From a virus (Duplodnaviria; Caudoviricetes), in the IMG/VR virus record IMGVR_UViG_3300027566_000029, positions 1 to 31,113 of that record: a stretch of 31,113 nucleotides of DNA. One strand, written 5' to 3'. Below, one piece after another: positions 1 through 31,113 of the stretch. The position numbers were made by a program, and so were the translations under genes. The stretch's first letter is position 1; every line of letters starts with the position of its first letter. Under the pieces are notes generated by a model, which saw only the letters and a program-made list of their open reading frames with translations, ran no database searches and was not told the DNA's origin.

Positions 1-1
1 T

Positions 2-9
2 TATCTTTG
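2..9 (+). promoter_or_regulatory. Bacteroidota -7 promoter element upstream of tRNA
   Basis: TATCTTTG matches the TAnnTTTG consensus, ~30 nt before the tRNA. Confidence 0.65.
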
Positions 10-39
10 CACTCCCTAACGGGAAAACCTTTAAGAAGG

Positions 40-113
40 GGTTCGGTAGCTCAGTTGGATAGAGCAACAGCCTTCTAAGCTGTGGGTCTTGGGTTCGAAT
101 CCCAACCGAATCA
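40..113 (+). tRNA. tRNA-Arg (anticodon TCT); likely prophage attachment site
   Basis: Acceptor stem GGTTCGG/CCGAATC, D arm GCTC/GAGC, anticodon stem ACAGC/GCTGT with loop CTTCTAA (TCT at 74-76), T arm TTGGG-TTCGAAT-CCCAA. Confidence 0.97.
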
Positions 114-124
114 CATGAAAACTG

Positions 125-155
125 AAGCCTTATGAGATGATCATAAGGCTTTTTT
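125..155 (+). terminator. Intrinsic terminator after tRNA
   Basis: Perfect 11-bp stem AAGCCTTATGA/TCATAAGGCTT, 5-nt loop, then T run. Confidence 0.8.
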
Positions 156-272
156 ATTGTGCTATAACGAAAAGGATATCAATTATATACATACTCATTT
201 TAGTTTCGTTTTCAAATCGCTATTATTAATATTTTGTTGTTTTGACACACGATATTAAATAATAAAAATTAC

Positions 273-338
273 ATTTGTACAAGGTCAATTTGTACAAATA
301 AACGAAAATGTTTTCCAAATGTTTTTCATGTTTTCCAA
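273..338. repeat. Short repeats upstream of integrase (candidate arm-type or regulatory sites)
   Basis: ATTTGTACAA at 273-282 and 288-297; ATGTTTTCCAA at 308-318 and 328-338 with a partial copy between. Confidence 0.45.
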
Positions 339-350
339 AAAATCGGATGA

Positions 351-1625
351 ATGATAACTCTTAAAATGATGATCCGACCGGATCGACAGAAAAAGGATGG
401 TACCTGGAACGTAAATTTACGAATTTCTTTCCAGAGAAAAACAACTTATATTTCAACTCCATACTTTGTGACAAAATCACAACTCAATAAAGCATTTGAA
501 ATCAAAGATAATTTTCTGCAGATGCAGGTTGATGAAGACCTTAATAAGGCAAGAAGAGAAGTGTCAACCTCATATTCCAAACTTTCGGAACTCAATGCTT
601 CTCAAGTTGGAGAATATTTGTCCAACTTTCTATATTCTAAGAAACGGGATGTGATAAACTTTTTCGATTTCGCTAATAACTATATGGCTATCATGGAAGA
701 GAATAACCAAGCATCCAGGAGAAATTATGTTATCTCAGTTAATAAGGTAAAGTCATTTGTAGGTCATGAAGAATTATCATTCTCTGATATTACTCTTGCA
801 TTTTTGGCAAGCTTTGATTCATGGCTTAAAAATAATGGAGTTGGTACCCGTGGCCGGTCTTTATATTTGTCCAACCTGAGAGCGATTTTTAATGCAGCAA
901 TCCGACATTACAATGATGAAGAGAACGATATTATAAAAATATCCAGAAATCCCTTCAAACGATTCTCCCTTCCAAAAGAAGAGGCTCCGGAAAAAAGAGC
1001 CTTGAAATTACACCAAATAAGGGCATTAATAGTCTATAAACCTCAGAAGGAGACAGTCCAATTTGCAAAGGATGTTTTTTTGTTATCATTTTATCTAGTT
1101 GGTATAAATACAGTTGATCTCTATCAAGTCAATAAGATTTCTGGAGATAGGATAACTTACAAGAGAGCGAAAACCCGTCACTCCCGGGCTGATGGGGCTG
1201 AGATATCAATTAAAATTGAACCAGAGGCCCTGGATCTGATCAAGAAATACCGGGATAAGTCAAACGAGAGAGCGTTGAATTTCCATTTCAGATATTCCAC
1301 GGCAGCCGGATTCAACTCCTCGGTCAATGAATTTTTAAAAGTGATAGGTAAGAATATAGGTGTTGATGAGTTGGATTATTATGCTGCCCGTCACACATGG
1401 GCAACTTTGTTTGTTAACAATTGTGACGGATCGGAATCAGAAGCAGCTTTTTGCCTTAATCATGTATCGGAACACAAAGTAACGACCGGCTATATAAAAA
1501 AGGATTTTGCCAGAATAGATAGGGCAAATAGAAAGGTGTTGGATTATGTGATGAAGCAAATTTATTATTTCAAACTAAAATATATTGGCATTTCTTATAA
1601 ACGCAAATTCTTGATAGGTAAATAA
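351..1625 (+). CDS. int: Tyrosine recombinase / phage integrase
   Basis: 424 aa; N-terminal arm-binding-like region, SAM-like core, YYAARHTWAT, LNH and TTGY catalytic-region motifs; next to tRNA. Confidence 0.93.
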   Translation: MITLKMMIRPDRQKKDGTWNVNLRISFQRKTTYISTPYFVTKSQLNKAFEIKDNFLQMQVDEDLNKARREVSTSYSKLSELNASQVGEYLSNFLYSKKRDVINFFDFANNYMAIMEENNQASRRNYVISVNKVKSFVGHEELSFSDITLAFLASFDSWLKNNGVGTRGRSLYLSNLRAIFNAAIRHYNDEENDIIKISRNPFKRFSLPKEEAPEKRALKLHQIRALIVYKPQKETVQFAKDVFLLSFYLVGINTVDLYQVNKISGDRITYKRAKTRHSRADGAEISIKIEPEALDLIKKYRDKSNERALNFHFRYSTAAGFNSSVNEFLKVIGKNIGVDELDYYAARHTWATLFVNNCDGSESEAAFCLNHVSEHKVTTGYIKKDFARIDRANRKVLDYVMKQIYYFKLKYIGISYKRKFLIGK

Positions 1626-1642
1626 AAAATGCTGTGATTTTA

Positions 1643-2374
1643 TTAGGAAATAGCTGGCATGCTTTGAAAGATCTTCCCATTTATGAGCTTGCCATTCGCT
1701 TTTTTGTTTCTTTTTATACCATCACTGCCCCAGGTTCCCCATTGTTTAAAGAAAAATGCTGCACCTTGGGCTTCAACTTGATTTTTAATCCTGGTAACCC
1801 ATTCTTCTTTCATTGGTCTCGCCTTGTTTCCACTCTCTCCTCCAACAATTACCCAGTCTATATTTGAAAGATCCAATACTCCCAAATCTTCTAACAGTGG
1901 TTCACATGATAAAAATTTTATTGGTGCTGAAAGAGTTCGCAAAAAATCAATTCTGTTTTTAGAGCTTGATACGTCAACAGTGACACCAAGCCAGGCATTT
2001 AAGGGAATTGGATTTTTAGAAAAATAGCTATTCATTCGTTGGGCTCTTTTTGTCAAGATCTGATAGTTGTGGTGTGGAGTAGCATTAATTACATCCATAA
2101 CTTTATCTATAAACTCATCCGAAACTTTTTCATGAAATAAATCACTCATTGAACAAACGAAAATATTATGCGGTTTTTTCCAGGAGAACGGTTCATTTAG
2201 GGCATTCTCATGTGTTGATAAAATAAAACCATTTATATATTTTTCTTGCCTCATAGCCTGAAGCCTTATGGCCATAGTTTCGGCATAACAATTAGCACAA
2301 CCAGCAGAAACCTTTGTACATCCAGTTATCGGATTCCAAGTTTTATCGGTCCACTCAATTTTTGTTGTTTTCAT
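1643..2374 (-). CDS. Phage Gp37/Gp68 (DUF5131) family three-Cys protein
   Basis: IEWTDKTWNPITGCTKVSAGCANCYAE (Cx6Cx2C), FVCSMSDLFH, QILTKR, WVIVGGESG, FFFKQWG. Confidence 0.9.
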   Translation of the reverse strand: MKTTKIEWTDKTWNPITGCTKVSAGCANCYAETMAIRLQAMRQEKYINGFILSTHENALNEPFSWKKPHNIFVCSMSDLFHEKVSDEFIDKVMDVINATPHHNYQILTKRAQRMNSYFSKNPIPLNAWLGVTVDVSSSKNRIDFLRTLSAPIKFLSCEPLLEDLGVLDLSNIDWVIVGGESGNKARPMKEEWVTRIKNQVEAQGAAFFFKQWGTWGSDGIKRNKKANGKLINGKIFQSMPAIS

Positions 2375-3524
2375 TGTTGCAAATTAAAATGTTCTTTTTG
2401 GAATTAAAATCAAGATAAAAAACACCTCTTCGAGGTCTAGGATCATTTACGACAACTATTAACTTTTTCTTTTCCAAGTTTCTAAGTATTTCGTTTGTCT
2501 TAGGAATGCTTATTCCGTTTTCTATGGCAAATATATATAAATTTTTATTTGATTTTGGAGTGACTAAAAACTCAAGCAATCTTAATTCAAAGTAAACTAA
2601 TTTTTTTACACGATTTTGGTTACCATCACTAAATAGATCTATTGTCATTTGGCCTTGTCGTATAGGGTCATTATCAATATCATGATTTGTTTCTCCTGTA
2701 TGCGGATCGATTGTCCAGGCAGCATCTAAAAACTTTGCTAATCCAACAGGGCTATTTGAATAAAATATAATTCCGTAATAGTTTGCACCCTTTTTTATTG
2801 AAAATTGTCCTAAATACCCATTATTGGTTCCTAATATAGACTTATAATAGTTATAGATAACACGATGACATTCTGATGGTTTTTTAGAAGAGAAATCAAG
2901 GTTTGAGATTTCCAAATATTTTTGAAATTCTGGCTGATCCTTAAATCTGACCAAGTGATGAGAGGAAATAAAAAACATGAAATCAGTTTTTTTCAAGCAA
3001 ATCAGCTTTTGAAACACATCTTTTGTAACATATTTAATTCCAAACTGATCTAAGAAAATGAACCTTGGAACATTAGTTCTTGATAAAAACTGATTGAACT
3101 TTTGTTCAAATAATATATTGAAATCCTCATTGTGGACAGATATTTCAAAAGGGCACTCTGATATTGATCTACCGTTACAAAGGTTATGACTCTGATTTTT
3201 TAGACAGATTGAAATTTTATCATCAATATTTTTTTTAAGCGCATCTATTATCGGTCCGGAATTATCATTAAGTGTCAACCTTACTTTACCGCCGTATTGC
3301 TTTATTTTTTTACAGTATATTCTTAACTCATCAAGTATTATCAATGGGCTACCCAAAGCCCCAGAAGAATCTAATCCAATCCCAGAAAAAAAATCTGCAA
3401 TTTCTATAACACTGTATTTTTGTTCGATGAAAACAGGTAGCCAACTTCTTAAATACCTTCTAAACAGTTCTAGTTTAATAAGAGTCCCTTCATCAAAAGG
3501 TGTAGCGAAAAACTTTCTATTCAT
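2355..3524 (-). CDS. tcmP: Three-Cys-motif partner protein (methyltransferase-like fold)
   Basis: TLIKLELFRRYL..W, DFFSGIG..GSPL (SAM motif I-like), FIFLDQFG; overlaps the Gp37/Gp68 gene, its usual partner. Confidence 0.82.
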   Translation of the reverse strand: MNRKFFATPFDEGTLIKLELFRRYLRSWLPVFIEQKYSVIEIADFFSGIGLDSSGALGSPLIILDELRIYCKKIKQYGGKVRLTLNDNSGPIIDALKKNIDDKISICLKNQSHNLCNGRSISECPFEISVHNEDFNILFEQKFNQFLSRTNVPRFIFLDQFGIKYVTKDVFQKLICLKKTDFMFFISSHHLVRFKDQPEFQKYLEISNLDFSSKKPSECHRVIYNYYKSILGTNNGYLGQFSIKKGANYYGIIFYSNSPVGLAKFLDAAWTIDPHTGETNHDIDNDPIRQGQMTIDLFSDGNQNRVKKLVYFELRLLEFLVTPKSNKNLYIFAIENGISIPKTNEILRNLEKKKLIVVVNDPRPRRGVFYLDFNSKKNILICNNENNKN

Positions 3525-3540
3525 AAATATGAAGCTATTA

Positions 3541-3729
3541 TTACTCTTCCGCTTTTCGGATCATCTCCAGCAGATCCTCGTATGAGTGCTTTATAGGAGA
3601 AATAGTATCTTTTCCCACTAAATGAATAGATGGGCCAGTTTTTTTTGCATGTTGTTTAATACAGACAATATGATTAATATTTAATAAGGTAATTTCATTC
3701 TCATCAGAGATTTCAATGAAGTTTTTCAT
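3541..3729 (-). CDS. Small hypothetical protein
   Basis: 62 aa, tightly packed in the minus-strand operon. Confidence 0.6.
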   Translation of the reverse strand: MKNFIEISDENEITLLNINHIVCIKQHAKKTGPSIHLVGKDTISPIKHSYEDLLEMIRKAEE

Positions 3730-3737
3730 GATACAGT

Positions 3738-4115
3738 TTATTCGTAAAATTTAGCCAATATTTCTTTTTTCTCTGTATCTTGATTTTTAAAAACAACTTT
3801 TTTAATAACCCAATAATGAATGCTTTTATTCATTTTTTCGTAAGTGTTCACATATGTCTTGTCTAGGGACCAATTATATGCAGAAACAAAATTTAAGGCA
3901 TCGATAAGAGATTTAAATTTAGATTCCTTTTTATCTTTTGATATAAAGTTAGCACCAAAATCGAGCTCAACTTTAAATTCATCATATAAGTACGATTGAG
4001 TCCCGATGATTACAGCATAAGTATATTTCTCCTCTGAGGCTTTGTTCTCTTGAGAAAATACAACATTGGATATAAGCACAATTAGTACTAATAGTAGAAG
4101 CTTTTTCATATTCAT
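3738..4115 (-). CDS. Secreted/periplasmic hypothetical protein
   Basis: Signal peptide MKKLLLLVLIVLISNVVFS-Q. Confidence 0.7.
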   Translation of the reverse strand: MNMKKLLLLVLIVLISNVVFSQENKASEEKYTYAVIIGTQSYLYDEFKVELDFGANFISKDKKESKFKSLIDALNFVSAYNWSLDKTYVNTYEKMNKSIHYWVIKKVVFKNQDTEKKEILAKFYE

Positions 4116-4167
4116 AAGTTTAAGTTAATGAGTCAAGTTTTCATATAGTTTAAGATAACGTATTATA

Positions 4168-4647
4168 TTATAAATATCTTGCACCTATTAGCTTTGTTGG
4201 ATCTAACTCTTTTGAAAATATACAACTCAAAGCAACTTCCCCACGATAGTATGTGTTTCCATCGGCTCCACTTCCCTTTGTTACTTCAGCAAATGTCCCT
4301 TTTATAAATCCATCGTACTTTTCTATAAGAATTTTATGTAAATATTCGTTTCCCGCAGGAAGCCATCCATAAAATTCTCCATCAACAATTATTTTAATTG
4401 CAAATTTATCATATTCATTATCTGTTATTGCCATTAGAGATACATTATCATGATCGCCAGCCTTAATATTTTTTCTATAATTGATTCCTTTTATAGGAAA
4501 CATATAAAAAAGAATTTCTTTCTTAGGATTATAATGTTTACGGATCTTTTTAATTATAAATAGAATAAGCATTAGAGGTAAAGCAATAATACAAACTAAT
4601 AAAATTATAAATATGATTTGAGCTGTTATTTCTGCTGCGTTATTCAC
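4168..4647 (-). CDS. Membrane-anchored HIRAN-like domain protein
   Basis: N-terminal TM helix, then IKGINYR...DNEYDKFAIKI...GWLP, resembling HIRAN motifs; GTG start uncertain. Confidence 0.6.
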   Translation of the reverse strand: MNNAAEITAQIIFIILLVCIIALPLMLILFIIKKIRKHYNPKKEILFYMFPIKGINYRKNIKAGDHDNVSLMAITDNEYDKFAIKIIVDGEFYGWLPAGNEYLHKILIEKYDGFIKGTFAEVTKGSGADGNTYYRGEVALSCIFSKELDPTKLIGARYL

Positions 4648-4749
4648 TTGGAATGATTTTATTATTAATTTAAGCCATCAAGGCGATTAACCAAAAATCC
4701 ACAAGGATCTTTGTTACCCTCATAAACGGCACATTTTTACAACGACACA

Positions 4750-5232
4750 TCATGCAGTTTTGGCAGCACCGTCTATGAGATTTTCCGATTTGTTTTCAGA
4801 ACTATTGATTTTTTTTGCCAACTCCACATTTGTGGCTGTTATCTCTTTCAGCGCTGTAATGATCTTCTCATGCTGATCAACCAATTTTGAGTTTGTTGTT
4901 ACAAGCATAGAATTAGTTTCTATCAGTTGCCCCAAAATGTCCTCTTTGCTATAATTTTTTTTCTCGTATGAATTAGTTTGTTCACTTAATTGTGAAAATC
5001 TATTTTTCATCATTTCACCTACTCCAGTGAGGAGCCACGTCCGATTTATCTCTGGGTATGCACTTAGTATTTCATCAAGCAAATTGTTCGAAAGGCCATT
5101 CCTTTCTCTGAGGACTTGAGATGTTTTTACACCTCCTTTGTCATTGTATCTAGAGGAAAATTTATGTGCAGAGATCTTGTATACCTCTGTTATTATTTTC
5201 TTTAACCTCCTATTTACTTCAAAATCAGCCAT
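4750..5232 (-). CDS. CI-like phage repressor (HTH)
   Basis: ILSAYPEINRTWLLTGVGEM motif typical of phage repressors; divergent from the early operon; ATG at 5232 preferred over 5310. Confidence 0.7.
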   Translation of the reverse strand: MADFEVNRRLKKIITEVYKISAHKFSSRYNDKGGVKTSQVLRERNGLSNNLLDEILSAYPEINRTWLLTGVGEMMKNRFSQLSEQTNSYEKKNYSKEDILGQLIETNSMLVTTNSKLVDQHEKIITALKEITATNVELAKKINSSENKSENLIDGAAKTA

Positions 5233-5256
5233 TAAAATAATAGTAATAAAAATTAT

Positions 5257-5328
5257 AACAAAATGCTTTGATGTTAAAACAAAATGCTTTACATTTGCAT
5301 AAAGTTTCATTAATTATGTACAAAAGTA
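5257..5328. promoter_or_regulatory. Lysis/lysogeny switch: promoters and operator-like repeats
   Basis: Rightward TTTG(5267-5270)-N19-TACATTTG(5290-5297); leftward TACTTTTG at 5328-5321; direct repeat AACAAAATGCTTT at 5257 and 5278. Confidence 0.6.
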
Positions 5329-5369
5329 CACTATAAAGCTAAAAAATAAATAGCAAAATAACGCTAAAA

Positions 5370-5591
5370 ATGAGCAGTATGAATAAATTTTCTTTTATGA
5401 AAGGATGGCAGCAAGTGCCGAAAGGTAAGCTGCATCAAGTGAAGCAAGAGATTATGGCCAGTCTTCAAATAAATGCTTATTCGAGTTGGCTGACAAGATT
5501 ATACGGAAAAGTAGAACCTAGAAAGAGTGAAGCTGAAGCCATTGAGAATATCTTTTCGAAAATTGGGATTAAAGACATCTGGGGGAGGTAA
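5370..5591 (+). CDS. Cro-like small DNA-binding protein
   Basis: 73 aa, first gene divergent from the repressor; ends in G..EP...EAEAIE.IF, XRE-like. Confidence 0.6.
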   Translation: MSSMNKFSFMKGWQQVPKGKLHQVKQEIMASLQINAYSSWLTRLYGKVEPRKSEAEAIENIFSKIGIKDIWGR

Positions 5592-5601
5592 GTAAATAAC
5601 A

Positions 5602-5943
5602 ATGAAATGTAACAAAATAATGGAAAAAATGAATTTTACTAAAAAGAAAATTTCTGTAATAATTACAGAAACTCACGAGCTAAATGATGCGAGAGTTTTT
5701 CGTTTGTTAAACGAGTATCCTGGGTCAGAAATTCTCAAAAGTTTAGTTGTGACAATAATAGAGGAAAAGAATCTAGAGGAATCAAAACCTGATGCCTTTG
5801 AGGAAACAAAGGAGATGCAAATCAAGAGAGTCGAATACGATAAGAACAACTTATACTTCATAAGCCAACTTGAGAAACTTAAATATATGATAACAGAAAT
5901 TTCGGAAAAGCTCAAGTCGATAACAACTCATAATGAAAAGTAG
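5602..5943 (+). CDS. Hypothetical protein
   Basis: ORF co-oriented with the early operon. Confidence 0.5.
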   Translation: MKCNKIMEKMNFTKKKISVIITETHELNDARVFRLLNEYPGSEILKSLVVTIIEEKNLEESKPDAFEETKEMQIKRVEYDKNNLYFISQLEKLKYMITEISEKLKSITTHNEK

Positions 5944-6184
5944 CGTTTTCCATGCCCATGCCTTTCAGGATTATATTGACGGTATCTGCAACAGTATTTA
6001 AGTCACGAACAGAATCAGAGCAAAAATAAAAGTAAACACGAGAATTCTCCTTTTCGAAATACGCAAATGAACTTCCAAATGCTTCTTGTAAAGCAAAAAA
6101 GCGACTGCAAAAATCTACATAGGAGTAACCGTAATCAGTAATTGACTGAAATGAGATCATAGAAGAGACTTTAAAAAATGACAT
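5912..6184 (-). CDS. Hypothetical protein (antisense within early region)
   Basis: 90-aa ATG ORF filling an otherwise empty gap. Confidence 0.4.
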   Translation of the reverse strand: MSFFKVSSMISFQSITDYGYSYVDFCSRFFALQEAFGSSFAYFEKENSRVYFYFCSDSVRDLNTVADTVNIILKGMGMENATFHYELLST

Positions 6185-6239
6185 ACATGTTAATTTTAAA
6201 TTCTAAGGTAATTTAAAATCTGGACAAATCAAGAAAATC

Positions 6240-6647
6240 ATGTTTAGAATTCAATTAACCAATAGAGAAGAGCAGATTGCTGAACTACTGGCTTGGGGTG
6301 CATCCAAGAAAGAGGTTCCAGATCTCTTAATGACGAAACCCGGGAAAAGGCCCATTGCCATCAGAACAGTAGAGAACACTGTCAGAAACATCTATGAAAA
6401 GCTTGGAATCCAAAAGGTGAATGAACTTTCAGCATGGTACTTCTGCACCCATTTTCACATTTCGTTTAATTTATCACCACTTCAAAAACGACTGATTGCT
6501 GTGTTGCTCTTCATCAGCATTGCACCATCTGAAATTATAACACTGAAGGATGCGATCCGGCCAAGGATTACTATTAGAAACCAAAGAATAGCAGAGCTCT
6601 ACCCTCAGAGAAGGAGAGAAGATACATTCACCTTAGAACTCATATAA
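6240..6647 (+). CDS. LuxR-type HTH protein
   Basis: LTNREEQIAELLAWGASKKEV...IAIRTVENTVRNIYEKLGI. Confidence 0.8.
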   Translation: MFRIQLTNREEQIAELLAWGASKKEVPDLLMTKPGKRPIAIRTVENTVRNIYEKLGIQKVNELSAWYFCTHFHISFNLSPLQKRLIAVLLFISIAPSEIITLKDAIRPRITIRNQRIAELYPQRRREDTFTLELI

Positions 6648-6648
6648 A

Positions 6649-6978
6649 ATGACACATAATGGTAAAATCGTAAGTATGGAATTCCTGGAGTTGAAAAACC
6701 TCCTCGCGGATGCCGTTGCTATTGGATGTAGAAAGGTCCAGATCGAGACGATGCAAATCTCTCCATATATCTCAAAAAATGAAGCATATAAGAGATATAG
6801 TCGAAGGTTGGTCGATCGCTGGATACGTGAGGGAGCAATCAAGCAAATAAAGGATGGAGATTCCAACTATAAAATCAGGATTAACCGATTGGAGATAGAA
6901 CAGGCGGCATCAGCAAGTAACCGGGTATCATTTTACAAAAACAAGGAGAAATGCTTAGAGGAGAAATCAGAGAGCTGA
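6649..6978 (+). CDS. Excisionase-like / HTH DNA-binding protein
   Basis: YISKNEAYKRYSRRLVDRWIREGAI...IRINRLEIE resembles an Xis/MerR-like wHTH. Confidence 0.5.
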   Translation: MTHNGKIVSMEFLELKNLLADAVAIGCRKVQIETMQISPYISKNEAYKRYSRRLVDRWIREGAIKQIKDGDSNYKIRINRLEIEQAASASNRVSFYKNKEKCLEEKSES

Positions 6979-7271
6979 AGAAACGTCTCCGGGAGCTGTG
7001 TTTTTCCTATAAAGAGGAGCTGACACAGGTTGAGACTGTGGTTGATCAGTACAATCTTCTTTATGATGTGCAGGAGAGAGCCAGGATGGAGTTTCGGAAG
7101 AAACTAAAGACCAGGGATGTCTTGTATGAGGTGGGGAAGATCTTCGGTATAAGTACACAGACCCTTTACCGGGCAAGATCGGCAGTAAAATCGGCCAGAG
7201 CCGGTCAGGAACCCAAAAAATATGCAAAAAGGACTTTCAATAATATCAAGTATAATCTTAAATCCAGATAG
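6951..7271 (+). CDS. Hypothetical HTH protein
   Basis: EVGKIFGISTQTLYR HTH-like segment. Confidence 0.5.
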   Translation: MLRGEIRELKKRLRELCFSYKEELTQVETVVDQYNLLYDVQERARMEFRKKLKTRDVLYEVGKIFGISTQTLYRARSAVKSARAGQEPKKYAKRTFNNIKYNLKSR

Positions 7272-7273
7272 TT

Positions 7274-7513
7274 ATGAAAATTTCAAAATTGGGAAAAATG
7301 ATCATCCTGTTTATTTTATGTATCGCCCTGTCCGCTTTCTCTCTTCATACCTGGGCAGGCTATGGCCCGCTTACAATCGGCTCCTATTTATCATCAGCTC
7401 TAATACACATTGTAGTGCCCATGTTCCTTTTATGGGCAGTGCTTTATCGGAAGATACAGACCCGAGGTGGAAACAATATCCAGACCATCCGGCGCATGCA
7501 GAGAGGAGATTGA
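7274..7513 (+). CDS. Small membrane protein
   Basis: Two hydrophobic stretches and a basic C-terminus. Confidence 0.55.
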   Translation: MKISKLGKMIILFILCIALSAFSLHTWAGYGPLTIGSYLSSALIHIVVPMFLLWAVLYRKIQTRGGNNIQTIRRMQRGD

Positions 7514-7575
7514 AACTTTAGTCATCGGCCAGAGAAGTATTGTAAATAATTTTCAAATCATACCTAATACCCACT

Positions 7576-7758
7576 ATGTCAGATAAAATAAAAATTTCGA
7601 TCTCTGCTTATGGAGTAACCCATTCCACTGAGATTGATGATGAGTGTTCGGCTCAGGAGTTCATTAACGCAATCCTGGATGCAGCTAATTCCGGGATATT
7701 CACCAAAGATGCATTGAAGAATGCTATAGAAACAGCTGCATTAAACATTAAGTTATGA
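7576..7758 (+). CDS. Hypothetical protein
   Basis: 60 aa, ATGA overlap with next gene. Confidence 0.6.
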   Translation: MSDKIKISISAYGVTHSTEIDDECSAQEFINAILDAANSGIFTKDALKNAIETAALNIKL

Positions 7759-8591
7759 GATCGGTAATTATTGGTTGGTGGAGTGCCGGAATAACGAGTA
7801 CCGTCGCATGTAAAATAGCCTTGGAACTATATGACAATGTTGAGTTGGTCTATATAGAGTCAGGGAACCTTCACCCGGATAATATCCGATTTAAAAATGA
7901 CTGTGAAAAGTGGTATGGCCAGGAGATCCGGATTGTACACAACAGCTCCGGCTATGAGAGTCAGATAGACGTCATTCACAAAACCAAGTACGTCAATGGA
8001 CCAGAGGGTGCGCGCTGTACCCTTGAACTGAAGAAGAAAACAAGATGGGAGACCGAGGAGCTGCTGGCCAGTGAAGGAAAGAGGGTTGACTATCAGGTAT
8101 TCGGATTTGAATTTATGCGCAGGGAGGTGAACAGGGCAATTCGCTTCCTGCAACAGTACCCTGAGGCCAGCCCTCTTTTCCCGTTGATAGAAAAAGGACT
8201 TGACAAGGACGCATGTGCCGGCATTCTGATAAATGCCGGGATAGAGATTCCGGAGATGTACAGGATGGGTTACCCGAACAACAATTGCCTGGGTTGCATC
8301 AAGGGAGGTAAGGGATATTGGAACAAGGTGAGGGTGGATTTTCCGGAGATATTCCAGGAGATGGCCATGGCAGAAAGGGTAGCCGGCCACAGCTGTATCC
8401 GGGACACTTTCCTGGATGAGCTGGATCCGGAAGCAGGAAGATCCATGCGGATAGTAATGCCCAACTGCGGTACTTTCTGCGAAGTAGAGTTAGGAGACAT
8501 CGAGGATGCAAGCCTGGACCCAATCATGAAAGGAGTGGTAAGCATTTATGATACTGCAAGAATGAAACTCAAAAAATCAAAAGACTACTAA
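7755..8591 (+). CDS. PAPS-reductase-like (PP-loop) phage protein
   Basis: WWSAGITS PP-loop variant, ARCTLELKK, GYPNNNCLGCIKGG.GYW, C-terminal CGTFC. Confidence 0.75.
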   Translation: MRSVIIGWWSAGITSTVACKIALELYDNVELVYIESGNLHPDNIRFKNDCEKWYGQEIRIVHNSSGYESQIDVIHKTKYVNGPEGARCTLELKKKTRWETEELLASEGKRVDYQVFGFEFMRREVNRAIRFLQQYPEASPLFPLIEKGLDKDACAGILINAGIEIPEMYRMGYPNNNCLGCIKGGKGYWNKVRVDFPEIFQEMAMAERVAGHSCIRDTFLDELDPEAGRSMRIVMPNCGTFCEVELGDIEDASLDPIMKGVVSIYDTARMKLKKSKDY

Positions 8592-8594
8592 AAT

Positions 8595-8915
8595 ATGAAA
8601 GGAGTTTGCAAATACTGCGGATGTACGGAAAATACCGCCTGTTATCACCCTGATTATGGCAACTGCTGGTGGGTGGATGATAGCGAGACTGTCTGTTCTC
8701 ATTGCCAGATGACCGGCAAGGATGTAATGGCAAAAAAGACCAAGGCCAAACACAATCTTATCTACAGGATCCGCAAGGCCGGTCAAGGCCGTGTGGTTAC
8801 GTCGCAAAAAACGATCTATTTCTTTTACGAAGAACCTGAAAAGGTCACTACAAGAAAACATGTCAGACTTCAAAAGGAATATGGATTTATGATTCAATCG
8901 GAACTTGTAAAATAA
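8595..8915 (+). CDS. Hypothetical Cys-rich (Zn-finger-like) protein
   Basis: CKYCGC..AC...CWW...CSHC. Confidence 0.65.
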   Translation: MKGVCKYCGCTENTACYHPDYGNCWWVDDSETVCSHCQMTGKDVMAKKTKAKHNLIYRIRKAGQGRVVTSQKTIYFFYEEPEKVTTRKHVRLQKEYGFMIQSELVK

Positions 8916-8921
8916 AGGAAT

Positions 8922-9290
8922 ATGAAACTAAAATTATTTGCACCAACAAGATTAAACAAGCCCTCAATTTCTCTCTATAAAAATGGAGAATTCCGGATCA
9001 GTCAATCATTGGCTGATATCATGGGAGCAAAAACAGGATCCAGGATACAGGTTTTTCAGGACGAAGAAGAACCAACGGACTGGTACATCAAGTTTAACAC
9101 GGAAGATGGATATCTTCTACGTAACAAATCGGGAAAAGGGGCGGGATACGCATTTTGTAGCAAACCACTTGTAGAGGCGATTAAAAACAGCGTCAAAATT
9201 CGTGATGGCGCTAAGTTTATTATGCCGGTCTCCTCTGAGCCCGATCCCGAACTTCAAGTCTATGCAATTCTCACAAGTGTTTTAAAATAG
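8922..9290 (+). CDS. Hypothetical protein
   Basis: 122 aa, operon-packed. Confidence 0.65.
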   Translation: MKLKLFAPTRLNKPSISLYKNGEFRISQSLADIMGAKTGSRIQVFQDEEEPTDWYIKFNTEDGYLLRNKSGKGAGYAFCSKPLVEAIKNSVKIRDGAKFIMPVSSEPDPELQVYAILTSVLK

Positions 9291-9295
9291 TCGTT

Positions 9296-9553
9296 ATGAA
9301 ACCAATAAGATTCAAAGAGTTTAATAAAATGTTGACAAAGCCTGACGCCATGAGCGATGAGCAATGCAAGAGTCTGCCGGTGTTCAACGACGGTCAGAAA
9401 ACGATATCCTGCTGGAAATTGAATTTTACAGATCGTCTCAAGGTTCTGTTTTATGGCCGGCTCTGGCTATCCGTCCTGTGGGGAGGTGGAACTCAGCCTC
9501 CGGTATGTCTTGAGTGTGACAAACCTGTTTTTAAGAAATTAGCTGAAAAATAA
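9296..9553 (+). CDS. Hypothetical phage protein
   Basis: 85 aa, operon-packed. Confidence 0.65.
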   Translation: MKPIRFKEFNKMLTKPDAMSDEQCKSLPVFNDGQKTISCWKLNFTDRLKVLFYGRLWLSVLWGGGTQPPVCLECDKPVFKKLAEK

Positions 9554-9559
9554 ACAACT

Positions 9560-9766
9560 ATGGATGCAAAATCACAAGTAAAGGTCATAGAAAAAGGCTT
9601 CATTATTATCCGGGTTGATGATTATCCTGCCATCAGGATACAGTTCAAGGACGAGGAACACAGAGAGTGGACCACTCTGAATAATTTCCCTACCAAAACT
9701 GCCAGAGACAGAGCGTTTAATGATCTGCTGGAGCAACCTCTTGTCATAACGGATCAGGTCCTTTAA
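9560..9766 (+). CDS. Hypothetical phage protein
   Basis: 68 aa, operon-packed. Confidence 0.6.
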   Translation: MDAKSQVKVIEKGFIIIRVDDYPAIRIQFKDEEHREWTTLNNFPTKTARDRAFNDLLEQPLVITDQVL

Positions 9767-9889
9767 CCAGATGAAAACAGAAGCCATTTTTGCACTACAG
9801 GAGATCCATGTGTCCGGGGAAAGAGTTGACAGACTTGAAACCCGGGCCGGGTCTTTATCTCAGAAAATAAACCTATAAATTGATTGACG

Positions 9890-10696
9890 ATGAATCAGAT
9901 CTATTTATACAACGGAAATTCAGTCACCTTTCAATTTGGCAACGGTGATGTTATGGTTAATGCCACTGAGATGGCCAGACCCTTCGGCAAAAGAGCAGCT
10001 GAGTGGTTAAGGCTTCCGTCCACCATGCAATTCATGTCTGCATTGGAAGCTATGGGAAAATCCCATAGGTCGGAATTGATAGTTACCGAGAACGGTGTCG
10101 GCACCTGGTTGCACGAAGATGTCGCTATCGAGTTTGCACGCTGGCTCTCTCCTTCTTTCCTCATATGGTGCAATGACAGGATCAAGGAGCTATTGAGACA
10201 CGGAGTCACTGCATCACCAAACACGATTGAGGATTTCCTTAATAATCCGGATTTTCTCATAGACGCTCTTAATGAATTAAAGAGAGAACGGGCCGAAAAA
10301 CAAATAATTCACGGAAAGAACATACAGTTGCAGGAGACGATCTTGAGACAAACTCCTCGAGTTAGGTTCTCTGAGGCTGTAGAGGCATCTCAGCAATCCA
10401 TCTTGATTGGAGACCTGGCCAAGGTGTTATTCCAGCGTGGTGTTGAAATTGGTCAAAACAGGTTGTTCAAAATCCTACGTAGTAAAGGTTATCTATGTAG
10501 TAAGGGTGACCTGTACAATTCTCCTACTCAGCGTTCCATGGAAATGGGTCTTTTTGAGATCAAGAAAAACCTGGTCATCAAAGCAAATGGAACGACCCTG
10601 GTAACGTCAACACCAATGGTAACCGGCAAAGGACAGGTCTATTTTGTAAATAAGTTTTTGGATAAGAAAGATAAAAATTTAAGTAGTAAATCATGA
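9890..10696 (+). CDS. Phage antirepressor (KilA-N plus KilAC/ANT domain)
   Basis: MVNATEMARPFGK..WLRL, GTWLHEDVAIEFARWLSPSF.IWCN; C-terminal IGQNRLF.ILR..GYL...PTQRSME.GLF...TP.VTGKGQVYF. Confidence 0.92.
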   Translation: MNQIYLYNGNSVTFQFGNGDVMVNATEMARPFGKRAAEWLRLPSTMQFMSALEAMGKSHRSELIVTENGVGTWLHEDVAIEFARWLSPSFLIWCNDRIKELLRHGVTASPNTIEDFLNNPDFLIDALNELKRERAEKQIIHGKNIQLQETILRQTPRVRFSEAVEASQQSILIGDLAKVLFQRGVEIGQNRLFKILRSKGYLCSKGDLYNSPTQRSMEMGLFEIKKNLVIKANGTTLVTSTPMVTGKGQVYFVNKFLDKKDKNLSSKS

Positions 10697-10947
10697 ATAT
10701 TACAGAAGAAACGGCTCTTTACGGAAAAGGGCCAGAACCGATTAAACTCGGTGACAAATATTGGTTTATCAATCTTGATTTAAACTTATCATTATGCCGT
10801 ATTCACGAAGCAGTTTTCAGGGGTTATCCCTTCGATAAAGCAAGGATTAAGGATGGCAATTGCTTCAGGACAGAACAGAAAGCAACTGTTGGACTAAAGA
10901 AGATCAAGGAAATATTCATTTCTAATATGGATCAGTTAAATACCTAA
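10693..10947 (+). CDS. Hypothetical phage protein
   Basis: 84 aa, ATGA-coupled to antirepressor; GNCFRT motif. Confidence 0.6.
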   Translation: MNITEETALYGKGPEPIKLGDKYWFINLDLNLSLCRIHEAVFRGYPFDKARIKDGNCFRTEQKATVGLKKIKEIFISNMDQLNT

Positions 10948-11029
10948 ATAGAATGTAATAATAAGTACATCAAAAAGATATAAAAGAATTTTCAATCAAA
11001 TATTACACAAATCACAAACTATTAAAGTT

Positions 11030-11269
11030 ATGATCAAACTAGGACAAAAAATCAGAGACCGCGTGACCGGACTGGAAGGAATTGCAACAGCAAAGGTTGA
11101 ATACCTGAATGGATGTATTCAATTTGGCTTACGGCCACCTGTTAAAGCAGATGGCACACTACCGGATGTGCATTACATAGATCAAGGACAGCTGGAGGTT
11201 GTTGGTGAGGGGATACTAATTAAGAAAAGGGATACCGGCGGTCCGCAAAGGGATTGTCCTAAATCGTAG
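11030..11269 (+). CDS. Hypothetical phage protein (SH3-like)
   Basis: LGQKIRDRVTGLEGIATAKVEYLNGC pattern. Confidence 0.65.
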   Translation: MIKLGQKIRDRVTGLEGIATAKVEYLNGCIQFGLRPPVKADGTLPDVHYIDQGQLEVVGEGILIKKRDTGGPQRDCPKS

Positions 11270-11304
11270 AGTGTTATCTTATTTAATTCAAATCAATTAC
11301 AAAA

Positions 11305-11736
11305 ATGAAAAAGACACAAAAAAATGAAGAGGTCCTGTATGGGGACATCAGAGACAAAATCAAGTCATTTGAGGACGCTAGCGAGACAAAGGGACAGGAT
11401 TCTAATGCTCTTCCGGTTGTAGATAATCTCCTGGAGAAGGACCGTAAATCCATTATCGCTTTTATTAAGCTTACAAGTATTATCCGGGCATTGAACGAAG
11501 GATGGGAACCTGATTGGAAAGATTGGAATCAGCGCAAATGGTTCAACTATTTTTATTATGATTCGGCCTCCGGTTTCGTCTACTCGCTTACGCATTATAC
11601 GCTTACGTATTCGTTTATCGGCTCCCGGCTTTGCTTTAAAGACCCTAAGGTTGCAGAATATGCAAGAGAACAATTCAAACAATTGTATATAGACTATCTT
11701 CTTATTGATGGTCCAGACAGTTCTGAAGTAAAATAA
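11305..11736 (+). CDS. DGR target protein 1 (143 aa)
   Basis: Contains VR1; RALNEGWEPDW and GSRLCFK motifs. Confidence 0.88.
   Translation: MKKTQKNEEVLYGDIRDKIKSFEDASETKGQDSNALPVVDNLLEKDRKSIIAFIKLTSIIRALNEGWEPDWKDWNQRKWFNYFYYDSASGFVYSLTHYTLTYSFIGSRLCFKDPKVAEYAREQFKQLYIDYLLIDGPDSSEVK
11562..11633 (+). repeat. DGR variable repeat VR1
   Basis: Ungapped 72-nt match to 12602-12673 with 12 mismatches, all at TR adenines. Confidence 0.95.
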
Positions 11737-11753
11737 CTTAATCAGAGTCTATT

Positions 11754-12234
11754 ATGAAAACATTACAGATTGACGAAAAGAATGCACGGGCGTTATACAA
11801 GGGAGCCTCAAAAGAGTTTAAGGCAACTCTGGAAGATACGTTTGGAAAGGAGTTTTTCTCAGGGAACATCACCGATCGTATAAAAACACTCGATGATGTT
11901 TTTATCGAAAATGGTCGGGATCCTGAAGAGATAACAGCCATACTCGAAAATTCAGACTTAGAAGAAGATGAAAAATATTATAAAATATTAAAACATATCA
12001 CCAGGGCATTGAACGAGGGATGGGAACCTGACTGGGCAGATTCCTCTCAGGGGAAATATTACCCTTGGTTAGAGTTTAGCCGTTCGGCCTCCGGTTTCTT
12101 CTTCTCGATTACGTCTTTTTACGCTTACGGTTACGATTATCGGCTCCCGGCTTTGCTTTAAAGACCCTAAGCTTGCAAAATATGCAGGAACTCAATTCAT
12201 TGATATTTACAACAAATATTTACTTGCAAAATAG
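11754..12234 (+). pseudogene. DGR target protein 2, paralog of target 1, +1 frameshift inside VR2 (159 aa if corrected)
   Basis: RALNEGWEPDW motif; removing one nt at 12114-12120 restores IGSRLCFKDPKLAKYAGTQFIDIYNKYLLAK* matching target 1; as written stops at 12161. Confidence 0.8.
12080..12155 (+). repeat. DGR variable repeat VR2
   Basis: Matches 12599-12673 with about 13 mismatches at TR adenines, one non-A mismatch (GTC>TTC) and a 1-nt insertion. Confidence 0.92.
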
Positions 12235-12239
12235 CAAAT

Positions 12240-12572
12240 ATGTCAACAGAAGATGATGGATCACTAGCATGTTTAGGTATACCTCCTGATGTAAATCTCA
12301 GGAGGTTTAACTGCAAGGAAACTACTCAGCAGAATTTAACAAACCTCTCTTTTTGGGTTATTGATTTCTTTGAAAATGTAAAGACAAGATTTGGAGAAAA
12401 CCGTTTCCTTGTTAAGATCAAATACAATCTTGATGACAAAGAAGAGGATGCCCGCAAGTTCTTTACAAATTCATTTGAGATTAAGTATGTACTTCAGAGA
12501 ATTAAGGAGTTGAATAAGTTTCCGCGCAAAGTGACTATGAAAGCTTCCGGGACTAGGTATTATTTTGAATGA
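12240..12572 (+). CDS. Candidate DGR accessory protein (not Avd-like)
   Basis: 110 aa immediately 5' of TR, the usual avd position; beta-strand-like patterns (FWVIDF, RFLVKIK, KFFTNS, FPRKVTM, RYYFE). Confidence 0.6.
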   Translation: MSTEDDGSLACLGIPPDVNLRRFNCKETTQQNLTNLSFWVIDFFENVKTRFGENRFLVKIKYNLDDKEEDARKFFTNSFEIKYVLQRIKELNKFPRKVTMKASGTRYYFE

Positions 12573-12598
12573 TTAAGGTTGTCAGCTCTATGGGTGTA

Positions 12599-12673
12599 CC
12601 GTTCGGCCTCCGGTTTCGTCTACTCGAATACGAATTATACGAATACGAATACGAATATCAGCTCCCAGCTATG
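12599..12673 (+). ncRNA. DGR template repeat (TR)
   Basis: AAT/ACG-rich copy between accessory gene and RT; carries A where both VRs vary. Confidence 0.93.
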
Positions 12674-12776
12674 TGGGAAAACAAAAGAGCAGGGACCTTG
12701 CCTCTTGGCAAAAAATAAACGATTACAGAGAGTATTGGTAAGGAAACTGAAGATTCTCTTAAAACCAGCAAAAACG

Positions 12777-13763
12777 ATGAAAAGACTCAGTAATTTATAT
12801 GATCAGATCTGCAGCATGGAAAATCTTATCCTGGCTGACCAAAAGGCACGTAAGGGAAAACTACGCTCTTATGGTGTTATCCGGCATGATATCCACAGAG
12901 AGAAAAATATAAAAAACCTGCATGAAGCCCTGATGAGCGGATCTTATCGTACATCCGGTTACACTATCTTTAAGATTTACGACCCAAAGGAGCGTGAGAT
13001 TTACCGTCTGCCTTATTATCCTGATAGGATTGTACATCACGCAATAATGAACGTGCTTGAGCCAATTTTCGTCGCAATATTCACAAAAGACACATACAGT
13101 TGCATAAAGAGCAGGGGAATTCACGGAGCTCTTGTAAGCGTGAAAAAGACACTTAAAGAAGATCCTACCGGGACAACCTATTGTCTTAAGCTTGATATCA
13201 AAAAGTTCTATCCTTCAATCGATCATGAGATACTGAAATCGATAATCCGGAGAAAGATAAAAGATGTCCGGCTATTGTCACTGCTTGACGAAATTGTTGA
13301 CTCAGCTCCCGGTGTTCCGATCGGTAATTACCTATCACAATATTTCGCCAACCTATATCTTGCATATTTCGATCACTGGTTAAAGGAAGTAAAGCACGTA
13401 AGTTATTATTTCAGATACGCTGACGATATGGTAATTCTTCATAGCAGCAAGCAATATCTGAGAGACCTCTTCAATGAGATGCAGGAATATTTAAGTACTG
13501 AGTTAAATCTTACAATCAAAGGTAATTGGCAGATATTCCCAGTCAAATCACGGGGGATTGACTTCCTGGGATATGTTTTCTTTCACACACATATCTTATT
13601 ACGCAAGGGTATCAAGAGCAGGTTCTGCAGACGGGTATCAAAGCTGAATAAAAGAAGTTTAAATGAAAAAGATTATAAAAAATCAATTTGCTCATGGCTG
13701 GGATGGGCCAAGCATTGCAACAGCAAAAATTTACTGAGTAAGATATTATTGCAACCGACATAA
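12777..13763 (+). CDS. DGR reverse transcriptase (328 aa)
   Basis: KEREI...PDRIVHHA, LKLDIKKFYPSIDH, GVPIGNYLSQYFAN (DGR-type SQ), YFRYADD, GIDFLGY; no maturase/endonuclease extension. Confidence 0.95.
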   Translation: MKRLSNLYDQICSMENLILADQKARKGKLRSYGVIRHDIHREKNIKNLHEALMSGSYRTSGYTIFKIYDPKEREIYRLPYYPDRIVHHAIMNVLEPIFVAIFTKDTYSCIKSRGIHGALVSVKKTLKEDPTGTTYCLKLDIKKFYPSIDHEILKSIIRRKIKDVRLLSLLDEIVDSAPGVPIGNYLSQYFANLYLAYFDHWLKEVKHVSYYFRYADDMVILHSSKQYLRDLFNEMQEYLSTELNLTIKGNWQIFPVKSRGIDFLGYVFFHTHILLRKGIKSRFCRRVSKLNKRSLNEKDYKKSICSWLGWAKHCNSKNLLSKILLQPT

Positions 13764-13796
13764 AACTCTATAATTAATAAAATCAAACGGATAATA

Positions 13797-13979
13797 ATGA
13801 ACACAAATTCAGGATACTTAGTAAAAACCAAATCAGGCAAAACGGGCAGAACCTACAGCTCAAAAGGGCTTGTGAATGACAAAGTTCCGGTTTACTTAGA
13901 AGAAAGCAAGTTTGAGTATTCAGAAAAGGCAATCCTATGCGATAAGGATTCTCTCAAAGTAATAGGATTTATAGATTAA
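13797..13979 (+). CDS. Hypothetical protein
   Basis: 60 aa, operon-packed. Confidence 0.6.
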   Translation: MNTNSGYLVKTKSGKTGRTYSSKGLVNDKVPVYLEESKFEYSEKAILCDKDSLKVIGFID

Positions 13980-13992
13980 AAATAAAGCAGAA

Positions 13993-14247
13993 ATGTATAA
14001 CAGAAGAACATGGCTAAACAAAGAAGATTCACCTTCAATAGGCAATGTGGTGGCTTTTGAGGGAGAAGTTTTGTGGAAAGGGGAGAAAATTAAAAGCGCC
14101 TTTCTGTCTGTATCAGATTGTAATGTTTCGGCTAGACTCCATAAAACCGATGAAGATACAATTGAAGATTTTATTGATAAGATGAAGCTGCTAAAAAACG
14201 AAATAGAGCTATTTATCAATTACTTAGAACAACAACCAATATTATGA
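13993..14247 (+). CDS. Hypothetical phage protein
   Basis: 84 aa, operon-packed. Confidence 0.65.
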   Translation: MYNRRTWLNKEDSPSIGNVVAFEGEVLWKGEKIKSAFLSVSDCNVSARLHKTDEDTIEDFIDKMKLLKNEIELFINYLEQQPIL

Positions 14248-14264
14248 CACATAAAAATTAGAAA

Positions 14265-14462
14265 ATGACAGACCTGGATAAATTTAAAGAGCTATACGAA
14301 TCAGTTGGCATAAAGCTCACTGAAGCTACCTACCCGAATGGCACCAGTACCCTTACACTAGGTGTGGATAGAAATAAAAAATTTGGAGGAGACATCAACG
14401 TCTATTCAGATATTGAATTTGACCAGGATGGAAAATTCATCTGCCAAAATTTCTTTGATTAA
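14265..14462 (+). CDS. Hypothetical protein
   Basis: 65 aa, operon-packed. Confidence 0.55.
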   Translation: MTDLDKFKELYESVGIKLTEATYPNGTSTLTLGVDRNKKFGGDINVYSDIEFDQDGKFICQNFFD

Positions 14463-14490
14463 TAAAAAGTTAAATAATTATATTATAACC

Positions 14491-15849
14491 ATGACAACAA
14501 TTTTCCTTCCTTATCTCGATTTCAACCGGCATTTTCCGACAATAGTAGCCCTTTATGATGCCAAGGCAGCTGAGTACAACGGACAAGTGGCAATCGAACG
14601 CGATTCAGGAGATCGCTCAAGAAACTTCCTTAAAAGCTCACACAGGGAGCTGTATTTTGACTTAATCCGTGCGATCAAAGGTAAAATGGCTAGTGATATG
14701 CTAGTCTTCAAGGATGCCCAAAAACTGCTTGCCATTGCTGCTGGATCCATGATAGTTCTCCAGACGAACAGGAAGAGATTGTCGGAAAGGACGAAAAAAA
14801 GCGAGGTTACGATCTATAGACTCATCGAGAGGCTCATAGATGCAAGGATACTTACCGAGAAGGTAAACCACGGCACTCAGAGGGACTTTGAACTTCATCT
14901 CCGACCAGACATGGTACCTGTTTCGGACGCGAAAAGCGAGAAATTTAACCCCCTGGCCTTTATTTTGAAAAACTCAATAGACAGTGCGATTCAGGAGACC
15001 TTACGTTCAATTTGCACGCCATGTTCTAGTAACAAGAACTCTTTTAATAATAAAATAATCACAGGGAACTTACCAGAACACGATGCGGTATCACCTGCGG
15101 TGATGAATTACAATGAACAAACTAGAACTATTCACGGGAACACAGGAGATCCAGTCACTTGTGCCGACGAATTGTTCGCCTCAAAGATCGCAAAAATTAA
15201 CATGTTTGCAGGCAAGGGAATATTGGTCAATGCTTTTGGAGTATCCCTAAGCCCGGAAAATGATTTGAAAATTAACACATCTAAAAATAAAGCCGGTGAT
15301 TATGGGCGGAAAATTGAAGAATTGAGGAAGAAAGAGGAGGAAAGATCCCGGATATATTCGATGCAACTGGTAGAATTTGTCATATCCATTCTCTTCGGAG
15401 ACCGGACAATCTATAAGGCTGAAAGAGAGAAAGCTTACAAGCATGCACAATATTATTTCAAGATGTTCAATACCGGTCCGGACTGTGAAAGAGCCATGGA
15501 AGGTTATCGGGAACGAGTCAGAATGGTCCAGCGATATCTGGAGAAGCATAAAGAATTCGACTTTTCAAACATATTTCCTGCCAGGTACATGGATCCGGAG
15601 AATTACCAGTGCAGCTTTATCATGACTCAGAAATGGCTCAAGAAACAAAAGGAATATCACGAGTTGCAACAAAAGACCCGAAAACTGAAGACCGAGGAGG
15701 CAATTCTCACCTACGCTCTGACTAGAATGGTGAAATGGAAGAATCCATCATCATTCGAGTATTGGAAAACATACGTTATCAATAAGGCTCCAGGCAAAGT
15801 CATGGACTATGAAACCAGGGCACTGAGCATTATAAAATCAGCAAATTAA
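14491..15849 (+). CDS. Putative replication-initiator-like protein with wHTH
   Basis: TNRKRLSERTKKSEVTIYRLIERLIDARIL wHTH-like segment; position at end of early region; ATG 14491 preferred. Confidence 0.5.
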   Translation: MTTIFLPYLDFNRHFPTIVALYDAKAAEYNGQVAIERDSGDRSRNFLKSSHRELYFDLIRAIKGKMASDMLVFKDAQKLLAIAAGSMIVLQTNRKRLSERTKKSEVTIYRLIERLIDARILTEKVNHGTQRDFELHLRPDMVPVSDAKSEKFNPLAFILKNSIDSAIQETLRSICTPCSSNKNSFNNKIITGNLPEHDAVSPAVMNYNEQTRTIHGNTGDPVTCADELFASKIAKINMFAGKGILVNAFGVSLSPENDLKINTSKNKAGDYGRKIEELRKKEEERSRIYSMQLVEFVISILFGDRTIYKAEREKAYKHAQYYFKMFNTGPDCERAMEGYRERVRMVQRYLEKHKEFDFSNIFPARYMDPENYQCSFIMTQKWLKKQKEYHELQQKTRKLKTEEAILTYALTRMVKWKNPSSFEYWKTYVINKAPGKVMDYETRALSIIKSAN

Positions 15850-15873
15850 CTCAAACAACTTAAAACTTAGCAT

Positions 15874-16122
15874 ATGTCGAATTTTGGAAGCGATCAGTCA
15901 AAATTTAAGATGGTGTTATACCTGAAATCCGGTGAGAGGAAGTGCTTTTACTCACTCCTGAACGAGGAGAAAAAAAGTGATGAAGTTGCCATCAGAGGGA
16001 TGAAACGGAGACTGCTGGACAGAATGTACAAAGGGAAATATCAGACAGCTTTGATATACAACCGTATAACAGATAGAATTGAGCAGAAATACATAAATGG
16101 AAATTTGGAGGCTTCATTATGA
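15874..16122 (+). CDS. Hypothetical protein
   Basis: 82 aa, coupled to next gene. Confidence 0.65.
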   Translation: MSNFGSDQSKFKMVLYLKSGERKCFYSLLNEEKKSDEVAIRGMKRRLLDRMYKGKYQTALIYNRITDRIEQKYINGNLEASL

Positions 16123-16598
16123 TTACAACAAAAATACAGGTAGAACAGCATCTTGCTGAGTATATAATTGGTAAATACGGTGTTCGAATGAGTAACCCGG
16201 TGTCACTCCCGGACAACATCGCATTGTATCATTTCATATGGGATGTTACCATAAAGAGGCCTTCAGACAAACAGGTTGATGTGGGTAATCTTGAAATCGT
16301 ACTTCCTGATCGCAGAGAAGGTAAGAATCCAAGGGTCTATAACTATATTTCTCAACGAGGGACAAAATCCATAGAGGTTCGCATCGAGACAATGATGTGG
16401 ACAGAGCTCCACGAAGATCTGGACCATGCAAAACACCGTTACGGAATAGAGTATATTGAGACAATTCATGTTTTCTGTTCAAAATATAATATCACCGGTA
16501 TCTCTGAAGATGCCATGCTAAAGAACTATTACCGCTGGAGAAATGTCACCCGACGTCGGAATAAGGAAAAAAGATCATATAATCGACAAAATGTTTGA
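16119..16598 (+). CDS. Hypothetical basic protein, candidate late-gene activator
   Basis: Last gene before structural block; C-terminal HTH-like FCSKYNI..ISEDAMLKNYYRWR; role inferred from position. Confidence 0.5.
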   Translation: MITTKIQVEQHLAEYIIGKYGVRMSNPVSLPDNIALYHFIWDVTIKRPSDKQVDVGNLEIVLPDRREGKNPRVYNYISQRGTKSIEVRIETMMWTELHEDLDHAKHRYGIEYIETIHVFCSKYNITGISEDAMLKNYYRWRNVTRRRNKEKRSYNRQNV

Positions 16599-16643
16599 AA
16601 ATATTTGTACGACCAAGTGTATCGATTTGTCCGATTTGAGTAG

Positions 16644-16684
16644 CAAAAGTGTATCAAAACTGTATCAAAAGTGTATCAAAACTG
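16644..16684 (+). repeat. 11-bp tandem repeat CAAAA(G/C)TGTAT, 3 full copies plus partial
   Basis: CAAAAGTGTAT-CAAAACTGTAT-CAAAAGTGTAT-CAAAACTG in intergenic DNA. Confidence 0.85.
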
Positions 16685-16709
16685 CCCACTGCTTAAAAAT
16701 CAATTAATT

Positions 16710-17102
16710 ATGAATGCAAATAATGACCAAATTGGGAATAAAATCACGTTAATACCCATTTTTGACGTCCAAAACACAAATGGGAATAATTTTTCTCTGA
16801 CCACGGACAGGAATGTCCGTATACTTTACACCCAGAATGACCTGGTGTTTGATCAAAAAGCCAGTGAAAGCGAAGGTGGTGTACTGTATAATCAATCCCT
16901 GACGGCTATTGTAGCCAAAAATAAAGAATTAATGAGATATAATAACATGCATGTTCTCATTGTTCTTGAAACATTGTCAGGAAAAACAATCGTTTGGGGA
17001 TCAAAGCAATTCCCTGTAAGAAGTAAATGCGTGCCTCTAATTACGGCTATCTCTATTGAGCTTTCATGCTCTACTATATTTCCTGTATTTTTTGAGGATT
17101 AA
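16710..17102 (+). CDS. Hypothetical phage protein
   Basis: ATG at 16710; the GTG start at 16671 lies in the repeat. Confidence 0.6.
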   Translation: MNANNDQIGNKITLIPIFDVQNTNGNNFSLTTDRNVRILYTQNDLVFDQKASESEGGVLYNQSLTAIVAKNKELMRYNNMHVLIVLETLSGKTIVWGSKQFPVRSKCVPLITAISIELSCSTIFPVFFED

Positions 17103-17137
17103 GTCCTTTACACCTATATTATAGTGCGGCATATTTG
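17103..17137 (+). promoter_or_regulatory. GTCCTT-N25-TTTG putative phage promoter (head genes)
   Basis: Same spacing as copies at 9758, 21159 and 24926; 13 nt before ATG 17151. Confidence 0.6.
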
Positions 17138-17150
17138 TAAAAAAACAGAT

Positions 17151-18053
17151 ATGCCGCATTCTTTTTTAGACTCTACGCTAAGCATGTTCCGTTTAGCGCC
17201 TTTGCTAATTTCAAAGGAGGCCCTTGCTGAATTCTTGGTGAGATTTGATTACCATATAAAATCCTCAACCCAACCTCCGGAATATTCAAAAATTGTTTCC
17301 GAGAAGATAAAAGCGCTACAGGACCAGGACGAAACAATATCCATAACTTCTGACTATACGGACAGATCCATACCTGAAAGTATAGCCGTTCATTACATTT
17401 CAGGCTTCTTATCCTATGAAAAGTGTTGGTGGTACAGCTCTACAAAACAGTTGATCGAGGATGTGGAAGCAGCGGAGACAAATGAAAAAATAATCGGACA
17501 TGCATTTCTTATCAATAGCCCGGGAGGGGAATCCTATTGTCTTGAGAAAGCGCATGAAATCATTTCTAACCTAAAAAAACCCTCCAGGACAATTTGTGAG
17601 AGGACCATGTGCAGTGCCGGACTATATCTCGGTTGTGCCAGTGACAAGGTTTATTGCCTTAACAAGTTTGACATTGTGGGATCAATAGGGACCATGATAT
17701 CATACTGGGACTTCCGGAAGGCGCTCGAGAAAATGGGTTATGTCCTGGTAGAGGCATATGCTTCATTATCCACTCACAAAAACAAGGTCTCGGATGATCT
17801 GACTGCCGGACAACCGGAAGATTTCATAAAAAGATTTCTGGATCCACTTCAGGCGGATTTCGATGCAGCAGTGAAACGCTCCAGACCTCGTGCGGCAAAG
17901 GCAGATGAGGATGCACATATTTTCAATGGAGAGATATTCTACGCTCAGGAAGCTCTGGGATTAGGGCTCATAGACGGCATAAAAGACATACAGGAAATAT
18001 TCCAGGAACTCTATGAACAAGGTAAAATACAGAATAAAATTTACTCACTTTAA
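17151..18053 (+). CDS. S49 family peptidase (prohead protease)
   Basis: INSPGG, MCSAGLYLG, VGSIGT, GEIFYAQEALGLGLIDGI. Confidence 0.88.
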   Translation: MPHSFLDSTLSMFRLAPLLISKEALAEFLVRFDYHIKSSTQPPEYSKIVSEKIKALQDQDETISITSDYTDRSIPESIAVHYISGFLSYEKCWWYSSTKQLIEDVEAAETNEKIIGHAFLINSPGGESYCLEKAHEIISNLKKPSRTICERTMCSAGLYLGCASDKVYCLNKFDIVGSIGTMISYWDFRKALEKMGYVLVEAYASLSTHKNKVSDDLTAGQPEDFIKRFLDPLQADFDAAVKRSRPRAAKADEDAHIFNGEIFYAQEALGLGLIDGIKDIQEIFQELYEQGKIQNKIYSL

Positions 18054-18064
18054 TTTTTACAAAC

Positions 18065-20068
18065 ATGTTTAAAAAGAACTTTGAAAAAATTCTCGCGACC
18101 TTAGGGTTGCTTGAAAAGGCAAAGAGCAAATCGCTCACAAAAGAGGACTGGACAAAAATTGCCAGCTCCTATAAGGAAACCACTGGCCATGACTTCTATG
18201 CTGATGCAAATGCAGACAGCGAAGATGCAGGTAAAGTCAAGGCTTACGACCATGCGCTTGAAATTTTGTTGAAAGCAAAATCAGCCAGCGAAGATGAGGA
18301 TCCGGAAGAAGATCCTGAAGAGGACCCTAAGGAGGATCCTGAGGAAGATCCTAAAGAGGACCCGGAAGAAGAACCGAAGAAAAAGTCTAAATCAAAGGCT
18401 GAAAACCTTGTGATAGGCATTGAGAAACTGGTTAACAGCAATAAAAAACTTGCCAGCCAGGTAAAAACATTGTCATCAAAAGCGGTTGTTGACACTCCGC
18501 TGGAGATCAGGACCGCCGGACCAATAGGCCTGGGAAGTTTCCATACTCCAAAATTTGCTTTCGGTATCGAGCATCCGATGTTTGAAGCTTCAAAAAGATG
18601 GAATCAAATATTGATGAAGGGAAAAAGGGTGGCCCTTGAGTCTGATCCGGACGACGATACATTTGAGAACTTCCAAAAGGAGTTCAAATCGTATGGTAAG
18701 TCTATTTGCGCACGTATGCAGGAGCTCAAATCAATCGGAGTACTGGATGCAAAATCTCTGAATACAGATGGTACGATCGATTATTCAGGTCTGGAGGAGG
18801 CTGGACTGGGAACACAATACCTGGTGAGAAGACAGGATGCCCTGATAGCCCGTATTATTGCTCTTCCGAATGTTTTTGATGTGTTTCCATTACGTTCAAA
18901 CGTTCAGGATGGTGACATAATCACAAATGCATTCTTTGGTGAATTCTCACAGGCATACCAGGAAGGAGAACTCTCAAAGGGAGGTATGGATCTTGTGCCT
19001 GAAAAGGCCAAAGTTCACGATGTGATGTTCAAAACCCTTTTCAAATCAATGAAATGGATTGAAACACAGTACATCGGTTATCTGAACACAGCAGGATCTG
19101 ACCCGGTAAAATGGCAGATGATTGAGTGGATGTTGCTTAACATTGCCACCGTTTTAAACAACGAACGCAATGTAAGGGCAGTTCTTGGCTATAGAATTGA
19201 GCCTACAGCCGGTAAATCAGGACACTTCCTGAATTCGGCAACCGGTGCAATACATCGTATGATGTCGTATATCGAGGCAAATCAGATATATCCTTTTGAT
19301 GACGATGATTATGCGTCATATACTCCAAGTACCATGATTGACGTAGTGGAAGCCTTTGCAGAGGAAGTCAACCAACTTCTTCCAAACCTTCTGAACAAGG
19401 GAATCTACCTGAATCTGAAACACAAACCGTGGTACCTACAGAGTTACAGAACCAAGTACGGTAAGGATATGGACTTCTCTGGACCTGTGATGAAGCTGAT
19501 GAATTACGACCTTCCGATCATATGGGTACCGAACATGAACAACCTTATGTTTATGTGGATCACTGAAGTAGGCAATATTCAAACGCTTGAAAATGTACCA
19601 GGCGAAATGTACAATACATACTTCGAGAGAAGGCTGGAAAGTGTATGGGGCTTCGCTACATGGAAAGAAGGATCAGCAGCTGCCTATGCAGGTAAGATAT
19701 TTGCAACATTTGCTGCCCTTGTTGCTTCCGGAAGAAAGGACCAGGTTATCTTCATCAACAAGCCGGTTACCAAGCTGGCCGCTGATGCGACCACAATCGA
19801 TGGATCCAAGAACATCTGGTACCTGACTGCTGCCAATACCGCAGATGGAGAGGGTGCTAACCTCGCCTTAACCGACATAACCAACCCTGTAGAAGGTGTT
19901 GTTTATAAGATTGAAGTGGGCTCGGCTTCTAATCCTCAGGTAATCGCAAAAGCCGGGAAGTTCTCTGAAATCACTGAAGCCTGGGAACCGACAGCAGTTG
20001 GTGAATGGATCAAGGTCATCTACGATAAGGCAACATCGAAGTTCCTTGAGGTTGCAAGATCTATCTAG
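18065..20068 (+). CDS. Putative major capsid protein with scaffold-like N-terminus and extra C-terminal domain
   Basis: 667 aa directly after protease; acidic EDP linker; assignment by synteny and architecture. Confidence 0.7.
   Translation: MFKKNFEKILATLGLLEKAKSKSLTKEDWTKIASSYKETTGHDFYADANADSEDAGKVKAYDHALEILLKAKSASEDEDPEEDPEEDPKEDPEEDPKEDPEEEPKKKSKSKAENLVIGIEKLVNSNKKLASQVKTLSSKAVVDTPLEIRTAGPIGLGSFHTPKFAFGIEHPMFEASKRWNQILMKGKRVALESDPDDDTFENFQKEFKSYGKSICARMQELKSIGVLDAKSLNTDGTIDYSGLEEAGLGTQYLVRRQDALIARIIALPNVFDVFPLRSNVQDGDIITNAFFGEFSQAYQEGELSKGGMDLVPEKAKVHDVMFKTLFKSMKWIETQYIGYLNTAGSDPVKWQMIEWMLLNIATVLNNERNVRAVLGYRIEPTAGKSGHFLNSATGAIHRMMSYIEANQIYPFDDDDYASYTPSTMIDVVEAFAEEVNQLLPNLLNKGIYLNLKHKPWYLQSYRTKYGKDMDFSGPVMKLMNYDLPIIWVPNMNNLMFMWITEVGNIQTLENVPGEMYNTYFERRLESVWGFATWKEGSAAAYAGKIFATFAALVASGRKDQVIFINKPVTKLAADATTIDGSKNIWYLTAANTADGEGANLALTDITNPVEGVVYKIEVGSASNPQVIAKAGKFSEITEAWEPTAVGEWIKVIYDKATSKFLEVARSI
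18296..18379 (+). repeat. Coding 12-nt degenerate repeat, (EDP[E/K])x6 plus EEPK
   Basis: EDPE EDPE EDPK EDPE EDPK EDPE EEPK. Confidence 0.85.
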
Positions 20069-20077
20069 TCTATTAAT

Positions 20078-20103
20078 CAAACAGGGATTAACCTCCCTGT
20101 TTG
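20078..20103 (+). terminator. Hairpin after capsid gene (weak terminator or stabiliser)
   Basis: Perfect 10-bp stem CAAACAGGGA/TCCCTGTTTG, 6-nt loop, imperfect T tract. Confidence 0.6.
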
Positions 20104-20132
20104 GTTTCATTAAAACGCTAATATTGATTAAA

Positions 20133-21104
20133 ATGAAAAAGTTTAAAGAAAAATACAATAGAAGAATGGTGGTTATCATATCATTGATAATCGCTGTCGT
20201 GGGTCTTTTTATTACTGTCACTGCCATTGACTCGGGAGCGAGCTTCCTGGAATCCATTGGCATAGTTGGATCCGGTATGACCTATTCCATCATGGCAGCA
20301 GTTGGAAACATCAATCGTGTTACCGACAAAGATACTTCCGGTGCCCAGATCGCGTCACGGTTATGGCTTATTGCCTTAGACCAGATTGATGATGCGGTGC
20401 CATTTCCAAGACCTAATGCAAACGGGGAGGTGGGAACAATACCGCTCAAGACAGGAGAGTATATGCACTATTTTGAAGCGATAGATGATTCCCTTGAAGA
20501 CAAGTCATCAGGCAGCAAAGGGGATATAACGACGGCAGTAACGAATCTATTCAGTTTTGTTATGGGTGGCTATAGGTTGGCCTTGCAGAAATTTATGGAG
20601 GAACATGCCGGAGACAGATTTGTGATCATTTACCAAATGGCAAGTGATTCACAGTATTATATTACGGGCAACAACCTTAAACCAATGGTATTCAAAACCT
20701 TTGAAAGAACCAACAACAAAGAGTCCCGGAGTGTTTCGTTCTCATTCGAAAACTCAAGTTTTGAACAGCCGAAGAAATATACTGGTGCTATTGTCAAAGA
20801 GGCACCGGCTGTCTTGGCTGCAAACGCAACCAACATAGCCTTTACGGGTGCTTCCCAATATACTACGGGTGCAAATACCGCACCTGCAACAATAGCGACG
20901 ATCAGCGGTCTTGCAGCCGCAGATGAAGGACGTGTTGTTGAGATATTGGGTTCTGGAGGAGCCAATCCTACCAATATAGAATCGATAGCGGCCATTGTCC
21001 TTAAAAACGATGAAACCTGGATAGGAAATGCAGGCAGCCGGCTGACGTTAAAAGTCCTGGATTCTGAAACCTTGGTTGAAGTGTCAAGGGTACAGACTGC
21101 ATAG
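20133..21104 (+). CDS. Virion structural protein, possibly major tail/tube
   Basis: Beta-rich core, C-terminal domain similar to that of the capsid, hydrophobic N-terminus; followed by a frameshifted gene. Confidence 0.55.
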   Translation: MKKFKEKYNRRMVVIISLIIAVVGLFITVTAIDSGASFLESIGIVGSGMTYSIMAAVGNINRVTDKDTSGAQIASRLWLIALDQIDDAVPFPRPNANGEVGTIPLKTGEYMHYFEAIDDSLEDKSSGSKGDITTAVTNLFSFVMGGYRLALQKFMEEHAGDRFVIIYQMASDSQYYITGNNLKPMVFKTFERTNNKESRSVSFSFENSSFEQPKKYTGAIVKEAPAVLAANATNIAFTGASQYTTGANTAPATIATISGLAAADEGRVVEILGSGGANPTNIESIAAIVLKNDETWIGNAGSRLTLKVLDSETLVEVSRVQTA

Positions 21105-21127
21105 CAAAAAAGTATGTGGAGAGAAAG

Positions 21128-21158
21128 AGCTGCCAATGATTCATTGGTGGCTTTTTTT
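21128..21158 (+). terminator. Intrinsic terminator
   Basis: AGCTGCCAATG/CATTGGTGGCT stem with two G-U pairs, then T7. Confidence 0.75.
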
Positions 21159-21193
21159 GTCCTTCGGATCACAGAAATACAAATATAAGTTTG
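21159..21193 (+). promoter_or_regulatory. GTCCTT-N25-TTTG putative phage promoter (packaging block)
   Basis: GTCCTT 21159-21164 and consensus TAAGTTTG 21186-21193, just after a terminator. Confidence 0.65.
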
Positions 21194-21220
21194 CATTGCA
21201 ATAACATAAAACCGAAAGCC

Positions 21221-22008
21221 ATGAATCTAACATTCAGAGAAAAATCTGCAATTGCAAAAAAGCTTGAGAACAATATGTTTTTATCTCAAGACAAGGCGTT
21301 ACTGAAGAAGTACCTACCCACCAGTGAGCTGATAATCAGATCGCCATCATCATCCCGGCCAAACATCTCTTTTGAGATTGTATTTGTGCTACTTGACTAC
21401 GTTGACCAACAAACGATTGAATCGAACCGGGGCAATATGAGTGAAGAACCTCACAATCCGGTACCTGTAACAGCAAAGTCCAAGGACCAATCAGGAAAAG
21501 ACATAAAAAAAAAGTCTCGAAAGAAGAAGAGTATCCAAACATCAATTGGACAAAACTTGAGAACCCTGAGATCAGAGATGCACACACGCTGTATTCGGAC
21601 AGGATCTATAGCCATCGCAGGATGTACGAACTTGATAAGGAGCTTGAAAAAAATCCGGAGCCACATGATATCATTGAAATGGCAGAGCTTGGCATCAGGA
21701 ACAGGCTTTGCTTTATCGAACTGGAATCATTTAACAAAACGGGTAAATTTCTATATAAACACCCTCTCATTAAGAAAGATTCGCTCAGAACGGAGTTGAT
21801 GAATATGATAAGGAGGGATCCAAAAGAATTCCTTGACGAGTACAAAAACGTATCGAATAACATAACACGATACCAGAGCTTTATGAATAAAAAAAAGGCC
21901 AAGCCGGAAGAAAAGAACAAATGGCAAAAACAGCTCGAAAAACACACAGAGAAACTAAGCCTGATGACAGAGATAACCCAACAGATGAACTATTCAAGAA
22001 ACAGCTAA
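21221..22008 (+). CDS. Hypothetical protein joined by a -1 frameshift (about 262 aa), possibly tail-chaperone-like
   Basis: In-frame A-AAA-AAG at 21508-21514; the -1 frame is open (VSKEEEYPNINW...) into ORF 21622-22008. Confidence 0.6.
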
Positions 22009-22019
22009 AATGATGCATA

Positions 22020-22331
22020 ATGGCCGACTATGACAATATCACTCTGGTGAAGGTTCGCAACTGGGCAAAACTCAAATATTCCCCATTCAGGATATCAATA
22101 TTACTTGGACTGAATAAGGAAGATCGGGAAGTGTTCCTTGTGGACATAAAAACAGATGACCACCCCTTGAGGAAGATATATGATCAGGGAGTTGCCTCAG
22201 GTGAATATGACATGGACCTAACCCTTATGAAAGCAGTTGAAGGAGGAGACATGGATGCCGAAAAAGCCTATAGGGACAGACAGAAAGAAAGAGTGATAGA
22301 GGAACTTAAAAATGAATTATTTGGGATATGA
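22020..22331 (+). CDS. Hypothetical protein (small-terminase-like)
   Basis: HTH-like ISILLGL segment, helical C-terminus, upstream of terminase. Confidence 0.55.
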   Translation: MADYDNITLVKVRNWAKLKYSPFRISILLGLNKEDREVFLVDIKTDDHPLRKIYDQGVASGEYDMDLTLMKAVEGGDMDAEKAYRDRQKERVIEELKNELFGI

Positions 22332-22960
22332 ACAAACTTGAGAAGCTTCATGAAATACAGCCGGATCTTCTTCAGAACTTCCTGAAGACACGGAAAAGCG
22401 CAGCCATATCCGAAGACCTTCAGACATATATCCTGCGCATCAATGCCGTGCCGTCCATCATGCACCATGTCGGGGCCAGCATGACCAGGGTAGTAAGAGA
22501 ATTGATAAAACAGTTTCAGGATCTCAATTTCAGTACCGCCAGGGATATCTATTATGACGCAATGAACTTCTTCCACATCGACGACAGTATAACCGTTGAT
22601 GCGTGGGATAACTACTATGCAGATAAGATGGAGGACCTGGCAAGGCTGAGCATCGCAATGAATAACATCAATGCTGCCAAAAGATGTTATGACAAAGCAC
22701 ATGAGTACCGTACAACAGCCGCCCAGAGAATTAAGCCGGCTGACTGGGATGTGCCGGTATTCATAATTACCAACAAGATAAAACACCAGGATCTTGGATA
22801 TGAAAAGAAGAGCCTCCATGATATTGTGAGAAAAGACGAGAACGGATTTTATGTCAACCTGATCAATTCACTTGAAACTACAGACAAGGAGAAGAAAAGA
22901 CTAATCAGGGAAGCGGAAATAACGGATGTAGATTACGAAGAACAGGAAAACGATGAATGA
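22328..22960 (+). CDS. Hypothetical protein, candidate terminase small subunit
   Basis: 210 aa helical protein overlapping the terL start. Confidence 0.55.
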   Translation: MNKLEKLHEIQPDLLQNFLKTRKSAAISEDLQTYILRINAVPSIMHHVGASMTRVVRELIKQFQDLNFSTARDIYYDAMNFFHIDDSITVDAWDNYYADKMEDLARLSIAMNNINAAKRCYDKAHEYRTTAAQRIKPADWDVPVFIITNKIKHQDLGYEKKSLHDIVRKDENGFYVNLINSLETTDKEKKRLIREAEITDVDYEEQENDE

Positions 22961-24659
22961 AGATATTTCACATAACTCTCTTGAAGAGCTGTATCTGAAC
23001 AACATGCAAATGCTGGTTCAAATTGTAGATTGCAATACCGTCATCGTGGAAGCCGGCAGGGCCACAGGTAAGACAGAAGGGGTGACCAGCAGGAGAACAA
23101 TAGCGGTGGCCAAGGACCTGCCTCGGGAAACATCGGTGCTTGCTCACAAAAGTTATGTAGCCCTTCTGGCAAACGTGGTGCCAAACATCCTGGCATTTTA
23201 TTCTGAGCCCCGTGGAGAGGAACAAAGACCCCTATTGAGAGAGGGAATTGATTATGTAATTGGCGAAAAAGACCTGCCAAGACATTTCCAAAAACCCAGA
23301 TATGCCCCGGAACATCCTGAGCATACGTTCTTTTTTCCCAATGGTCACAATATACGCCTGGTTGCTACCGACCAGCAGGAATCAATCGCCGGCTCAAACA
23401 TAGTGCACATTTTCATGGAGGAGATGAAGTTGAATAAAGGAGCAAAGCTTAAAAACAGGCTCATCCCGGCAATGCGTATAGGCAGATTAGCCAAGAACAG
23501 TTCGCTTACACAGGCTTCAATATATTACCAGGGAGTCACCGGTGTTTCCGATACGGCAATGGTGTCGCTTGGAGAGGACTCCTGGTTCAATGAGTACGAG
23601 GAAAACATGAATGAAGAGCTCATTGCGGAGATAGTAACCCTCTCATTGCATATAAATGAAGCACTCTATAGTATCCAGCAGGGAAAAAACGTCGAGGCGA
23701 TGCAGAAGCGGATCGACCGGTATCGGCCGATTATTAACCGTGCACGCAAAGCAGCTACCCTATACATGAGAGTAAGCGCATTCATAAACAAGGACGTGCT
23801 TGGACCGCAATACTTTGCCACACAAAGAAAACTCCTGACACCATCAGAGTTTCTGTCATCCATATGTTCCATACGCGAAAGGAAGACGGATAACATGTTT
23901 GTTGCAAACTTCGATGAGAATATGCATACATATGATGACTCATATAAGTATGAGTCAGTTATGAAATTCAATTTAAAAGAGAGCTTCAAAATTACTTCAG
24001 AATACCTGAAGCATTACAATCCCGATGACAAGCTTGAACTCGGATTTGACCCGGGATCATTTGCCTCTTTTGTTGTTGCACAGGAAAAAAGAAAGGTGAA
24101 TGAATACAGGATCATCAAAGAGCATTACGTGTATTCTCCTAAAGACCTTCCGGATCTTGCACGGGAATTCAATAGCTTCTTCTCAAACAGAAGGAACAGA
24201 AACATTGATCTGTATTACGACCGGGCAGGAAATCAACGCAAACCGCTTAAGAGACAACAGGAAACTGATGCGAAAGAATTGAAATTCGAACTTGAAAAAT
24301 ACGGCTGGAGGGTCCGGTTAATGAGCCTGAATCAAAGAACGATATTCCATTGGGAACTATATAAGCTATTGCTGAAGCTTTTCTCTACAGGAGAAAGAGG
24401 TGTGCCAAAAATCATGATAGACTCTAATGAATGCCCAAACCTTGTCTCTTCGATTTTTGCCTCTCCGCTAAAAAAAGGATCCAACCCGATAGAGTTGGAT
24501 AAGTCAAGTGAAACACGACTCCCATTAAACCTTCAAGCCGGACTATCGACACAAATACCAAGCGGCATGTTCTATTTGCTTTGGGGAAAATTTGAAAGAT
24601 GGATGGGTTCTGGTCCAGCGGGAAATAATATGCAGCTACCAGGCAATATGACCGCGTGA
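22953..24659 (+). CDS. terL: Terminase large subunit
   Basis: Walker A AGRATGKT, Walker B-like VHIFMEE, nuclease LGFDPG and LYYDRAG. Confidence 0.85.
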   Translation: MNEDISHNSLEELYLNNMQMLVQIVDCNTVIVEAGRATGKTEGVTSRRTIAVAKDLPRETSVLAHKSYVALLANVVPNILAFYSEPRGEEQRPLLREGIDYVIGEKDLPRHFQKPRYAPEHPEHTFFFPNGHNIRLVATDQQESIAGSNIVHIFMEEMKLNKGAKLKNRLIPAMRIGRLAKNSSLTQASIYYQGVTGVSDTAMVSLGEDSWFNEYEENMNEELIAEIVTLSLHINEALYSIQQGKNVEAMQKRIDRYRPIINRARKAATLYMRVSAFINKDVLGPQYFATQRKLLTPSEFLSSICSIRERKTDNMFVANFDENMHTYDDSYKYESVMKFNLKESFKITSEYLKHYNPDDKLELGFDPGSFASFVVAQEKRKVNEYRIIKEHYVYSPKDLPDLAREFNSFFSNRRNRNIDLYYDRAGNQRKPLKRQQETDAKELKFELEKYGWRVRLMSLNQRTIFHWELYKLLLKLFSTGERGVPKIMIDSNECPNLVSSIFASPLKKGSNPIELDKSSETRLPLNLQAGLSTQIPSGMFYLLWGKFERWMGSGPAGNNMQLPGNMTA

Positions 24660-24925
24660 AAAATATAAAACAAGGGGGTATAGACATAAAAAGAAGAAAC
24701 AAAAAACTGAGAAACAAGAGTCTAGCCAAAAAGGGAGAAAAAAGAAAAACAAGGCGCGACACTTAACTGGTAGTCCCGCTGATTATAGGGTAAGACATGC
24801 AGGTGCAAAAAAAGACGGGAAATATGACAGAGAGGAAGTTAGCAGGGTGTTTTGCTTTCCGTTGCTTATAGCCACTCTTGTTAGGTTTGAGTTAAATTAA
24901 ACATCATCTGCATATGCATTGCAAT

Positions 24926-24960
24926 GTCCTTTAAAGATGGTTTAACGGTATAGATATTTG
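24926..24960 (+). promoter_or_regulatory. GTCCTT-N25-TTTG putative phage promoter (portal/neck/tail block)
   Basis: GTCCTT 24926-24931, GATATTTG 24953-24960. Confidence 0.6.
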
Positions 24961-24963
24961 AAT

Positions 24964-25278
24964 ATGGAAACGATAAGTGGATATAAGGCTCTGAAAGCAC
25001 TGGCGGATATTACCAGGGCAGGAGAGACTTTTACTATTGCATTCTTTAAGTACTCAAGGGTGAAGAGAGAGGCATCTCCAAAATTGAGGACCATTTCAGG
25101 ATGCTGGTGCAGGTCACAGATGCCCCATGAAAAATGGGATATTGATGGTGACAACTACTTCTTGTTCGAATGTGCCGAAGGTCCTAAGGCGTGCTATAAA
25201 TATTTGATACGATACATAGGATTCCCAGGTGACAACTACACACTAAAGAAAGTAAAATGGTTTGGCAATGAAGAATAA
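24964..25278 (+). CDS. Hypothetical phage protein
   Basis: 104 aa preceding the portal-like gene. Confidence 0.65.
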   Translation: METISGYKALKALADITRAGETFTIAFFKYSRVKREASPKLRTISGCWCRSQMPHEKWDIDGDNYFLFECAEGPKACYKYLIRYIGFPGDNYTLKKVKWFGNEE

Positions 25279-26743
25279 ATGTAAACTTAACAGCCTTGGA
25301 TATATTAAAGCAGGGCCTGATGTATTCACCTATCAGCTGGGTGAAACCTTACAGGAAGCAAATCAGATCTTTTCTGATTCAGCTGCAAATAACAGGAATA
25401 TAATATCATTGGTGAGGGTAGACAAATACAAGGTATATCCTGCCGGGGCGAACAACCTGGAACCAAATGAGCAAAAAGAGATGATATCTCTTAACCGCCT
25501 GTTACCTGAACTGATAGAGAAACAGATTCGGATGCTCTATGGTACAGGACCAGCTCTGTATATAACCAAACGCCAGGGCAAGGACGTGTGGAAAGAGTAT
25601 GTTGAACATGATGAGATACAGCAATGGCTGGACTCATGGCTGGAGAATGGAATGGCAGATGATTACAAAACATATTTTAACAAGTGTATAAGGTCGTTCT
25701 ACTACGATGAGGGTATCTTCTCTAAGTGGCGCCTGGCAGAAGGGATAAGAATAGGTATAAAAAGAGTGGCAGGGCTTGAATGTATATCCACCTTAAGGAC
25801 CAGGCTTGCCACAACAGTTGAAACGGCTAACAGGACAGACTTCGAAGACAACGAGTTTAAACACGTCATTGTTGGAAACTGGATGCAGGCAGGTAAGGAA
25901 TATAAGGTATACAACCGGTTCGACTACACAAATCCATTCAAATATACTTCTGCCATCAGTTATTCTAAAAACCCCACCCATGGTGAAGAGATCTATGCCT
26001 ATAACGTTTTTTTCCGAGGAGTCAAGGCATGGGTGATAGGCTCTAACAGGACACCTGAATACATCAATAATTATCTAGAGAACGCAATATCTGCAAGGCT
26101 TCATATAGTAATCCCGATGGCATGGTACAACTCTAAGAAAACAATGCTTCAGGATATGTGCACAACAAATGCAGATAGGGCGACCGCACAACAGGAGCTT
26201 CTGACAATAAAATTCTCGGAAAATGACATAATGGAGATCGGTACAGAGTATCATGATGGACTTATAGCCGAATTCACATCACGGGAACTGAGGAAATTGG
26301 CAAATTATCTATCCGGAGCAGGTAAGAACCAGGGCAAGCTTTATGCCTCATACAGCTTTATGAACTCAGATGGCCATGAAGAGCGCTGGAAAATCGAGGA
26401 TATACCAAACAAGTCGAAAGACTACATAGAAGCCTTAACCACCTATGACAAGAGAGCAGACGAGGTGATCACATCAGCAAAGGGAGTGGACAGCTCCATA
26501 TCAAACATCTCAAAGGATGGTATAATTTCAAAAAGCGGATCTGATGCACAATATAACTACATGATTTATCTGAATGGTCTTACCATTCCCGAGGATGTTG
26601 TCTGCCGGGATATAAATTTTGCAATTAAACAAAACTTCCCGGAGGCGTACAACCAAGGGATAAGACTTGGATTCTACCGGTCCGCAATAGAAAAACAACA
26701 GGAAATATCAGAAAGTAACCGACTAAAAAACAATCAATCATAA
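25268..26743 (+). CDS. Putative portal protein
   Basis: About 490 aa after terL; YPAGANNLEP, LYGTGP, SGAGKNQGK, SKSGSD; assigned by size and synteny. Confidence 0.7.
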   Translation: MKNKCKLNSLGYIKAGPDVFTYQLGETLQEANQIFSDSAANNRNIISLVRVDKYKVYPAGANNLEPNEQKEMISLNRLLPELIEKQIRMLYGTGPALYITKRQGKDVWKEYVEHDEIQQWLDSWLENGMADDYKTYFNKCIRSFYYDEGIFSKWRLAEGIRIGIKRVAGLECISTLRTRLATTVETANRTDFEDNEFKHVIVGNWMQAGKEYKVYNRFDYTNPFKYTSAISYSKNPTHGEEIYAYNVFFRGVKAWVIGSNRTPEYINNYLENAISARLHIVIPMAWYNSKKTMLQDMCTTNADRATAQQELLTIKFSENDIMEIGTEYHDGLIAEFTSRELRKLANYLSGAGKNQGKLYASYSFMNSDGHEERWKIEDIPNKSKDYIEALTTYDKRADEVITSAKGVDSSISNISKDGIISKSGSDAQYNYMIYLNGLTIPEDVVCRDINFAIKQNFPEAYNQGIRLGFYRSAIEKQQEISESNRLKNNQS

Positions 26744-27600
26744 TGGCAGCTATAGATTTTTTTGATAACATAGACGACTTCAGGTCCTATGTCCCGGGCG
26801 TTGATGCAGCACTAGGCTTTGACTCTATATACCCGTCATTCCTGTTGACAAGGAGTAAAATAATTGACGTGGTGACAAAAGCCGTATATGACGAAATTTT
26901 AAAGCCGGACACTCCTGCGGATCTGCTCAACCGCATGAAATCGGCTATTGCTTCTTATACCATGTACAAATACAAAATATTTGATGCTGTTTCTAAAAAC
27001 AGCAGTGATCAAAAGCTGTATAAATATCAGTACGAAGAGATAAAAGATGAGTACATAACAATGTATTGGGCTGCCATGGACGACCTCCTGAGCTATCTTG
27101 ACAGTAATACCGAATTTGCAGACTGGAAAGATTCAGCTCAGTATAAAGAGAGGTCAAAACTACCGATAAAAGATGCAAAGGAGTTCAATTATTACTTTGC
27201 GATCGACAATTCACCATACTTTTTCTCAAAGATACAGTTCCTGATCAGGAAAATAAATGATGATCAAATCATACCCCGGGTTGGAATCCTGTCAGGGATC
27301 ACAGATAACGACAAACTGGTAGACAAGTGCAAGAGAGCGCTGTGCCACCACGTGATGGCACAGGCAGCAATGCTGTTTGACATTACAGAGTTGCCAAAAT
27401 CAATAAGAAACGATGTGGCACATGAATTCACAAAAGGGGGATCGGCAGTGCAGGTGAGGGAAAAACTCTCTTCCTCACTGATGGTAGATGTAGACAAATA
27501 CTATCTGGACATTGAAAGGGCAAAGGCGGTCAGTAAGGGAGTAATTACAAGCGTGGTTAATCAAAATCGTGAAGACGATAAAATATACTTTATGTCATGA
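26743..27600 (+). CDS. Head-tail connector-like protein
   Basis: 285 aa helical protein with apparent internal duplication, directly after portal. Confidence 0.5.
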   Translation: MAAIDFFDNIDDFRSYVPGVDAALGFDSIYPSFLLTRSKIIDVVTKAVYDEILKPDTPADLLNRMKSAIASYTMYKYKIFDAVSKNSSDQKLYKYQYEEIKDEYITMYWAAMDDLLSYLDSNTEFADWKDSAQYKERSKLPIKDAKEFNYYFAIDNSPYFFSKIQFLIRKINDDQIIPRVGILSGITDNDKLVDKCKRALCHHVMAQAAMLFDITELPKSIRNDVAHEFTKGGSAVQVREKLSSSLMVDVDKYYLDIERAKAVSKGVITSVVNQNREDDKIYFMS

Positions 27601-28586
27601 TAACAAAATTTGAGAAGAAATACCTATCCTCATCGGATAATGTGGTGTTCCCATCTTCATGGGAGGACCTTGATCCCCTACAGTTCATTTCCACCTTGTG
27701 CCTGCTCATGGAGTTTAAAGAAAAAAGGTACGATGTCAGGGAATTCCAACTGAGACTGTTTATAGAACTCTCAAACATAAGATCGCGAAGCATCCTGAAG
27801 AAGGATTATCAGTGGTTTGAAAAAGAGATTTTCAGAAACCTTGACAAAATGAATTTCTGCTTCAGGTTCGTATATGACGATCCTAAATTCAAGAACCTGG
27901 ACGTCAAGATGCAGAACAAGCTTAAAAAGATCAATCCGGAAAATATCCCCGGAGAGCCGGAAGCGGTAGTTGCAAGGACATTCAAGAGATCAGTGGAAAT
28001 TGATGCCTCGATATCAAGGCAGATGATCCCTCAGGTATTTCTGGGACTGAAAAAGTATGAGGGATACAAGTTCGAACTGATAGGTGATATCGTGAAAACA
28101 ACAATCACCGCAGAACAGTACATAAATGCGCTTACATTCATCTCCTTGCTTGCTAAGGACAAGTCATCGGAATACATAGACTTGCTGGTTGCATCACTGT
28201 ATTGTAAGAACTACTCAGAGACAACCGTGCTGGATAATGCAGGGAAATTCAAGATGCTCAACCCGATCATTAAATATGCAATCCTATTCAACTTCGAAAG
28301 CATACTGCAATGGATATCGAATGAGACAAAATACAGCGTACTGTTCCGTCAGGGTAAGAAATCCGAAAAGATCTCGCTGGGATTGAACGCGGTCATATTC
28401 TCTATGACAGAAAAAGGATACGGAAACCCAAAAGAGATCTCGGCAATGAACCTCATTGACTTCCTGGAACTGATGTACAAAAACCTTGTGGACTCCATAA
28501 CGCAACTCTCAGAAGCAAAGATGGACAAGCTGGAGATTGCCAAAAAACTGAATCTTACACTTGAGCAAATCAATCAATTTATCTGA
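27597..28586 (+). CDS. Hypothetical phage protein
   Basis: 329 aa, FPSSWEDL motif, coupled to neighbours. Confidence 0.7.
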   Translation: MITKFEKKYLSSSDNVVFPSSWEDLDPLQFISTLCLLMEFKEKRYDVREFQLRLFIELSNIRSRSILKKDYQWFEKEIFRNLDKMNFCFRFVYDDPKFKNLDVKMQNKLKKINPENIPGEPEAVVARTFKRSVEIDASISRQMIPQVFLGLKKYEGYKFELIGDIVKTTITAEQYINALTFISLLAKDKSSEYIDLLVASLYCKNYSETTVLDNAGKFKMLNPIIKYAILFNFESILQWISNETKYSVLFRQGKKSEKISLGLNAVIFSMTEKGYGNPKEISAMNLIDFLELMYKNLVDSITQLSEAKMDKLEIAKKLNLTLEQINQFI

Positions 28587-28587
28587 C

Positions 28588-29127
28588 ATGAACATATTGC
28601 AGACAACATTCCTCTTTTTTGCACAATATCCACTTCATGCGGGTGTGATGAAGAACTTCAATAAGTCAACATCCACTCAGGAGTACAATGACCTGAAGAC
28701 CCTTGCGCAAAACATCCCGGTGAAAGACCGGATTCCACAGCTCACGGATTATGTGTTCGGAGTATCAGACGAGGCAGTGAAAAAGAGAATACAATCTATA
28801 TCAGGAGTATATCTGTTTGTTGACTATGGTGACATTAGAACTACAACCAACAGCCTGAATGTCAAAAAGGAGGAGTTTGATATCTCCGTTACAGTGGCAA
28901 GGCCATTTTCCTCAAACACCTTCGACGCAATGGAAGAGATAGTGATGGTGGATAGCTACCTGCAGATCCTTGCTGACATACGAAAAGACATGAGAGAAAA
29001 CAGGGATGACCCATTTGTGAGGCTACTGACGTTTCCAACAGATATAACACCGTTTGCAAGTGCACAGCTTAACAACAGCTATGGATTTAGTATGGTTTTT
29101 CAAATACAGGGAGTTGAACTGATATGA
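28588..29127 (+). CDS. Tail-completion/terminator-like protein
   Basis: YLFVDYG, SVTVA, GFSMVF beta pattern; position in neck block. Confidence 0.5.
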   Translation: MNILQTTFLFFAQYPLHAGVMKNFNKSTSTQEYNDLKTLAQNIPVKDRIPQLTDYVFGVSDEAVKKRIQSISGVYLFVDYGDIRTTTNSLNVKKEEFDISVTVARPFSSNTFDAMEEIVMVDSYLQILADIRKDMRENRDDPFVRLLTFPTDITPFASAQLNNSYGFSMVFQIQGVELI

Positions 29128-29465
29128 GCAAGAAAAAAAAGATAGGATTCAGAGCTTCAACTGAGGATCCGGAAGAAAATCCGAAGAAAAAGGAAAAATC
29201 CGAGGACGATATCAGAATGGATGAACTGGCCGATGAGCTCCTGAGTGCTTTTTGTGAGAGGTTCCTGCCGGCAAGCAGTCTTGAGAATTCGACAAACCAG
29301 TTTTCTACGCTCGAAGTGTTTGGATCCATATGCAAGTTTTGCCCAAAAACGGACATTTCATTCCAGAAAATAACGATAGCACTGCTGGAGAGAGAGTATA
29401 AATACGTAATCACACAAAATAACAACAAACTGGAGTACAAGTGGCTTGTACAGGAGAAATTATGA
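29124..29465 (+). CDS. Hypothetical protein
   Basis: 113 aa, ATGA-coupled on both sides. Confidence 0.6.
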   Translation: MSKKKKIGFRASTEDPEENPKKKEKSEDDIRMDELADELLSAFCERFLPASSLENSTNQFSTLEVFGSICKFCPKTDISFQKITIALLEREYKYVITQNNNKLEYKWLVQEKL

Positions 29466-29857
29466 TATCTGAAGGAGCGATAAAGACAAAATATGTACGC
29501 GACGTCCTGGAGCGAGATGCTGCGCGCATCAATAAAGTACAGGCCGGAGTGATAAAGGAAAACTTTAAGGTTGTTACCGGCAAGTTGTGGAGAAGTATAT
29601 ACAGACGTGATTTTGACGTTGTAATAGCAGACGACAATATGGCGTTCCTGCAATTTAACTACTTGCGTTACCTGAGGTTTCTGGATATAAAAAATAGAAG
29701 GGACCGCACTACAAAGATGGGCGTTAGAAGAAAGCTGGCCCTCTACAACCGGGTGATCTGGGGTGTGCTGTATCATCCGACCCTGCGCGACCTCCGGTTT
29801 GGACTTACAAAAGAAATTAAAGAACAGATAAGAGCAGAACTCGAAAAAGCAATTTGA
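29462..29857 (+). CDS. Neck/tail-completion-like protein
   Basis: Basic; TGKLWRSI and YLRFLD motifs reminiscent of HK97 gp10-like proteins. Confidence 0.5.
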   Translation: MISEGAIKTKYVRDVLERDAARINKVQAGVIKENFKVVTGKLWRSIYRRDFDVVIADDNMAFLQFNYLRYLRFLDIKNRRDRTTKMGVRRKLALYNRVIWGVLYHPTLRDLRFGLTKEIKEQIRAELEKAI

Positions 29858-29858
29858 C

Positions 29859-31113
29859 ATGGGGAAAAATTTATCAAATGACGAAATAAAATTCATCCTT
29901 AGCCTGGAAGCATCCGGCCTGCAGGCGGAGATAGGGAAATCATCGGCAGCAATTGACAAGTTTGCTGAGGAAAACAAGGCCCTTCAGGGAGAACTCAAGA
30001 AGCTCAACAAAGAGATGAGAGAGACCGAGAGACAGATGCTGTACCTGGAAAAAGCAAGCAAGACCAATACTGAAGAGTATAAGAATCTTTCAAATGCTTA
30101 TGAGTCAACAAAAAAGAAGATAGCTGAAACCAATACCGTCATAGCAGAAAATAATGCACAGACAGAGAGGAACAGACAGTTAGTAAAGGAAGGTATAAAA
30201 TTGCTGGAAGTTCAGGACATGACCATGAACCAGCTGAAAGGTCGTGCAAAAGAACTTCAAAAACAATTCGACAACACGGCAAAATCAACCTCTCCGGCGG
30301 AGTATGAAAAATTTCAGAAACAAATAAAGGAAGTGGATAAACGGATGTCAGAACTTGGAGAATCAGGAAAAGGGATGATGTCAAAGCTTTCTGCCATACC
30401 GGGACCCGTGGGTCAGGTGTCACAAAGCCTGGTGGGGATGGGAAGGGCAATGATGGCACTGGTGGCAAACCCGGTTGGAGCGGTGATAGCTGCAATAGTG
30501 CTTGTGTTCATGGCATTTAAAAAAGCCATAAACTCATCAGAAGAGGCGACAGAAAAGTTTAACCAGCTGCTCGCTCCATTGGCCAAGTGGTTTAACATGT
30601 TGTTGGGTCTGCTCCAGAAGATAGTAATAGGATTTTTAAAACTTGCCGAAGTCGCGTTGAACGGCTTTACTAAAATGCTTGAGAAACTCCCATTCATCGG
30701 TGAAAAAATGAAACAGATAAACGAATCTGCGCGAGAGGCAATACAACTGGAAAAGGAAAAACAGCAGCTGGATAAAAAAGAAAGGGACTGGATAAGTGAA
30801 AAGGCCAAGCTGGAGAACGAGATTGCAAAAAACAGGGACAAAGCAGCGCAGAAAGACAGGTATAACGTAAAAGAGAGACTGGAATTTTTGGACAAAGCCC
30901 TGTCTGGAGAGATGGCAATAACGGAAGAGAATGTAAAACAGGCAAGAGAGAAGTACAGGATTGCAGTGCTGGAAGCCGGACGCAAAACAGATCAGACGGA
31001 AGAGGAGAAGAGACGCATAGCAGATCTGCTGGCCGCAGTGACGAACGCACAGACACAAATGTATGAGAACACAAGAGCCATACATCAGAAAAGGACGGCA
31101 TTCATAAAAGAAG
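29859..31113 (+). CDS. Tape measure protein, N-terminal part (truncated by window)
   Basis: Open frame from ATG 29859 to the end: coiled-coil, then ANPVGAVIAAIVLVF hydrophobic segment; absent from ORF track because no stop is reached. Confidence 0.85.
   Translation, partial: MGKNLSNDEIKFILSLEASGLQAEIGKSSAAIDKFAEENKALQGELKKLNKEMRETERQMLYLEKASKTNTEEYKNLSNAYESTKKKIAETNTVIAENNAQTERNRQLVKEGIKLLEVQDMTMNQLKGRAKELQKQFDNTAKSTSPAEYEKFQKQIKEVDKRMSELGESGKGMMSKLSAIPGPVGQVSQSLVGMGRAMMALVANPVGAVIAAIVLVFMAFKKAINSSEEATEKFNQLLAPLAKWFNMLLGLLQKIVIGFLKLAEVALNGFTKMLEKLPFIGEKMKQINESAREAIQLEKEKQQLDKKERDWISEKAKLENEIAKNRDKAAQKDRYNVKERLEFLDKALSGEMAITEENVKQAREKYRIAVLEAGRKTDQTEEEKRRIADLLAAVTNAQTQMYENTRAIHQKRTAFIKE

Follow-up and report, generated by a model that had tools for sequence, protein, structure and literature searches.

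The locus described here raises the question of what a diversity-generating retroelement (DGR) may do for a phage when the genes that it rewrites are small and lie in an early region. It was found in the window, by which is meant the whole 31-kb virus record analysed (31,113 nt), in which no tail gene was recognised. In the original prediction, the targets of this DGR were taken to be small early-region proteins and not tail fibres, and overall this view is supported by the gene context across 96 loci and by two complete relatives.

Gene content of the window

The features of the window are listed in Table 1. The window, which may be a fragment, carries an integrase that marks a temperate phage, followed by a leftward block with a candidate defence pair, PDC-M30. 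In this pair, a TcmP-like gene and a DUF5131 gene (1643-3524, minus strand), next to the integrase, match PADLOC PDC-M30A and PDC-M30B (E 8e-107 and 1e-114, respectively). A long rightward series of small genes includes a LuxR-type regulator, a PAPS reductase, and a KilA-N/ANT antirepressor, and the head genes start at 17124. Both small targets are located between the antirepressor and the 495-aa ORF, as was proposed; the description of this ORF as replication-like found no backing, with no match in Pfam, PHROG, PADLOC, NCBIfam, or the PDB sequences. Relatives of the ORF come after the DGR in three other loci (L003, L052, and L074).

The run that best matches the window is a groundwater metagenome, from which the window may derive. 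A Bacteroidota host is presumed because all 16 of the 16 cellular loci with a relative belong to Bacteroidota. Several repeats were also observed in the window. A 12-nt tandem repeat (18296-18391) is part of a 667-aa ORF, and a related copy occurs at a distance of 10.8 kb (29163-29205); 11-nt tandem repeats with a 25-nt inverted repeat (16640-16683 and 17114-17169), possibly regulatory, lie between the early and head regions. A promoter scan gave no excess over shuffled sequences.

Table 1. Features of the window around and including the DGR cassette.
Feature	Coordinates	Strand	Remarks
Tyrosine integrase	351..1625	+	Pfam/PHROG-type library matches; marks temperate phage
KilA-N/ANT antirepressor	9884..10696	+	Library matches; upstream marker of early region
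Target 1, short form (S)	11305..11736	+	143 aa; phrog_11581 / PC_00007-type family
VR1	11562..11633	+	Residues about 87-110 of target 1
3' flank of VR1	11620..11649	+	30 nt identical to 12142-12171 behind VR2; diverges from TR
Target 2, long form (L)	11754..12234	+	35-aa N-terminal module; frameshifted
VR2	12083..12155	+	1-nt insertion at 12114-12120
Accessory gene	12240..12572	+	110 aa; phrog_19665; upstream of TR
Template repeat (TR)	12602..12673	+	72 nt; 20 adenines; AAT-rich
RT-17 RNA motif (Rfam RF03020)	12694..12775	+	42.7 bits; gathering score 40.4
DGR reverse transcriptase (RT)	12777..13763	+	328 aa; open frame; YADD; RVT_1, phrog_1423
495-aa ORF	14362-15849		Downstream of DGR cassette

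The DGR cassette

A complete DGR is present in the window. A three-copy repeat beginning at 11562, 12083, and 12602 constitutes the set of VR1, VR2, and TR, and a TR-derived pattern has 3 matches in the window versus 0 in 100 shuffles. VR1 differs from the TR at 12 of 72 positions, all of them among the 20 TR adenines (P about 8e-9), and VR2, after one gap, has 14 mismatches, 13 of which are at adenines. Therefore, both genes are true DGR targets, in agreement with the original prediction.

The 30-nt 3' flank shared by the two VRs is likely an IMH-type homing-initiation site, placed within coding sequence. It includes three codons seen in no other listed locus, and the sharing of this flank by VR1 and VR2 suggests homogenisation between the paralogs. 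A DNA hairpin within the genes, downstream of the VR, was also considered; its signal is weak and inconsistent between VR1 (z -2.45) and VR2 (z 0.12), and third-position pairing was 31/81 (p 0.02) and 39/81 (p 0.17).

The accessory-gene cluster was found beside the RT in 44 of 97 loci. The gene gave neither a Pfam match nor a match to an Avd family, and it is Avd-like by size and position only. The RT-17 motif falls exactly in the spacer between TR and RT, which suggests that it is a DGR spacer RNA. The order of target, accessory gene, TR, and RT and the adenine-specific change resemble those of the DGR of Bordetella phage BPP-1, which consists of mtd, avd, TR, and brt. In BPP-1 the variable protein is a C-type lectin of the tail fibre and has its VR at the end, whereas the targets in the window are 14-18 kDa, are predicted to be helical, and have a VR followed by about 25-33 conserved residues.

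The two target genes

Target 1 has the length that was first claimed, and RALNEGWEPDW is present in both target genes. Targets 1 and 2 match phrog_11581 with E values of 4e-24 and 8e-15, and the marks of the family that were looked for were all found, namely KTFEDAC, ALNEGWxPDW, GSRLCF, and an internal VR at 0.64-0.82 of the protein length (about 0.61-0.77 for VR1). About 30 residues had been said to follow the VR; there are 33 behind VR1, and the family median is 26 after GSRL (252 proteins). With hydropathy as a proxy for a signal peptide, target 1 has no hydrophobic N-terminus or membrane segment, and among 297 homologs 9 pass a lax hydropathy cut-off, none of which looks signal-like by eye.

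Target 2 is not an intact protein of about 159 aa, as was thought; its ORF stops at 12161 after 135 aa, and 159 aa are obtained only by reading through the break with an X. The cause is the 1-nt insertion inside VR2, which the original prediction had overlooked. The resulting frameshift removes GSRLCFK and the C-terminal helices, and the C-terminus typical of the family ends at 12234 in the other frame. The insertion is probably not an assembly slip because a contig of run X1, the possible origin of the window, bridges it without differences, and a contig of run X2 carries it too, up to its end 13 nt beyond. Run X1 also has a 33.6-kb contig that extends beyond the end of the window. DGRs can produce such insertions. 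This one falls on a TR AAT codon; it may have arisen as a side effect of retrohoming, in which case a further round could replace it. An intact 158-aa relative of target 2 is present in another locus, L001. Target 1 has unusual residues at 7 of 53 near-invariant columns, and only 1 of 120 members equals or exceeds this number. Given the frameshift of target 2 and these substitutions in target 1, the copy in the window may be non-functional.

It follows to ask whether the cassette is decaying here, with the targets as passengers and hypermutation continuing or stopped without a selected binding function. Besides the frameshift and the seven substitutions, no VR variant contigs were found in run X1, where contigs drop rare variants. 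However, the RT is open, and dN/dS outside the VR, compared with L001, is 0.18 for target 1 and 0.14 for target 2, like that of the accessory gene (0.15); therefore, purifying selection has acted over the branch to L001. In addition, related strains in runs X3 and X4 bear other VR1 alleles, the 10 listed differences of which all face TR adenines. Overall, decay without a selected function appears very unlikely. Run X3 is an RNA run that covers a relative, and its coverage says nothing about transcription.

The target family

Target 1 has 419 close homologs, and a profile search gave 3,877 clusters at 50% identity. A comparison of 120 homologs shows strong conservation of the scaffold and the highest entropy at residues 95, 97, 100, 102, and 104, which are the AAT codons. 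An invariant VR among homologs, which would have spoken against the original prediction, was therefore not observed. At AAY codons, Tyr and His make up 15% and 7.7% of 559 residues versus 6.8% and 3.7% expected, an enrichment that could reflect either paratope-like selection or a positional bias of the RT.

An RT is located within 8 kb in 54 of 96 fetched loci, and a matching TR within 8 kb in 55 of 96; these counts apply to loci other than the window and are biased, since the loci were fetched by a short-form query with 8-kb flanks. Among 33 records without an adjacent RT (31 viral contigs and two annotated phages; a further 10 RT-less loci from genome contigs lie outside this search), 8 have an RT elsewhere. 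In 7 of these 8, the TR of the distant RT matches the VR of the small gene with 0-1 non-adenine mismatch, and that TR has a second match, to the VR that ends a long gene next to the RT. An RT is missing altogether from 8 of 13 near-complete phages in which none is adjacent, although the target genes are kept.

Three further observations concern the history of these cassettes. First, a group of phages (L004-L021, L025, L026, and L036) carries short and long pairs with differing VRs and no RT in the complete genomes; close relatives of this RT-less group (L008, L010, L022, and L032) have kept the cassette, and L009 retains the accessory gene only. Second, in L078/L107 and L077, VR-like codons replace AAY in the TR itself, possibly by TR-to-TR rewriting. 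Third, L055, L071 (8028-8399), and L089 (8022-8375) have an extra long-form target about 6 kb downstream of the TR, and this target is served by the same TR.

Early-region context

Of the 96 loci, 76 contain one or more early markers (repressor, antirepressor, SSB, recombinase, Mu transposase/Gam, methyltransferase, or replication initiator), the other 20 being without a recognised marker. Two structural clusters could be recognised among 53 annotated representatives; they share the strand of the targets in 0 of 96 loci and have the opposite strand in 12 of 96. Matches of the TR pattern in two complete relatives (G032 and G033) are confined to the TR and the two small VRs; for two further complete records the pattern was unsuitable. 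The targets have neither a tail-module location nor a multi-domain fibre architecture. A remote tail VR may nevertheless exist in this phage, given that the window is perhaps a fragment.

Members of the family also occur in other phages. One is present in crassvirus cr56_1. Another is LoVEphage AUSP0023_00079 (E 4e-31), whose VR matches a distant TR and whose neighbourhood consists of methyltransferase and tRNA-ligase genes. The gp100 protein of crAss001 (L111 32164-32904) aligns with the long form end to end and colinearly, although weakly (hhalign E 3e-4, probability 18-36%); it ranked at the top of 2,000 shuffles but was picked after the fact, and a separate search of the genome found no match. 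According to PMC8375218, gp100 belongs to the early operon of that phage.

These results bear on the possibility that the family, though encoded out of place, supplies minor components of the virion, ejected proteins, or accessories of receptor binding. The same TR serves a tail-region target and the small target family in several phages, 23 of 140 members weakly match phrog_5302 'tail protein', and clusters of this type could be unrecognised structural proteins (PMC8144416). The consistent early-region context argues otherwise, as do the similarity to tail targets, which is limited to the templated segment (see below), and the prediction of only 1.6% of PC_00007, the published cluster of this family, as structural in PMC8144416. 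A virion role therefore seems highly improbable. The literature search found no paper on virion proteomics of this family.

Predicted fold

An AlphaFold2 model on a 140-row alignment reached pLDDT 81 and pTM 0.76, and the first model agrees with it. Helices were modelled at residues 22-28, 44-63, 114-123, and 125-132, with scaffold blocks at pLDDT about 90 and the VR loop below 50. The models predict a mainly helical scaffold on which the VR forms a flexible loop, with GSRLCF closing it. The minimal CLec-like fold that was expected gained no support, since the models are mainly helical and without a lectin match, the VR loop being poorly modelled. Foldseek against the PDB gave no match with either of the two models, VIA gave a best Z of 3.7 with no lectin in the top 50 of 48,161 chains, and a PDB sequence search gave no relative of the targets. 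In the ESM Atlas only unnamed viral clusters were matched, and in BFVD only uncharacterised phage proteins with E >0.001. A missing structural match does not prove a new fold.

The family profile was compared with six tail-type targets that use related TRs, which are assigned to the CLec type by their motifs, Pfam giving no match. Only 27 columns align, namely the templated segment, and when the last 42 residues of the tail-type targets are removed the probability falls from 93% to 0.1% (with a shallow profile). The VR corresponds to the 3' part of the tail-target VR, and in some members the loop lengthens to the tail-type VLFGG...GSRL segment. The simplest reading of these comparisons is that a DGR segment may have been grafted onto an unrelated helical scaffold; with the loop poorly modelled, the targets may instead be a degenerate lectin. 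A lectin-type disulfide, C26-C110, was considered and rejected, with no covariation (p 0.58).

Pairing of short and long forms

The short form has about 125-140 aa, and the long form has an extra N-terminal module of 30-40 aa. Among multi-copy lineages, 41 of 44 mix short and long forms in either gene order at 80% clustering (26 of 29 at 65%). A core-domain tree groups the proteins by form, with 14 label changes versus 37.8 when shuffled; it is a quick tree of 115 rows with one row left out, and most of its forks are weak. Fused two-domain proteins exist as well, with two VR-type loops each. In the two-domain fusions, a module that resembles the N-terminus of the long form is found at the C-terminus. 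Fusion proteins include P0192, P0128, and P0272-P0275; one member has an HTH-like C-terminal stretch (by eye), and no effector domain recurs among the fusions.

For the intact pair of L001, complex prediction gave a score of 0.59 versus 0.00 for the best of 3 controls, the runs agreeing in at least 93% of contacts and with partner pLDDT of at least 78. Of 157 solved complexes 116 reached the mark used, and of 215 mismatched pairs 2 did; among those that passed with scores of 0.60 or below were no more than 18 of the solved complexes, together with the two mismatched pairs. The controls were without homodimers, and paralogs could score alike. The prediction gives weak support to a heterodimer of short and long forms.

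Alternatively, the paralogs may be independent binders, monomeric or homo-oligomeric and possibly strongly reduced lectin derivatives, whose copies widen the repertoire, and the two forms may go back to an old duplication. Such independence is consistent with the weak complex score, with loci of three or four copies, and with single copies within the fetched stretch in 17 of 61 lineages. A lectin origin is consistent with the relation of the VR to the 3' part of the tail-target VR, which can lengthen to its full form, and with the Quimbyvirus distal target, which is called a C-type lectin (PMC8008677). However, the mixed pairs in nearly all multi-copy lineages and the fused two-domain proteins argue against independence, and the loss of profile similarity without the last 42 residues argues against a lectin origin. 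Independent binders are quite unlikely on this evidence.

Relation to published families

In Roux et al. 2021 (PMC8144416), PC_00007 is described as 'Phage_other', DGR clade 1, and 'non-structural/unknown'. It is among the 24 largest target clusters, with at least 1,694 mentions in the table, and its members share the motifs of the window targets when compared by eye. The target list of that study holds at least 80 occurrences of ALNEGW proteins, and a tandem long and short pair (2576065990/2576065991) is assigned to PC_00007. The main text anticipates that VR domains of this kind will prove to be new variants of C-Lec; early-region context, a fold model, the pairing of short and long forms, and a function were not found for PC_00007 in the parts of the paper that are accessible.

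Macadangdang et al. (bioRxiv 2024.11.15.621889 / PMC11601372) list a Bacteroides variable-protein cluster 15, in domain group 4 (Table S4). It resembles the family in having B. fragilis prophage DGRs, 126-aa ALNEGW targets, and a similar RT/TR layout. Cluster 15 is, however, only listed there, and the experiments concern the group 1 pilin-tip, periplasmic BovT/BfiT. One row of Table S14 gives a non-significant HHpred hit to 5VF4 (E 1.9). BovT/BfiT was considered as the same family and rejected by description only (30-45 TR adenines, pilin head, periplasmic).

The Quimbyvirus distal DGR target is described as non-structural, and counter-defence was suggested for it (Benler 2021, PMC8008677), as it was for the distal non-structural target of LoVEphage, Wilby, and Shia-type prophages (PMC12629997). 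From these sources, a non-structural target among methyltransferase and tRNA-ligase genes appears to be a common element; however, in those phages a tail gene and a single small gene far from it depend on one TR, whereas the window has an early cassette with two adjacent small targets. The Quimbyvirus distal target is probably a family member.

The window targets appear, by sequence comparison, to be new members of a catalogued, uncharacterised target family. The idea is less new than the original prediction implied because the family has been published as a non-structural cluster and counter-defence has already been suggested. The parts not found in print are the proposed pairing and the unmatched predicted fold, both of which derive from prediction and gene context. 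No structure, ligand, or function for the family was found in the literature searches, which covered sources other than subscription papers, figures, and bioRxiv supplements.

Proposed function of the pair

One possible scheme, to which we give a probability of about 0.45, is that the DGR-rewritten early tandem genes yield a short and long heterodimer, likely a cytoplasmic two-loop binder of variable host proteins, most likely of anti-phage defence. The complete DGR of this temperate phage has rewritten, at template adenines, one loop in each small tandem gene. The pair would be expressed early and would be located in the cytoplasm, in keeping with the lack of a signal or membrane segment by hydropathy. 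The S and L products would assemble as a heterodimer, as predicted for the pair of a relative, and the two-loop binder would then target fast-changing host proteins, most likely defence components. The reasons for ranking host proteins first are that the genes are found together with the lytic early module, with methyltransferases, and with Gam, and that a crassvirus has a member as well. Searches of PADLOC and the PDB gave no sequence or structural relative that points to defence.

In a stronger and doubtful form of the scheme, the binder would be an obligate two-chain protein, in which a DGR segment is grafted on an unsolved non-lectin scaffold and combinatorial, antibody-like diversity neutralises host immune proteins intracellularly in phages of Bacteroidota.

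The hypervariable pair may instead be directed against superinfecting or co-resident phages, binding their capsid, repressor, or replication proteins and thereby blocking them or triggering a response. The temperate context and the antirepressor close by, in the window and in many loci, are consistent with such a target, as is the candidate PDC-M30 defence pair that the phage also has, and competing phages would presumably evolve fast enough to reward hypermutation. However, the genes are on the lytic early strand behind the repressor and not with the oppositely oriented moron genes, the fusions lack a recurring effector domain, and a member is present in cr56_1. A competing phage is therefore an unlikely target, and variable host proteins are preferred.

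Implications

The role of non-structural phage DGR targets is an open question in print (PMC8008677, PMC8144416, and PMC12629997). The locus in the window, a partly broken copy from a groundwater metagenome, is a poor experimental model. The target family itself is carried by Bacteroides prophages that can be cultivated. Should the pairing and the unmatched fold prove true, they would be an exception to the C-type lectin fold that DGR variable domains nearly always have, and a scaffold of 125 residues able to accept a randomised loop in the cytoplasm would, if true, be useful as a framework for binders.
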